Shown here: one piece after another, positions 1 through 64,000 of the stretch | How the letters are laid out: each line of letters starts with the position of its first letter | Numbering within the stretch: position 1 is the stretch's first letter | From: Candidatus Latescibacterota bacterium | GTDB lineage: Bacteria; Latescibacterota; UBA2968; UBA8231 | NCBI GenBank assembly: GCA_965248265.1 | Contig: CBDFJF010000001.1 | Coordinates: 480,001-544,000, forward strand | Direction: 5' to 3' | Length of the DNA: 64,000 nt | Notes under the pieces: generated by a model | Databases searched by the model: none | Seen by the model: the letters and a program-made list of their open reading frames with translations, nothing else | What the model was told of the DNA's origin: nothing | Made by a program: the position numbers and the translations under genes

Positions 1-871
1 ACCACACAGGACGAGTTGGAGGCGAATGTGGTCGTCTTCGCCGATGCCATGGGTTGGGATCCCAATGGGGATCTTCTCATCTACGACGCTTACAACGTAA
101 TTCCGCAGGCAGACGGCGACCCGATTGCGTACTGGGATGTGAACATTCTCAACGTCGCAGAGGAGGTTATTGTGCCACTGTTTCCTCCTCAGGCGGCCGG
201 TCTACAACTGGGTAATCCATCCTTCGCCAACACCAACGAGTCTTTCATAGTCTTCGATTTCCTTGATGCTGAGAACGATTTCAACCAGATCATCGTGTTC
301 GATCTGTTTACCGGTGAAGGTACGGTTCTGGAAACTGGTGACGTACTTGGTTTTCCGAGCTTTTCGCCCGATGACACGGAGCTGATCTTCGAACGCCGCG
401 ACGCCGACACGGACGCCCTGTCATTGGCGCGCATTCCGCTCTCCGAGGGACGACTGGAGACGACCGGAGCGACTGAAACGTTCCGGTTGAACTCCGAGTC
501 GGCGCGCTGGTTCGTCGTTGAGGTTGAGGACCCGCCGACCGATGTCGACGAGGTTGAGTCTGACGGCTTGCCTGCCAGTCTGGCTCTCGAACAGAACTAT
601 CCAAATCCCTTCAAACTCCAGTACCGTGATCCGCTATAGCCTGGTCGACGAGGGCTTCGTGTCGCTGGTGGTCTACGACCTGGTGGGCCGCCGCGTGGCA
701 ACGGTTGTATCGGGCTACCAGAGCGAGGGCTTTCACACCGTCGGCTGGGACGGTGTGAACCAGCAGGGCCAGCCTGTGGCCAGTGGTGTCTACCTCTACG
801 AGCTTGCCACGACGACCAGTGACGGCGCCCGGCAGACGAGCGAGGCACGCAAACTGGTGCTGTTGCGTTAG
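1..871 (+). CDS. 3' part of a secreted protein: TolB/PD40-like repeat region plus C-terminal FlgD-Ig (T9SS-CTD-like) domain; apparent +1 frameshift at 613-615
   Basis: Frame is open from the window start and contains PSFSPDD-type motifs. LEQNYPNPF continues as NSSTVIRYSL...YDLVGRRV...WDG...VASGVYLY...KLVLLR only if one A of the AAA at 613-615 is removed. Confidence 0.8.
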
Positions 872-888
872 CACGACGTGTTTCCTTA

Positions 889-1602
889 TCACACGGACAG
901 TGCCACGCGGAAGCCGTAGTCGGTGAAGTGCCGGTCGGGCGGGATGCTGCTGCGTGCAGCGCAACGGGTCACCTTGATGCGGTGGCGCCATGAACCTCCG
1001 CGGGAGGCGCGACGTACGCCATCGGCAGGGCCTGCCGGGTTACGCTCGGGCGAATGGGCATAGTAGTCAGCTGAATACCAGTCTGAACACCATTCGTGAA
1101 CGAGATTGGCCATGTTGTGCAGGCCAAAATCGTTGGCCAGGTCCTGGCCTACGGGGTCTGGTTTCTCGATACCATCTCCCCTGTAGTGCGGATCATCCAT
1201 CCACTCGGGCAGTCCATCTCCCCACGGATAGTCCAATCCTTCCATCCCGCCACGGGAGGCTTTCTCCCGTTCAGCCTCGGTCGGCAGGCGGTATGGACAG
1301 CCGGTTCGGGCATCCATCCAGGCGCAATAATCGGCAGCATCGAACCAGTTGGTGGCGACGACGGGCTGTTCATCCGTCGAGAACCGAGGGTCATTCCAGT
1401 AGGGCGGTGAGGGACGATCGGTTGCGGCAAGGAAGGTGGCGTATTGTTTGCGAGTGACCGGGACGCGTGCTATGGCGAACTCGTCGACGAAGACTCGGTG
1501 CTCTGGCCGTTCATTCCTGCCGCCCGTTTCGCTGCCCATCAGGAACGTCCCGGCGGGAATGACAACGGCGTCTACTTCGATCATGGAGCCACACACAGTC
1601 AC
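889..1602 (-). CDS. FGE-sulfatase (SUMF1/EgtB/PvdO) domain protein
   Basis: IPAGTFLMGS, RLPTEAE, NDFGLHNMANLVHEWC and RGGSW motifs; the catalytic Cys pair of true FGE is not evident. Confidence 0.85.
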   Translation of the reverse strand: MTVCGSMIEVDAVVIPAGTFLMGSETGGRNERPEHRVFVDEFAIARVPVTRKQYATFLAATDRPSPPYWNDPRFSTDEQPVVATNWFDAADYCAWMDARTGCPYRLPTEAEREKASRGGMEGLDYPWGDGLPEWMDDPHYRGDGIEKPDPVGQDLANDFGLHNMANLVHEWCSDWYSADYYAHSPERNPAGPADGVRRASRGGSWRHRIKVTRCAARSSIPPDRHFTDYGFRVALSV

Positions 1603-3452
1603 CAGCGGAAATCAACGTCCGGCATTCGCAAGCTCTGGTTTTCGGCCTTCACTCCGAGCCTGGAAGCGAGGTGGTACAGGGGCCTGAGAGCATCGAGGGC
1701 GCGTGCTGTAGTGGAGACGTGGAACGCCGCCTGCTCACTGTTGTCGGAGCCCTCCTGCATCAGCTCTTCGAGGATCACCTCGATCGGTTCCTTCTCCCGA
1801 GGGAAAACAGTCAGATTGATCGCCGCGTCGTCCTCGAGACCAGCCTCCGAACGTGCCAATCGCAGTGCCACGGTGTACCCACCGAGAGCGTCGATCAATC
1901 CTCTGTCGACGGCATCAGCTCCGCTCCAGATTCGACCTTTGGCCGACTCCAGTACCGAGTCGAGGTCCAGGCCTCGGCCGTGTGCCACCTTGCCAGTGAA
2001 GTCGGCATAGATGTCGTCCATGAGGGCTTCGATCAAGCTCTCCTGCTCGGGCGAGTAGTCGTTCAAGCCCGACCAAATGCCAGCATTGGCACTCGTGCTC
2101 ACGGCATCCCAGGTGACGCCGGTATGCTCGCGCCAGAAAGCGCGGGTCAGCATCTTGCCCGTGACGACGCCGATCGATCCGGTTATCGTGCCCGGATGGG
2201 CGACTATCCGCGCCGCCGGTGCCGCCACGAAGTATCCGCCAGAGGCGGCCACATCACCCATCGACACGATCACCGGAATCCCCATTTCCCGGGCTCTGGA
2301 CACCTCGCGCCAGATCACATCCGACGCGACGTATGAGCCACCAGGAGAATTGACCCGGAACAGGATGGCCACCACGTTTTCGTCTCGGGTCGCCGCGCGC
2401 AGGGATGCGGCCACCGTGGTACTGCCCATCGAACCGGACTGTCCCAAAGGATCGTATTCGCTGCGGCCGCGGTGGATGGTGCCGACCCCGTAGATCAGGG
2501 CGATGGTCGGACCGTCGTCGTGTAAGCGGCCGGCGCGATCCAGGTACTTGTGCACGTAGAGTAGTTCGGCTCCGTTCGAGCGATCGCGTACGAGATCGAA
2601 GACCTGGTCACGGTACAACAGACTGTCGACCAGTCCGTTCGACACGGCGGCGGTGGCTCGAAGTGGACCCGCGTCGACCGTAGCGGACAGGTCCGAGTGC
2701 TCTATCCCACGCCGGGTGGAGATGCCACCGAGCATCTGGTCGAAGTGTGATTCCATGACGGCCGCGAGAGCTTCGCGATGAGCGTCCGTGAATCCCCGCC
2801 TTGTGAAAGAATCGGCCATGTTTTTGTACTGCTCGCGCTGAAAGAGGCGCGGCTCGACTTCGAGCTTGTCGAGGGTGCCGCGCAGGAAGGCGCTTTCGTA
2901 GATGAGGCCGGTCAGTCCGATGCCGCCCGAGGGTTGCAGGTAGATCTCGTCGAACGCGGTCGCCAGATAGTAGGCACCGTTGCCCGGTCCGAATTCACCG
3001 AACGACTCGGCAAAGGCCATGGTGAATTTGCCACTCTCACCAAAGGCCAGCGTGGCATCGCGCAACTCCTGAATCGTGCCCATACCCATGGGTGTGGCAC
3101 CGACCTTGGCGATCAATCCGAGAACACGCGGATCCTGACTGGCGCGCTCGAGCGCTTCGACAACGTCGCGCAGGACGGTCGGCCTCTCCTTGAGCTCCAG
3201 CGCCTGGGCGAAGGGGTCCTGTGGGACATGCTCAACGATGCGTTTTTCCAGGTTCAATTCGAGCACTACGCGCTCGGGCACCGTCTTGATCGCCGCTTCC
3301 TCCATCCCCGCGATCCCCGCCATCATCGTGAAGATGATCAAGCAAAAGAAGGCGAGGGTGATGGCGCCGATACCGACGAGCATGGGCACGACCACCTTCT
3401 TGAAAAACCAGGCAACGCCGCCGAAGATGCGTTCGATCAATGCGTTCATCAT
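1599..3452 (-). CDS. sppA: Signal peptide peptidase SppA (protease IV, long form)
   Basis: N-terminal TM segment; YYLATAFDEIYLQPSG, RVNSPGGS, AASGGY, TITGSIGV and GRIWSG motifs. Confidence 0.93.
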   Translation of the reverse strand: MMNALIERIFGGVAWFFKKVVVPMLVGIGAITLAFFCLIIFTMMAGIAGMEEAAIKTVPERVVLELNLEKRIVEHVPQDPFAQALELKERPTVLRDVVEALERASQDPRVLGLIAKVGATPMGMGTIQELRDATLAFGESGKFTMAFAESFGEFGPGNGAYYLATAFDEIYLQPSGGIGLTGLIYESAFLRGTLDKLEVEPRLFQREQYKNMADSFTRRGFTDAHREALAAVMESHFDQMLGGISTRRGIEHSDLSATVDAGPLRATAAVSNGLVDSLLYRDQVFDLVRDRSNGAELLYVHKYLDRAGRLHDDGPTIALIYGVGTIHRGRSEYDPLGQSGSMGSTTVAASLRAATRDENVVAILFRVNSPGGSYVASDVIWREVSRAREMGIPVIVSMGDVAASGGYFVAAPAARIVAHPGTITGSIGVVTGKMLTRAFWREHTGVTWDAVSTSANAGIWSGLNDYSPEQESLIEALMDDIYADFTGKVAHGRGLDLDSVLESAKGRIWSGADAVDRGLIDALGGYTVALRLARSEAGLEDDAAINLTVFPREKEPIEVILEELMQEGSDNSEQAAFHVSTTARALDALRPLYHLASRLGVKAENQSLRMPDVDFRW

Positions 3453-3496
3453 CTACCCTTTCACTAGGAGCCTGCCCGAGTATCCCATTTGGACTG

Positions 3497-4141
3497 CTAC
3501 AGAGCGTCGAGCCACTGCCGCATTTGTGCCGGATCCTCTCCGAACATCAGTGATCCAGGGACAATGTAGTCAGCGCCGGCAGCCTTGAGCAGCGGCACGG
3601 TGTGCCGGCGAATGCCGGCGTCGGCCTCGATTTCCACGCTCAGACCGCGTTCGGCGACGATCTGGCGGCAACGGGCGATGCGCGCCGGCACTGAAGGATC
3701 CATGCCAACACCCTTGTTCCCGCTGTCCGTGCCCATGATGGTGACCAAGCTGATTTGCTCCCAGTACGGTTCCAACAGATCAAGGGAGTCAGCTACCCGC
3801 AGGGAGATCCCCACTTGCTTCCCGTGCGTGTGAACCCGGTCGATCATGGCGAAGCCGTCCTCGTCGCCGCCCGAATTCAAGTAGAAGATGAAGACATCGC
3901 CCCCCGCATCCACGAACGGATCGACCCACCTGCCCGGATCCTCGGTAATCAGATGGACCTCGAAAGGAAGGTTCGTGTGTGGCCGCATGGCCTTCACCAG
4001 GTCGGGGAAGAACAGAAACTTGTCGATGAAACAGCCGTCGGCGACATCGAGGTGGAAGCGCTCGCTGTAGGGTTCCACCCGTTTGATTTCCGCGGCCAGG
4101 TTGGATAGATCCGCCGACCAAAGGGACGTCGAACATTTCAT
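3497..4141 (-). CDS. Ribulose-phosphate 3-epimerase family protein
   Basis: SLWSAD, HLDVADG, EVHL, IEADAGI and GADYIVPGS motifs; variant residues leave the substrate uncertain. Confidence 0.88.
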   Translation of the reverse strand: MKCSTSLWSADLSNLAAEIKRVEPYSERFHLDVADGCFIDKFLFFPDLVKAMRPHTNLPFEVHLITEDPGRWVDPFVDAGGDVFIFYLNSGGDEDGFAMIDRVHTHGKQVGISLRVADSLDLLEPYWEQISLVTIMGTDSGNKGVGMDPSVPARIARCRQIVAERGLSVEIEADAGIRRHTVPLLKAAGADYIVPGSLMFGEDPAQMRQWLDAL

Positions 4142-4174
4142 TGCGAGAGCCTATTCTTTGGTATAAATGGCAGT

Positions 4175-5011
4175 TTAAATCGGATCGCCTAAATGGGATT
4201 GGATGAAGGAGACGCTCTGCGGAGCTTGCTCTTCCGTGAGACCGTGCAGGATGAACGGGACATTGGGATATACTTCGGCGAGCAGATTTAAGTACAGTGG
4301 ATAATTCAGGACGCCTGTGCCGGCGGCCACATTGCCGGCTTCCCCATCGCGCTCCAGGTCCTTGCCATGCGCCAGTACGGTATCGGAACCCAACGATGCA
4401 AAGGCTTGGCGCAGCATTTCATCCATGCGCGGCAGCTCTCCCTCGTGGAAGATATTGGCTCCGTCCATGACGACGTTGAGTCGCGATGACCCAACCTCGT
4501 CGATGATCCGTCGCGCCTTCAGAGCCGAATCGACGACGTTGGAAACTTCCGGTTCGAGGGCCAGGTCAACGCCAAACTCCTCTGCATAACCGGCGGCTTC
4601 CCTCATCGACGCAACGGCTTCGTCCCAAGCCTGCGGTGTGTCGTTGTCCGGATGGTGGCCCCACAGGTATTCGGCATTACGTGTTCCCGTACACAGGGTT
4701 ACAACGGAGGTGCCCAGGTGTTGACAGGACCCGATGATCTGGCGCAACCGTTGGAAACCGCGCCTTCGCTCCGCCATATCCGGATGAATGATGTTGAAGG
4801 TCCCTGAGACGGCGGCGACCGAGACTCCGGATTCAGCAGCGGCCTTGGCCACACGCTCACACAGTTGATCGCCGATGCTGTCGGGCATGCCGGATAAACC
4901 GGCCGTTTCCCAGTTGAACTGGACGCACGTCAAGCCATGAGAGGCAACGGCCTCGAAGGTCTCCTCGAGGCTCTCGCGCGGGAAGGTTTTCGAGAATATA
5001 CCCAGTTCCAC
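4175..5011 (-). CDS. Sugar phosphate isomerase/epimerase (xylose-isomerase-like TIM barrel)
   Basis: LALEPE, VMDGAN, HGKD and AGTGVLNY pattern; GTG start. Confidence 0.85.
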   Translation of the reverse strand: MELGIFSKTFPRESLEETFEAVASHGLTCVQFNWETAGLSGMPDSIGDQLCERVAKAAAESGVSVAAVSGTFNIIHPDMAERRRGFQRLRQIIGSCQHLGTSVVTLCTGTRNAEYLWGHHPDNDTPQAWDEAVASMREAAGYAEEFGVDLALEPEVSNVVDSALKARRIIDEVGSSRLNVVMDGANIFHEGELPRMDEMLRQAFASLGSDTVLAHGKDLERDGEAGNVAAGTGVLNYPLYLNLLAEVYPNVPFILHGLTEEQAPQSVSFIQSHLGDPI

Positions 5012-5015
5012 CTAG

Positions 5016-5211
5016 TGTCCCGTCGCAGAAATAGGTTGACAAAATTCGGCCGCCGATGCGACCTGCTCGCAAGGCGCCTGAGCGAGTCGTATCAGTGGGA
5101 TACGGCGAGCGAAGGCGCTCAGGGACGAGGCCGAACTCCAAGAGTTCGGTCCCACGCCGCGAGCGGGGATGGATCGGCGGAAGAATGTCGACATATTTCT
5201 GCGACGGGACA
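5016..5211. mobile_element. MITE-like non-autonomous element, 196 bp
   Basis: Perfect 18-bp terminal inverted repeats TGTCCCGTCGCAGAAATA (5016-5033) and TATTTCTGCGACGGGACA (5194-5211), flanked by CTAG at 5012-5015 and 5212-5215; no transposase. Confidence 0.8.
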
Positions 5212-6087
5212 CTAGCGGCCTATCGGTTGATCCCCGACTATCCGTTTCCACTCGTCAGCGCTGTCAGCCATCGACGAGGGATTCGACGCGCTGCGGGCGA
5301 CGAATCCGGGAACACTGTCGCGACCCGTGGGCATGGCCGGATCGCAGTAGCGCAGGTCGAGGCTCCAGCGGATGCCCTGGGTGTTATTGGGTAGTGCGCG
5401 GTGGATGGTTCGCTTCTGTAACAGGACCACACCACCAACGTCGATTTCGCACAGGACCTGCTCACCCGGAGGCAGTTGGTGGTCATGCAGTCCCTTGAAA
5501 TTGCCGGCAGGTCCCAGGCCCTCTTCATGCTCGATGAGGTCCACCAGATGGGAGCCGGCGATGACCTCGAGGGTGCCATTTTCGAGGGTGGCGTCGACCA
5601 TCGGCACCCAGAAATTCACCATGAAGGTTTCTTCGGCTCCCGGTTGCAGGTAACCCTCATCCTGATGCCAGGGGACGACAAACTTGTCCACGGAGGGCAG
5701 TTTGGCTCTGAGGTTGAACTGGGGATGGGCAAGGATCTCCGGTCCGATCATGGATTCGACGATGTCGAGCAACCCAGGCGCGGTGACAATCTGGAACATG
5801 CCCGGGGTCCGAAGTTTGCCGTTGAAGATGCCGTAGTGCTTCTCCGGGTACCCGAGGGCGCGATCGATCAGGGCCAGACGCTGTTCGAAAGGAGCCTCGG
5901 CGAAGGTCTCGGTCAGTTTCCCTTCCGCGAGCGCTGTCTGCGCGAGGCCGTCGATCAGGCCGTCAATTTCATGGATAAGCAGGTCGAAGGTCGAGGGTGG
6001 GATGGCATCTTCGACCAACAGGTATCCCTGGTTTTGGAAGAAATCGACCTGGTCCGCGTCCAATCCGCAGATGAAGTGCTCAGTCAC
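5212..6087 (-). CDS. Phytanoyl-CoA dioxygenase (PhyH) family Fe(II)/2OG dioxygenase
   Basis: FFQNQGYLLVEDA, PWHQD, WVPMVDATLENGTLEVIAGSH and H-x-A-x-x-N...RWSLDLRY; GTG start overlaps the upstream stop. Confidence 0.88.
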   Translation of the reverse strand: MTEHFICGLDADQVDFFQNQGYLLVEDAIPPSTFDLLIHEIDGLIDGLAQTALAEGKLTETFAEAPFEQRLALIDRALGYPEKHYGIFNGKLRTPGMFQIVTAPGLLDIVESMIGPEILAHPQFNLRAKLPSVDKFVVPWHQDEGYLQPGAEETFMVNFWVPMVDATLENGTLEVIAGSHLVDLIEHEEGLGPAGNFKGLHDHQLPPGEQVLCEIDVGGVVLLQKRTIHRALPNNTQGIRWSLDLRYCDPAMPTGRDSVPGFVARSASNPSSMADSADEWKRIVGDQPIGR

Positions 6088-7031
6088 GGGGACCCTTCGA
6101 TGCGATCGACGAGATCGACGGTGTTGACGACGTCCCGCAGGTCGGTGAGCGGGACATTGCCTTCGCGCACGCACTCGACGAAGTGCCGATGGGCCGTCAG
6201 GGTGCCCTCGTACTCATGTACATCAGCCTCGTCCACACCGTCCACTTCCCAGCCGTTGACGATGGTGACTTCGTTGTCTTCATGTACCTCCAGCCGTCCC
6301 GGGATCCTGGCATAGCAGCCGATCCCGACACCGTGCAACTCGAAACCCAGCACACGGCCGCCGGAAGCGCGATTACCGAAGAGGACGCCGGTCGCGCCAT
6401 TGTCGAAGCGCGTCAGTGCGGTGTAGCAATTGCGACTGTCGCCCCCGAAGCGATCGCGGTAGGCGGTGACCTCGTTGGCCTCACCGCCAGCCACGTAGCG
6501 TAGCAGATCGACGACGTGGGTCACATCATTCCACAAAGTGGTGGAAAACTCCTTGCCGTCCCCGCCCAGTATCTGCTTGTTGAACGTGGCCGTGGCCAGC
6601 GACACCGGGCCTTTGGCTGCGACTCGCCGCATGGCTTCGCGTGTGACGGCGGCAAAGCGGCGCTGATACCCCACCATCGCGTAGACGTCATTGGCGACGG
6701 CGGCATCGCGCAGCTGTCGCGTCTCGTCACTGTTGGCGCCCGGGGGCTTCTCGATGAAGATGTGCTTGCCGGCGTTGAGGCAGTCCAGGGCTGGTTGCAG
6801 CAACCACTTTTCGTTCATGATGCAGTAGACGATGTCGGGATCGACTTCCTCCAGCATCTTGCGGTGGTCGTCGTACACATGTTCGAAAACGTACTCCTGA
6901 GCAACTTGCCTCAGGCGTTCCTCGTCTATCTCACACACGCCGACCATGGCGACGTTGTCGAGCCGGGCGACGTTCGGGTAGTGGGCTGAGCGGGCGCGAC
7001 CGCCGGCGCCGATGAAACAAGCTCTAAGCAT
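6084..7031 (-). CDS. Gfo/Idh/MocA family oxidoreductase
   Basis: FIGAGGRA Rossmann start, GKHIFIEKP and VGYQRRF motifs. Confidence 0.9.
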   Translation of the reverse strand: MLRACFIGAGGRARSAHYPNVARLDNVAMVGVCEIDEERLRQVAQEYVFEHVYDDHRKMLEEVDPDIVYCIMNEKWLLQPALDCLNAGKHIFIEKPPGANSDETRQLRDAAVANDVYAMVGYQRRFAAVTREAMRRVAAKGPVSLATATFNKQILGGDGKEFSTTLWNDVTHVVDLLRYVAGGEANEVTAYRDRFGGDSRNCYTALTRFDNGATGVLFGNRASGGRVLGFELHGVGIGCYARIPGRLEVHEDNEVTIVNGWEVDGVDEADVHEYEGTLTAHRHFVECVREGNVPLTDLRDVVNTVDLVDRIEGSP

Positions 7032-7032
7032 G

Positions 7033-7458
7033 TCACCCACGGTTGGGCGCGTCGTCGACGGCGGGTTTGACGATGGCGCCCACGAGCAGGCCAGCGACAG
7101 CTCCCTCGACAGTGGTGCCGATGAACCAGGTCAGGGCGACATCGTGCGGGAGTGGCTGTACCGCGTAGGTTCCGTATCCCATGGAAAACCCGGTGCCCAG
7201 TCCGAACAGGATGCCGAACATCACCCCCGCGTTGATGCTCTTATCGGTGAAAAAGCGAGAGTAGATGTAGACGAAGACGAAGGTGGTAAACGCCACGACC
7301 GCGTATATCAGCTCCATTTTCATCTCTTCCATAGGTCGCCACATGTTGGCGGTAGCGGCATAGTCGTCGCCCAGAATGAGCTGATGGATGACGAAGTCCA
7401 TCACCGACCAGGCGACGAAGATGGCAACCATTGCCAGGAGCGAACGTTGGGAAATCAT
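7033..7458 (-). CDS. Small four-TM membrane protein of unknown function
   Basis: 141 aa with four hydrophobic segments; AGGGAG SD upstream. Confidence 0.75.
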   Translation of the reverse strand: MISQRSLLAMVAIFVAWSVMDFVIHQLILGDDYAATANMWRPMEEMKMELIYAVVAFTTFVFVYIYSRFFTDKSINAGVMFGILFGLGTGFSMGYGTYAVQPLPHDVALTWFIGTTVEGAVAGLLVGAIVKPAVDDAPNRG

Positions 7459-7511
7459 GCCTTCTCCCTCCTCAAAGGGTGGAATCGATATATGCCAACG
7501 GTGGACTGGCG

Positions 7512-8498
7512 TCAGCTACTCTTCAGACTCTTCGCCTTCGGATGCTCCAGCACCTGCGGATTGAGCAGATTCGCTGGAACCTTGCCTCGCAGCGGATCGA
7601 TCACTTGACCAACGGTCGTCTCGTCCAAACGATTGGCCGAGGCCGTGGTCAACCCGGCATTGTGGTTCGTACAAATCACACGCGGATGGTCTTTGTGGAC
7701 TTCCCGCGTCCCATTTACGGGATCATCGACGACATAGTAGTAGAGGCAGCCTTGGGCCAGGGCCCGTTGCACGGCGTCATCGTTAACGGCCACACCGCGG
7801 GCAGCGTTGACGAGCGAAGCGTGCGGCTGCATGGCCTGCAAATGCTCATCATGAACGACGGTTTCGCCCCCCGCCAGATGCAACGTGATGCAATCGCTGC
7901 GTGCGAACAGATCGATTGGATTGCCGACGGCTTCAGCTCCGAAGCGGTCTGCCAGGTCCTCGATGTCGTCCCGGACGTCATGGATAAGCAGGCGACCCTC
8001 GGTTCCAAGCAACGGCAAGGCCAGCCTGGCTACGGCCTGTCCGATGCGTCCGAAGCCGAAGATGCCCAGGGTAGAGCCCCTGATCTCCCGAGTTCCCATC
8101 AAGGCGAACTCTCCGGCGTGAGCATTGCGATTCAGGGTGTAGACGCGTTTTGATGTGGCCAGCCATTGGGCCACGGCGTACTCGGCTACCGTGTCGATGT
8201 GCTCGGCCGCCGTGGTCACGAGTACTCCTGATTTCGTGGCCTTGTCGAGATTGACGGACTCGAAGCCGACACCGTAACGGGCGATGATTCGCAGGTCAGT
8301 GGCGGTGTCGTAGAATTCGGGATGGATCAGCAGGGAGCTGGCGATCACGCCGATGACGTCGTGGCCCTGGTCGGCAGTCAGCTCGCCGGTGTAATGATCG
8401 ATGTCGGCGAACTCGGCCAGCCGGCCAATCGCCTGTTGACGCTCAGGGCATTCGAAGTCCTGGAGGGACCAGATGGGGGAGAGTAGTATTCTAGCCAC
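7512..8498 (-). CDS. D-isomer-specific 2-hydroxyacid dehydrogenase family, divergent type
   Basis: RYGVGFESVNL, GIFGFGRIG and LVNAARG motifs. Start at GTG 8498 by alignment to the paralog at 20466 (ATG 8543 is an alternative). Confidence 0.85.
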   Translation of the reverse strand: MARILLSPIWSLQDFECPERQQAIGRLAEFADIDHYTGELTADQGHDVIGVIASSLLIHPEFYDTATDLRIIARYGVGFESVNLDKATKSGVLVTTAAEHIDTVAEYAVAQWLATSKRVYTLNRNAHAGEFALMGTREIRGSTLGIFGFGRIGQAVARLALPLLGTEGRLLIHDVRDDIEDLADRFGAEAVGNPIDLFARSDCITLHLAGGETVVHDEHLQAMQPHASLVNAARGVAVNDDAVQRALAQGCLYYYVVDDPVNGTREVHKDHPRVICTNHNAGLTTASANRLDETTVGQVIDPLRGKVPANLLNPQVLEHPKAKSLKSS

Positions 8499-8619
8499 TA
8501 GCGGCTGCCGATCTGAAGGTTCAAGTCGAACTGTCTCGTCCATATAAGTGCGACAAAATAGCCTGAGACATAATAGCCTGAAACTATGCAAAACCAAAGC
8601 CGTGTGCGCCGAGTCTCCA

Positions 8620-9066
8620 TCACGGTCGCTGCAGGTAGGCTGTCAGACTCAACTTGCGCGGCTCGTGATGGAGCAGATGAAAACAGACCCCGAGCAGGCA
8701 CAGATTCTTGACGAAATTACTGCGCTGAAGGATGTCCCACATCCACAGGCAACCTTCCGGCAAGGTGGGAGGGTAAGAGAGCAAGGCAGGAGCATGTACA
8801 AGAGCGGTAACGCCGACGACGAAAGCGCCAAGGGCAATCGCCGACCACTTGAGATGCCATCCCAGCAGAATGAAACTGCCCCAGAAGACCAGCCATAGAC
8901 CGCACGCAGCCGAGACGAAGCGCGGCCACGGGACCCATGCCGGCATCAACAATCTGATCAGATCGTCCTTGAACAGGTGCTCCGCTCCGAGGCCGATGAA
9001 GATGACACAGAACAGGATGCGAAACAGGAATTCGGTCAGGTCTTCCCTGGAGATCACTACGGGCAT
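8620..9066 (-). CDS. DoxX-like membrane protein
   Basis: Four TM segments; LMPAWVP and NFVKNLCLLG motifs typical of DoxX. Confidence 0.75.
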   Translation of the reverse strand: MPVVISREDLTEFLFRILFCVIFIGLGAEHLFKDDLIRLLMPAWVPWPRFVSAACGLWLVFWGSFILLGWHLKWSAIALGAFVVGVTALVHAPALLSYPPTLPEGCLWMWDILQRSNFVKNLCLLGVCFHLLHHEPRKLSLTAYLQRP

Positions 9067-9067
9067 G

Positions 9068-9931
9068 TTATCGTTTCCCCCATTCGGAAACTCCTGGCAG
9101 GCTGTGGTACAGAATCCAGTGGTAGAGTCGACGCGGCAGCACTCGCCGCAGCATGTCGAACACATAGGCATCCGGCGTGGCGCGCACACGCAAGGGCGGG
9201 TGTCGGCTCGTGACTGTCTTGAGAATCTTCCTGGCCACCTTTTCCGGGGTTGCGATGGTCAGATCCATCATGCGCTCGATGAACGGTGTCATGTGGTGGT
9301 AGTGCATGTAGTAGGGATCTTCGGTATCGCGTTCGGCATGGGACCCAAGGCTGGTGTAATGGACCTTCTGGAACGACGAGGAATGGACGAAACCGGGCTC
9401 GATCAGGCTGACCTTGATGTTCCAGGGTTTGACCTCGTAGTAGAGTGATTCGGTGGCGCCTTCCAGAGCGAATTTGGAGGCGCTGTAGACGGCCATCGTC
9501 GGCATCGCCATCATGCCGCCGACCGATGAGACATTGATGATTCTGCCACTGCGCCGTTGCCGCATGTAGGGCAGGACCAGCCGCGCCAGCTCCATCGGCG
9601 CCCTGAAGTTCACGCTCATCTGCTCTATCCGTTCTTCTTCGGTCACGTGTTCGACGACGGAGCGGTAGGCGACTCCGGCGTTGTTGATGAGCACGTCGAC
9701 GCCCCCGTGCGACCGCGTGATCTGTTCGACCACAGCCTGACGCTGATCGCCGTCGGTCACGTCGAGGGCTATCGGCAGGATGCGCTCGCCGCTCATGCCC
9801 TCAACCTCAAGGCGTGGCAACGAGCTCTCGCGAGCCGCCAACACGAGGACGCTGGCCGTGCGTTCCAGCAGGAGCTTGGATAGGGCGAGCCCCAATCCAG
9901 TAGTGGCGCCGGTTACGAGGATCGTCGACAT
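9068..9931 (-). CDS. Short-chain dehydrogenase/reductase
   Basis: TGATTGLG, DVLINNAG, SSVGG and YSASK motifs. Confidence 0.93.
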   Translation of the reverse strand: MSTILVTGATTGLGLALSKLLLERTASVLVLAARESSLPRLEVEGMSGERILPIALDVTDGDQRQAVVEQITRSHGGVDVLINNAGVAYRSVVEHVTEEERIEQMSVNFRAPMELARLVLPYMRQRRSGRIINVSSVGGMMAMPTMAVYSASKFALEGATESLYYEVKPWNIKVSLIEPGFVHSSSFQKVHYTSLGSHAERDTEDPYYMHYHHMTPFIERMMDLTIATPEKVARKILKTVTSRHPPLRVRATPDAYVFDMLRRVLPRRLYHWILYHSLPGVSEWGKR

Positions 9932-9957
9932 GAAGACTCAATCGACGGCGTGAGGAA

Positions 9958-10932
9958 TCAGAGGAGAGACTCCGGTCGCTGTCCGCTGAGGAATCTGGCC
10001 ACGTTGTCGGCGGCGAATTCGGCGCGTCCGCGTGAGACCTCCTCCGTGCCGCCGCCGTTGTGAGGGGTGGTCACGACCGTTGGCAGCTGGTAGACGGGCA
10101 AGGTCGGGTCCGGCGGCTCAGAGGCGAACACGTCCAGACCGGCGCCGCCAATTTTTCCCTGTAGAAGGGCATCATAGAGGGCGTTCTCATCGATCAGGGC
10201 TCCCCGGCAGACGTTGATGACACAGGCCGTGGGTTTCAGCATGCCGATCCGGCGGGCGTCAATGATATGATGGGTCTGCTCGTTCAGGTGCAGGTGCACG
10301 GAGAGGAAGTCGCTCTCGGCGACGACGCGGTCGAGCTGTTCCGGAGTGCCCATGAACTCAGGTTGGATCTCATCAATGATCGCCGCATCGATGTGGCGTA
10401 CGTCGATCCCCATGATGCGCATGCCGAAGGATTTGGCCCGCTTGGCCAGTTCAGCGCCGCTGGCGCCAAAGCCGACGATGCCCAGCGTGCGGCCGCCGAG
10501 CTCGTAGGGACACGGCTTGTAGTAGGTGCCGTTCCTGAAATTGTCCGCCGCCTGCCGGTAGCGGCCGGCGAGCATGAGGATGAACATCATCGCGCTCTGC
10601 GAAAGGGCGAATTTGTTGATCTCACTGGGACAGTTGGAAAGGGCGATGCCGTGTGACTTGAACAGGTCCACATCGATGTGGTCGATGCCATTGGTCTGTG
10701 TCTGCACGTATCTGACTCCGGCTGCCGCCGCCGCGCTGACGTGTTCGGGAGGCATGGTCAGGCCCATCTCGACCACGGCTTCGTACCCTTCAAACTGCGG
10801 TTGGGCAGGCTGATCGTGATTGAATAGTGTCATCTCAAAGCGCGACTCCAGCACTTCAACGAGGTCCCGCATCCAGGTGGTCTCGAGGAAGTCGTCGGGC
10901 CCGCAGTAGACGAGGACCTTGCTCTCAGCCAT
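9958..10932 (-). CDS. D-isomer-specific 2-hydroxyacid dehydrogenase (canonical motifs)
   Basis: GIVGFGASG, INVCRG, GAGLDVFASEP and TPH motifs. Confidence 0.9.
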   Translation of the reverse strand: MAESKVLVYCGPDDFLETTWMRDLVEVLESRFEMTLFNHDQPAQPQFEGYEAVVEMGLTMPPEHVSAAAAAGVRYVQTQTNGIDHIDVDLFKSHGIALSNCPSEINKFALSQSAMMFILMLAGRYRQAADNFRNGTYYKPCPYELGGRTLGIVGFGASGAELAKRAKSFGMRIMGIDVRHIDAAIIDEIQPEFMGTPEQLDRVVAESDFLSVHLHLNEQTHHIIDARRIGMLKPTACVINVCRGALIDENALYDALLQGKIGGAGLDVFASEPPDPTLPVYQLPTVVTTPHNGGGTEEVSRGRAEFAADNVARFLSGQRPESLL

Positions 10933-11866
10933 CAGTCACTTCTCCCTTTTCTTGCGTCGGCGGCCGGTCCGCCCACTCGCCGAGCCCGAAATGGCGCTCG
11001 TCCGCGGCCTCGGCCAGGGTCCGGTAGCGCGGGCCCCGGCCCCAGTGAGCTTCGCCTTCGAGCAGGGTCCTCAGCTGCTCGGGAATCTGGCTCCTGAATT
11101 CGCTGCTGAGTGAGCCGTAGTCCCAGTAGGGAAACATGGAAGCGCCGTACCCGGTGATGATGATGACGCGCTCGTTGTCCGACACAATGCGGCCGGTTGC
11201 ATGGATGAGGGTCTCGCTGAATAACAGAGTAGACCCGGCAGGAGCGACGACCTGGTGTATGAGCGTTGGATCGTCATAGGCCAGCTCGATCAACGTCTCA
11301 GACGGCACGTCAACCTTGTGGCTGCCGGCAATGACCACGGTGCCGCCATCGTCCGGACCCAGGTCGGTCAAATTGGTTAGGGTTTTGACGAAATTGCAGT
11401 GGAATAGGCCGGCGTTGGTGTGGGTGCCAAAGGGAATATCGGTGCCGCGATGAAAGCCGTAGCGCCCGTCCGCGCCGTAATCGGGATCGCGGCTGTTGAT
11501 GTGGGCGTTCATCTCGACGATCCGTGCCTCGCCACCCAAAAGCTCCTCGGCCATGGATACCAGCCGCGCGTGGGTCGCGTACGCGGTGATGGTGGGATCG
11601 GCCTCGACGATGTTGGCGATGAATTGATGGTTGGATTTGTTCGTCTCCACGAACGCGCTGCGCACTCGGGGGCCCTCACCTGAGGCGTCTTTCAACTGTA
11701 TGAGTTCGCTTCGCAGCTGGTAGAGGGCTCGGCGCAGGGCTTCGACTTCCTCTGCTGTGAGCGTGTTCTTGACGACGACGTAACCGTAGACGTCGAGGTG
11801 GTAGCGCTGTGCTGCTGTCAGCGCCGGAAAAGGGCGGTCGAATGTGGCTTTTCTGCGCTGGGGCAC
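10925..11866 (-). CDS. PhyH family dioxygenase-like protein
   Basis: HLDVYGYVVVKN, DGGTVVIAGSHK and AGSTLLFSETLIH motifs. Confidence 0.85.
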   Translation of the reverse strand: MPQRRKATFDRPFPALTAAQRYHLDVYGYVVVKNTLTAEEVEALRRALYQLRSELIQLKDASGEGPRVRSAFVETNKSNHQFIANIVEADPTITAYATHARLVSMAEELLGGEARIVEMNAHINSRDPDYGADGRYGFHRGTDIPFGTHTNAGLFHCNFVKTLTNLTDLGPDDGGTVVIAGSHKVDVPSETLIELAYDDPTLIHQVVAPAGSTLLFSETLIHATGRIVSDNERVIIITGYGASMFPYWDYGSLSSEFRSQIPEQLRTLLEGEAHWGRGPRYRTLAEAADERHFGLGEWADRPPTQEKGEVTDG

Positions 11867-11878
11867 GGGTAGTCTCCC

Positions 11879-13675
11879 TTACGGCAGTATGGCGATTGCC
11901 CGGCCGGGGCCGCCATGATTGCCGGCGATCTTCGGGTTCAGGAAGATGTAGAAGGAACCAGTGGCGGGCAGTTGCCCGACCCCGGTCAGGAATTCAGTGA
12001 AGATCATGCCCTCGTTGACGGCCATCCAGTGCGTCATCGCCGATTCCCTGGCGTCGACGGAGCCCATGTCCGGGGTGTCGATGGCTACGTGGACGATGCC
12101 CTTATCTGCGAGATAAGCGATGGCCTGGGGCGACGGTGCAGGCCAACCCTCGGATATGCCATCGAGAGGTGCCTTCACGCACATCTCGGCCTGGCCACGG
12201 GTGAAGGAGGCAAAGTGGGTCGAGGTGTGGCCGGTTTCAAAGATGGCGACTTGGCCGGCTGCTAGCCCACCGTGCAGGATCTCGTGGGCTTTGATGTCGT
12301 CGACGGTGATCACCGGAGACGCTGGCCAGTCAGCGGGGTCCGTTGTTCCTACCAGATGGCGGACATCGATGACGCGCGCCGGCCCGACGAAGTAGTGGAT
12401 GGGCACTCGGTCCGAAGTCATGTCCGTCGTTGACAGCTTGCCGTGGGCCGCTTCAAACTCCTGCAGCCAACCTCTTGTGACATCGTCATAGCGGGAAAAG
12501 TCGAAGCCGGGCGGCGGACCATAGTGGGCCGGTGGGTCGACGTGAGTGCCGGTGCGAGAGTCGAGAAAATGGGCGTTGACCCAGTAGGGGCCGAACGGTC
12601 CGGAGAAATCGTTGACTGGATCGACTGCGTGATAGGGAAAGGCGTAGTTGCCCAGACCGCGGCCCGGCCACCACACGGGATGCTGCATCGACAGAATCAC
12701 GGAAAGATCGACGACGCGTTTGGCGCGGACGGCAGCCGTCAGGTGTGCGGCAAGATCGAGATCCGTGATGGCTGCTGCCCGGGTTTCAACCGTTGGTGAA
12801 TTGCGGTGGTTGACTGGCAGACTGATGTAGAGGGAACCGTCCGGTACCTGATCCAGGTTGATGAGGCCTTCCGTGTGTGACGCTCCGTGCTTGAAGTGCC
12901 CGAGGTGGCTCTCCAGGGCAAGCGGATTCTGGAACATGCCGGCTGGGCCCGCTTGAGTGTATCCGGGTGATCCCAGGCCACCCATGCTCGGGCTGTCGAT
13001 GCCCATCAGCCATACGCCCTTGCTTCCGACGTAGTCAGCGGCGTCAAAATCCGGGGCCGGCCATCCCGGCAGTCTCCCGGCCAGCGGGTCGACGATGAGC
13101 CTGCGGTCATCCGGTCGGGGCCGGTCGCGGACATCGTCATAGCCGCTCCAATACAGAGCTGCGTCTCCGGCCCGCAGCGGACGTCGATTCGCTTCCGCCT
13201 GCTTTATCATCTGAACTGAAAACAGGGGACTGGTTCCCTCGGGCGCTTTATCCAGAATATTCCGGCCGTCAATCTTGAAGACTTCGCCCACCCAACCCCA
13301 GGCCGGAACCCGGTCGCAGGTCAGCGAGCCGTAGTAGTGGGCGTTGGGCAGGCCGCTCTCCTGCGGCGGCATCATGTGCGGGGGGCAGTCCGTCTGCGTG
13401 CCCGTGTTTTCGTCCAGCATGATCAGATCGGCAGCCAGCGGGCCGGGGCCATGTTGGAGGTAGGAGACCAGCAGAGGTTGATGGTGGAGCTGGCCGCCCG
13501 GCCAGTTCTGGTAGTGATCCGTCGATACGGTTGGAGAAAGATCCACGACATGTTCCGGGGCGACGGTATCGTATCCGTACGCGCACGGTGCCGAGATGAC
13601 GAGGATGGCAGCCGTAAACAGGGGGTAGGCGGCGGGGAGGTGGCTACAATGCTCTCGGCGCATGAGTGTTCTCAT
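11879..13675 (-). CDS. Cyclase/kynurenine formamidase-like protein with a duplicated domain and probable signal peptide
   Basis: Two repeats, each with VDLS, TGT(Q/H)xDxPxH and IDxPxMG; start codon uncertain. Confidence 0.8.
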   Translation of the reverse strand: MRTLMRREHCSHLPAAYPLFTAAILVISAPCAYGYDTVAPEHVVDLSPTVSTDHYQNWPGGQLHHQPLLVSYLQHGPGPLAADLIMLDENTGTQTDCPPHMMPPQESGLPNAHYYGSLTCDRVPAWGWVGEVFKIDGRNILDKAPEGTSPLFSVQMIKQAEANRRPLRAGDAALYWSGYDDVRDRPRPDDRRLIVDPLAGRLPGWPAPDFDAADYVGSKGVWLMGIDSPSMGGLGSPGYTQAGPAGMFQNPLALESHLGHFKHGASHTEGLINLDQVPDGSLYISLPVNHRNSPTVETRAAAITDLDLAAHLTAAVRAKRVVDLSVILSMQHPVWWPGRGLGNYAFPYHAVDPVNDFSGPFGPYWVNAHFLDSRTGTHVDPPAHYGPPPGFDFSRYDDVTRGWLQEFEAAHGKLSTTDMTSDRVPIHYFVGPARVIDVRHLVGTTDPADWPASPVITVDDIKAHEILHGGLAAGQVAIFETGHTSTHFASFTRGQAEMCVKAPLDGISEGWPAPSPQAIAYLADKGIVHVAIDTPDMGSVDARESAMTHWMAVNEGMIFTEFLTGVGQLPATGSFYIFLNPKIAGNHGGPGRAIAILP

Positions 13676-13720
13676 CCTCTCAAGGTGGTTTGCGAGTCCA
13701 ATGTAGGAGTACCGACGACT

Positions 13721-16279
13721 TCAGAAAATGGGATATACCATCGGTTCACCCTCTTCCGTCAACACGCATCCTCCCATCACCTCAGCCAGACTGGCGCCGA
13801 ACGGCTTGTTGGTGCGTCCCAGGGAGTAGAGGTAACTCGACCCGACCTGTAGTTCACCCGAATCTTCTGCGGCGGCACGCTCTTTGGCCCGGGCGTGCAT
13901 CTGGCGGCGCTCGTTCTCGCGCAACTCGAACAGGTCGACGTAGCTGCCATCTTCAAAGTCTTCGATCACCAGTAACTTGCTCTCGACATTCACGCGCACG
14001 AACAAATTGGCCAACTCTGGATTTCCTGTCAGCATGTCCAACCCGATGACGGACAGGGCCACGCGCGGGTTGCGGTGGTGCCGCTCTCTGCGAGGCTCGA
14101 AGCGGGCGAACGCAGACAGATCCCTGCGAATCAACTGTTCCAGTTGCCTGATGACATCCGTGCTCTCGTGGACGGGATGCGCGAACGGCCAGACCGCGCG
14201 GAACAGGTAATCCCGTACCGCGTCAACGATTTCGCCAAGGCCGCTGGTTCGCAGGCACTCCTCCGGCAGTGCCCCCGCATCCGGCGCCGGTTCCAGGCCG
14301 TCGAACAGCAAGGGCGTGGAGGTCGTCGCTTCCTTGAGCGTGTCGACATCACTCAGCCGTTCTTCATCTGTGAGTGTCTGCAGGTACTCCGCGCTGCCCG
14401 AAACCAGGACTTCGACCAACCTCTTGATGGCAACCGCTGCAGAAAGGGTTGCGATGTCTTGGTCGGCCTTCTCGCGCGATGTTCCCATCTGAGTGCTGTC
14501 GGCGAGATGCGTGATGTTGCTGAGGATATCCTCGTAGCGCTCGGTAGCGGCTGCCACGCTGAACCCCTGGGGATCCTCGCGGATCATCAGCACGGCGCTG
14601 CGCAGGGCTTCGAGGCGAACGAGGCAGGCCGCCGCGTGATCGAGGACGCGGGGCAACGGGATCAATTGCCGGCTGTCGACCTCAAAAACCCTGCGAGAGG
14701 AGCTCACCGTATTGATGAAGCCGGTGGCTTCCAGTTCGAATCGCAGCACCTTCAGCCGCTTGTCTGGTGGGAGGTTCAGCAGACTCTTCAGGTGCTGGTG
14801 TTGGGCTACGAAACGGATGGAACGATAGGCATCACAAGCCCCGCTATCAGCCGTTGCCAGGGTTTCCGCCAAGTCGGCAGTCTCCTCGATATCGGCCTCG
14901 GGAGAATGGAACAGCGTCCACACTCGCTCGTCACGCCCTTCCAGGGCACCGAGCAGTTGGCCGATGTGGAAGACGATTTCGCCAAGGTCACTCGGTGCCA
15001 CCTGCACCGGTTGGAGAACGTCATAAGGCGAATCTGGCAATGGGGGCAGTCCATCGGATTCTTTTTCAGAGGATTCACCGTCGGTTTTGGTCCCATCGAT
15101 GTACGCCGCACTTGGTTTGGCACGCCGTTCGTCGCTTGACCCCTGCGACCCGGCCGATGGAGACTTCATGCCCCCGCCGGAACCTCCTCGAGGACCCGCG
15201 CTCCCTGCCGTTGAAGGCCTGCCGCCAGACGGCTTACCCAGAAGGGGATTCGCTGATCTGGAAGGGCCCCTCTGACGCGCTCTTGAAGCGTTGCCTCCTC
15301 CTCCTCCGGTTGCCAGTTGCCGCGCCTCCTCAACGGAGGGGATGCGGGCAGCCAGGGGGTCGAACTCGACAATCGCGCGCTCCCTGGCCTCAGGTGACTC
15401 CGCTGTATCCTCATCACCCGACGCCTCCGGATCGTAAATCGCAGACAGAGTCAGTCTGAAGTGATCGAGGAACAGATCGAGTTCGTCCTCCTCGTCATCC
15501 TCCTCGTCCTCTTCACCCTCGTCCCCTTCGTCCCCTTCGTCCTCGTCCCCAAACTCAACGTCGTCGGCCGGCTCCGGCTCTTCGACAAACTCCGAGTCTT
15601 CCGTCGAATCCTCCTCTACCTCCTCTTCGTCATCATCGTCAGCGGAAGTGGTCGATTCCTCCTCGACTTCGGTGTCGACGGAGTGTTCCTGTACTACGGA
15701 ATCAAAGTCACTGAGGGCCTGCAGAAAGTCGACGATCTCCGCGATAGGCTCGGCCTGCGCGACCATCGAGCATAGGGCCTTGCGAGATGCCCGTCCTTCG
15801 CTCAACAGTCGGGCCAATCGGGTGAAGCTGACATTCTCTCCAGGCAGCACCTTCGTCAGCAATGCAGTCGTACACAGCTCGACTATCGTATGACGGACAC
15901 ACTCGCGCGACGAAATCGAAGCCGGCGGTGAGCTGGCGACGTAACGATACAATTGCAGCACAGCGGTCCGGTACTTGCCGCCCGTGATCGACTCATCCTG
16001 GAGTGAACCCAACAGGGCATTGGTGTGCAGGACGGGGGCGAGCTCTTCCTTGAACTCCTCCAGGTCGAGGTCAGGGCGCGTGGCGCGCATCTGCAGGATG
16101 TAGGCGATGTCCGGGATGCTGCGCGACGCCACCATCATCGGAAAGCAAATGACATCCCATATCTCTGCGACTTCCCCGATATCCAGTCCGAGAACGTCAC
16201 ACCATTCCTTCCACTGAGTTACAGGAATGCGACTCTGCGCCTGGATGCGAGTCAATCCTTCGGCGTCCACTGTCGGCAT
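13721..16279 (-). CDS. Large hypothetical protein with an acidic tract and a Gly/Ser-rich linker
   Basis: 852-aa ORF with host-like codon usage; no family recognised. Confidence 0.75.
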   Translation of the reverse strand: MPTVDAEGLTRIQAQSRIPVTQWKEWCDVLGLDIGEVAEIWDVICFPMMVASRSIPDIAYILQMRATRPDLDLEEFKEELAPVLHTNALLGSLQDESITGGKYRTAVLQLYRYVASSPPASISSRECVRHTIVELCTTALLTKVLPGENVSFTRLARLLSEGRASRKALCSMVAQAEPIAEIVDFLQALSDFDSVVQEHSVDTEVEEESTTSADDDDEEEVEEDSTEDSEFVEEPEPADDVEFGDEDEGDEGDEGEEDEEDDEEDELDLFLDHFRLTLSAIYDPEASGDEDTAESPEARERAIVEFDPLAARIPSVEEARQLATGGGGGNASRARQRGPSRSANPLLGKPSGGRPSTAGSAGPRGGSGGGMKSPSAGSQGSSDERRAKPSAAYIDGTKTDGESSEKESDGLPPLPDSPYDVLQPVQVAPSDLGEIVFHIGQLLGALEGRDERVWTLFHSPEADIEETADLAETLATADSGACDAYRSIRFVAQHQHLKSLLNLPPDKRLKVLRFELEATGFINTVSSSRRVFEVDSRQLIPLPRVLDHAAACLVRLEALRSAVLMIREDPQGFSVAAATERYEDILSNITHLADSTQMGTSREKADQDIATLSAAVAIKRLVEVLVSGSAEYLQTLTDEERLSDVDTLKEATTSTPLLFDGLEPAPDAGALPEECLRTSGLGEIVDAVRDYLFRAVWPFAHPVHESTDVIRQLEQLIRRDLSAFARFEPRRERHHRNPRVALSVIGLDMLTGNPELANLFVRVNVESKLLVIEDFEDGSYVDLFELRENERRQMHARAKERAAAEDSGELQVGSSYLYSLGRTNKPFGASLAEVMGGCVLTEEGEPMVYPIF

Positions 16280-16393
16280 ACTGGTTACGGTCTAGGGAGC
16301 TGGTTGATGGCGGAGAACAGCCGCTGTGAGGGGGAGACGGCAGCTTTCTGCAATAATATGACAGCTCTTCGGCAGCGTAAAACATGAGCCAGG

Positions 16394-17590
16394 TCACGGT
16401 GGCGCTTCAGGACCGACGTCTTCGGGATGACGCATCCGAAAGCTTTGCAACACCCGGTGGAACCCCATGTCGTGCAGTGGGTTGCCCGGCATCGCGAACA
16501 AGTGGGTGGGGCAGGAACAATCCGAGGAGCCGAAGTCGCTGCAGGGTGTCGTTGAGATCGGTTCGAGTGCTCGAGCCAGGTCGCACTCAATACGCGTGGA
16601 CGAGCGAATGGGCAGCGTGATCACCTCGGAGGCTGCAGCGCGCAGGTAATCGACGTGCCAATGACAGCGTTTGCGGAGCCGTCGGTGCCGCGCCAGTCGT
16701 GACGACAGATTAGCCATGGCCGAACCGACGTACAGATAATACCCCTTCGGGAACACCCTTGTTCCGAGCGCGCCAACGTCAAGATGGCGCTGGCGTTGCA
16801 GTCGCATGAGCAGGAGATATCCACCGCGGTCTTCTCCGGCCTCGCGACGCAGGTAAGCCCACGGGATTTTCAGCATTCTGACCGGTTTGGCCAGCGAAAG
16901 GTCCCGGTTCCACTCGATGGCCGCCGGCAGGATTCGTACCCCGCGATCGTGGGCGGCGATCAAGGTCTGACTGAAGGCCAGGTCCGTGTGGAAATCCGGC
17001 ATGAACCAGCGCGCATCCGGGGCGTGCACGACGAAGAGGACGGCCACGTCCATCCCGGACTGTCGCAATGCCATCAGTTCGGTGAGGTGTTTGCGGCCTC
17101 TCTCAGTCACAGCATCCGGAAACATGGCGACCCCGTTGCCGAACAAGGTTGTCGACTTGACCTCCAGCATCAGGTCGACATCGTGGTTGCGCAACAGGAA
17201 ATCGAAACGGCTGCGGCCGACGGTAACCTCGCTCTTGAGCACGCGGGCGTCTTTGAGCGCCGGGATGCCACCGCTGTCGATCAGATGTCTGGCCAGGGCG
17301 TTGGCATGCTGTGTATGCAAGACGATGGGCGCACCATCGCGCTCCACTGCGAGTACCGTATAGCTGGTCCGCCGCATGGCGCGCTGCCCGGACCCCCGGC
17401 GCGGTTGATGTTGAATCGACAGGAGGACGCCGGGCAGCAGCAATTCCCACATCCGCCCCGGATTGGGCATGAAAGCTCGAACGAGCTTTCCGTCATCCTC
17501 TCGTCGGCATCGAACCAGGAACTGGTTGGGACGGTCGACGAAACGGGCGTTGATAATCTCTGCGGCGGCGCAGAGTCTGAAAGCTGGCAC
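16394..17590 (-). CDS. sfsA: SfsA (PD-(D/E)xK-like nuclease) fused to a C-terminal GIY-YIG (DUF123-like) domain
   Basis: RPNQF, PNPGRMWELL, SRFDF, EVKSTTL and FPDAVTERGRKHL, followed by GYYLYVGSA...HWHVDYL...FGSSDCSCPTHL; start approximate. Confidence 0.87.
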   Translation of the reverse strand: MPAFRLCAAAEIINARFVDRPNQFLVRCRREDDGKLVRAFMPNPGRMWELLLPGVLLSIQHQPRRGSGQRAMRRTSYTVLAVERDGAPIVLHTQHANALARHLIDSGGIPALKDARVLKSEVTVGRSRFDFLLRNHDVDLMLEVKSTTLFGNGVAMFPDAVTERGRKHLTELMALRQSGMDVAVLFVVHAPDARWFMPDFHTDLAFSQTLIAAHDRGVRILPAAIEWNRDLSLAKPVRMLKIPWAYLRREAGEDRGGYLLLMRLQRQRHLDVGALGTRVFPKGYYLYVGSAMANLSSRLARHRRLRKRCHWHVDYLRAAASEVITLPIRSSTRIECDLARALEPISTTPCSDFGSSDCSCPTHLFAMPGNPLHDMGFHRVLQSFRMRHPEDVGPEAPP

Positions 17591-17658
17591 GTTCACGAAT
17601 AAGTATCTAACGTACCCGTCTCTCCCACGCGAATAGCGCACGAAAGGACTGCACGGAA

Positions 17659-18408
17659 ATGGCAAAACCGGAATTCGGATACGACGATACGCCAGCCCTG
17701 CCTGGCTCAAAGTGGCGCGTACATGACGGCCGCCGTCCGCAACCTCGGATCGTGACTCCGGGCAGTCCGGACGGAACGCAACACTTCGGCACGGCCCCGT
17801 CGGATGCCACGGTCCTTTTCGATGGCAGCGATCTGAGCAAATGGAAAAGCACCAAAGAGGGCGATGCCCAGTGGAAAATCAAAGACGGCTACGTCGAAGC
17901 AACGCGGACAGGCGACATCGAGACCCGCGAGCACTTCGGCGATTGTCAGCTCCACGTCGAATGGGCTGCGCCGGCCGAGGTAAAAGGGGAGAGTCAGGGC
18001 CGCGGCAACAGCGGCGTGTTTCTGATGGGGCTGTACGAGATCCAGGTGCTGGATGGCTACGACAATCCTACTTACGCCGACGGCATCACCGGTGCCATCT
18101 ACGGCCAGTTTCCGCCGCTCGTCAACGCCTGCCGTCCGCCGGGGGAGTGGCAAGTGTACGACGTCATCTTCGAGGCTCCCAAGTGGGTCGGCAAACGATT
18201 CCACCAGGCGGCCACACTGACCTTGCTTCACAACGGCGTGCTAGCCCATCACTGTCGACCCGCTCTCGGGCCCACTGACCACAAGGTATCGCCTTCGTAC
18301 CGTGAGACCTGGGAGGAGAGTGGTCCGCTGAGGCTGCAGGATCACGGCGACGACGTGCGCTATCGCAACATCTGGATTCGCCCGCTCACCGGCTACGACG
18401 CCGCCTAG
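17659..18408 (+). CDS. DUF1080 (3-keto-disaccharide hydrolase-like) protein
   Basis: APSDATVLFDG, FGDCQLHVEW, GNSGVF, YEIQVLD and LQDHG...VRYRNIW motifs. Confidence 0.9.
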   Translation: MAKPEFGYDDTPALPGSKWRVHDGRRPQPRIVTPGSPDGTQHFGTAPSDATVLFDGSDLSKWKSTKEGDAQWKIKDGYVEATRTGDIETREHFGDCQLHVEWAAPAEVKGESQGRGNSGVFLMGLYEIQVLDGYDNPTYADGITGAIYGQFPPLVNACRPPGEWQVYDVIFEAPKWVGKRFHQAATLTLLHNGVLAHHCRPALGPTDHKVSPSYRETWEESGPLRLQDHGDDVRYRNIWIRPLTGYDAA

Positions 18409-18409
18409 C

Positions 18410-18982
18410 TCAAGGTCCAGCCAGGCGCGTCAGTACCTGTTCGACGAAGCGATACGTAATCCCCCACAGCAGTGGCTTCTCTGGACCCAGGGAGAGCGCG
18501 GGAAAGCGCCGCCCTTCGACAGTGAGGTGGGTCCGCCTGTTGATCTCAGACAAGCGTAAGAGCGGTACCCAGAAGCAATCCTCGACCTCCTCACTGAGCC
18601 GGGGTTGATGCCGCGGCGCCGAATAGGCGAAGCCGGAGACAACCAAGGGGCTGATGGTGGTCTGCAGGTCGTCCAGCTGTCCGAGATAGTCGGCTCCTGT
18701 CAGATCCATGCCGATCTCCTCTCGTGTCTCCCGCTGTGCCGTCGCGCGCAGGTCGCGATCACCCTTGTCTTGCTTGCCCCCGGGAAAAGCGATGTGGCCG
18801 GACCACGGATCGTGCGGGTACTCGGCACGCCGGATGAACAGCAGTTGCGGCTCGGGCGGCTGGAATACGACGGCGACGGCGGCCTTGACGTCACTCGACA
18901 AAAGTAGCGGCGGGCGCTGTCGCAGTGCTGCCCGAAGCCTCCCAAGGGGAGGTGTTTCGGCGTCTTTGGCGGAAGGCGGCAT
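18410..18982 (-). CDS. Nudix hydrolase, CoA pyrophosphatase type
   Basis: WSGHIAFPGGK...ATAQRETREEIG Nudix box and LLWGIT. Confidence 0.9.
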   Translation of the reverse strand: MPPSAKDAETPPLGRLRAALRQRPPLLLSSDVKAAVAVVFQPPEPQLLFIRRAEYPHDPWSGHIAFPGGKQDKGDRDLRATAQRETREEIGMDLTGADYLGQLDDLQTTISPLVVSGFAYSAPRHQPRLSEEVEDCFWVPLLRLSEINRRTHLTVEGRRFPALSLGPEKPLLWGITYRFVEQVLTRLAGP

Positions 18983-19096
18983 TTGCCAAATCAAAGGAGA
19001 TCCTTAGCTTGACGCACGGTACCATGCGGATTCACCCGAAGTGAACGGCAAGGCGCAACCCTGACGCGCCACGCGGTCCCACAACGCCAGGAAATC

Positions 19097-20416
19097 ATGG
19101 CTGAAGAGCCGACCGAGCAAGATTACGCCCTCATTATTCAGCAGCCGGGGAAAGCCGAACAGACCCTGGCCAAGTTTGTCAAGCTGTTACTGAGCTACCA
19201 GTACGGCCTCAACACGGAAATCGTCTCCGACTTCACCAAGGTGCGTTCGGTTCTGCGGCAGGGAGCCGATCGCATGCGTTGTTCCTTCGTCATTCAGAGC
19301 AAGGCCGTCAGTGCCCGCAGCACCGTACCGGTGCTCACCGACAAGGGCAGGATTCCGATCTTCCTGGTTCTGCCCGGGTACGTGGCCAACGAGCAGAAGG
19401 AGGACTGCGAAGAGATGGAGAATGTCTTCATCTCGCCGTGGGAGATGTCGTTCACGACCGGAGCCGGTTCGCTGCAGTCCGTCATCGCCATGGCTCTCAA
19501 GCAAGAAGAGGATGCGTTCGGGGACGGCGAATCCGACGAGTTCGAGGACCGCGTCCGCAAGCGGCTCGACAACCTGGACACGCTGCCGACGTTGCCAGCC
19601 ATTGTTACCCATATCATGCGCCTCATCAACGATCCGAAAACGACCATGGCGGAGTTGGAGGAGCTGCTTTCCTCCGATCCCTCCATCGTTCTCAAGGTCG
19701 TACAGATTGCCAACTCGGCCGTGTTCGCCGGCACCACCACCAACCGGCGCTGGAGCCTCAACGAGGCGATCGTTCGCCTCGGTTTGCGCAAAGTCGGCGC
19801 CATCGCCCAGCAGATTGCCCTTATCAACAGCTTCGTCCGTCCCGACGACAGCGATTTCGAGTTGCAGCGCTTCTGGGAGCACTCCGTGGCTTGCGCCATC
19901 ATGGCTGACAAACTCTGCGAAGGCGGGCATATCACCCTTGCCGACGAGGTGCAATTCAACGACTACTGGATCTGCGCTCTGTTGCACGACAGCGGCAAAC
20001 TGGTACAGGGGTTCTTCTTCTGGGACTGGTTCGAGCGCATCCTGCGCACGATGGAGAGCGAGGAATGCACCTACGCTGAGGCCGAAACCGAACTCATGGG
20101 TGGCATGGTCAGCCACGAGTTCATGGGTGAGCTGCTGCTGCGCAAGGCCAACATGCCCAACTCGCTGGTGCGGGCGATCGGCCTGCATCACGTCACCAGC
20201 GAAACCCCCGGGACCCTGGTCTCCATCATCCACGTCGCCAACGGACTGGTGAAGGAACTCGGTCTGGGGTACGCCGAAAACGAGGCCAGCGAATACACTC
20301 GACATGCCCTCGACTGTCTGAAGATCGGCAGGCCCGACTTGAGCCGGCTCAAGGACGAACTCGGGCCCACGGTACAATCAGAAGTCACGGCACTCGTGAA
20401 GCAATGCATGAGCTGA
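19097..20416 (+). CDS. HDOD domain protein with an N-terminal extension
   Basis: LPTLP, DPSIVLKVVQIANS, AIVRLG, FWEHS and LLHDSGKL motifs. Confidence 0.88.
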   Translation: MAEEPTEQDYALIIQQPGKAEQTLAKFVKLLLSYQYGLNTEIVSDFTKVRSVLRQGADRMRCSFVIQSKAVSARSTVPVLTDKGRIPIFLVLPGYVANEQKEDCEEMENVFISPWEMSFTTGAGSLQSVIAMALKQEEDAFGDGESDEFEDRVRKRLDNLDTLPTLPAIVTHIMRLINDPKTTMAELEELLSSDPSIVLKVVQIANSAVFAGTTTNRRWSLNEAIVRLGLRKVGAIAQQIALINSFVRPDDSDFELQRFWEHSVACAIMADKLCEGGHITLADEVQFNDYWICALLHDSGKLVQGFFFWDWFERILRTMESEECTYAEAETELMGGMVSHEFMGELLLRKANMPNSLVRAIGLHHVTSETPGTLVSIIHVANGLVKELGLGYAENEASEYTRHALDCLKIGRPDLSRLKDELGPTVQSEVTALVKQCMS

Positions 20417-20465
20417 CGTACTTCATCTGGTCCACGATCCTAAGACGAGCCAGCAGAGGAGAAGG

Positions 20466-21461
20466 ATGAGCAAGAAGGTTTTGCTGTCTCCGATCATGGA
20501 GAACCCGGATTACGACTCCTCGGACCGGCGCGCAGCCCTGGCGAAGCTCGGGCAGATCGCCGAACTGGAACCGTACCCGCGTGGCCAGGAAATGAAAACG
20601 GAACAGGCCGAGGGTGTCGTCGGTGTCATCGCCGACTCCTCACCGTTCCATGACAGCTTTTACCGAGACGGCAAGGACCTGCGTTTGGTGACCCGTTGGG
20701 GCGTGGGCTTCGACAAGGTCAACGTCGAGGCGGCCACGGAACTGGGTGTCGTGATCTGCGTAGCCCCCGTGCACATGGACACGGTCGCCGAGTACACGAT
20801 CACGCAATGGCTGGCGACACTCAAGCGCGTCTACACGCTCAATCATCTGTCACATGGTGGCGATTTCTCCATCATCCGCACCTTCGACGCCCAGGCCACG
20901 ACGCTGGGTCTGTACGGGTTCGGCCGTATCGGTCAGCAGACCGCGCTGCGGGCGAAACCGCTGCTGGGGGAGGGTTCTGGGAAGCTGCTCGTCTACGACA
21001 TCCGACCCGACATCAACGAAGTGGCGGCTCAGTTCGGCGCTGAGGCCGTCGATGATCCCATGTGTCTGTTTGAGTGCTGCGACACCGTATCTCTCCACGT
21101 GGCTGGCGATGACCCGATCGTCTCCTACGAACATCTGTGCGCGATGAAGCCGCACGCCTCGTTGATCAACCCATCACGCGGCAATCTCGTCGACGACGAG
21201 GCCGTCAACCGGGCCATCCGCGAAGAAAAGCTCTACTACTACGTCGTCGACGACCCCGTGAACGGCCCCCGCGCCATCCACAAAGACCACCCGCGCATCA
21301 TCTGCACCAATCACAACGGTGGCATTACCCAGGAATCCGTCGTGCGCCTCGACCTGCAGACGATTGACCAGGTGACTGATGCCATCAACGGCCGAGAGCC
21401 CGCCCACATCCTGAACCGCGACGTGCTCAATCACTCGCGGGTACGGGCGTGGCTGAAGTAA
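20466..21461 (+). CDS. D-isomer-specific 2-hydroxyacid dehydrogenase family, divergent type (paralog of 7512-8498)
   Basis: RWGVGFDKVN, GLYGFGRIG and LINPSRG motifs. Confidence 0.87.
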   Translation: MSKKVLLSPIMENPDYDSSDRRAALAKLGQIAELEPYPRGQEMKTEQAEGVVGVIADSSPFHDSFYRDGKDLRLVTRWGVGFDKVNVEAATELGVVICVAPVHMDTVAEYTITQWLATLKRVYTLNHLSHGGDFSIIRTFDAQATTLGLYGFGRIGQQTALRAKPLLGEGSGKLLVYDIRPDINEVAAQFGAEAVDDPMCLFECCDTVSLHVAGDDPIVSYEHLCAMKPHASLINPSRGNLVDDEAVNRAIREEKLYYYVVDDPVNGPRAIHKDHPRIICTNHNGGITQESVVRLDLQTIDQVTDAINGREPAHILNRDVLNHSRVRAWLK

Positions 21462-21548
21462 TATCCGGTCTGGAAATTTTTGTAACTCAATAAATTACAA
21501 CTACTAAAGAGAAATATCAGGAGGCGCGAGCAACGTGTCATTCTGTTG

Positions 21549-21577
21549 TTGACACGGCTGCGCCCGGCATCTATAGT
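21549..21577 (+). promoter_or_regulatory. sigma70-type promoter of the dnaE2 cassette
   Basis: TTGACA (21549-21554), 17-bp spacer, TATAGT (21572-21577). Confidence 0.8.
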
Positions 21578-21647
21578 ATACAAATGAGCACTTATCGAAC
21601 ACTGATTGAGAGTCACTGACCGACCATTCCTCCCCCGAGCCACGCCA

Positions 21648-24600
21648 ATGTCCGGATACGTTCCCCTGCACTGCCATTCATCCTTTTCATTCCATGCGGG
21701 CGTGCCCTCGGTGAGCGAGCTGGTCGCCCGCTGCAAGGAGCTCGGCATGACGGCGGCGGCGCTCACAGACACCGACCGGGTCAGCGGCCTCATCCTGTTC
21801 TACACGGAGTGCCTGCGGCAGGGGGTCAAACCGATTCTCGGAGTCGAACTGACGGACCCCGGTCCCAGCGCCCAGCGGGTTGACGGGGCCGGCGTGACGG
21901 CCAGGCCGCGCGTCTTGGTGCTGGCTCGCAACGCGGACGGCTACGGAGACCTGTGCCAGCTGACGACGCGCCGCCACCTTGAGGCCGCGCGTTTCCGCCT
22001 CTCAGAAGAACTGGCGAGGCCCCTGCCCAACCTCATTCTGATCACGGCCGACCCATCGATGCTGGGAACGCTGGCCGGCGGGGCGAATCGAGAACGGCTA
22101 TTCGGCGAGCTGATTCACCACTGCGAGCGGACACGGCGCCGCAGCGCGCAGCTACAGGTCACGGCGCGCGCGCTTGGAGTGCCGCTGGTAGCTTCCAACG
22201 ACGCTTTTTTTATTCAGCGAGAGGACTGGGAGACTCACCGCATTTTGACGGCCATCGGTCTCAATTCCACCCTGTCCCGCTTGCAGCCAGAGGAGCTGGC
22301 CTCGGAACGGGCTTTTGTGTGCGGGGTCAGCGAGATGAAAAGCGCCTTCGACGCCCAGCCCGAGGCCGTGGCGAACACGCTCCATGTGGCCGGATTGTGC
22401 AACGTCGAACTCGATCTCGGGCACTGGATCATGCCACGCGTTTCCGTGCCGGCCGGGCATTCCCCGGAGTCGTACCTGGCGGCGCTGGCCGCCGATGGAC
22501 TGGAGTCGAACTACGGCTCGTCCGAGGTGGCCACGAAGGCGCGGGCCATGGCCATCCAGCAGATGGAGCTTGAGGTGATAACCAAGCTCGGATACCCATC
22601 CTACTTCCTGATGGTGAAGGAGATTCGCGACTGGGCCAATCATCGCTTCAGCCACCGCTATCGCCGACCGCAGGATTGCACGATTCTGCGCGGCAGCGCG
22701 GCGAACTCGATCACGTTCTACAACATCGGCGTCAGCGACCTGGACCCGATTCGCTACGATCTCTACTTCGAGAGGTTTCTCAACGAGGAGCGCGCGTCGC
22801 CGCCGGATGCCGACCTCGACTTCGGCTGGGACGAGCGCGATCAGGCCCTGGAATTCATGGTCGAGCGCTGGGGAGAGGACCGTGTCGCCGTCACCTGCAC
22901 GACCAACCATTTCCGCGAGCGCGCCGCCTTTCGCGAGACCGCCAAGGTCTTCGGCTACACCGATGAGGATGTGAGCCAGATCCTGGCAAGTTATCGCACC
23001 CGCTCCAAGCGCATCGAGGACGCCCAGATCGACCGTATCTGGGAGCTGGCCGATCAGATTCGCGGCAAGCCCCGATTCCTGGGCCAGCATCCCGGCGGTG
23101 TTCTGGTGACGAACGATCCCATCAGCCGCCACGTCGCATGCGAGTGCTCCGGCGGTGAGAAAAATCGCACCATCACGCAAATCGACATGCACAATGGCAT
23201 AGATGAGCTGGGCTTGATCAAGTTCGACATCCTCGGCAACGGCTCGCTCTCGGTGCTGCGTGACAGCCTCGACCAGCTCGCCGAGCAGGACATCGCCGAC
23301 CCCAACGTCTGGGATCTGGACAAGTGTTACGGCGACGCGGCGGTCAAGGATGTGATCCGAAGGGGCCGCACCAAGGGGATCTTCTACATCGAGAGTCCCG
23401 CTCAGCGGCGCCTCAACCAGAAGTCACTGGCAGAGACCTTCGAGGAGATCACCATTACTTCGAGTCTGGTCCGTCCCGCCGGCTCGCAGTACACGCAACT
23501 GTTCGTCGAGCGTGAACGCAAAAGGAAACAGGGCGTGCGTGACTGGGATTTCGTCCATCCCTCGTTGGAGCCGATTCTGTCGCAGACCCACGACGTGTGC
23601 GCTTTCCAGGAGGACGTGACCAGGATCTGCCATGAAGTTGCCGGGCTCAGTTTCAAGCAGGCCGACAAGATTCGCAAGATGATGAACAGCCACCACGAGG
23701 GCGCTCCGACGGACGAGGTGTGGGCGGATACCGCGCGTGCCTTTCTGGGTGGCTGTATCAGTCACACCGGATTGAATCCGGAGCAGGCCGCCGAGTTGTG
23801 GGAGCGCGTCAGTTCGTTCACCGGTTTCAGCTTCTGCAAGTCCCACAGTGCCACCTACGCGCAGTTGTCCTTTCAATGCACTTATCTCAAGGCGCATTAT
23901 CCGGCACAGTTCCTGGCAGCCGTGATCAGTAATGGTCACGGATTCTACCGGCGCGACGTTTACCTCAACGAGGCCAGGCGCTGGGGGATCACGGTCCTCC
24001 CGCTGGACGTCAACGAATCCGCGGCGCGCTATCGCGGTCGCGGTCGCTACATGCGTCCCGGTCTCATGCACGTGCGCGGCTTGAGGAGCAGCATCCTGAA
24101 CCGCCTCGTCGACGAGCGCGTCGCCAACGGGCCTTTTGCTGGCCTGAGCGATTTCTGTCAGCGTCTGCGACCGCGCAAGGGAGCTGACGGCATTCACCGG
24201 GCCGAGGTCGAGCGACTCATCCTGGTTGGCGCCTTCGATCGGTTCGATTTGACCCAACCGCAGTCTCTCTATCTACTCGACGAACTGATAGGCCACCGTG
24301 ACGACGGCATGGATCTGTTTTCCGCCGCTGGCAGCGGGGCCGTCCCGAGCTACGTCCCCATCGAATCCGTCGACTACAGTCTGGCCGAGCGCTGCCTGCG
24401 TGAACTCGAGCTTCTCGGGTACATGCTGTCGGGAGACATTCTCGAGATCCTTCGACTACACCCCGGGGCGCGTGACACGGTCGCCGCCCGCGACCTCGGA
24501 GACTACGCCGGCAAGGGCAGGGTCAAACTCTTCGGACGCCAGGTCACCGAGCGCATGCACCGCGTGCAGCGCAGCGGGGATCCGATGATGTTCCTGACCA

Positions 24601-24866
24601 TCGAGGATCGCACCGAGAGCGCTGACGTGATTCTATGGCCGGACGTGTTCGAGCGTTTCGCCGACATCGCGGCCGAGCCCGGACCCTTCGAAGTCTGGGG
24701 GCGCGTGACCGAAGACTGGGGCACCTACTGCCTTGAGGCCGACTCCATTCGATGCGTCGATTGGGAGCCAAACCAGATCGACCTCGAGTTGGCCTCGCGC
24801 CACCTGGAGCGGTCATTTTCGGGAAGCGAGTTCGTCTATGCTGATATCGACACGGAAGCAGCCTGA
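21648..24866 (+). CDS. dnaE2: DNA polymerase III alpha subunit, probably the error-prone DnaE2 type
   Basis: PHP domain (LHCHSSFS), RGSAANS, PDADLDF, HPGG, IKFDILG, FCKSHSA and a C-terminal OB fold; short (about 1070 aa) and coupled to a Y-family gene. Confidence 0.85.
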   Translation: MSGYVPLHCHSSFSFHAGVPSVSELVARCKELGMTAAALTDTDRVSGLILFYTECLRQGVKPILGVELTDPGPSAQRVDGAGVTARPRVLVLARNADGYGDLCQLTTRRHLEAARFRLSEELARPLPNLILITADPSMLGTLAGGANRERLFGELIHHCERTRRRSAQLQVTARALGVPLVASNDAFFIQREDWETHRILTAIGLNSTLSRLQPEELASERAFVCGVSEMKSAFDAQPEAVANTLHVAGLCNVELDLGHWIMPRVSVPAGHSPESYLAALAADGLESNYGSSEVATKARAMAIQQMELEVITKLGYPSYFLMVKEIRDWANHRFSHRYRRPQDCTILRGSAANSITFYNIGVSDLDPIRYDLYFERFLNEERASPPDADLDFGWDERDQALEFMVERWGEDRVAVTCTTNHFRERAAFRETAKVFGYTDEDVSQILASYRTRSKRIEDAQIDRIWELADQIRGKPRFLGQHPGGVLVTNDPISRHVACECSGGEKNRTITQIDMHNGIDELGLIKFDILGNGSLSVLRDSLDQLAEQDIADPNVWDLDKCYGDAAVKDVIRRGRTKGIFYIESPAQRRLNQKSLAETFEEITITSSLVRPAGSQYTQLFVERERKRKQGVRDWDFVHPSLEPILSQTHDVCAFQEDVTRICHEVAGLSFKQADKIRKMMNSHHEGAPTDEVWADTARAFLGGCISHTGLNPEQAAELWERVSSFTGFSFCKSHSATYAQLSFQCTYLKAHYPAQFLAAVISNGHGFYRRDVYLNEARRWGITVLPLDVNESAARYRGRGRYMRPGLMHVRGLRSSILNRLVDERVANGPFAGLSDFCQRLRPRKGADGIHRAEVERLILVGAFDRFDLTQPQSLYLLDELIGHRDDGMDLFSAAGSGAVPSYVPIESVDYSLAERCLRELELLGYMLSGDILEILRLHPGARDTVAARDLGDYAGKGRVKLFGRQVTERMHRVQRSGDPMMFLTIEDRTESADVILWPDVFERFADIAAEPGPFEVWGRVTEDWGTYCLEADSIRCVDWEPNQIDLELASRHLERSFSGSEFVYADIDTEAA

Positions 24867-26110
24867 GCCGCTTCATTTGGCGATCGAGGTCGACCAGTTC
24901 GCCGCACAATCCATTGCAGCGCGGCGAGTTGATCTGCGCGGACGGCCCTTCGTCGTGGTACAGCAAGACGCCGACAGTCATTACGCGGCCGTTTATTCCC
25001 GCTCCACCGAGGCCGCCGATTTCGGCATCGAACCGGGGATGCCGCTGTTCGCCGCCCGTCGGCGATGTCCGGAGGCCGCCGTAGTCAACCGCGACCGCAC
25101 GCTCGAGGCGGCGGCCCGGAGGCGGTTGACCCGGGCCCTGAACCAGTGGAGTCCGGGTGTGGTTGTGCGGGACCAGGCGCGCTGCAGCCTGGATTTGTCG
25201 GGAACGCCCGCGCAACGAGTGTGGGGAGGCGCCGACCGAACACCTCTTCGCGTTGGCCAGCCGAGTGCAGTCGGACATCGGATCGCGCGGTGAGCTGCAC
25301 ACACTGGCCGTCGGCATGTCTTCCTCTGCCCTGATTGCCCGCATGCTGGCTCGGCAGGCATTGCCGCATGGCGTTGCCGTGTGCCCACCCGGGTTCGAAC
25401 TGGACGAGCTCGCCAGCAAGCCGGTTGACGTGCTACCGGGATTGTCGGCTGCGGTGAGAGAGAAACTGCGCAAGTACGGGTTGCAGTACGTACACCAGGT
25501 TCAGCGGCTGGAGCGTCGGTCCCTGGTCAAGCGATTGGGTCGGCACGACGGTGGCAAGCTCTACGGCATGGTGCGAGGAGTCAGCGATTCGATGCCGCGC
25601 GAGAATGAGGTCTTCCCCGCGATTACGGCAGAGACGGTTCTGCGCACCGACCTGAACGAAGATTTTCTCTTGGCCCAATGCGTACGCCTGACCGCCGATC
25701 GCATGTGCGACAAACTGCGTAACGCGAAGCTGCTGGCGCGCCGACTCACGTTCAGGTTGTGGCACACCGACAATCGATGCGTTCAGCGGACGACGCAGCT
25801 GGCGCAGGCGACGGCTGATTTCGGCACCATCGAAGCGGCCGCCCGCCGCCTGTTCGCCGACGCCTATGTGCGAAGGGCCGCCATTAAATCAATGAGCTTG
25901 AGCGCCACCCGCCCCAGTCACTCGACCAGGCAGATCGATCTGTTCGAGACGACGCACGATCGAAAGCTACAATCCCTGGGCGCAGCCATCACAGACATCC
26001 GCCACCGCATGGGGTTCGAAGCCGTGCTCAGCGGCGCCTCATCTCACCCCGATCTGCGTGCCGCCCTCCGGCACATGGGAGCTCCTCCGGCGCCAGTGTC
26101 AGATCCCTGA
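24838..26110 (+). CDS. Y-family polymerase-like protein (ImuB/DinB-like), probably inactive; apparent +1 frameshift at G-run 25223-25226
   Basis: LRGRPFVV, SxEAxxFGIEPGMPLFAARRRCP and VDVLPGL plus a little-finger domain and QIDLF clamp motif. Split across ORFs 24733-25293 and 25157-26110; the catalytic S-x-D-E motif is absent. Confidence 0.8.
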
Positions 26111-26207
26111 GGCTCCATGTCACGGTCGCGTGTCCCTGGCTTGACCATCCTGTGGGGCGCGTCTACCTTGTGGCTACAACGTTGGTCATCTGCAAGATTA
26201 GACTGCC

Positions 26208-27566
26208 GTGCCTCCCCATTGCCACCCTTTTATCTCTTTCGCATCCGACGCTGCCCGTCGCCCGCAGCAGGCTGGTCCGCACCTGCAAAGTGGTGACCGA
26301 GCTCGCCGCGCCGCGCCGGTCCCAGGTAGACGTTCCTGCAGCAATGGCCCCCGCACGGTCCTCGCAGTAACGCTTGCGCTTGCTGGTTGCGCGGCCGCTC
26401 TGTCGTGCCGGCCGGGCGTTCCCGCTGAGACCGAAGAACTCGCCACGGGTGTCTATCACCACGCTGTCAGTCTCATAGATGGGCCCTGGGCGATCCATGT
26501 AGTTGAGGTCGATTTGCGCCGGGCCTGGGAGGAAGGCGTGCGACTGCGTACCGTGAGGGCGTCGGCGTCCCCGTCGGGCCTTGAGAAAACGAGTGCGATG
26601 GCCCGGGGCGCACTCGCGGCCGTCAACGGCGACTTCTTTCACGACAGCGATCCAGCGCGAACACTGGGTCTGCAGATCAGCGAGGGCGGGTTGGTTGAAA
26701 ACCCCCGTCGGGGATCTGCCTTTGCCATCAGTGATGCCGGGCATCCGACCATCGCTGTCTTCAATCTGCGCGCGGGGTTGATCACCGCCGCCGGCGAATC
26801 GCTGCCCATCGCCGTTTTCAACCGGGACCCCGGTCAGGCTGCACTATCCTACTACAATCGGCATGCACAGGGACGGCGTGACTCCGTTCGCGCCGCCGTT
26901 GGATTTCATCTGCAGAGTCTGCGTACGGCATCCGCGATCAACGACACGGTTGAAGCGCGCGTTCTTCAAGTGCGCCGACAAGCTTGGCCTTTGCGTCTGG
27001 GCGCCGACGAGTGGTTCGTGGCCGCGGGAAGCGAGCACGCCAACATCGAAGCTGTAGCTGCCGGTGATACCGTGGGTCTCTACTGCCTCCTGCCGCCGGT
27101 CGTTGACCATCTGGTGGAAGCGATCGGCGGTGGCCCCAGAATAATCAGAGACGGCGAGGTCTCGGTAGAGCACCAGCAGGAGAATCTCGGCAGCGAATTC
27201 GCGCAACAGCGCCATCCTCGCACTGCCGTGGGCTATTCCCGCGACGGTCACAGCCTCTTTCTGGTGACCGTCGATGGCCACCAACCCGGTTACAGCGTCG
27301 GCATGAGCCTCGAGGAGCTTGCTCAGTTCATGGCGCACACCCTGGCCTCCTTCTCTCGTACGCGCCAGAGCGCTTATCAGGCTTTGAACCTCGATGGCGG
27401 CAAGTCGACGACGATGGTTGTCAAGGAGCAAGTCGTCAACCGGCCATCCTATCCCACGGGGGAGCAGGCCGTTGCCAACGCTCTGACGATCGTGGCGGCG
27501 AAAGCGATCCAATCTCCGCGCGATACCTCGGTGGAAGGGGAGGGTTCGCAAGATGCCGCGCTTTAG
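26208..27566 (+). CDS. Phosphodiester glycosidase (NAGPA/DUF2233) family exported protein
   Basis: AAVNGDFF, GGGPRII, RHPRTAVG, VTVDG and ALNLDGGKST motifs; start uncertain. Confidence 0.88.
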   Translation: MPPHCHPFISFASDAARRPQQAGPHLQSGDRARRAAPVPGRRSCSNGPRTVLAVTLALAGCAAALSCRPGVPAETEELATGVYHHAVSLIDGPWAIHVVEVDLRRAWEEGVRLRTVRASASPSGLEKTSAMARGALAAVNGDFFHDSDPARTLGLQISEGGLVENPRRGSAFAISDAGHPTIAVFNLRAGLITAAGESLPIAVFNRDPGQAALSYYNRHAQGRRDSVRAAVGFHLQSLRTASAINDTVEARVLQVRRQAWPLRLGADEWFVAAGSEHANIEAVAAGDTVGLYCLLPPVVDHLVEAIGGGPRIIRDGEVSVEHQQENLGSEFAQQRHPRTAVGYSRDGHSLFLVTVDGHQPGYSVGMSLEELAQFMAHTLASFSRTRQSAYQALNLDGGKSTTMVVKEQVVNRPSYPTGEQAVANALTIVAAKAIQSPRDTSVEGEGSQDAAL

Positions 27567-28611
27567 GCACGAGGCACTGCGCGATCTGGGTGCAGCTCTG
27601 TTCGAGGCCGTGGGAACGCCGGCCGTCGATGCTGAGTTGGTGGCCGAGCACATGGTCGAATCGGGCTTGATGGGTCACGACTCTCACAGCGTTCTGCGCT
27701 ATCCACAATACGTGGAAGCCGCTCGTAGCGGTCGCATTAAGTGCGGCGCCTCGATGAATATTCTCAGTGACAACGCGCGGACCGCGCAGGTGAGCGGTAA
27801 CTGGAATTTCGGCGCGGTCACGGCGACCAAGGCGGTCCGGCTGGCGATGGACAAGGTTCGAGGAGGGGCTATCAGCGCGGTTACTGCCAAGGATTGCTGG
27901 CACGTGGGGCGTCTTGGTGGGTTCGCGGCGACGGCCGCTAGGGAAAATCTGGTTGCCCTTCTGATGTGTAACGGTCAAGGTGGCGATCTGTCGGTGGTTC
28001 CGTTCGGGGGCAGGGAGCGCCGTCTGCCCACGAATCCACTGGCTGTGGCCCTGCCAACGGGGCGGGATTGGCCGATCGTCCTCGACATGGCGACGAGTAT
28101 GACGTCAGGCGGCGCCATGCGCGTGTACCGCAATCTTGGACAGCCTGTGCCCGAGGGGTTTGCCGTCGATGCGCAAGGCAATCCGGTCACCGATGTTGAG
28201 CAGTACTATGGCCCCCCAATGGGAGGAATGCTGCCACTTGGTTTCCCCGACGCGGGCCACAAGGGATTCGGACTGAGCCTGCTCGTGGACATGCTTTCCG
28301 GGGCACTGTCGAGAGGGGGGTGTTCGCAGGCTGATCCGTCTGATCCGGGCAACGCCCTTTTAATAACACTCCTCGATATCGAGGCGTTCATTCCCATCGA
28401 CGTATTTTTCGAGGAAGTCCAGCTGTTTATCGATTGGGTGAAGTCGGCTCCACCGGGTGAGGGGTACCAGGAGGTTATGCTTCTCGGAGAAAACGCCCAT
28501 CGGGCCTACCTGGAGCGTTCACGGGACGGTCTCGTCGTCGACGATCAGGCCTGGGAGCAGATCCGCGAGGTCGCTTCTGAGCTTGAGGTGCCGTTGCCGC
28601 AGGCGGTCTAG
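27553..28611 (+). CDS. Ldh_2 (type 2 malate/L-lactate dehydrogenase-like) oxidoreductase
   Basis: GHDSH, HVGRLG, TNPLA, LDMATS and HKGFGL motifs. Confidence 0.9.
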   Translation: MPRFRHEALRDLGAALFEAVGTPAVDAELVAEHMVESGLMGHDSHSVLRYPQYVEAARSGRIKCGASMNILSDNARTAQVSGNWNFGAVTATKAVRLAMDKVRGGAISAVTAKDCWHVGRLGGFAATAARENLVALLMCNGQGGDLSVVPFGGRERRLPTNPLAVALPTGRDWPIVLDMATSMTSGGAMRVYRNLGQPVPEGFAVDAQGNPVTDVEQYYGPPMGGMLPLGFPDAGHKGFGLSLLVDMLSGALSRGGCSQADPSDPGNALLITLLDIEAFIPIDVFFEEVQLFIDWVKSAPPGEGYQEVMLLGENAHRAYLERSRDGLVVDDQAWEQIREVASELEVPLPQAV

Positions 28612-29468
28612 CCGACGGCTCCGTTCAGGTTGTACTCTGCACCCTCTCTGGCCGCCTCGATAATCAGACTTTCACCCTGGTGGGCAGCGACCACCTGATC
28701 GATCCCCGCGTCGTCGCGGTCGGGATGATGGTGAAAGAGCAACACCCGGTCCGCACCCGCCGACCGGCCGATGTCGAGCGCCTCGAGGTCGGATGAGTGA
28801 CCACATCCGGTTCGCGTCTGGGTGGCATCCGTACTGGCATAGTGGGCGTCGTGTATGAGTACATCCACCCCATTCGCCAGCTCCAGACTCACCTGCCGCT
28901 GCGAATCGTCCGTGTACTCCACATCGGGAATGTAGGCCAGCGACACACCACCACACTCCAGGCGATACCCCAGACACTGTACGTCTGGCACATGGTTGAC
29001 CGGTCGAGAGGTCACGTGGGTCGATCCGATATCGAATTCGCCGCCGGTGTTTCCAAGGTCGAAGATGTCCAGTTTGGCCCCTATGCGGTCGTCGAAGAAG
29101 TTCGGTACGGGGCAGAAGGTGGAGTCCATCTGTTCAACCAGAAGTTGGGAAAGGGGTTTGTCCGCGCGTCCGGGTCCGTAGATGGAGAATCGGTTTCCAT
29201 CCACCAGCATGGGCAGGAAGAAGGGGATTCCCTGGATGTGTCCCCAATGAGTATGGCTGACGAGGACATGAGCATGACCACCACCCTGCGAGAAACCCGC
29301 GTCCATCAGATCATCACCCAGCCAGTGGAGTCCGAGTCCTGCATCCAGAATGATGATCTCGCCGTCCGCTGCCCGAACCTCAACACAGGGCGTGTTGCCG
29401 CCGTGGCGGGCATTCGATGCAACGGGAGTGGCGACCGATCCTCTGGTGCCCCAAAGCTTGATACGCAA
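28608..29468 (-). CDS. MBL-fold metallo-hydrolase (phosphodiesterase-like)
   Basis: WGTRGS, GGNTPCVE, LDAGLG, SHTHWGHIQG and FHHHP motifs; TTG start. Confidence 0.88.
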   Translation of the reverse strand: MRIKLWGTRGSVATPVASNARHGGNTPCVEVRAADGEIIILDAGLGLHWLGDDLMDAGFSQGGGHAHVLVSHTHWGHIQGIPFFLPMLVDGNRFSIYGPGRADKPLSQLLVEQMDSTFCPVPNFFDDRIGAKLDIFDLGNTGGEFDIGSTHVTSRPVNHVPDVQCLGYRLECGGVSLAYIPDVEYTDDSQRQVSLELANGVDVLIHDAHYASTDATQTRTGCGHSSDLEALDIGRSAGADRVLLFHHHPDRDDAGIDQVVAAHQGESLIIEAAREGAEYNLNGAVG

Positions 29469-29479
29469 GGATGTTCCCT

Positions 29480-30355
29480 TCAGAGGGTGATTTCCAGGCC
29501 TTCGCTGGATCCGAGGACTTCCGGCTCGCTCCCCGTCTGAACTCGGCAGCGATCCACTATCGCATCCAACTCGGCATCTTCGCGCCCCGGGCGATGATGA
29601 TACAGGGCAACGCACTTTGCCCCGGTCTCGGTGGCCAGGTGCAAAGCGTCGTCGACGCTGCTATGGCCGAAATCTGGCCGGTACTCGTCTGGCAGGAAGA
29701 ATGTATCGCAAACCAACAGGTCGACTCCGTGACACAGATCACGTGTCCCCTGCAGCAATTGGCGTCGTGCCTCGGCCTCGTCATTCATCTGAGCGGGCAA
29801 TTCCTGGGCGAATAGGGTTTCGCCGTACACGTCGGTGTCACAGACGTAGGCCATCGTGTGACCGTTCGAATCCAGGCGGAAGCCGCCCGTCACGGTGGGG
29901 TGATTCAATTGCCGGCAGGTGACCCGGGTGTCGCCGAGATCGAAGGTGTCGCCGTCGTCGTGCTCGACGAATTCAACGTGGGCAGCTGCCTGGTCGAGAG
30001 AGACGGGAAAGAAGGGAGCGCGCTGCTGATCGGAAAGGATCTGGCGCAATGACTTGGCCTGACGCTTGAGGGCGTGTATGCGAATGCTGGTGGAGGCGTC
30101 GTAGAGTGGCGCGAAGTGGGGGAGACCCTGGATATGATCCCAGTGGGTGTGACTCAGCAGCAGCTCCACCTCCTTGGACTCGGTACGGGCCGCTATTTCC
30201 TTGCCCAACTCACGAATACCCGTTCCAGCATCGATGACGATGGCCGGGTCATCGGCCGTATGAACCTCGACACAGGAGGTGTTGCCGCCGTAGCGCATGT
30301 ACTCGGGCGCAGCCACCGGGAACGATCCTCGCACTCCTCTGAACTTTATTTTCAT
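29480..30355 (-). CDS. MBL-fold metallo-hydrolase (phosphodiesterase-like), tandem paralog
   Basis: GVRGS, YGGNTSCVE, IDAGTG, SHTHWDHIQG and GHS motifs. Confidence 0.9.
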   Translation of the reverse strand: MKIKFRGVRGSFPVAAPEYMRYGGNTSCVEVHTADDPAIVIDAGTGIRELGKEIAARTESKEVELLLSHTHWDHIQGLPHFAPLYDASTSIRIHALKRQAKSLRQILSDQQRAPFFPVSLDQAAAHVEFVEHDDGDTFDLGDTRVTCRQLNHPTVTGGFRLDSNGHTMAYVCDTDVYGETLFAQELPAQMNDEAEARRQLLQGTRDLCHGVDLLVCDTFFLPDEYRPDFGHSSVDDALHLATETGAKCVALYHHRPGREDAELDAIVDRCRVQTGSEPEVLGSSEGLEITL

Positions 30356-30540
30356 GCGCCTTTCGTCACTGCCTCCGGGAGGAACCGGAGTGGGAGGGGA
30401 TGGTTGGTGCAAATATCGCAATAAACGGACAAATCGGCCTCATACAGCCTAAAATAATATGAAGGAGCACAGCGATTTACAAGCATTGCCGCAGGCGGCG
30501 AGGTCTTGCGAGTGAGGAACCTGAATGCGCCCTGATCGGT

Positions 30541-30569
30541 TTTACATTGAGATGCCCTTTTTTTATACT
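30541..30569 (+). promoter_or_regulatory. sigma70-type promoter upstream of lepB and the proteasome operon
   Basis: TTTACA (30541-30546), 17-bp spacer, TATACT (30564-30569). Confidence 0.7.
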
Positions 30570-30617
30570 GTAGCTGAACTTACGCACGGTTAGGTACGTA
30601 AAACGAAGGCAAGTCAT

Positions 30618-31376
30618 ATGTCGAAGGACAGGGCAAGAAAAACGCCTGAGAAAGGCAATTCACCGACCGAGCGCCCGACGGGTGCAAGGGAGTACGGTTC
30701 GTCGGTATTGATCGCCGTAGCCCTGGCCCTCCTGATCCGGAGCACGGTCGTTCAGGCGTTTTACATACCCTCTGGTTCCATGGAAGACACGCTGTTCGTC
30801 GGAGACTACCTGCTGGCTAACAAATTCGTCTATGGTGCACCGGTCGAAATCCCATTCAAGAGTGAACCGCTTTTTCGTCTTCCCGCGCTGCGGGATCCCA
30901 GTCCGGGCGACATCGTAATTTTTCGCTCGCTCACTGATCCGGGACGTGATCTGATCAAGCGCTGTGTGGCCGTTGGCGGCCAATCCATCCAGGTCGTCGA
31001 CAAGGTGCTCTACATAGACGGCACGCCCTTTCCCGATCCACCCAAAGCGAAATACGAGGACCCGGTCGTCTTTCCGCCGATGAGTCGTCCGCGTGACAAC
31101 TTCGGTCCCTACGTCGTCCCCGCGGAGCATTTCTTCATGATGGGAGACAACCGAGACAACAGCCACGACAGCCGTTGGTTCGGGCCCGTTCCGCGCCGCC
31201 AGATCAAAGGTAAGGCCATGATCATCTACTGGTCGTCGGATCTGGTGGATGCTCCGGCGTGGATGCGCGCGGCCGGCCTGCCCCAGCTGCTGCAGGATAC
31301 GGCGAGTTTCGTCTGGAACTTCCCGACGCTGCCACTGCGCACCGAATACGGCCGGCTCGGAGACGTAATCCACTGA
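30618..31376 (+). CDS. lepB: Signal peptidase I
   Basis: IPSGSM, GDIVIF, LIKR and MGDNRDNSHDSRWFG motifs. Confidence 0.95.
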   Translation: MSKDRARKTPEKGNSPTERPTGAREYGSSVLIAVALALLIRSTVVQAFYIPSGSMEDTLFVGDYLLANKFVYGAPVEIPFKSEPLFRLPALRDPSPGDIVIFRSLTDPGRDLIKRCVAVGGQSIQVVDKVLYIDGTPFPDPPKAKYEDPVVFPPMSRPRDNFGPYVVPAEHFFMMGDNRDNSHDSRWFGPVPRRQIKGKAMIIYWSSDLVDAPAWMRAAGLPQLLQDTASFVWNFPTLPLRTEYGRLGDVIH

Positions 31377-31416
31377 CGGCAACGACGGCCGGTTCGCCGG
31401 CCTGCAGGAGCTTCTT

Positions 31417-33162
31417 GTGACAACGGAAGACTACTTCGAGCGCCCTGAGGATGAAGACCGCGCCTATGACTTGGGTGAGGAACCGGAGTCTCTGGGTCCG
31501 GAGTCTGCCAGTCAGGATGAATTCGACGACGAGCCTCTCCGTCTCATCGACCAGGTCTTGATCCAGCTGCCCGACCGGGATCCGTCCCGGCCGATGCTTT
31601 ACCAGCTTCGCCGTCAGGTGATGGAGCGGGAGATCACCCTGCAGGAGGCCCGGCGCACGTTGGTCGAGCTGGAGGGTGCACTAGAGAAGGTCACGGCGCC
31701 GGCCAACCGCGTCGGCATCTACCTCGGCAGTCCCGACGAGGGCATCGCCACCATCTCGGTCTCCGGTTCCGACTACTACGCCAATGTCGATCCCAGGGTT
31801 GATCGAACTCGACTCAAGGTCGGAGTGCGGGTGCTGATCAACGAGGCCTACACCGTAATCGGTGTCCTCGGACACAACCCTGCAGGCCCTGTGGTCAAGA
31901 TCACGGATCTGCTGGATGGGAGCAGGTTGCGCATTGGTCAGGACCACGGGACCGGGGATCTGATCATGGAGCGCTCGCACGAACTGGCGGACGTCGACCT
32001 CAAGGTGGGTGACGAGGTGCGGGTGGATCCGTCGATGAAGGTGGTGATCGAGCGCCTGAAGTCGAAGGACAGCAAGGAGTACTTCCTTGAGGAAATTCCC
32101 TCGGCTTCGTGGGACAAGATCGGTGGCCAGGAGAAGGCGATTCGGGCGATCCGTGACACCATCGAGTTGCCGGCCCTGCACCCGGAACTATTCGAGCGTT
32201 TTCAGTACTCCACCCCGAAGGGATTCCTGTTGTACGGTCCGCCCGGATGCGGCAAAACGCTGATCGGTAAGGCCACGGCATTCAACCTGGTGCAGCATCT
32301 GCGAGAGGCGGAGGGTCTGGAGGTGCGCGAGTACTTCATGCACATAAAGGGCCCCGAAATCCTCAACATGTGGTTGGGCGAAACCGAGCGACTGGTACGC
32401 GAGATCTTCGCGCAAGCGCGCCAGAAGAGGAAGGAGGGCTACCTCCCCTTCGTCTTCATCGATGAAGCCGAGTCCATCCTGGGCACCCGCCGGTCGATGC
32501 GCAGTCACAACATCGCCAACACGGTGGTGCCGATGTTCTGCACCGAGATGGACGGCATCGAGTCCCTCCAGGATGTCGTCATCATCCTGGCGTCCAACCG
32601 TCACGACCTGATCGACCCCGCCATCCTTCGTCCCGGACGCATCGACCGCAAAATCAAGGTCGAGCGGCCCGATCAGGATGCCTCGAAGGAGATCTTTGGC
32701 ATTTATCTGAACGAGGAATTGCCCGTTGATGTGACAGAAATCGAACGGCATGGCAGTGCAGAGGCGGCTCGTCAGGCGTTGATCGAAGAAGCGACGGCGG
32801 CGCTGTTCGCGCACACAGAACACAACAAGTTTCTGGAAGTGGCGCTCAGGAGCGGACGCCAGGAGAGCCTCTATTTCGGCGACCTGGTGAGTGGTGCTCT
32901 CCTCGACAACATCGTCCAACGAGCCAAGGAATCTGCGATCAAGCGGGCGATCGCCGAGCAAGATGCCGAAGCCGGAATCCGGCTCGAGGACTTAACCGAT
33001 GCCCTGAACGCAGAATACCGGGAGAACGAGGTGTTCCCGCCCAGCGACAGTGTCGAGGATTGGTTGAAGCTTCTCGACTACGACCCGGAGAACGTGGTGC
33101 GGGTGGCGCCGGTGCGCCACGACGATGCTGCGGACGCGGTCAACCCCAGCAACGTCATCTGA
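31417..33162 (+). CDS. arc: Proteasome-associated AAA ATPase (ARC/Mpa)
   Basis: N-terminal coiled coil and OB region, GPPGCGKT, IKGPEILN, FIDEAE and DPAILRPGRIDRKIK; proteasome gene context. Confidence 0.92.
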   Translation: MTTEDYFERPEDEDRAYDLGEEPESLGPESASQDEFDDEPLRLIDQVLIQLPDRDPSRPMLYQLRRQVMEREITLQEARRTLVELEGALEKVTAPANRVGIYLGSPDEGIATISVSGSDYYANVDPRVDRTRLKVGVRVLINEAYTVIGVLGHNPAGPVVKITDLLDGSRLRIGQDHGTGDLIMERSHELADVDLKVGDEVRVDPSMKVVIERLKSKDSKEYFLEEIPSASWDKIGGQEKAIRAIRDTIELPALHPELFERFQYSTPKGFLLYGPPGCGKTLIGKATAFNLVQHLREAEGLEVREYFMHIKGPEILNMWLGETERLVREIFAQARQKRKEGYLPFVFIDEAESILGTRRSMRSHNIANTVVPMFCTEMDGIESLQDVVIILASNRHDLIDPAILRPGRIDRKIKVERPDQDASKEIFGIYLNEELPVDVTEIERHGSAEAARQALIEEATAALFAHTEHNKFLEVALRSGRQESLYFGDLVSGALLDNIVQRAKESAIKRAIAEQDAEAGIRLEDLTDALNAEYRENEVFPPSDSVEDWLKLLDYDPENVVRVAPVRHDDAADAVNPSNVI

Positions 33163-33168
33163 GGCCTG

Positions 33169-34728
33169 ATGCTGACGGGCAAGCGTCTGTTCGGTCTGGA
33201 GACCGAGTACGGAATTCAGATCGAGGGCGTTGGGGGAGACATGGATGTCGTGGTCGAGTCGATGGAGCTTATCCGCGCCTACCTGCGCGAGGATTTTGTC
33301 GCGCTATGGGACTACGATCTCGAGAATCCTCGTATGGATATTCGCGGCTTCGAGGTCGATGAGTTGCTCAACGACATCGACGAAACAGTCCATCTCCAGC
33401 GAGATCGCAAGCGCAAGATTCCCCGAGCCGAGCTCAAGAGCGATCTGATTCTCACCAATGGCGCTCGACTCTATAATGACCATACACACCCAGAGTACTC
33501 AACGCCGGAGTGTTATTCGCTGACGGACCTGGTAGCGTCGGATCGGGCCGGTGAGCGGATTCTGTTGCAGTGCGGACTGCGTCGCACTCAGAGTCTGGCC
33601 AATGGCGTTGTCAGGCTTTACAAGAACAACACCGATTTCGAGGGGCACAGCTATGGTTGCCACGAGAACTACCTGATCAGCCGCGCCTTGCCGTTCGAGC
33701 GCGTCATTGACGGCTTGTTGCCGTTTCTGGTGACGCGGCAGGTGTTCGCCGGCGCCGGGAAGGTGGGTGTGGAAGGCGACCGCGGGGCAGATCCTGCGGT
33801 TTTCCAATTAGCCCAGCGTTCCGACTTCTTCGAGACCATCGCCAGCGTCGATACCATGACCCGGCGTCCTCTCGTCAACACGCGAGACGAACCGCATGCG
33901 AGCGCGGCGGATTACCGGCGTCTGCACATCATCATCGGTGACTCAAACATGTCGGAGTACGTTACCGCATTGAAGGTGGGCAGCATGTTGCTCGTGCTCG
34001 ATTTGATTGAATCCGGCCAGGGTCCGGATATCGTCCTGGCTGATCCGCTCGGCGCGCTCAAGGAGATCGCCCGCGACCCGTCACGCCGTTGGCACGTCGA
34101 ATTGGTCAACTCGCGTCACTCGGACGCGCTGGAGGTTCAACGGGCTTACCTGGAGCGCGCCCGGGCCATGGCCGCGGGCCGGGATGAACAGACGGACTGG
34201 GTGCTGAACGAATGGGCGAACATGCTGGATGGCCTCGAAAACGATCCGGTAGAACTGGTTGGACGCTGTGATTGGGTGACCAAGAAGTGGCTCCTCGACG
34301 CCTTCGCCGAGGCGGAAGGGCTGGATTGGGGCAGGCCCGAAGATCGAGTCTGGTTGCAAAGCCAGGATCTGGAGTACCACAACGTCGATCCCGAGGCGGG
34401 GTTGTACCAGATGCTGGAGGCGGACAACGAGGACTGGCGGCTGACGAGCCACGAGCAGGTACAGCGGGCGACGCAGAAGGCTCCACCCGGTACGAGGGCC
34501 TATTTTCGCGGCCGTGCAATCGAGAAATTCGGTAGCTCGGTCCGAGCCCTGAACTGGGACAGCATCGAGTTTGATTTGGACGGCAGGACGGCGGTCATCG
34601 ATCTAAAGAGTTTGGTGGACGGTGATGTGGCCGCTAAGTTTAACGGCATACTGAATGCTTCTGCCACGGCACAGGACCTCGTGGCAGCACTTGAAAAAAA
34701 TGAGGGAGCGACGCCATGGACAGACTGA
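33169..34728 (+). CDS. dop: Pup/UBact deamidase-depupylase Dop
   Basis: GLETEYGI, the Dop-loop insertion (WDYxxENP), NGARLYNDHTHPEYSTPEC, YGCHENYL and NTRDEPHA. Confidence 0.9.
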   Translation: MLTGKRLFGLETEYGIQIEGVGGDMDVVVESMELIRAYLREDFVALWDYDLENPRMDIRGFEVDELLNDIDETVHLQRDRKRKIPRAELKSDLILTNGARLYNDHTHPEYSTPECYSLTDLVASDRAGERILLQCGLRRTQSLANGVVRLYKNNTDFEGHSYGCHENYLISRALPFERVIDGLLPFLVTRQVFAGAGKVGVEGDRGADPAVFQLAQRSDFFETIASVDTMTRRPLVNTRDEPHASAADYRRLHIIIGDSNMSEYVTALKVGSMLLVLDLIESGQGPDIVLADPLGALKEIARDPSRRWHVELVNSRHSDALEVQRAYLERARAMAAGRDEQTDWVLNEWANMLDGLENDPVELVGRCDWVTKKWLLDAFAEAEGLDWGRPEDRVWLQSQDLEYHNVDPEAGLYQMLEADNEDWRLTSHEQVQRATQKAPPGTRAYFRGRAIEKFGSSVRALNWDSIEFDLDGRTAVIDLKSLVDGDVAAKFNGILNASATAQDLVAALEKNEGATPWTD

Positions 34729-34913
34729 CGATGGAATCTCGCGACCGGGCTCCGCGCCCGCGTAAACCGTTGGACGGCGGCGATGGCGGTGAGGAAGATT
34801 CGGGACCTCGTCGCCCCAAGGTAGAGCGTCCGAACACGGACGACCTGCTGCGCCGCATGCGTAAGGTGGACCCCAATCAGGCACGCCGGTATCGCCAGCG
34901 TACGGGTCAATGA
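34716..34913 (+). CDS. ubact: Ubiquitin-like protein UBact (Pup analogue)
   Basis: 65 aa, disordered, ending LLRRMRKVDPNQARRYRQRTGQ (the R-[ST]-G-[EQ] end of UBact, not GGE/GGQ); lies between dop and prcB with a GAGGGAG SD. Confidence 0.92.
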   Translation: MDRLTMESRDRAPRPRKPLDGGDGGEEDSGPRRPKVERPNTDDLLRRMRKVDPNQARRYRQRTGQ

Positions 34914-35707
34914 GCGACGGCGTCACGGAGACAGACTTCATCGCGCTGCTGCGGCAGCATGGGCAGTTGCCACAGGCGCGGATCGGAGAAACCCGGATCG
35001 GAGACCACGCATCCGGCATCGAACCGACCGAGGGCACGACCATCCTCGCGGTCCGCTATCGCGATGGGGTTCTGGTGGCCGGTGACCGCCGTGCCACCAT
35101 GGGGAACACGGTCGTCTACGATCGCGCTGACAAGGTACTGTCGGTCGATGACCGCTCCGTGATCGCGCTCGCGGGATCGCCGGCGAACGCGTATGAGATT
35201 GTCCGCATGTTGGAGATGTCCTTCCAGCACTACCGGCGCAGCCAGCTGCAGGAATTGAGCCTTGAAGGCAGGCTGCGCACGCTGTCGCGGTTGCTGCGGG
35301 AGAATCTGCCGATGGCCATGCAGGGGATCGGTGCGGTCATTCCGATCTACGCCACCTACGACGCCGCGGATTCGGCGGGGAAGATTTTTTTCTACGACAT
35401 CCTCGGCGCGCAGTTTGAGTCAGTCGACTTCTGCACCACGGGTTCGGGCTCCACGATGATTCGGGGCGCGCTCTACTATCAGAACCGGTGGGAGCAGCCA
35501 CTGGCGGACATGGACGAGAGCCAATCATTGGAGTTGATCCTGAAGATGCTCGAAACAGCGGCAGAATTCGATACGGCGACTGGCGGCTTCCGGCCGACCG
35601 CACGCGTGTTTCCGCAAGTCATGCGGGTCACCGCCGCCGGTATTTCCGTGATCGAGGAGTCCGATCTGGAGTCACTCTACGAGACTCGATTGAGCGGGCG
35701 GGGCTAA
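34910..35707 (+). CDS. prcB: 20S proteasome beta subunit
   Basis: Propeptide followed by G|TTILAV, AGDRRAT, GSG and DTATGG. Confidence 0.93.
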   Translation: MSDGVTETDFIALLRQHGQLPQARIGETRIGDHASGIEPTEGTTILAVRYRDGVLVAGDRRATMGNTVVYDRADKVLSVDDRSVIALAGSPANAYEIVRMLEMSFQHYRRSQLQELSLEGRLRTLSRLLRENLPMAMQGIGAVIPIYATYDAADSAGKIFFYDILGAQFESVDFCTTGSGSTMIRGALYYQNRWEQPLADMDESQSLELILKMLETAAEFDTATGGFRPTARVFPQVMRVTAAGISVIEESDLESLYETRLSGRG

Positions 35708-35718
35708 AGGCAAGGGAC

Positions 35719-36543
35719 ATGCTGGAAGAACCCTACCGTTGGGTCGAAGCCATTCGCAATCGACGTGAGTACATCGACGATCAGCTCAAAGCGGCCAGCG
35801 CCGTGGTCGGGTGTGCCTATGAGAACGGCATCCTGCTGCTGACGACGACCCCCGGACCGCGAAAGTTGTTCGAGATCTATAACCAGCTGGCCTTCGCCGC
35901 CATCGGTCATCCCGCTGACATCGAAAAGCTGCGCAAAGCGGTTATCGATATCGCCCATCTCGAGGCGTTCAATCTTTCCGCGCACGACATCTCGCTGCAG
36001 CGACTGGTCCATTTCGGCATCGGTCCGCTGATAAAGAGCGCTTTCGACGAGATATTCCGCTCGCCGTACCTGGCCCGTGTGCTGGTGGCCGAACTTGATC
36101 CATCTGAAGACCAGGAGTGCTTTTTCAGCGTGGACGCGGACGGCTCCTTCGTCAGTGGGCGTGAGGCTGCTGCCGTGTCCGGTGTGAACGGCGCCAATCC
36201 CCTCATCATCGACCAGCTCAAGGCGGGCGCTGGACCGGAGGCGAGTCTGGAGGATGCTCTGGATAGCGCCCTGGATGCCTGGGCGCGTGGCCATCTACCG
36301 CCTGCTGAGGAAGGTAAGGCCAGGTCTGACGACGACGCGGATCGCAACGACGCGGATCGCAACGACGCGGATCGCGTGGCCGCGGATCGCGATTCCGCGG
36401 TTCGGGTTTTTTTGAAAGAGTCCCTGTCCTCAGTCAAGCTCGAAGTGGCCGTCCTCGATCGCACCCTGCCGACAACCTCAAAATTCCGTTTGCTGACTGC
36501 GGCGGAACTCGAACCCGTCCAGGCTCGGTACAACGGCCAGTAA
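35719..36543 (+). CDS. prcA: 20S proteasome alpha subunit
   Basis: EEPYRW...RREYI, KLFEIY and LEVAVLDR...KFR; follows prcB. Confidence 0.9.
   Translation: MLEEPYRWVEAIRNRREYIDDQLKAASAVVGCAYENGILLLTTTPGPRKLFEIYNQLAFAAIGHPADIEKLRKAVIDIAHLEAFNLSAHDISLQRLVHFGIGPLIKSAFDEIFRSPYLARVLVAELDPSEDQECFFSVDADGSFVSGREAAAVSGVNGANPLIIDQLKAGAGPEASLEDALDSALDAWARGHLPPAEEGKARSDDDADRNDADRNDADRVAADRDSAVRVFLKESLSSVKLEVAVLDRTLPTTSKFRLLTAAELEPVQARYNGQ
36332..36390 (+). repeat. In-frame 15-bp tandem repeat in prcA (DADRN units)
   Basis: ACGACGCGGATCGCA about three times plus one degenerate copy. Confidence 0.85.
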
Positions 36544-36555
36544 GCGCCAAGTCAC

Positions 36556-37974
36556 ATGCGTAACCGCATCTACGGTCTGGAAGTGGAGTACGGCTGCATG
36601 CCACCGGACTCCGACCCTTTCCTCAGCCCGGATTTCATCTCGGTCAAAGCCAAGGACTGCGTGTTCTACCGCGAGGGCCTGGGGATCGTCGACATCCACT
36701 ACCGCGGCCGCGACGAGCCACCTGGCAACGGGGGTTTCCTGTTCAACGGCGGTCGAGTTTACATCGACATGGGGCATGTCGAGTACGCCACGCCCGAGTG
36801 TCGGGGACTGTTCGATCTGCTGGCGTCGGATCGGGCCGGCGAGGTCATCGTGCAACGCGCACTGGATCAGCTCGGGCTGGCCGAAAAAGCCTCTTTCTTC
36901 AAAAACAACATCGATCATTACACCGGCGCGACCTTCGGTTGCCACGAGAATTATTTGGTGCGCCGGGACGTGCCGTTCAACCAGGTCCTGCTCCCCGCCA
37001 TTCTGCCGTTTTTCGTCAGCCGGCAGATCTACTCGGGTAGCGGCCGGGTGGGATGCCACACCGACATTTTCGAATACGGCGGCACAGACGACGGGGAAGA
37101 GGTGTCCTACCAGATCTCGCAGCGAGCCGACCACATCGTCACCGAGATCTACCAGTGGATTCAGTTCAGCCGCGCCATCATCAACACCCGGGATGAGCCT
37201 CTGGCCGACTGGGGATTGTACCGCAGGCTTCACCTGCTGGTGGGTGATTCCAACATGTCAGAGTACGCGACCGCTCTCAAGGTCGGGACCACGGCTCTCA
37301 TGCTTGAGCTGCTGGAGGAGCGTATCGTCCCGGACGTCAAGCTGCTGGATCCGGTGCAGGCGATCAGAGACATCTCCCGCGATCTGTCCTACCGCTGGGA
37401 GGTGCAACTCGAGGACGGGCGCTATACCACCGCCACCGAGATCCAGGCAGAATATCTCGAGCTCGCCGAGCGCTACCTGCGCGGCAAAGACCCCGAAGGT
37501 GACTGGGTGCTGAATGAGTGGCGACTGGTGCTTGATGCCCTGCGGCATGACCCCGAGGTCCTGATCGATCGCATCGACTGGGTAACCAAGAAATGGTTGC
37601 TGGAGTCGTTCATGGAAGAGGAGAGCCTCGACTGGCACGACACCTGGGTTCAGAGCCTCGACTTAGAGTACCACAACCTCAATCCCGACAAGGGGTTGTA
37701 CTTTGATCTGCGGCGGCGCGGTGTCGTGCGCAAGCTGTTGGATGACGAACTGGTAAACCAGGCAATCGTCACCCCGCCTCAAGACACCCGAGCCCGAGCG
37801 CGATCAGTTGTCATGCGGGCGTTGACCGGACAGAAGGCTCGTTACGTCATCGACTGGGATTCCATATATGTCGAAGATGAGAAATACCTGAATATGGACG
37901 ATCCGTTCATGACGTACGACATGGAGTCCGAGGACTTCATTCAGGAGTGCACGGGCCTTCCTGAGGTCGGGTAG
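36556..37974 (+). CDS. pafA: Pup/UBact-protein ligase PafA
   Basis: GLEVEYG, FLFNGGRVYIDMGHVEYATPEC, GCHENYL and SRAIINTRDEP; lacks the Dop loop. Confidence 0.9.
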   Translation: MRNRIYGLEVEYGCMPPDSDPFLSPDFISVKAKDCVFYREGLGIVDIHYRGRDEPPGNGGFLFNGGRVYIDMGHVEYATPECRGLFDLLASDRAGEVIVQRALDQLGLAEKASFFKNNIDHYTGATFGCHENYLVRRDVPFNQVLLPAILPFFVSRQIYSGSGRVGCHTDIFEYGGTDDGEEVSYQISQRADHIVTEIYQWIQFSRAIINTRDEPLADWGLYRRLHLLVGDSNMSEYATALKVGTTALMLELLEERIVPDVKLLDPVQAIRDISRDLSYRWEVQLEDGRYTTATEIQAEYLELAERYLRGKDPEGDWVLNEWRLVLDALRHDPEVLIDRIDWVTKKWLLESFMEEESLDWHDTWVQSLDLEYHNLNPDKGLYFDLRRRGVVRKLLDDELVNQAIVTPPQDTRARARSVVMRALTGQKARYVIDWDSIYVEDEKYLNMDDPFMTYDMESEDFIQECTGLPEVG

Positions 37975-38055
37975 TTAATGGTGGCTTGCGGCCAAAAAAA
38001 AGACAATATTAGCTGAGACAATGGAAATCCTGGACTAAAACGGTCATACCCTCCG

Positions 38056-38589
38056 ATGCTGCAACCCACGCAAATAGTTGACAACAGCCTGCCACTTTCC
38101 GTGCGCCTGCGGAACTCGCGCCAGAGCGGCCGTTTCGGTGTCAACAGGGTAAAGGATGGCCACACCATCAACACCCTGCGCGCCACGGGCGGTCCACCCG
38201 CCAGCACCAGCCTGTTTTCCTCCACAGGAACGGGCTCGGTGGCCGCGATCAGCGCCGATGACCGCGGTCGGCGATCCACGTCACTATTCGATCTGCCCCG
38301 CAGCGGCAGTAGTGTGCTCTCCAAGCTGCAAGGGCAGGCCAAGAGTAGTAACCCGCTGCTTTCCGGGCTGACGGGAGATTCTTCTGCGGGCGCGGGTTTG
38401 ACCTCGCTAACGAACAGGCAACGCTCATCCCGTTCGTTGGCCGCCGCGCACTCGCAGGCGGCGACCTTGCGGCAACAGTCTACGTCGATCGACAGCCGCA
38501 GCCGTTTCATGCAAGCACAGACAAGCCTTCTGCGATCCTCCGGGGGCTTTGGTGCGACACTCTCCAGTACATTCAACCTCCTAGCGTGA
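38056..38589 (+). CDS. Hypothetical Ser/Gly/Arg-rich low-complexity protein
   Basis: 177-aa ORF filling the gap after an AT-rich spacer; no family recognised. Confidence 0.55.
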   Translation: MLQPTQIVDNSLPLSVRLRNSRQSGRFGVNRVKDGHTINTLRATGGPPASTSLFSSTGTGSVAAISADDRGRRSTSLFDLPRSGSSVLSKLQGQAKSSNPLLSGLTGDSSAGAGLTSLTNRQRSSRSLAAAHSQAATLRQQSTSIDSRSRFMQAQTSLLRSSGGFGATLSSTFNLLA

Positions 38590-38645
38590 GCAGGTCTGCT
38601 TCCTGCGTAAGCAGGACTGCTCGCCGGGCTCATTCGAGCAGGACG

Positions 38646-38871
38646 ATCCCCAACCCATTCAACAGCGCGACGGTGATTCCGTTCGAGCTGCCGCATTTGG
38701 CCGTTGTCCAGCTGACGATCTATGATGTCCTGGGTCGATCGCTGCGGCAGCTGTTGTCGCAACCGCTGTCAGGCGGGTACCATCGCGTGATGTGGGATGG
38801 TCTGGATGATCGAGGCCGGGCGGTCAGCTGATTCGTTCACGCAAAGCGGCCGCATGTTGCTGCTGCAGTAA
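38646..38871 (+). pseudogene. Remnant of a FlgD-Ig/CTD domain
   Basis: PNPFNSATVIPFEL...IYDVLGR...WDGLDDRGRAVS-stop, then out-of-frame FTQSGRMLLLQ-stop; the SGVY segment is missing. Confidence 0.7.
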
Positions 38872-38878
38872 CTCCCCC

Positions 38879-40312
38879 TCACACACCGATCTGGGCGCGC
38901 AACAACTCTTGAACCAGCTGAGGGTTGGCCTTGCCGCCGGTCGCCTTCATCACCTGCCCCATCAGGAATCCGATCGGTTTCTGGTTGCCCCCCCTGACCT
39001 TCTCGACCGCATCGCCGTTGTCGGCGATAACCTGGGTGACCGCGGATTCCAGTTCCGAGGTGTCAGAGATCTGCCTGAGGCCGCGCTCGTCGACGATGAC
39101 GGTGGGCGAGCCGCCACCTTCCCACATCAGCCCAAACACTTCCTTGGCGGCAGTTTGGTTGACCGTGCTGTCCTGCACGAGGCCGATCAACTCGGCCAGG
39201 TGATCCGGCTGTACCTTGACCTCGTCGATTACCATGGCGGTTTCATTCAGGCGCCGGAACACCTCACCGGTGATCCAGTTGTTGGCCAGCTTGGGGTCGG
39301 CCCCGGCTTGGAGAGTATCTTCATAATAGGCGGCCACGCCCTGGTCCTCGACCAGCAACCGGGCATCCTCTATATCGATTCCATACTGGTCCACGAAACG
39401 GGACGCCTTGTCATCGGGTAGTTCCGGCAGCCGTTGACGCGCGCCGTCGAGCCACTCTGGTGACAGTTGCAGATCGAGCAGATCCGGCTCGGGGAAGTAG
39501 CGGTAGTCATCGGCAAATTCCTTGCTGCGCTGCTCCCGTGTAGCTCCCGCGCCTTCATCCCAGCCCATCGTCACTTGCCGAATCGACTCACCCGCTGACA
39601 GCGCCTCGATCTGACGCTCGACCTCGTACTGAATGGCGTTCCTCACCGAGCGAAACGAGTTGAGATTCTTCACTTCTACTTTTGTTCCGTACTCGCTGGA
39701 GCCTTGGGTGCGCACGGAGACATTGGCCTCGCAGCGCATGGCCCCTTTTTCCATGTCGCCGGTGGAGGCACCAAGATACCGGACGAGTTGGCGGATTTTC
39801 TGCAGGTAGCAGAAGGCCTCTTCCGCGGATCGCAGGGAAGAGTCGGAGACGATCTCCATCAACGGCACGCTGGCGCGATTGTAGTCGACGAGACTGCAGT
39901 CCCCATCGTGAACGAGCTTGCCGGCGTCCTCTTCGAGGTGAACCCGCACGATGCCGACTCGCTTGTTCTGCTCCTCTCCACTGTCGATATGGGTGTAGCC
40001 GTCAACACACAATGGCTCTTCGTACTGTGAGATCTGGTATCCCTTCGGAAGATCCGGGTAGACGTAGTTCTTGCGCGCGAAGACGCTGTGGGGGCGGATG
40101 TCGCAGTTGAGGGCCATGCCGGTCATGACGGTCAGTTTGACCGCTTCCTCGTTGATAACGGGTAGGGCGCCAGGTTGGCCCGTACACACCGGACATACAT
40201 GTTCGTTGGCAGCGATCTGGAAATGATCGGCCGCGCAACGGCAGAACATCTTGGACGCCGTCTGCAGCTCGACGTGTACTTCCATGCCGACCACGGTTTC
40301 GTACCCCCCCAT
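38879..40312 (-). CDS. gatB: Asp/Glu-tRNA amidotransferase subunit B
   Basis: [42 protein letters not shown] and YRYFPEPDL motifs. Confidence 0.96.
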
Positions 40313-40323
40313 TGTGCTGGTGC

Positions 40324-40695
40324 TCACGACTTTTCGATCAGCTCGATCTTGACGTTGTCGGGGCCATCGATGAACACCATGCGATTCGGGGCCGTGTTCT
40401 TCGGACCGAACCATACCGAGACCCCGAGCTCCTCGATCTTCGCCATCGTGGCGTCGAAGTCATCGGTGGCCAGGCAGAAGTGATCCAATCCCTTGTAGCG
40501 GAACAGCTCTATGTCAGAGGCTTCGCGTCCTGTTACGGTGATCTGGACGTCGCCGATATGGACGAACTGCCATGGCGCGCCGTCCTTGACGAAGGGCTCA
40601 TCCGAGGTGGCATCGAACACGGACTCGTAAAATTTGACAGCGGCTGATACGTCGGCCGCCTCATGGTGGATGTGATGCAGGCTGTAGCTGGGCAT
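40324..40695 (-). CDS. VOC/glyoxalase family protein
   Basis: LHHIH, GLDHFCL and [14 protein letters not shown] motifs. Confidence 0.88.
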
Positions 40696-40848
40696 GTATG
40701 CACTCCTGAAAGTTGGAATCCTGACGATATTAGGAATGTAAGGGATGTGGTGAAATCCGGTGCCGCAGTCAATTCAGGTCGGTACATTCTCCGAGTCCGT
40801 CGATTGATGTATCTTTATAGAAGCCGAGAACTGGAGCCATGGAAGCAG

Positions 40849-41436
40849 ATGGAAAAGAGCCCGGAACAGACTGTCATCGATCCCGAGTGGGTGAACCTCT
40901 TCGCCGAGACCAAGCCCGAGACCGGCAAGGAATCCCTGGTGCGGATTCTCGGGACGATTCCCATTCTCAGTCTGCTCCGTGCCTCCGAACTGAAGCTGCT
41001 GTCGCGCATCGTCCACGTCCGCACCTTCGATCAGGGTGAGACCGTGATTCAGCGGGGTGCCCGGCAATCCGGGTTCTACCTGGTCAGGGCCGGGTCAGTC
41101 AACATCGTCCGTCCCGGGGCTGATGGGCCCCGGATCGTCGATACCCTCCGTCCCCCGGCACTACTGGGGGAGTTTTCCCTGGTCGATGACGCACCACGCA
41201 GCACTTCCATCGTCGCTGCGGAACCCAGTGAGCTCATCGGTTTTTTCAAGCCAGACCTGATGGATGTGCTGGTAACCAAGCCGGGCATGGGGTGCGCGAT
41301 CCTGCTGCGACTGGCCGAGGAAATGAGCCGCAACCTGAACCAAGACTACCAGAAACTGTTCGACCTGGGGTACCCTTTCCTCGAATCCGAGGATGCCTCA
41401 GCGGAACTCGACCCGACCACGAGCGAGGTTCAGTAG
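40849..41436 (+). CDS. Stand-alone cyclic-nucleotide-binding domain protein
   Basis: IPILSLL, GETVIQRG, FYLVRAGSV and GEFSL...PRSTS motifs; start inferred. Confidence 0.85.
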   Translation: MEKSPEQTVIDPEWVNLFAETKPETGKESLVRILGTIPILSLLRASELKLLSRIVHVRTFDQGETVIQRGARQSGFYLVRAGSVNIVRPGADGPRIVDTLRPPALLGEFSLVDDAPRSTSIVAAEPSELIGFFKPDLMDVLVTKPGMGCAILLRLAEEMSRNLNQDYQKLFDLGYPFLESEDASAELDPTTSEVQ

Positions 41437-41440
41437 GATC

Positions 41441-41854
41441 ATGAAGCCGGCCAAGAAGAAGAAGGGGAAGGCGAAAAAGAAGCCGCCGAATTCGCTCCTG
41501 ACGCGCCTGCTCAAGGGCAAAGACAAAAAGAAGGACAAGGGAGACAAGGCGGCCTCCGCGGCGGGAGCGCGGTCCGCTGCCAAGGACAAACCGCCGACCC
41601 CGCTGGACCGTTCCATCAGGGAGATCAAGCAATTGCTCGGAGTGGGACAGTCAGACCCCGAGCGTCTGGCTCTGCTGTTGAGCAACATTCTCGGCGCTGA
41701 GAGGGAGAAGCAGGAAAAGGATCAGCAGAACTTCGATCAGATGGTCTGGGACATCGTCAACCGCAAGGAGCAGAGCAACGGCGATGGAGACGGCGGAGCC
41801 AACGGCGCGGATGGTCCATCGGCGAACGGCAACGGCAGAGAAGGGTTGAACTAG
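41441..41854 (+). CDS. Hypothetical protein with a Lys-rich N-terminus
   Basis: ATG 4 nt after the upstream stop; host-like codon usage. Confidence 0.65.
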   Translation: MKPAKKKKGKAKKKPPNSLLTRLLKGKDKKKDKGDKAASAAGARSAAKDKPPTPLDRSIREIKQLLGVGQSDPERLALLLSNILGAEREKQEKDQQNFDQMVWDIVNRKEQSNGDGDGGANGADGPSANGNGREGLN

Positions 41855-41859
41855 TCACG

Positions 41860-42678
41860 TCACAGCAGTTCCAAGATCCCCCGCAGGTACTTGAGACTTC
41901 CGGCCGCAATCGTTCTGGGGTCGGGCTCAAAGTCGAACACCTCCACGGAGACATAGCGGTCGTAGGACATCTCCTTTAACCGCCGCAGTACGGACACGAA
42001 ATCCGTTTCTCCGAAGCCGGGACCGCGTTTGTTGGCGTCGTTGACGTGAACGTGGTAGAGATGAGGGCCGGCAATATCCAGCAGATCGGCCACCGGCACT
42101 TCCTCCGTTGAACCGCTGCACACATCCACCATCATCTGGAAGTTGGGGTGGTCGATCTGCTCGACCATCTTGCGTGCCTCCGTCGCCGTGGTGATGAAGT
42201 TCGTCTGTTCGCTGCTCAACGCCTCGATGCAGAGTGATACATCATTGCGTTCACACAGCGTCAAACAGTCCTCAAAAACTGCTCGCGTTCGATTCCACGT
42301 CTCGCCGTAGTCCCAATCATCCTGAACCGTTCGCTGCTGCGGCGAGCCGACGATCATGACACGGCCTCCGAGATCACCGCAGAATTCGACCAATGCCTTG
42401 AAGTAATCTCGCGTACAGTTGCGGATTTTGTCGTCGACATGGTTGGTGTACAGCCCCTTGGGGCTCACTAACAGCCAGTGAAGGCCGATGATGTCGACGC
42501 CGGCGGCAGCGGCGGCGTTGCGGATCTCTGCACGCCGTGAAGAGGATACCTCCTCAACTGAATCAGCCAGCGTAAAGGGGGCGATCTCGACTCCCTGGTA
42601 ACCCACCTGGGCGGCGTAGTCGAAGACCTCCTCGAGCGGCCAGTTCTCGAAGTACTCATTGCAGGTGCCGAATTTCAT
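41860..42678 (-). CDS. Sugar phosphate isomerase/epimerase (D-tagatose 3-epimerase-like TIM barrel)
   Basis: GYQGVEIAP, GLHWLL, IEAL, HVHVND...GPGFG and SVEVF motifs. Confidence 0.88.
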   Translation of the reverse strand: MKFGTCNEYFENWPLEEVFDYAAQVGYQGVEIAPFTLADSVEEVSSSRRAEIRNAAAAAGVDIIGLHWLLVSPKGLYTNHVDDKIRNCTRDYFKALVEFCGDLGGRVMIVGSPQQRTVQDDWDYGETWNRTRAVFEDCLTLCERNDVSLCIEALSSEQTNFITTATEARKMVEQIDHPNFQMMVDVCSGSTEEVPVADLLDIAGPHLYHVHVNDANKRGPGFGETDFVSVLRRLKEMSYDRYVSVEVFDFEPDPRTIAAGSLKYLRGILELL

Positions 42679-42902
42679 ACCGCAAAAGATAGAGTGTAGT
42701 GGGTGGGTGGGAAAGGAACCACATGCTACCTGGACGCTACACAGGAGCTTCCCTGATTCCATTCGCTTTCCCCCGGAGCCGTCCGGCGTTCGTAGGCACA
42801 GCGTTTGCCCAGCGTCCTGGACGACCACCCCGACAGGCGCTCAAGCCGATCGGGGAATCAGCCAGCGGGAGGGGATGCGCTTTGCGCAGCAACGGATGCA
42901 CA

Positions 42903-44588
42903 GTGGTGACCATCGCGTGCCTGGTCTTGGCTGGTGGTGGGGCGGAGGTCAGCCTTGGACAGCATAAAACGCTGGGACAGCAGAAGACGCTGGGTCAACA
43001 GGAGACGAGCTCGGACACGACGTTTCTCGAGAGTGCAGACGGAGCGCTGCTGGAGGCCATGCTGGCCGACACCGAGCAGGGCATCGGTGAGTTGGCGTTG
43101 CGCACCAGAGTTCGCCAGCCGTCGATCTCGGTAGACCAGCTATCCCTGTATCGCAGGGCTCGGTGGACACTTCCCTCCGGCCATCAGCTTCACGTCGTGG
43201 CTGAACGAGATGCTGGAGAGCCTGACTGGCATGACTTCGTGGCAATCTACGGTCGCTGGCAACTGTCTGAGGCGGTGCAAACGCATGTCGGCGACCTTCG
43301 TCCCGGCTTTGCCCAGGGGCTGGTGTTCAGTCGCGGCTCGCGACGGGGTGGCACGGTAACGCCGCTGATGCGGGGCGACAGTCACGCCATCGGGTACCGC
43401 GCTTCGGGAGAGAACCAGGCCCTGCGCGGGGTCAGCGTGCGGCTGCACCACCGTGGTGCCGTTTCTACCCTGATCGTCGGAAGCCTGCGGCGTGATGCCC
43501 GCTTGGATACTGCTGGAAGAGTGATCTCACTCCCCGAGAGTGGTCGCCATGTCAGCGAGGTGGAGCAGGTGGGGAAAAACCAACTCTCCGGCACGCTTCT
43601 TGGGTTACGGTTACACAAAAAAAATCGCAGGCTGCAACTGGGGGCAACATTGTACCGCCTTGTCGCCGACAGTAAAATCGACCTGCGGCGACCGGAGAGC
43701 CGCCCCGAGGGGTTCGAAGGTGACAGCCAACACCTGGCGGGCATCGATGTCTCAATCGGACACGGCAGGCGCGGGAGTGCGGTGGTGTTTGGGGAGGCTG
43801 CCGTGGATGGACGCCGGGAGTGGGGCCTGGTGGCAGGCGGCCGTGTCGCCCGCAACACTGTGAGGTTCAGTGGTCTGGCGCGTTATTACTCCTCCGGGTT
43901 TCACAGCTTCTTCGGTGGTTCCGCGAGCTCTGTCGGCATGAACAATGAACTGGGTCTGGCACTGGCCGTACGAGGCCGATGGGGTCGGCTGTTTCGGTGG
44001 CGGCTGTTTCACGATCGCTATGAACGTCCGCTGCTTCCCGCAGGGGCGAAGGGTGCAGCGACCTCGAGCGTCTGGGGAGGCGCCCTGCAATCGCAAATCG
44101 GCCGCCATTGGCGCCTCGACACGACCCTGCAGCAACGCCGGCGACTGCGATCAACCGGCTCACCACACGACTACAGTCTGGCCCTTCGTGTGGATGCCAT
44201 CCGGGATCCTATCGGGCAGGGGACGGCGATCCGCCTGCGCACTGAGTGGAAGCGTGTGCGCGTTCAGTCGGAGGGCCCACAAGCTGGGGTCAACGTCTCA
44301 ATGAGCTGCAAAAAACAGCAGGACAGGTGGCAATACGTAATCCACCTGAGCCGCTTCTTCACTCAGTCGTACGACGCGCGCATCTACGAGTACGAGCGTG
44401 ATCTTCCCGGATCGGTGAGCATTCGCCCGCTCTACGGAGACGGTTGGCGGGGGGTCGCCATGGTGCAGGGTGAGCTGGGGCGAGGTTTTTCCATGACACT
44501 GCGCTGCCGCCACCAGCGCGCCGGTGGAGAACGCCGCCGCCGAGACACCCTGACAGGATTGCAGATCGACTACGAAGGTCCCGGTTAA
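42903..44588 (+). CDS. Probable outer-membrane beta-barrel protein related to the C-terminal part of FCB-group helix-hairpin-helix proteins
   Basis: ERDAGE, GDLRPGFAQGLV, ESGRH, NELG and YDARIYEYE motifs with alternating aromatic strands; start uncertain (ORF open from 42699). Confidence 0.6.
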   Translation: MVTIACLVLAGGGAEVSLGQHKTLGQQKTLGQQETSSDTTFLESADGALLEAMLADTEQGIGELALRTRVRQPSISVDQLSLYRRARWTLPSGHQLHVVAERDAGEPDWHDFVAIYGRWQLSEAVQTHVGDLRPGFAQGLVFSRGSRRGGTVTPLMRGDSHAIGYRASGENQALRGVSVRLHHRGAVSTLIVGSLRRDARLDTAGRVISLPESGRHVSEVEQVGKNQLSGTLLGLRLHKKNRRLQLGATLYRLVADSKIDLRRPESRPEGFEGDSQHLAGIDVSIGHGRRGSAVVFGEAAVDGRREWGLVAGGRVARNTVRFSGLARYYSSGFHSFFGGSASSVGMNNELGLALAVRGRWGRLFRWRLFHDRYERPLLPAGAKGAATSSVWGGALQSQIGRHWRLDTTLQQRRRLRSTGSPHDYSLALRVDAIRDPIGQGTAIRLRTEWKRVRVQSEGPQAGVNVSMSCKKQQDRWQYVIHLSRFFTQSYDARIYEYERDLPGSVSIRPLYGDGWRGVAMVQGELGRGFSMTLRCRHQRAGGERRRRDTLTGLQIDYEGPG

Positions 44589-44605
44589 CCCCTCCTCACA
44601 GATCA

Positions 44606-44634
44606 TTGACACCTCGCAAGTGCCTGAATACCTT
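44606..44634 (+). promoter_or_regulatory. sigma70-type promoter of the HD-GYP gene
   Basis: TTGACA (44606-44611), 17-bp spacer, TACCTT (44629-44634). Confidence 0.65.
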
Positions 44635-44663
44635 GGACATGAACGCTGTGCGAGGGGACGCAA

Positions 44664-46247
44664 ATGCCAACGAATGCGACACGACGTGGAGATCTCGAAG
44701 AGTGTCTCCGACGACTCAACGAGATTGGCTCCGCGCTCTCAGTAGAGCGCGATTTGCGAACCTTGCTCGAGCGTATTCTGCTCGAAGCACGGCGCTTCAC
44801 CGGGGCTGATGCCGGAACCCTCTTCCTGGCCGCAGAAGATCATCTCACCTTCGAAATCACCCAGAACGACACGCTTGGCGAGTTTACCGGCAGCCGCGAG
44901 GCCCCCAAGATACCGCCGGTACCCCTGAACAAGGAAAGCGCCTCCGGCTACGCCGCGGTCACCGGCAAAAGCCTCAACATCGAAGACGTCTACGACGAGA
45001 CCTGCGAGTACCAGTTCGAAGGGCCCAAACTCTACGACCGCCTGACCGGGTATCGGACGAATTCGATGCTGGTCATACCGATGCAGGATCACGAAGACCA
45101 GGTCATCGGTGTCCTGCAGTTGCTCAATGCCCGCGACGACGATGGCTCTTTCGTCGCGTTCTCGGATCAGGACGAAGGGCTCATTCAATCGCTGGCATCA
45201 CAGGCAGCCGTGGCCGTCAACAACGTGCGCCTGATCCAGGAAACCGAGCAATTGTTCGAGTCGCTCATCCAGGTAATGGCGACCGCCATCGACGAACGCT
45301 CCCCGTATACAGGCGGACATATCCGCCGCGTTGCCGAGATGACGATGGAGCTTGCCAGGGCCGTCAACGCCTGCGACAGCGGCCCCCTGGCTGAGGCTCA
45401 CTTCGATGAAGAGCAGCTGGACGAGATCCGCATCGCCAGCTGGATGCACGACATCGGCAAGGTCACGACACCGGAATGGGTCGTCGACAAACCCACCAAG
45501 CTGACGACGATCTTCGACCGCATCGAGCTTTTGCGTACCCGCTTCGACGTCATGGCTAAGACCGCTGAGGCCGACATGTTGAAGCAGAAGGTAGCCTGCC
45601 TGGAGCGGGGTGAGCTGTTTCCGCTGGACCTTGAAGAGGCTTGTACGGCGAGACTTCAGCAGTTGCGGGAAGATTTCGAGTTTCTCGCCAGGGCGAATCA
45701 ACCGGGCGAGTTCATGGATGATGATGATCTCGAGCGGCTCAACCAGATCCGCACCAGGAACTATTCGATGGATGGTAACGTGGGGGTGGCATCTCTCACG
45801 GATGACGAATTCGGGAACCTTAGTATCCGCAAGGGTAGTCTTACTGACGGGGAGCGTCAGAAGATCAACGACCACGCGGCGATGAGTATCAAAATGCTCG
45901 GGCAGATTCCGTTCACCCGCCACCTTCGTCAGGTGCCCGATATCGCCGGGGCCCACCACGAAAAGCTCAACGGCTCCGGTTATCCTCTGGGTTTGAAGGG
46001 CAGCGAAATCAGTCTGCAGGCACGTATCCTGGCCCTAGTGGACATCTTCGAGTCCCTCAGTGCCGACGATCGGCCGTATCGCGCCAGGCCGATGCCGAGA
46101 GATCTGGTTTTGCGAATCCTGGAAGAGGAAGTGGACGCCGGACACCTCGACCGTGATGTCTTCGACCTATTCATGCGAGACGAGTTGTATGTCAAACTCG
46201 ACGAGATCAAAGCCCAGATGGCGCAGAAACCTCAAGCGCAGTCTTGA
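44664..46247 (+). CDS. GAF + HD-GYP cyclic-dinucleotide phosphodiesterase
   Basis: GAF domain (ADAGTL...GYRTNSML...GVLQLLN), YTGGH, MHDIGK, HHEKLNGSGYP and DRPYR motifs. Confidence 0.93.
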   Translation: MPTNATRRGDLEECLRRLNEIGSALSVERDLRTLLERILLEARRFTGADAGTLFLAAEDHLTFEITQNDTLGEFTGSREAPKIPPVPLNKESASGYAAVTGKSLNIEDVYDETCEYQFEGPKLYDRLTGYRTNSMLVIPMQDHEDQVIGVLQLLNARDDDGSFVAFSDQDEGLIQSLASQAAVAVNNVRLIQETEQLFESLIQVMATAIDERSPYTGGHIRRVAEMTMELARAVNACDSGPLAEAHFDEEQLDEIRIASWMHDIGKVTTPEWVVDKPTKLTTIFDRIELLRTRFDVMAKTAEADMLKQKVACLERGELFPLDLEEACTARLQQLREDFEFLARANQPGEFMDDDDLERLNQIRTRNYSMDGNVGVASLTDDEFGNLSIRKGSLTDGERQKINDHAAMSIKMLGQIPFTRHLRQVPDIAGAHHEKLNGSGYPLGLKGSEISLQARILALVDIFESLSADDRPYRARPMPRDLVLRILEEEVDAGHLDRDVFDLFMRDELYVKLDEIKAQMAQKPQAQS

Positions 46248-48988
46248 CCCGCGGCCTCCTGAGGCAGCGTTGCGGTGTTTTTATTACGCTGCTGGCGGCG
46301 ACCTTCTGTTCAGATCCTCTTGCCGTCGACTCGCAGAGCACCTTGACGGCGCGCGGGCGCATGTTCGCGCTGGTCGTTTTTGCTCAATTCGCTGACGAGG
46401 GCAGTGGTCAGGATGCGCCGCCGTCATTCGCTGGCGATCTGTTCGATCCAGACCTTCCAGGCAGCCTTACCCATTTCTTCGACGAGATGTCGCACGGGCA
46501 GTTTCAACTCGATGGCCGGGTTCTGCCCAGATGGTATCGTTCCAACAGCACCGCGGCTTCCTATCTGGCAAGCGAAGTAGGCGTCCGTGGTGAATTCGGC
46601 CGTTTCGTGCGCGAAATTCTGGCGGCTGCCGATGCCGATGCCGATCTGACCGAGTTCGACAACGACGGTCCCGATGGCGTACCCGATTCCGGAGATGACG
46701 ACGGCTTCGTGGATTTCGTCTTCGTCATCACGCGCTCGACTCCACCCGGATTCATCATCAACCAGGCGACGGGCATGGCGCGTCTGGGTCTCGAATCGGC
46801 CTTCCTCACGAATGACCGGACGATCGATGGGCGAACCCTGCGCATTCGAGCCGACTTCAGTACACCGGTTGGCGGTGTTCTGCAGCGCGGGAAGAATTTC
46901 GCCGAGGCCGTAGGCAGCATGGCGCATGAGTTCGGCCATGTCCTCGGCCTGCCGGATCTGTATGACACCGATTTCAATTCATCGGGGAACAACATGGACC
47001 CGGCAGAGGACTCGGCCGGCATCGGTTACTGGGGCCTGATGGGACACGGCACCCGCGGTTGGGATGATGCCGGGGGGCCGAATCCCTTGAGTGCCTGGAG
47101 TCTGGCGCAGCTGGGGTGGATTGGACCGGCCAACGAGCATCTCGTCATCCTGGAGCAGGATGCCGCCGACCTGGCATTCGAAGACGCGGAGGGAAACAGC
47201 CTTGTCTACAAACTGCCAGGCCCTTCAACGGCTGATGGCCCATCCCCTGTTTACTATCTGGTAGAACACCGTCGGAACGGCTCCAGCTATTATGAGCGCG
47301 ATCTCCCGGGTTCAGGTCTGTTGATCTGGCGTGTCGATGAAGAGTCATCAAACGGTAGGAACAGGGTCGAGCAAGCCAAACTCGTCGACCTGGTGTGTGC
47401 CGACGGCTTGTTCGACGATGCCGGAGCGCCAATCGGACAGAGACCGAACCCCGACGCCGGCAAGGACAATTTAGATTTCTGGGCACACGATCAGGCGTAC
47501 ACCGCCGAGCATGCCGGCAATCTGGGTGACGAAGGAGATTTCTTCGATGGCGAGGAAGGTGCCGATGAATTCTCGGTGGTCTCGAACCCTGCGGCTCCGT
47601 CCGGCCGGGGCCTCGTGATCGAGGCGATCCGACGACAGGGGAATGGAATGCGTGCAGATGTCCGATTTGATGATCGCAGGCGGGCAGGCCGTATTGACGA
47701 AAACCAGGTATGGCGGGACACCATCGAAGTCGCCGGCGACCTCAGCATTGGCCCAGGTACAACATTGACCGTGGAGCCCGGGACGGTGGTGCTGATGGGT
47801 CCCGACCAAAGAGCGTCGGGTCTGGATGCAACGCTGACGGAACTGGTCGTTTTCGGTACGCTGTTCGTTGCCGGTGGCCAGGACGGCGCGCTCTTTACCT
47901 CGGCGGCTGCGGTTCCGAGTCCAGGCGATTGGTATGGCATCCGGGCCTCGTTCGGCAGTCTGCGACTCAACCGAGTGGCCTTTGAGTACGCCTCTACCGC
48001 ATTGAGCGGGGACCTGGGAGTCTCAGGCAAACTCGATCGCCTGGACCTGGTGACCGTTCGGGAAACAAGCAGTGATGGCATTGATCTGCGGGTGCGCGGC
48101 CAGGTAGAGCTGGACAGGGTGGTCGTCGTGAACGCTGGTGGTACTGGCATGCGTTTCACCGGCGATGGGCAGGTCATCATGGAGGAGTGCGAGGTGTCTG
48201 GAGCCGCCGACCATGGGCTGGCCAGTGAGGCCCGCTCGTTTGCGTGTACGAACTGCCGGTTTTTATCCAATGGTGTGTCGAACATGGAAGCTGCCAATCT
48301 CTTGTTCGACAGAAGAGCCAAGGTCACGATCACCGAGGGCACTTTCACGGGCGGGATAGGCATTCGTCTGGAGCGGGCCGGTGAGGTTCTAATCAAGGGT
48401 ACTCAATTCAACGATCATCGAACGGCAGTCATTTCGCGTGACACCCAGCTGGAGTTCGAGCGAAACTGGATCAACAACTGTGATCTTGCTTTTGAAACCA
48501 CCGGAGTCGGTGCCCGGGTCCTCATTACGCTCAATTCGATAGAGGGAACCCCTCGACTGATTGAGAACACGAATAGCTTCATCGTTGCAGCAGGGCAGAA
48601 CTGGTGGGGGCGGGATGATGAGTCCTGGATCGAAGAGCGCATGATCGGCCTGGTAGAGTGGCGGCCGGTGCTCAACTTCGATCCCCGACTTCCAGTCGAT
48701 TTCGCACTGAATCAGAATTTCCCGAATCCGTTCAACGCCAGCACGGTCATCGACTACTCCGTGGGTATTCGACACGCGTCTGCGAGCGCTGACATGACCC
48801 TGGAGATTCGCGATGCGGTAGGGGGTCTGGTTCGTCGCCTCGTTGACGGCCCTGCGGTACCGGGAATCTATTCGGTAACCTGGAATGGCATTGACAGTGA
48901 AGGCGAAGCCGCCGCCAGCGGCACCTACTTCTATCTATTGGAAGTGGGGCCCGCGAGATTAAGCCGCAAGCTGATGGTCATTCGTTAG
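46244..48988 (+). CDS. Secreted M6-family (immune inhibitor A-like) metalloprotease with a beta-helix region and a C-terminal FlgD-Ig domain
   Basis: FDNDGPDG..DSGDDDG.VD, HEFGHVLGLPDLYD, WGLMG and QNFPNPFN...WNG...SGTYFY motifs. Confidence 0.88.
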   Translation: MTRGLLRQRCGVFITLLAATFCSDPLAVDSQSTLTARGRMFALVVFAQFADEGSGQDAPPSFAGDLFDPDLPGSLTHFFDEMSHGQFQLDGRVLPRWYRSNSTAASYLASEVGVRGEFGRFVREILAAADADADLTEFDNDGPDGVPDSGDDDGFVDFVFVITRSTPPGFIINQATGMARLGLESAFLTNDRTIDGRTLRIRADFSTPVGGVLQRGKNFAEAVGSMAHEFGHVLGLPDLYDTDFNSSGNNMDPAEDSAGIGYWGLMGHGTRGWDDAGGPNPLSAWSLAQLGWIGPANEHLVILEQDAADLAFEDAEGNSLVYKLPGPSTADGPSPVYYLVEHRRNGSSYYERDLPGSGLLIWRVDEESSNGRNRVEQAKLVDLVCADGLFDDAGAPIGQRPNPDAGKDNLDFWAHDQAYTAEHAGNLGDEGDFFDGEEGADEFSVVSNPAAPSGRGLVIEAIRRQGNGMRADVRFDDRRRAGRIDENQVWRDTIEVAGDLSIGPGTTLTVEPGTVVLMGPDQRASGLDATLTELVVFGTLFVAGGQDGALFTSAAAVPSPGDWYGIRASFGSLRLNRVAFEYASTALSGDLGVSGKLDRLDLVTVRETSSDGIDLRVRGQVELDRVVVVNAGGTGMRFTGDGQVIMEECEVSGAADHGLASEARSFACTNCRFLSNGVSNMEAANLLFDRRAKVTITEGTFTGGIGIRLERAGEVLIKGTQFNDHRTAVISRDTQLEFERNWINNCDLAFETTGVGARVLITLNSIEGTPRLIENTNSFIVAAGQNWWGRDDESWIEERMIGLVEWRPVLNFDPRLPVDFALNQNFPNPFNASTVIDYSVGIRHASASADMTLEIRDAVGGLVRRLVDGPAVPGIYSVTWNGIDSEGEAAASGTYFYLLEVGPARLSRKLMVIR

Positions 48989-49212
48989 CTTTGAGGTAGG
49001 CAATATTTGCCGCCGCTGGATACGATCAAGACAGCATCAGTCGGCGCCTCTGCCCGGGATATTTTACACGCCAGATGGTGGTATCCGAGTCTTCCTTGTA
49101 CTACATATGGCGGCTTTCGGGCGACAGATCGTGCGTGGGGTGGAACCTGATATGCTGATCCGGAAATGCTAGGGAGGGGCCCACGCGGGGGGCATTAACT
49201 TGCTTATTTTCT

Positions 49213-49239
49213 TAAAGATATGTGGTTTCTTACCGATCA
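49213..49239 (+). promoter_or_regulatory. Candidate sigma28 (FliA/SigD-type) promoter
   Basis: TAAA (49213-49216), 15-bp spacer, ACCGATCA (49232-49239), against consensus TAAA-N15-GCCGATAA. Confidence 0.5.
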
Positions 49240-49386
49240 ACTGAGCGTCGGGAAAGATGCGGATGGCCCGGGCTTTGCTGATTGCAGAGTGGGAAGTCCT
49301 TGGGGGACGCGCACGCCGGCTCAGGCGATTGGCGGCTCCCACGGCAACAACAGGGTACCGCACAGAACCAGATAAAGAGAGACGTC

Positions 49387-50427
49387 ATGTCCAAGACCCA
49401 GCGGATGATTGCTTTCGCTGTCGCCGTCGTTGTCACGAGCTGGCCCCATGTGGGCGAGGCTGGAGAGGCTTTCGTCACCAAGATCAGGGGGACGAGTCTG
49501 ACCATCGACAAGGGCGCCGAAGAAGGTCTCGAGGTTGGCCTCGAAGTCAAGGTGATTCGGCCTCCCGACGAGGCCATCATCCATCCTCTGACCGGTGAGA
49601 ATCTGGGTGCTCCCGCGATCGAGCTCGGCACAGGGGAGATCACCAAGGTTTCAGCTCGCGCCGCTTCGATCCATCTGGAGAGTTCGCCGATTCTCCCCGT
49701 ACGTCCTGGAGACGTAGTCAATTACATCACCCCGGACGAAAAAATGGTGATGGAACAGGAGATGGTCACGGTGACGGCCGAAAAGGCGGCAGCGGAGCGG
49801 AGCTCGATCCGCAACAAAGCCTCCAGCCTGGCTCGCACCATCGGTGCTGTCCAGGGCACGATCAAGGCGCTGCAGCGCTCCATCAAGGAGTTACAGCGCT
49901 TCGACAACGACGTCGTCAAGCCCCAGTTCAACAGCATCAACCGCGAAATGGAGACGATCCAAGCCGAGCTCAAGGAATTGCGCGAATCCGTTACCTTGAT
50001 GGGTTCCGTGGCGATCGACGGTCTCGAAGGAGAAGGGGTCGAGGGCGAGCTCACCGATATGCAGATCGAGAAGCTGCAGCAATTGATCGATGAAAAGCTG
50101 GTTCTCCTGCAGACCCAGATGCCAACGGGAATCACACCGGGCGAGCCGCCGATGCTGGATGACGAAGAGATCCTAATCGATCCCGAGGCAGAGGAAGAGG
50201 AGGAAGGTGGGTCACTTTGGATCTATCTAGTGGTGATCGCGGTCGGTGTTCTCGCCATCGGAGCCTTCGTCTACATGAAGATGTCGGCCGGTGGTGATGA
50301 CGATGAAGAGGACGACGAAGAAGATGACGACGAAGATGACGGCGATTTCGAGGACGAGGATGACGAGGATCTCGAAATCGAGGAAGAAGACGAAGAAGAC
50401 GACATCGTCGTTGAGGAGACGCAATAA
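49387..50427 (+). CDS. Exported protein: FlgT-C-like beta domain, coiled coil, TM helix and poly-acidic tail
   Basis: Signal peptide, IDKGAEEGL...IIHPLTGENLG, a heptad-like region, a TM segment (LWIYLVVIAVGVLAIGAFVY) and a D/E-rich C-terminus. Confidence 0.75.
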   Translation: MSKTQRMIAFAVAVVVTSWPHVGEAGEAFVTKIRGTSLTIDKGAEEGLEVGLEVKVIRPPDEAIIHPLTGENLGAPAIELGTGEITKVSARAASIHLESSPILPVRPGDVVNYITPDEKMVMEQEMVTVTAEKAAAERSSIRNKASSLARTIGAVQGTIKALQRSIKELQRFDNDVVKPQFNSINREMETIQAELKELRESVTLMGSVAIDGLEGEGVEGELTDMQIEKLQQLIDEKLVLLQTQMPTGITPGEPPMLDDEEILIDPEAEEEEEGGSLWIYLVVIAVGVLAIGAFVYMKMSAGGDDDEEDDEEDDDEDDGDFEDEDDEDLEIEEEDEEDDIVVEETQ

Positions 50428-50429
50428 CA

Positions 50430-51272
50430 ATGTTCTACTGCCTGTTCGATTGGATGCGTGAATCATCAACAAGGGTGGGTCTTGCCGGACTACTTGTCTT
50501 TCTGGCAACCAGTACCGCGGTGGACGCCGACGGCATGGTTATCCGCGTCCAGCAAAGCTCCCAGAGTACCCTGGTGTTCATCGATGTAGGCGCCAACGAC
50601 GGTGTCATGAGAGGCGATCTCTACAACATCATCTCGTCGGAGGTACTCTCGCATCCACTGACCGGTGATACGCTGGCGGTGACGCCGATGAATGTGGGCG
50701 CCATTCAGGTTCATCAAGTAAACGAGAAACTGGCGATTGCCAAGCTCCTGCACCTGATGCCAGGTGAGGATGCCATGTTGAAGCCGATCGCCAGGGTCCA
50801 GGATCCTGATCGTCTGGCGGAAATAGAGAAGCTCGTGTCACGAGCGCGCTTCAAGGCTATGGGCGGCAGTGCACCCCGAAACACAGCACTGATTCCTGGC
50901 ATGTACCAGATGAAGGTCGGGGAGAAGACAAAGGGGTGGGCCCTGCTCGCCTCCGACGCCGTCGCTCTTGTGGCGGCCATCGGCTATCGCACCAATAGCA
51001 ACGACTGGAAGGATCAGTACAACAATCTTCCCGCGGGGCTGCCGGACAGCCAGTACGAATACTACTTCAGCCGTGCTGAAGATCGCCGCAAAACCAGCAA
51101 CCGGCTGTTCTGGTTGGCTGGCGCCATCTATGCCTACAACTGGGCGGATGTGCTGTGGTTGGGGGAGAGCGCCAAGATGATGGCACACACGGCCCCCGCC
51201 AACCAGACTCAGTTCGGTCTCGGCGCAACCAGTGACGGTAATCCGCTCTTCAGCATCCAACACAGATTCTGA
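50430..51272 (+). CDS. Exported protein with a paralogous FlgT-C-like domain and a C-terminal membrane-associated region
   Basis: IDVGANDGV...LSHPLTGDTL, then ALIPG...KGW...AIYAYNWADV and a terminal Phe. Confidence 0.7.
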   Translation: MFYCLFDWMRESSTRVGLAGLLVFLATSTAVDADGMVIRVQQSSQSTLVFIDVGANDGVMRGDLYNIISSEVLSHPLTGDTLAVTPMNVGAIQVHQVNEKLAIAKLLHLMPGEDAMLKPIARVQDPDRLAEIEKLVSRARFKAMGGSAPRNTALIPGMYQMKVGEKTKGWALLASDAVALVAAIGYRTNSNDWKDQYNNLPAGLPDSQYEYYFSRAEDRRKTSNRLFWLAGAIYAYNWADVLWLGESAKMMAHTAPANQTQFGLGATSDGNPLFSIQHRF

Positions 51273-51288
51273 GTCACGCAGCATACCG

Positions 51289-51771
51289 ATGATTCCCGCT
51301 CACAAACCCGTCGTTCTTCACGTCCTCTCCGCGGCCACCTTCGCCGTGCTCTTCAGCATCGGTTGTGGTGGGCTGGAGCGCGACAACCCTGTCGATCCAT
51401 TCGTGACCGGAGGCGCTTCGCTCAGCGAGCAGCTGATCGGCACCTGGACCCGGCGAAGCGGAGCGCAGGCACAGGATTACGGTTTCAGCATCGGACAAGG
51501 CGTCATGCGCGTCGACTACACGGCTGTTTCCGGGGGCACCGTAGACCGCCTCGACTCGTGGTCGACCACCCGCGCACACACCTTCCGGGGGATCTACGAG
51601 CTCGAAGGCGATCAGCTGACGATGACCTACAACGATGCCAACTCCACCGAACCCGGTGAAGAGCTCACGGTTCCAGCCGCCTCGCAGGTTGTCAGAATCA
51701 CCATCAGACGCAATACCTTGACGATGGAAGAGGCCGGCAGCACCCTGCAGTTCCTGCCGTTGCAACCTTAG
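51289..51771 (+). CDS. Putative lipoprotein
   Basis: Hydrophobic signal with an SIGC lipobox, RDNPVDP and a lipocalin-like LIGTW. Confidence 0.7.
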   Translation: MIPAHKPVVLHVLSAATFAVLFSIGCGGLERDNPVDPFVTGGASLSEQLIGTWTRRSGAQAQDYGFSIGQGVMRVDYTAVSGGTVDRLDSWSTTRAHTFRGIYELEGDQLTMTYNDANSTEPGEELTVPAASQVVRITIRRNTLTMEEAGSTLQFLPLQP

Positions 51772-51935
51772 GAATTGGGTTCCTATACGGGTTGGGGCCG
51801 GTCCTTGCCGGCCGCATCGCTCTCTCTATATTCTTCTCGACAATAATAGTCACTGATTCCACGAGCCCGACGCATCGTCGCGTAGTCCGGCTCTTTCCCG
51901 TTGATTGATCGCCCTCTCCCCGAGGGAGTCCTGCC

Positions 51936-53774
51936 TTGAGAAAAGGCATCGCCGTACTCGACTTCGGCGGGCAATACGCCCACCTCATCGCCAACCGCAT
52001 AAGACGCCTCCATGTGTACGCCCGGACGCTGCCTCCGGATGCTCCTGCGAGTGATTTCGCGGAGGCGGATGGCATCATTCTGTCCGGGGGGCCCGCCAGC
52101 GTTTACGATGAGGACAGCCCTCCGTTCAATAACGCCGCCCTGGCGTCGGGGAAGCCGATTCTGGGTCTGTGCTACGGACATCAGTTGTTGTGCCACTCCC
52201 TGGGGGGCACGGTCGAGCTGGGCGAGACGATGGAGTATGGAGCGGCTCATCTCGATGTCGAGTCGCCCACAGGGATACTGCAGGGGTTGGGCCGCAAAGA
52301 GCGAATCTGGATGAGTCACCGCGACACCGTCACCGGATTGCCGCCGGGGTTTCGCGCTCTGGGATCAACGGATGACTGTCCGATCGCGGTGATGGCGGAC
52401 GACGAGCGCCAGATCTTCGGCATGCAGTTCCATCCCGAGGTGACGCACACCGAGTCTGGCATGAAGATTCTGGAGAATTTTGTCGACTTATGCGGCAGCG
52501 AGCGGGACTGGACCATGGAGAATTTCATCCGCGACTCGATGAAGCAGCTGGAGGAGAAGATCGGAGACCGCAAGGTCTTCCTGCTCGTCAGCGGCGGTGT
52601 CGACTCCACTGTCTGTTTCTTACTGCTCAACAAGGCTCTGGGCACGGAGCGGGTACAGGGGTTGCATATCGACAACGGATTCATGCGCCTGGGGGAGACG
52701 GCCCTGGTGGAGCGCCTGTTGCGAGATTCGGGCTTCACCAATCTGGAGGTCGTCGATGCCAGTGCCGATTTCCTGGCGGCCGTGGAAGGCATCGCCGATC
52801 CAGAAGAGAAGCGCCTGAGAATCGGCACCGAGTTCATCGAAGTGCGCGACCGTGTTCTGGACCAGCTGGGAATGGATCCGCAAGAGTGGCTACTGGGACA
52901 GGGGACCCTCTACACTGATACGATCGAATCGGGTGGCACTGACCATGCGGAAGTTATCAAGACGCATCACAATCGGGTTGGAGTGATCGAGCAGCTGCTG
53001 GCAGAGGGCAAGGTCGTTGAGCCGCTGGATCAACTCTACAAAGACGAGGTACGCGAACTCGGCGAAGCCCTGGGATTGCCCCATCACCTGGTGTGGCGTC
53101 ATCCATTCCCCGGGCCGGGATTGGCCGTGCGTGCCCTGTGCGTCAATGGCGAGGCGAAGGATCAGGCGCCGGCCCAGGCCGAGACGGCAGCGGAGGAAAT
53201 CGCTGGGCGGTTCGACCTGGATGCGTACATCCTGCCGTTGCGAAGTGTGGGTGTGCAGGGAGATGGACGTACCTACGCGCACCCTGCGGTACTGACGGGC
53301 AAGAGCACGGATGGTGGCGCCTTGATACCGCAGCAAGGTGGCGTCGAGTGGTCGTCGTTAGAAAAACTGTCCACGGAATTGACCAACGCCGTGTCCCAGA
53401 TCAATCGTGTGATTCTGCAGCTGGGACCTGAACGCCGTCTACGGCAGCGTCTCAAGACTGCGTACCTGACTCGTCAGCGTCTGGATCTGCTGCGCCAGGC
53501 CGACGATCTGGTGATGACGGCTCTGCAGAACCACAATTTGATGGAGCAGGTGACGCAGATGCCGACCGTGCTGCTGCCGCTGTCGTCCGATGGCATTGAG
53601 GAAAGCGTCGTGCTGCGACCGATCACGACCGATGACTTCATGACGGCGCGGTTCGACCAACTGCCCGTGTCTTTTCTCGAAGAAGTAACCGCGGGGTTGC
53701 TCGCACTCAACGGCATCGAGGCAGTGTACTACGACGTCACCAACAAACCCCCCGGTACCGTGGAGTGGGAGTAG
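51936..53774 (+). CDS. guaA: GMP synthase (glutamine-hydrolysing)
   Basis: LDFGGQY, SGGPASV, GLCYG, QFHPEV, SGGVDS, IKTHHN, HPFPGPGL and KPPGTVEWE motifs. Confidence 0.96.
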   Translation: MRKGIAVLDFGGQYAHLIANRIRRLHVYARTLPPDAPASDFAEADGIILSGGPASVYDEDSPPFNNAALASGKPILGLCYGHQLLCHSLGGTVELGETMEYGAAHLDVESPTGILQGLGRKERIWMSHRDTVTGLPPGFRALGSTDDCPIAVMADDERQIFGMQFHPEVTHTESGMKILENFVDLCGSERDWTMENFIRDSMKQLEEKIGDRKVFLLVSGGVDSTVCFLLLNKALGTERVQGLHIDNGFMRLGETALVERLLRDSGFTNLEVVDASADFLAAVEGIADPEEKRLRIGTEFIEVRDRVLDQLGMDPQEWLLGQGTLYTDTIESGGTDHAEVIKTHHNRVGVIEQLLAEGKVVEPLDQLYKDEVRELGEALGLPHHLVWRHPFPGPGLAVRALCVNGEAKDQAPAQAETAAEEIAGRFDLDAYILPLRSVGVQGDGRTYAHPAVLTGKSTDGGALIPQQGGVEWSSLEKLSTELTNAVSQINRVILQLGPERRLRQRLKTAYLTRQRLDLLRQADDLVMTALQNHNLMEQVTQMPTVLLPLSSDGIEESVVLRPITTDDFMTARFDQLPVSFLEEVTAGLLALNGIEAVYYDVTNKPPGTVEWE

Positions 53775-53785
53775 AGCGGTAGCTG

Positions 53786-55036
53786 TTACTTCACCAGGAA
53801 GTACTTGCTCTTGCCCCGGCGGATGACCAGGTACTTGCCGTGTAACCCATCTTTCGTGCGCATGGTTCGCTCCATTTCCTGACAGCGATCCCCATTGATG
53901 TAGATGGCGCCGCTGTCGATGTCCTGGCGTGCCTGCCTTTTCGAGGAGGAGATACCGGCGTTGACGAGCAGGTCGACGAGTCCGACTTGGGGCTCGTCCA
54001 GGTTGTAGGTGGGCACGTCATTGAAGCCCAACTCAAGCTCGTCCTCTTCCAGTTCCACCAGATTCCCGTAGAACAGAGCTTGCGAGATTTTTTCTGCCTT
54101 GCGGGTGCTCTCCTCACCGTGCACGAGAATCGTCAACTCGATGGCCAGGGCGCGCTGGGCCTCGCGCTTGCCCGGATCCTGCTGTACAGATTCCTCCAGT
54201 CCACGGATGGCCTCCTGATCGAGGAAGGTGAAGACCTTGAGCAGGGAGAGGACGCTGGCGTCATCGGTGTTGAGCCAATACTGGTAGAACTCGTACGGAG
54301 ATGTCTTGTCGGCATCCAGCCATACGGTACCGGCTTCGGTTTTGCCGAGTTTGGCACCATCTGCTGTAGTTATCAGCGGATAGGTCAGGCCATAGGTCTT
54401 GGCCCCCTTTACCCGCCTGATCAGATCGGAACCGGCCGTGATGTTGCCCCATTGGTCACTGCCACCGATCTGCAGCTCACATCCTTTGAGCTCGTGTAAC
54501 TTGAGGAAGTCGTAAGACTGTAGAATCATGTAGCTGAACTCGGTGTAGGAGATACCGGTCTCCAGGCGCGAAGAAACCGAGTCCTTGGCCAGCATGTAAG
54601 GGATCGGAAAGTGCTTGCCCACGTCCCTGAACAGGTCGATGGCGGGCATGTCGCCGAGCCAGTCGAAGTTGTTGACGAGTTGGGCCTTGTTAGCACCATC
54701 AAAGTCCAAAAATGGCTCGAGCTGCTTTCTGATCTTGACGGCCCACTCTTCGACCGTATCCCTGGTGTTGAGACTGCGCTCCTCTTTCTTGCCGCCCGGG
54801 TCGCCGATCAGACCGGTGGCTCCACCGACCAGGGCGATGGGCACGTGGCCAGCCTGCTGGAAACGCCGCAGGACAAGGATGGCAGCCAGGTTGCCGATGG
54901 TGAGGCTGTCGGCGGTAGGGTCGAAACCGGCGTAGAGGGTGATCGGCTGCGACTTGGCCAGCCTTTCGGCCAAACCATCCTGATCGGTTACCTGGTACAC
55001 CAGTCCTCTGAAGTATAGATCTTGTAGCAGGGTCAT
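53786..55036 (-). CDS. tyrS: Tyrosine--tRNA ligase
   Basis: YAGFDPTADSL, IGDPGG, EFSY..LQSYDF, QIGGSDQWGNI, KLGKT and an S4 domain (RRGK). True start is ATG 55036, since the longer ORF runs through the terminator. Confidence 0.96.
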   Translation of the reverse strand: MTLLQDLYFRGLVYQVTDQDGLAERLAKSQPITLYAGFDPTADSLTIGNLAAILVLRRFQQAGHVPIALVGGATGLIGDPGGKKEERSLNTRDTVEEWAVKIRKQLEPFLDFDGANKAQLVNNFDWLGDMPAIDLFRDVGKHFPIPYMLAKDSVSSRLETGISYTEFSYMILQSYDFLKLHELKGCELQIGGSDQWGNITAGSDLIRRVKGAKTYGLTYPLITTADGAKLGKTEAGTVWLDADKTSPYEFYQYWLNTDDASVLSLLKVFTFLDQEAIRGLEESVQQDPGKREAQRALAIELTILVHGEESTRKAEKISQALFYGNLVELEEDELELGFNDVPTYNLDEPQVGLVDLLVNAGISSSKRQARQDIDSGAIYINGDRCQEMERTMRTKDGLHGKYLVIRRGKSKYFLVK

Positions 55037-55070
55037 GGCAGTACTCTCATGAGTGTGTGTTTCACCCAAC

Positions 55071-55099
55071 AAAAAACCCCCGACCAGCAGGCCAGGGGT
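55071..55099 (-). terminator. Intrinsic terminator (attenuator) in the tyrS leader
   Basis: mRNA ACCCCUGGCC-UGCU-GGUCGGGGGU (10-bp stem with two G-U pairs) followed by a U run, about 35 nt before the tyrS ATG. Confidence 0.85.
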
Positions 55100-55132
55100 G
55101 TATTCGATTGGATCGACGTGCAAGCGTGACGA

Positions 55133-55195
55133 CTAATCGAAAGCCCCCGGTGAACGGTAGTATCGATAATAAGCGCGGAGCCTGTGCGTCGTCAT
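55133..55195 (-). CDS. Tyr-rich leader peptide of tyrS (20 aa, MTTHRLRAYYRYYRSPGAFD)
   Basis: ATG at 55195, TAT TAT CGA TAC TAC at 55171-55157 and TAG at 55135-55133; lies between the promoter and the terminator. Confidence 0.82.
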   Translation of the reverse strand: MTTHRLRAYYRYYRSPGAFD

Positions 55196-55241
55196 TGTTT
55201 TCGCCGTAATCGGTTTGTCGTAATCGTTTCAGGACAACGGC

Positions 55242-55270
55242 AATATACCCAGGTCGCAGATGTGGGTCAA
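55242..55270 (-). promoter_or_regulatory. sigma70-type promoter of the tyrS leader transcript
   Basis: Minus strand TTGACC (55270-55265), 17-bp spacer, TATATT (55247-55242). Confidence 0.78.
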
Positions 55271-55293
55271 TGTGTCGGGTGGGGTGCCGATAA
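55267..55293 (+). promoter_or_regulatory. Candidate sigma28-type promoter
   Basis: TCAA (55267-55270), 15-bp spacer, perfect GCCGATAA (55286-55293). Confidence 0.6.
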
Positions 55294-55345
55294 TAGGTAC
55301 AGGTCCGAAAGCGCTACCCCCATCGTCGCCAGAGGTGACCGGAAC

Positions 55346-55549
55346 GTGCCAGAAGACGCAATCACAGCCACAGGCATCTACCCCAACATGACCGCGTGTC
55401 ACGAGGCCTGGTTTGTCGACGATGTCAACCAGTTCAAGATGCTGGTCGCGACATGCCGCATGGATGTGTCACGACAGGAGTACGACTGGTGGGTCCATCA
55501 GATCGCCGAGAGCCTGATGGCTGATTGGGCCGACTCCGTGGCCGTCTGA
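55346..55549 (+). CDS. Small hypothetical protein (67 aa)
   Basis: GAGGTG SD 8 nt before the GTG, host-like codon usage, downstream of the sigma28-like motif. Confidence 0.65.
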   Translation: MPEDAITATGIYPNMTACHEAWFVDDVNQFKMLVATCRMDVSRQEYDWWVHQIAESLMADWADSVAV

Positions 55550-55608
55550 ACCCCGCAACAGTTCCGATCTGGCGATCCTAGCGGATCGGCGCCAGGTCCT
55601 TTACCGTT

Positions 55609-55808
55609 TTGACACTGCCCGTCTACCCAAGCTCCGTATCCACAGCTTCCACCGAGGCGATCTGATGGCTCGATGTCCCCCGGCAGACAGCCCGGTCGCC
55701 GAAGAGCAGAGGTGGAGCGACCTGGACCTCGTCGTGGCCGGCCAGACGGTCCTGCACGATGGGGAGCATCCTTCCCTTCTGATCCTGCCGGTGATTTCGG
55801 GAGCATAG
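55609..55808 (+). pseudogene. Decayed C-terminal fragment of a CocE/NonD-type hydrolase
   Basis: Reads HSFHRGD...LVVAGQTVLHDGEHPSLLILPVISGA-stop, resembling the A.QTV.HD..HPS...LPV end of CocE/NonD proteins; the rest of the gene is absent. Confidence 0.5.
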
Positions 55809-56021
55809 AGTACGGCCCGCACTTCGCCTGCCATCGACCACGGCATAAGTCGTCGCCTCATCCGGATTCGAGACCAGGCTGTTGCGCCCGTCGGCCGGGG
55901 CTCAGAGATTGCGCTTGCCCTGCACAATCTCCGAGACCACACTCTAGAGGCCAGTTCAGCGAATCCGAACCAGAATGCCTGCGGTCCCGGCTCCGGGCGC
56001 CCGACATGGATTGAGCCTGTC

Positions 56022-57413
56022 ATGCATCAGACACTGAAGAGATTGACGGACTACGTCGAAGAGGCGGTCACCACCGAAGCCGATTCGAGCGAGGAGAGGC
56101 TGCGCAAGAAGACCTTCACGCTGATCACCTTCCTCAAGTCGGTGTGCTGTGGTCCTTGGGCGTTGATGTACGCGATTCTCGGAATGAGCGCCGCCGCCCT
56201 TTTGCCACTGTCGTATGCAGCCATTCTGCTGGCTAGCATATTGATGTTTTTCATCACAAAGAATTTCGGCCTATTCGTCAACGTCCCGGCCTTTTTCATG
56301 CTGCTGACGCCGATTGCCCTGCAGTTTACCCTGGGCGGTTTCGCCGCCTCCGGGGCGGTCATGCTCTGGTCCATTCTGGCCCCCCTGTCGGTGCTGGTGT
56401 TCCGGGGCGTGCGTGAGGCCAAGCTGTGGTTCGCCGCGTTCGTCCTGATGGTGATCGTCGCCACTATCTTCGAGCAGCATCTGCCTTCAGTCGCAGATCG
56501 ACCCGGCTGGGTTATCAGCCTCTTCTTTGTCATGAATATCGGAGCCGTCACCGCCATAATCTTCGCCACCGTGCTGTATTTTGTCGGCCAGCTCAGAAGA
56601 GAGCAAAGGGTAGTCAAAGAGAAGAACGAGGCCCTGGAATCGACGCTGAGCCAGCTGAAGCAGACGCAGCACCAGCTGATTCTGACGGAGAAGATGGCGA
56701 CGCTGGGAAAACTGGCGGCGGGCGTCGCTCACGAGATCAACAATCCCGTCGGGGCCGTGCGCAGTGCCGCTGATGTATGCGGGCGATGCCTCGGCAAAGT
56801 CGCCGAGATGGTGGGCTCTCGTGAAACGGCTCAGGAAATCAGAGATGATCCACAATACCAGAAATCGCTTCAAATGATGCAGAGCAACAGCGACATCATC
56901 GCCACGGCGACCGAGCGCATCGCCACGATCGTCGACAACCTGAAGGACTTTTCGCGCCTCGATGAGGCGGAATTTCAGTCAGCCGACCTCCATTCTGGCA
57001 TCGACAGCGCGCTCACGCTCATGCAGCACGAGATTGGTGATGATGTTCAAATCGTCAAGGAATACGGCTCCATCCCGACGATACCCTGTTACTCCAATCA
57101 GCTCAATCAGGTGTTCATGAGCCTCCTCTCCAGAGCTGTGAATGTCATCGACGGCTCGGGTACCGTCACCATCAGTACCCACGCGGACGATGACCATGTC
57201 TGCGTCTCTTTCCGCGATACGGGCGAGGGTATTCCTCCCGGACAGATGGATAATCTCTTTGAGTTGAGCTTTGAGGCGGCGGACTCACGAGTGAGTCTGG
57301 ACACGAGCCTGCCCAGCGCCTACAACATCATCCGGGCCCACGACGGTGACTTGACCGTGGACAGTCGGGTGGACGGGGGGACGGAATTCAAGATATCTCT
57401 GCCGAAGCCGTGA
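56022..57413 (+). CDS. Membrane sensor histidine kinase-like protein with a degenerate ATPase domain
   Basis: About six TM helices, EKMATLGKLAAGVAHEINNP H-box and DTGEGI; N and G2 boxes altered. Confidence 0.88.
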   Translation: MHQTLKRLTDYVEEAVTTEADSSEERLRKKTFTLITFLKSVCCGPWALMYAILGMSAAALLPLSYAAILLASILMFFITKNFGLFVNVPAFFMLLTPIALQFTLGGFAASGAVMLWSILAPLSVLVFRGVREAKLWFAAFVLMVIVATIFEQHLPSVADRPGWVISLFFVMNIGAVTAIIFATVLYFVGQLRREQRVVKEKNEALESTLSQLKQTQHQLILTEKMATLGKLAAGVAHEINNPVGAVRSAADVCGRCLGKVAEMVGSRETAQEIRDDPQYQKSLQMMQSNSDIIATATERIATIVDNLKDFSRLDEAEFQSADLHSGIDSALTLMQHEIGDDVQIVKEYGSIPTIPCYSNQLNQVFMSLLSRAVNVIDGSGTVTISTHADDDHVCVSFRDTGEGIPPGQMDNLFELSFEAADSRVSLDTSLPSAYNIIRAHDGDLTVDSRVDGGTEFKISLPKP

Positions 57414-57437
57414 TTGGCTCTGGCCGATTTGGGATCC

Positions 57438-57466
57438 TTGCGGATCGGGGTCGGGTCCTTTACCAT
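57438..57466 (+). promoter_or_regulatory. Candidate sigma70 promoter of tRNA-Val
   Basis: TTGCGG, 17-bp spacer, TACCAT. Confidence 0.5.
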
Positions 57467-57516
57467 TCTAACACTGCCGCCAGAGTTCGAGACAACGCTG
57501 GCGGCTTTTCTCATTG

Positions 57517-57593
57517 GGGCGATTAGCTCAGTTGGTCAGAGCACCTGCCTTACAAGCAGGGGGTCGCTGGTTCGAGCCCGGCATCGCCCACCA
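57517..57593 (+). tRNA. tRNA-Val (anticodon TAC)
   Basis: Acceptor stem GGGCGAT/ATCGCCC, D arm AGCTCAGTTGGTCAGAGC, anticodon arm CCTGC-CTTACAA-GCAGG, GGTTCGAG T loop and encoded CCA. Confidence 0.97.
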
Positions 57594-57599
57594 TTAATT

Positions 57600-57634
57600 G
57601 GCTCTTTGGATTCTCTGTCCAAAGGGCCTTTTTT
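57600..57634 (+). terminator. Intrinsic terminator after tRNA-Val
   Basis: GGCTCTTTGGA-N7-TCCAAAGGGCC followed by T6. Confidence 0.85.
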
Positions 57635-57721
57635 ATTTAAAAACAGTATGTTATATTATCAATGAACGAGTGGAGAAAGGTCGTCACTGACCTGTCTCAT
57701 CCAACGTCATTGAGACCGGAA

Positions 57722-57765
57722 TTACCCCATTTTACCCCATTTTGATGGTTACAGTGATGGTTACA
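57722..57765. repeat. Two pairs of short direct repeats upstream of the integrase
   Basis: TTACCCCATT twice (57722-57741) and TGATGGTTACA twice (57743-57753, 57755-57765). Confidence 0.75.
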
Positions 57766-57770
57766 CGCCA

Positions 57771-58955
57771 ATGGCATCAATGAAGCTGTATCCTGCGCGC
57801 AACTGCTGGCGGGTGCGGTATACGGTCTATTTGGGTCACCAGAAGCATCATCGATCCCGTTACTGCAAGACGAAGGCGGCGGCAACATCGATGAGGACCC
57901 GGCTTGCGGACTTGGAAGGCGCCACTCGTGATCAGGTTGCAAGCAACGCCCAAATCAAGAAGTGGATCGATGATGGCGTTCTGACTCGTGGTGAGGCCGC
58001 CTCAGCGTTTCCTGGTTGGGCAGACACGGCGGCACGTGACCCCGACAGCTCCGGCACCGACTACAAAGTTATCCTCGATGCATACGAGAATTATGCACTC
58101 GTACACAGCAAGGCCAACGACCCGCACCGCAAGACCCACCTGAACAACATGGCGATGGCTCGCCAAGTCGTGGAACGGCTTCACTCGGACTATCCCGATC
58201 TACGTCAGTTACGGGTCAGGGACTGTGAGGCTTACCGTGCCGATTTACAGGACCACTACTCGTCGTGGAGTGTCCACCACTACCTGACCAAGCTGCGCAT
58301 TCTGTTAGATCAAGCCGTCGATATGGGCATGATCGCCACAAATCCAGCTCGACTGCTCAAAATGGGCAATCCGAAGACGGCCAAGGTCCGACGTATTCTG
58401 AGCAGCGATGAGGCGCGGATGGTGATGGATACGAGCCGGGAGTACCAGCAGTGGGTCTATGGTGGGCTACCCACTGCAGTCAGACTGGGCTTGTACGCTG
58501 GTCTCAGGCCCGAGGAAATGTGCTGGACGCAATGGTCATGGCTGGACATGAAACGTCGTACCCTGACTGTGCAGCAGGCGCAGGACGTGATGGGCCAGGT
58601 GTGGCGACCGAAAGATTACGAAGCACGTGTCCTGGACGTTAGTAAGGAACTACTCGATTGGCTGAAAGCTCAACATCAAGACGGCCGTTTTATCCTCCGT
58701 GGTAAGCATGAGGGCCGCCCGCTGCATCCATCATCCTTGACTCATGGATTCAGGAAGATGGCTGACGCTGCAGGATGGGACACAACAATCTCGTTGTATT
58801 GTGGTCGCCATACCTACTGCACTGAGTTGCTCAGAGCCGGGGTAGACCTGGCCACCGTTCAGCGACGGATGGGACACGAGTCGATCCGCACTACACAGAC
58901 GTATCTTCATGCCCTCGGGGCAGAAACTCCTGTGGCTGACAAGTTGCCGTACTGA
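57771..58955 (+). CDS. Tyrosine recombinase/integrase
   Basis: YAGLRPEE (Arg), PK (Lys), YCGRHTY, ELLRAGVDL, MGH and TTQTY (catalytic Tyr); adjacent to a tRNA. Confidence 0.92.
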   Translation: MASMKLYPARNCWRVRYTVYLGHQKHHRSRYCKTKAAATSMRTRLADLEGATRDQVASNAQIKKWIDDGVLTRGEAASAFPGWADTAARDPDSSGTDYKVILDAYENYALVHSKANDPHRKTHLNNMAMARQVVERLHSDYPDLRQLRVRDCEAYRADLQDHYSSWSVHHYLTKLRILLDQAVDMGMIATNPARLLKMGNPKTAKVRRILSSDEARMVMDTSREYQQWVYGGLPTAVRLGLYAGLRPEEMCWTQWSWLDMKRRTLTVQQAQDVMGQVWRPKDYEARVLDVSKELLDWLKAQHQDGRFILRGKHEGRPLHPSSLTHGFRKMADAAGWDTTISLYCGRHTYCTELLRAGVDLATVQRRMGHESIRTTQTYLHALGAETPVADKLPY

Positions 58956-59125
58956 GGCGCGGGCTTTTTTTCGGATGAGAGCGCTGATACACGTAAGTGT
59001 TTCCACAAGGAAACACTATCCCGAAGAGCTCTGTGGCTGTCCCTCTTGCTATGCCTCTGGCACAGTTTCTGCTGATGGTTGCTGCAGCAATCTGCTACAG
59101 CAAACGACAGCAAGGAGCGATCAGC

Positions 59126-59314
59126 ATGTTTCCGAATATGACCTTCTGCATAATGTCTACCGACCCGGACTTCGTCTCGGACTTCACACAGCTTCTTCAC
59201 AGTTGTAGCGCGGAAGTCTACATTGCTACTGACTTCGAGGAGTTTAGGCGACTACAAGAGGAGGGTGTCGCAGCCGAGATGCTCGTAGTCGACCCAATCT
59301 TCAAATGCTCCTGA
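59126..59314 (+). CDS. Small hypothetical protein (62 aa), weakly resembling the N-terminal half of a receiver domain
   Basis: AAGGAG SD before the ATG; beta-alpha-beta-alpha-beta pattern ending LVVDP. Confidence 0.4.
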   Translation: MFPNMTFCIMSTDPDFVSDFTQLLHSCSAEVYIATDFEEFRRLQEEGVAAEMLVVDPIFKCS

Positions 59315-59380
59315 GGCTTGCCTCGCGGCGGAAAGCTCCAATACTGGGATAGCACCGCGACACGTGAAGGGGTTGAGGCA

Positions 59381-60392
59381 GTGAACCAAACCACAACAGT
59401 CCGAAAACTGCTGCTAACGGAGGTGCAAGACCTCTTGGACGAAGAGGGATTGCAATGCACCGATACCTCTCAGACAGTGACGGAACTCCTGGCACTGCTA
59501 GCCCACTACTCAGAAGAGCAACACAGGCTCTTCCCGAAAGTCATCATCTGTAATCGTGTTAGTGAGATTCGTGGGGTGCTTGGTGGTGTTGACGAGATTC
59601 CTATCGGTGAAGGCGATATCTCACCTGGAACGATGCGGCAGGCCCTGAAGTCTTGCGCGCCATTGGCCGGTCTTAATTGGCTCCTCTATTTGGAGCGCGG
59701 CTATGGCAAGATGAGATATGGACTTCTCAGATCGGGCCTTCTGCCCACTGCCATCGACCCTAAGGCAAGCCTCCACGAATCTGACGTAGATGCTCTCTTA
59801 ATTAGCCGAGTTGGTGCTGGTACTGTTGAGGCCGTTGGAGCCCACGGTAATCGCTATCGGGTCGTATTCTCAGCAGCGAAGGAGATTGCGGTATCCGCAA
59901 GCGATCATGTCGACACGCTCACAAGTGTGATGGTTAGAGGTTTAGCCGCTGAGGAGGCCGAGACGACCGCGTCGTTCTTTCGGTCCGTTCTGAATAGCGT
60001 CGTCGAAGTAGCTCATGGCACCCTAATCGCGGTATGCTGCCATAGCTACCGATGCCTTGGAAAAGACGCGATCTTCTTCGACCCTGAGATCAATTTCTCA
60101 GGATTCGCGGTCCGGGCTAGCACTCCAACATCTAACGGTGGGGATGTGGCCAGTGCAATGTCCTATGCTGAGCTTCTGCGAGGCATGCTATCGAGTGAGG
60201 CATTTGCGTATTCGATATCAAGGGCAATCTTTTGGGTTATGCTGCTTTGTGAAATCCGAACATGCCGAGCAGGAAGTCGGTGGGGCTAGACGGCGTGCAT
60301 ATAGAGTTCTCAAACGCCTAGTGGACTCAAAATGTTTGGCAGCTGTTTTTTACCAGTCGTCTGATGGTCCCACAGAACTCTACGGGGAGTAG
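59381..60392 (+). pseudogene. Divergent DAC (DisA_N, diadenylate cyclase-like) protein with an N-terminal extension; two apparent single-base deletions near 60198 and 60241
   Basis: Joining the frames gives HGTLIAV...GMLSS[D/E]GICVFDIKGNLLGYxCFVK...GGARRRAY...FYQSSDG, which matches the DisA_N motif order. Confidence 0.62.
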
Positions 60393-60396
60393 GAAA

Positions 60397-61716
60397 ATGA
60401 CAGAAGTCGTCCTGTGGAAACCTAATGTGCCGGTGGCGATCCCAGGGAGCGCCAAGACTCCTGCGGAGATAGCGGATTATGCCAAGCAACTAACGCCTCG
60501 AGATCGCAGCCAGCTCCTAAATGCCTACGAAGCCGAGCACTACGAGATGGCGACTCAGTTCGTCTGGTCGCGTGCCATGGCAGCATTGAAAGCTCAGTTG
60601 GGGACACTCGGGGCAGACTTCATTGGCGAGCTACTCGACAGGCAAGACATCGGCGCTGAGACGTCTCTGGGTACGGCGATCACTGACAACGAAGCGATAC
60701 AGCTGGCACAGGAGTTAGGAATCCTTGGGCCAACCACTGCGCTGAAGCTTCGTCACCAGATGGAACTGCTACTGCATCTTTCGTCGCCCAACAAAGAAGG
60801 CGAAGAGGAAAGAGAGATGTACCCTGAGGACGCGATCCAGTGCCTTCGCGCCTGTGTACAGAGTGTTCTTGGGACTGCACAAGACGAAAGTGCGGTTCGC
60901 TTCAAGCAGTTTCGAAATAGGCTCGAGTCCGAGCCTCTCACGCCAGACAGCGCGGAGGTCGTTACCCTTCTCAGTTCATCGCAGTTCTTTGTCCGGACTA
61001 CCATCAAAGTGCTACTGACCATGGCGAAGGCTTCTCAGGGAGCCAAGCTAGAGCATACCCTTGCGAATCTGAACCTAATCCTGCCAAAGGTCTGGGACAG
61101 GCTGCCTGAACCTGATAGGTGGTCCGTTGGCCGCGGGTACGCCGAAGTCAATGCAGCAGGCCACGTGCAGGCTGCGAAAGGGCTCAAAGCTGCACTGACC
61201 AAGGTCCAAGGATTCGACTTTGTTCCTGAGAGCCTCCGCTCTACTACATACATTGCGGTTGCTCGGGCTCTTGTCGAGACACATTTCGCGATTGACAATT
61301 TCCACAATGAACCAGAGAAGATTCGTGCACTGCACCAACTAGGCAAGTCAATCCCCTCGGCCGCATTGAGCCATTGTCTGACGGCGGTTCTGTGCGTGGG
61401 GCTTGGCAACATGTACGGCATCTCGTATGGAGCTCAATCTTATGTGAACCGTATCCTGGGATCGCTAACTCCGGATCGATGGAAGTACTATCTCGACCAG
61501 TGCCTCCCAGTAGACCAAGTCATTCTTGAGAAGCTGAAATACGATGGTCCCTGGGAGCGGTGGTTTGGTGTAGTCACTAAATACGGTCTGCGCGACTTGG
61601 AATTGGAGCAGACATCGGTTAAGCGGCTTTTTGCGTTGATGACGGGTACCGAAGTCCGGGGAATACCAGCATGGCAGATAGATAAGATGCTGGTTAACGC
61701 AGGCCCACAGGAGTAG
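60397..61716 (+). CDS. Hypothetical all-helical island protein (439 aa), possible HEPN-like N-terminus
   Basis: ATG 4 nt after the DAC-like stop; intact long ORF; fold assignment is only a resemblance. Confidence 0.75.
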   Translation: MTEVVLWKPNVPVAIPGSAKTPAEIADYAKQLTPRDRSQLLNAYEAEHYEMATQFVWSRAMAALKAQLGTLGADFIGELLDRQDIGAETSLGTAITDNEAIQLAQELGILGPTTALKLRHQMELLLHLSSPNKEGEEEREMYPEDAIQCLRACVQSVLGTAQDESAVRFKQFRNRLESEPLTPDSAEVVTLLSSSQFFVRTTIKVLLTMAKASQGAKLEHTLANLNLILPKVWDRLPEPDRWSVGRGYAEVNAAGHVQAAKGLKAALTKVQGFDFVPESLRSTTYIAVARALVETHFAIDNFHNEPEKIRALHQLGKSIPSAALSHCLTAVLCVGLGNMYGISYGAQSYVNRILGSLTPDRWKYYLDQCLPVDQVILEKLKYDGPWERWFGVVTKYGLRDLELEQTSVKRLFALMTGTEVRGIPAWQIDKMLVNAGPQE

Positions 61717-61721
61717 ACCGC

Positions 61722-62008
61722 GTGGCGATCCCAGACTACCAAACGATAATGAAGCCACTTCTGAGAGCCATCGGAGACGGTGAGGAGTGGAACATCCGTG
61801 AGCTCATTGGTGTTCTTGCCGACGAATTCGGGCTCACTGAAGAAGAAAGACAGACACGGCAGCCAAGCGGGGCAGCGCGTCTATTTGATAATCGGACTCA
61901 CTGGGCACGGAAGTACCTGAAGGAGGCTGGTTGCCTTGAGGCGACTAGAAGGGCACATGTACGCCTGACGGACCGGGGCCGCGAGGTCCTTAGGGACAAC
62001 CCGGATAG
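61722..62008 (+). pseudogene. mrr: Mrr restriction protein N-terminal winged-helix domain, truncated by IS3
   Basis: MAIPDYQTIMKPLL...FGLTEEER...PSG...FDNRTHWARKYLKEAG...LTDRG; no nuclease domain follows. Confidence 0.85.
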
Positions 62009-62059
62009 TGAATCGCCCCGGGGTTGCCGGAGGCTCCATTTCTTGAGAGGATTGGAGTC

Positions 62060-63291
<1,232 letters not shown>

Positions 63292-63322
63292 CCGAGTCTC
63301 CGAAAAACCCGGGGCGATTCAC

Positions 63323-64000
63323 AGCTATGAAGAGGCTCGGCTGAGAGTCGAGGAAGCCGAGATCGAGCTTGAAGAAACCAAACTTGCCCTGCTCAAGGAT
63401 GCCACTCGTGTCGCGGTACGCGAAGCGCGCAAGTACCGGCAGGCAAACGGCCACAGCTTCGTGGACCTGTACCTGGAAAACGCATCCGACGTCGATCGTG
63501 CGCTGCTTGTGGATCCACAGTTGCAGCAGGAGGACATAGCGGCCCTCCTGCGAGTCGAAGATGTGTTTGTCTCTCTCACGCACGGTCCCATCGTAGCCGA
63601 ACCCTACGAGGTCAGAATCCCTGTGCTTGAATTGGGGGATCGACAGAAACTGACGTTTCGGCTGCTGAGAGACGAGAACGCGGTCGTCGTCTCCCTCTCT
63701 TACTTGGATGTCGTCGGTGAAACCAGATCGATTATCCTCAAGAAGGGTGGCCAACTGGGCTTGCCCATGATCAACTCCGCTCAATTCTCGCAGGCGGGAG
63801 AACTGAAACGGAAGGTGCGCTACGACCTGTTGCTCGAGCACCTCGCAGAGGATGAGAGCAATTTCGCCCTGGAAGTCGTCGGCCTCGCTCCGGGAATCGA
63901 TCACGCGTTCATGGCTGATGGCGCCCGCGTCAATCGTGTCAGCTTTGACGGTTTCAGCTCCAACGACACGTTGTCACTCGAACTCGCCATCCCTGCCAAC
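63323..64000 (+). pseudogene. 5'-truncated reading frame of a host-like gene running off the window
   Basis: Stop-free frame SYEEARLRVEEAEIELEETKLALLKDA...LELAIPAN starts right at the IS end without a start codon; unrelated to Mrr. Confidence 0.65.

Follow-up and report, generated by a model that had tools for sequence, protein, structure and literature searches.

We observed that the tyrosyl-tRNA synthetase gene tyrS of an uncultured Latescibacterota bacterium is preceded by a short Tyr-codon ORF, an intrinsic terminator and a candidate antiterminator, and we conclude that this region is probably a leader-peptide attenuator, in which a translating ribosome senses charged tRNA-Tyr and thereby governs transcription of tyrS. 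The element lies in a stretch of 64,000 nucleotides that was analysed as a whole and is referred to here as the window. A sequence-only reading of this DNA had proposed attenuation of the trp, his and pheST type; that proposal is supported by conservation at 63 of 68 related loci, by a geometry found at 59 to 60 of 60 loci and by the lack of a T-box. On these comparisons the attenuator appears to be real, conserved and mechanistically ordinary, and it appears to be undescribed for tyrS.

The features of the locus, listed in the direction of transcription, are as follows.

55242 to 55270, minus strand: sigma-70-type promoter, with −35 box TTGACC (55270-55265), a 17-nt spacer and −10 box TATATT (55247-55242); 10 of 12 consensus positions
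55133 to 55195, minus strand: leader ORF of 20 codons plus TAG, encoding the peptide MTTHRLRAYYRYYRSPGAFD (ORF translation); ATG at 55195, TAG at 55135-55133
55157 to 55171, minus strand: regulatory codons TAT TAT CGA TAC TAC, Tyr-Tyr-Arg-Tyr-Tyr, as read in the sequence
55135 to 55150, minus strand: putative antiterminator 5′ strand, CCGGGGG (55150-55144) and UUCGAUU (55141-55135), within the leader ORF and ending at its stop codon, from the fold without the terminator 3′ arm
55092 to 55109, minus strand: putative antiterminator 3′ strand, AAUCGAA (55109-55103) and CCCCUGG (55098-55092), the latter being part of the terminator 5′ arm, from sequence and fold
55071 to 55099, minus strand: predicted intrinsic terminator, with a 10-bp stem at 55099-55076 (7 G-C), a 4-nt loop and a six-T run to 55071; −18.9 kcal/mol
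53786 to 55036, minus strand: tyrS, tyrosine--tRNA ligase, 416 aa, ATG at 55036; TIGR00234, 411 bits (cut-off 113.8), E = 5.7e-123

The promoter with its 17-nt spacer, the 20-codon ORF with four Tyr codons in five, and the 10-bp terminator stem with its U-run had all been described beforehand, and each was found in the sequence as described. The gene after the hairpin had been called tyrS, an identity borne out by TIGR00234; its ATG (55036) falls outside the segment 55037-55270. The complementarity claimed between CCGGGGG and UUCGAUU on one side and AAUCGAA and CCCCUGG on the other is real, and it forms the minimum-energy fold (−24.1 kcal/mol) once the terminator 3′ arm is removed. In the window, 21 nt separate the first Tyr codon from the putative antiterminator strand downstream of it, and CCGGGGG lies 9 nt before the stop. 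The leader ORF has a 5′ UTR of ~40 nt and is thus not leaderless. Relatives carry a promoter of the form TTGAC-N16-19-TAnAnT at the equivalent relative position. The nearest upstream gene encodes a divergent sensor kinase on the opposite strand, so the hairpin is not the terminator of an upstream gene. Four sequencing runs, all of one study, were listed as containing this stretch, with no RNA run among them.

Taken alone, the locus is not statistically striking, and the case rests on conservation. Within 3 kb there are three promoter-like sites against 1.1 expected and three terminator-like sites against 1.9 expected, neither count being remarkable singly. The whole-leader fold shows no excess stability (z = −1.40; 20 of 200 shuffles were as good). 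A scan of the 7.3-Mb genome returned 1412 terminator-like sites and, ahead of them, 210 short ORFs with a run of a single amino acid; among those 210 ORFs, a Tyr run occurs only in the tyrS leader.

We examined the 400 nt upstream of each of 68 family tyrS genes, identified at an E of 1e-100 or better among 76 species-level genomes of the family, which are related and non-independent samples. A short ORF with Tyr codons, followed by a G+C-rich hairpin and a T-run, was present at 62 of the 68 loci, starting with ATG in 61 and with GTG in one. A 63rd element (L188) was found at a locus cut by a contig end, and its remainder was recovered on a second contig, which gives 63 of 68. Tyr-rich uORFs upstream of tyrS in relatives had been set as a test of the proposal beforehand, and the outcome at these 63 loci is positive. 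The element occurs in 15 of the 18 genera of the family. At one locus (L005) it is present and a canonical start codon is absent. No element was found at four loci, namely L006 and L008, which belong to the same genus, L009, and L023 (tyrS with stop codons).

The leader peptides are diverse and have in common Tyr and a Gly-rich end, as in MTRTIAYRYYYYASGG, MQTLRADRHYYYTPLHRQG and MKNCYRYYHLEISGG. The Tyr codons and the G-run beside the stop are kept across leaders, and the remaining peptide sequence varies widely. Among 62 leaders, 7 carry one Tyr codon, 14 carry two, 24 carry three, 10 carry four, 5 carry five and 2 carry six. Across the 29 loci of the largest genus, ORF length is 18-21 codons, depending mostly on how many Tyr codons there are (2 to 6), and the ORF is in frame throughout with its stop abutting the G-run. 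In the seven single-Tyr leaders, the Tyr lies within RRYRR.

The element matched no known RNA family. An Rfam scan of positions 54000-56500 of the window gave no match below E = 2, with the best match covering the terminator only, and the T-box family (RF00230) gave no match there even at E up to 10. Across 15 related loci, tRNAs alone reached the gathering score, with no T-box and no amino-acid leader family among the matches. The absence of an RF00230 match, which had been predicted for this locus, was thus confirmed for the window and for all 15 related loci, and the Rfam leader families (His, Leu, Thr and Trp leaders and others) likewise gave no match in either set. A covariance model built from 34 of 60 distinct leaders found one copy in its own genome, the next matches having an E of 0.25 or more. 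Outside the family, none of 88 phylum genomes sampled gave a full-length match to the model. Other families of the class gave weak or terminator-only matches, and the five examined (E 2.6e-6 to 3.5e-3) were not tyrS leaders. Among 80 tyrS loci of other phyla, a Tyr-rich uORF was present at two, both in AT-rich Clostridia, and these two probably arose by chance.

The signals for translation of the leader vary within the family. The sequence-only reading had cautioned that the leader ATG has no strong Shine-Dalgarno sequence, and this was correct: the value in the window is −2.1 kcal/mol, which is weak. Family medians are −3.3 kcal/mol for leaders, −6.0 kcal/mol for tyrS starts and −2.5 kcal/mol for random sites. 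In one genus, the start codon lies exactly 7 nt past the −10 box in 9 of 9 measured loci, and the same holds for the locus with a GTG start; two loci of a third genus also have this spacing, as judged by eye. A spacing of 7 nt is the predicted layout of a leaderless, directly translated mRNA.

The weak Shine-Dalgarno sequences of many leaders and the missing start codon at L005 would also fit a switch in which TyrRS, tRNA-Tyr or another protein binds the RNA, either at the CGAUAY/Tyr-codon stretch or at the G-run, with the ORF being incidental. A run of Tyr is preceded by CGA in 22 distinct leaders, and even one-Tyr leaders retain CGAUAY, so this stretch could be an RNA motif, and autoregulation of a synthetase through its mRNA leader has a precedent in E. 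coli thrS (PMC2965389). However, an in-frame ATG, Tyr codons and a stop by the G-run are kept at 63 of 68 loci despite differences in sequence and length, TAT is exchanged for TAC and vice versa, and leaders differ in Tyr content by whole codons. The exact 7-nt distance from −10 box to start codon in one genus also argues against an incidental ORF. Neither the T-box nor any other Rfam family matches, and at ~130 nt the element is too short for a T-box. We therefore consider recognition by a bound factor unlikely and favour a translated leader.

The composition of the leaders points to Tyr as the sensed residue. Tyr accounts for 17.6% of leader residues (15-genus mean) against 2.8% in the long ORFs of this genome, a 6.4-fold enrichment that is somewhat inflated because our script took the most Tyr-rich ORF where there were several candidates. 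Tyr shows the highest enrichment of any residue and is the only one that exceeds background in all 15 genera. Arg and Thr are also enriched, 2.3-fold and 2.0-fold, respectively. The leaders contain 116 TAT and 68 TAC codons, and the long ORFs of this genome contain 11,338 TAT and 29,333 TAC; the minor Tyr codon TAT is thus commoner in leaders than in long ORFs.

Given the Arg and Thr enrichment, the attenuator might be coupled to translation without being specific for Tyr, sensing general translation speed or another tRNA, for example that for Arg via CGA, a codon in minor use here, with 15,629 occurrences among the ~117,000 Arg codons counted for this genome. The seven leaders with one Tyr codon, set within RRYRR, are compatible with such a sensor. 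We nevertheless regard it as very unlikely, since Tyr alone exceeds background in every genus and has the top enrichment, the regulated gene is tyrS, and Tyr runs reach 5-6 codons in some species. In addition, sister leaders before DAHP synthase genes, described below, carry Tyr, Phe and Trp codons, which fits the pathway of that enzyme. These data favour an attenuator that responds to charged tRNA-Tyr.

We assessed the two competing structures in an alignment of relatives. Matching stems in relatives had been proposed as a check, and they are present; the terminator helix covaries, and the antiterminator core shows no compensatory covariation. Fifty leaders in a model-based alignment show the terminator helix paired in 97.8% of cells, with three of its eight pairs changed on both sides; the covariation score of 0.263, compared to 0.149 in shuffles, was reached by none of 500 shuffles. 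For the antiterminator core, fixed alignment columns gave 70.3% of cells paired and no two-sided changes, which is no better than shuffles (251 of 500 equal) or than a slide by one column (71.0%). The core cannot covary because it is nearly invariant, and since no pair in it has changed on both sides, the antiterminator rests on conserved complementarity and not on compensatory change.

This complementarity was apparent in folds and in duplex energies. When 18 loci were folded without the terminator 3′ arm and inspected by eye, the G-run paired with the C-run in 17; at the exception (L012), a different stretch near the stop pairs instead. In the window the duplex between leader and terminator arm has an energy of −14.8 kcal/mol, matched by 1 of 200 shuffles. 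Across 24 representatives, a leader pairs with its own arm at −15.4 kcal/mol on average, compared to −13.4 kcal/mol when leaders are exchanged among genera and −9.3 kcal/mol when they are shuffled, and the own duplex is more stable than the swapped one in 19 of the 24. Flanks without the G/C core, in 18 representatives, pair at −2.5 kcal/mol with their own partner and −1.2 kcal/mol across genera, the own value being reached in 4 of 5000 permutations. Long terminator arms in some lineages go together with matching leader extensions.

The geometry of the element was measured at 60 loci, with L025 (terminator not found) and L144 (which contains N's) left out. At 60 of 60 loci the first Tyr codon is upstream of the antiterminator strand, by 12-41 nt (median 24), and at 59 of 60 the distance from the end of this strand to the stop codon is 0-14 nt. 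Stop and terminator are 21-41 nt apart at 59 of 60 listed loci; the 60th, L144 with its N's, had been mis-called and was dropped later. With a ribosome footprint of the generally accepted size, these distances are such that a ribosome at the stop codon would mask the antiterminator strand and a ribosome at the Tyr codons would leave it free. A trp-like 1:2 hairpin, in which a C-rich stretch after the Tyr codons pairs with the G-run, is predicted with 4 or more paired bases for 41 of the 52 distinct leaders; as an anti-antiterminator, such a hairpin would allow termination when the leader is not translated. This hairpin is weak overall (mean −7.5 kcal/mol, z = −0.7), and in the window its energy is −2.6 kcal/mol (z = 0.0).

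Equilibrium folding of the full transcript gave the terminator as the minimum-energy structure, with or without a ribosome footprint masked at any Tyr codon. Footprint-masked folding had been suggested as a check, and it failed to yield the antiterminator: with the Tyr codons masked, the terminator always won. Because the terminator always wins at equilibrium, the switch must be kinetic and would require kinetic trapping. The E. coli trp attenuator is kinetic too.

We infer leader translation, ribosome stalling, kinetic competition and the response to tyrosine from the sequence, and the proposed sequence of events is as follows. Transcription would start at the promoter, and a ribosome would translate the 20-codon leader. 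When Tyr-tRNA is ample, the ribosome would reach the stop codon and cover the G-run CCGGGGG; the C-run would then be free, the terminator hairpin would form, and RNA polymerase would halt before tyrS. When Tyr-tRNA is scarce, the ribosome would stall at the Tyr codons ~21 nt upstream and leave the G-run exposed. The exposed G-run could capture the C-run of the terminator 5′ arm before the 3′ arm is synthesized, and this pairing would block the terminator, such that tyrS is transcribed. The choice between the two structures would be made co-transcriptionally, by kinetics and not at equilibrium.

The weak statistics of the single locus and the constant formation of the terminator at equilibrium would also be expected if nothing were regulated; the ORF might then be a small gene or have no meaning, and the hairpin might act as a constitutive but leaky terminator or stabilise the transcript within a long 5′ UTR. 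This is most unlikely. A strong terminator that is always active would be hard to understand between a promoter and an essential gene for which a second promoter is not evident, and 59-60 of 60 loci conserve both the position of the G-run at the stop and its ability to pair with the terminator arm. The peptide is not conserved as a protein, and a Tyr-run ORF precedes just 1 of 1412 terminator-like sites in the genome.

Leaders of related design occur before other genes. The tyrS covariance model also matches leaders before DAHP synthase genes (TIGR00034, 483 bits), with E = 1e-7 to 4e-12. These matches come from 10 genomes in five genera, and one of the five genera is without a tyrS leader. 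The peptides of the DAHP synthase leaders, MNPSTAPRYFYFFYFYAFDKGGER and MTTSTRYFYYYWFYASGQGG among them, combine Tyr with Phe and Trp and include runs such as YFYFFYFY. The DAHP synthase gene of the genome studied here has no leader. This genome has a Trp-codon leader with a terminator before trpE, and a leader with six consecutive Gln codons and a terminator directly before two tRNA-Gln genes. The Gln leader repeats 13 nt of the 3′ arm of its terminator. Two genomes of a sister genus share this arrangement with tRNA-Gln, and 11 tRNA-Gln loci of eight other genera lack it, the tRNA gene there following a protein-coding gene.

We tentatively consider, with confidence somewhat short of even, that the tyrS leader may be one copy of a portable, lineage-specific scaffold in which the 3′ end of an ORF mimics the terminator 3′ arm and a G-run lies at the stop. 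Such a scaffold might have been duplicated and re-addressed by codon change, with Tyr codons before tyrS, Tyr, Phe and Trp codons before DAHP synthase, and Gln codons before tRNA-Gln. If true, attenuators would be evolving by codon re-specification, and their reach would extend to the control of tRNA genes.

Textbook control of tyrS is by the T-box of Firmicutes. The Bacillus subtilis tyrS T-box resembles the element described here in regulating the same gene, in responding to low charged tRNA-Tyr with antitermination and in using a Tyr codon as a recognition element. It differs in mechanism: uncharged tRNA is bound directly by the T-box RNA, whose required parts are Stem I, a specifier loop and the T-box sequence, whereas the element here spans ~130 nt with a translatable ORF and has no match to RF00230.

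Published leader-peptide systems offer closer parallels. The E. coli pheST attenuator, with its pheM leader peptide, is by analogy the closest known system, sharing an ORF of cognate codons, an intrinsic terminator, a synthetase gene and mutually exclusive hairpins (PMC11802643, PMC1262725). In contrast to pheST, the present element pairs Tyr codons with tyrS, belongs to an uncultured non-proteobacterial family and matches no Rfam leader family. It is also very compact, with the G-run at the stop serving as the putative antiterminator strand and with a 1:2 hairpin that is weak or absent in the window.

Leader-peptide attenuators for trpS and leuS have been described in Streptomyces (PMC1262725), with leader peptides for alaS, thrS, trpS and leuS in S. 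lividans (PMC8079986). For Deinococcus deserti, leader peptides have been predicted for cysS and other genes, with the ORF at the 5′ end of the transcript (PMC4007540). The likeness to the present family lies in synthetase genes of non-proteobacteria that are preceded by short ORFs of cognate codons (PMC1262725, PMC8079986), and the leaderless leader ORFs of D. deserti (PMC4007540) resemble the one genus here whose start codon follows the −10 box by 7 nt. In contrast to those systems, the leader in the window is not leaderless, and tyrS is not named in the passages covered, the 14 leaders of D. deserti being given in supplementary table S9. In Corynebacterium glutamicum, the aroR leader (Phe-Tyr-Phe) before aroF controls a DAHP synthase operon by ribosome stalling, and this attenuator is unaffected by tyrosine availability (PMC11802643). 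The Tyr/Phe leaders that precede DAHP synthase genes in relatives of the present genome are comparable; they differ in having longer aromatic runs (YFYFFYFY) and in sharing the scaffold of the tyrS leader.

The literature searched, which has table S9 of PMC4007540 and Lopatovskaya et al. 2010 outside its coverage, contains no tyrS leader peptide, and the main text of Naville and Gautheret 2010 makes no mention of tyrS. Within that coverage, the searches agree with the earlier statement that no leader-peptide attenuator had been described for tyrS.

Among catalogued leader-peptide attenuators, tyrosine and tyrS have been missing. The element described here is short, conserved (63 loci) and easily testable with reporters, and its natural series of one to six regulatory codons offers a handle on how codon number relates to sensitivity. 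In a phylum that is uncultured and poorly known, the tyrS problem that the T-box addresses has apparently been solved by the ribosome and not by an RNA that binds tRNA. In conclusion, the recurrence of the attenuator design before DAHP synthase, trpE and tRNA-Gln suggests that classical attenuation is a main regulatory tool of this lineage.

In one genus, the start codon of the tyrS leader, a Tyr-codon ORF followed by a terminator and proposed to act as a ribosome-mediated attenuator, lies exactly 7 nt past the -10 hexamer at all nine loci measured. A locus whose leader begins with GTG keeps this same exact distance (loci given for the spacing: L018, L112, L113, L115, L118, L140, L141, L145, L149 and L002). 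This spacing points to a leader ORF that is translated from a leaderless mRNA. In the genus with this spacing, the leaders at L018, L140, L141, L145 and L149 each have just one Tyr codon, which sits within a conserved RRYRR motif. We also noted the codon preceding a Tyr run.
Window 55163-55165: Arg codon CGA immediately before a Tyr run, with an equivalent position in relatives
The codon immediately 5' of a Tyr run is CGA, a minor Arg codon, in 22 distinct leaders, CAC in 16 and CGC in 14. The CGA-TAY pair persists even in leaders reduced to one Tyr codon; it might provide a context that is decoded slowly, or it might act as a motif in the RNA.

Two side observations concern the tyrS loci themselves. 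At L023, from the family member G011, the tyrS match is interrupted by three stop codons (two TGA and one TAG) and lacks a leader; possibly this copy is a pseudogene, or the assembly is wrong here. Roughly 2.3 kb upstream of the tyrS leader, the window carries a tRNA gene.
Window 57517-57593: tRNA-Val gene
Of 15 related loci scanned, nine (L003, L004, L010, L011, L012, L014, L015, L019 and L024) have a tRNA gene a few hundred bases to ~1.1 kb from the tyrS leader region.

The covariance model built from the family's tyrS leaders also matched leaders ahead of a DAHP synthase gene of the aroFGH family. These come from 10 genomes in five genera, one of them a genus without a tyrS leader.
L189:1788-2000, minus strand: leader before the DAHP synthase gene, matching the tyrS model; also at L187, L190-L196 and L198
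Their leader peptides contain a mixture of Tyr, Phe and Trp (e.g., MNPSTAPRYFYFFYFYAFDKGGER and MNHRIDRYFPFYFFAWKFSGG), and the same G-run at the stop codon recurs in them, as does the same CCCCUGA terminator. The DAHP synthase gene of the window genome, G000, has no leader. Outside the window, on contig C1 of this genome, we found two further leaders, the first of them upstream of trpE.
L207:295-387: Trp-codon leader ORF
L207:536-2125: trpE, anthranilate synthase component I (TIGR00564, 580.9 bits)
Here the gene is preceded by a promoter, a 30-codon ORF with two Trp codons (MEKATNAGRYRVWRFWRSATRVGLRPHTRR) and a strong terminator whose T-run is 9 nt long. The arrangement resembles a classical trp attenuator, and it belongs to the genome that carries the window tyrS leader.

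The second leader precedes tRNA genes.
L206:298-607: Gln leader, terminator and tRNA-Gln locus; also L214 and L215
Its 27-codon ORF, MRNSRLQRQQQQQQRIQSSLGQRPSMY, contains six Gln codons in a row, and its start codon comes 7 nt downstream of a -10 box. A terminator follows, and then immediately tRNA-Gln(CUG) and tRNA-Gln(UUG); 13 nt of the terminator 3' arm are also present within the leader. Two genomes of a sister genus likewise have Gln-rich leaders, arranged in the same way, ahead of tRNA-Gln; such leaders are absent at 11 tRNA-Gln loci from eight other genera. A limited literature search found no prior description of a leader-peptide attenuator of tRNA genes. The L206 Gln leader would be such an attenuator, controlling tRNA genes through a leader peptide.
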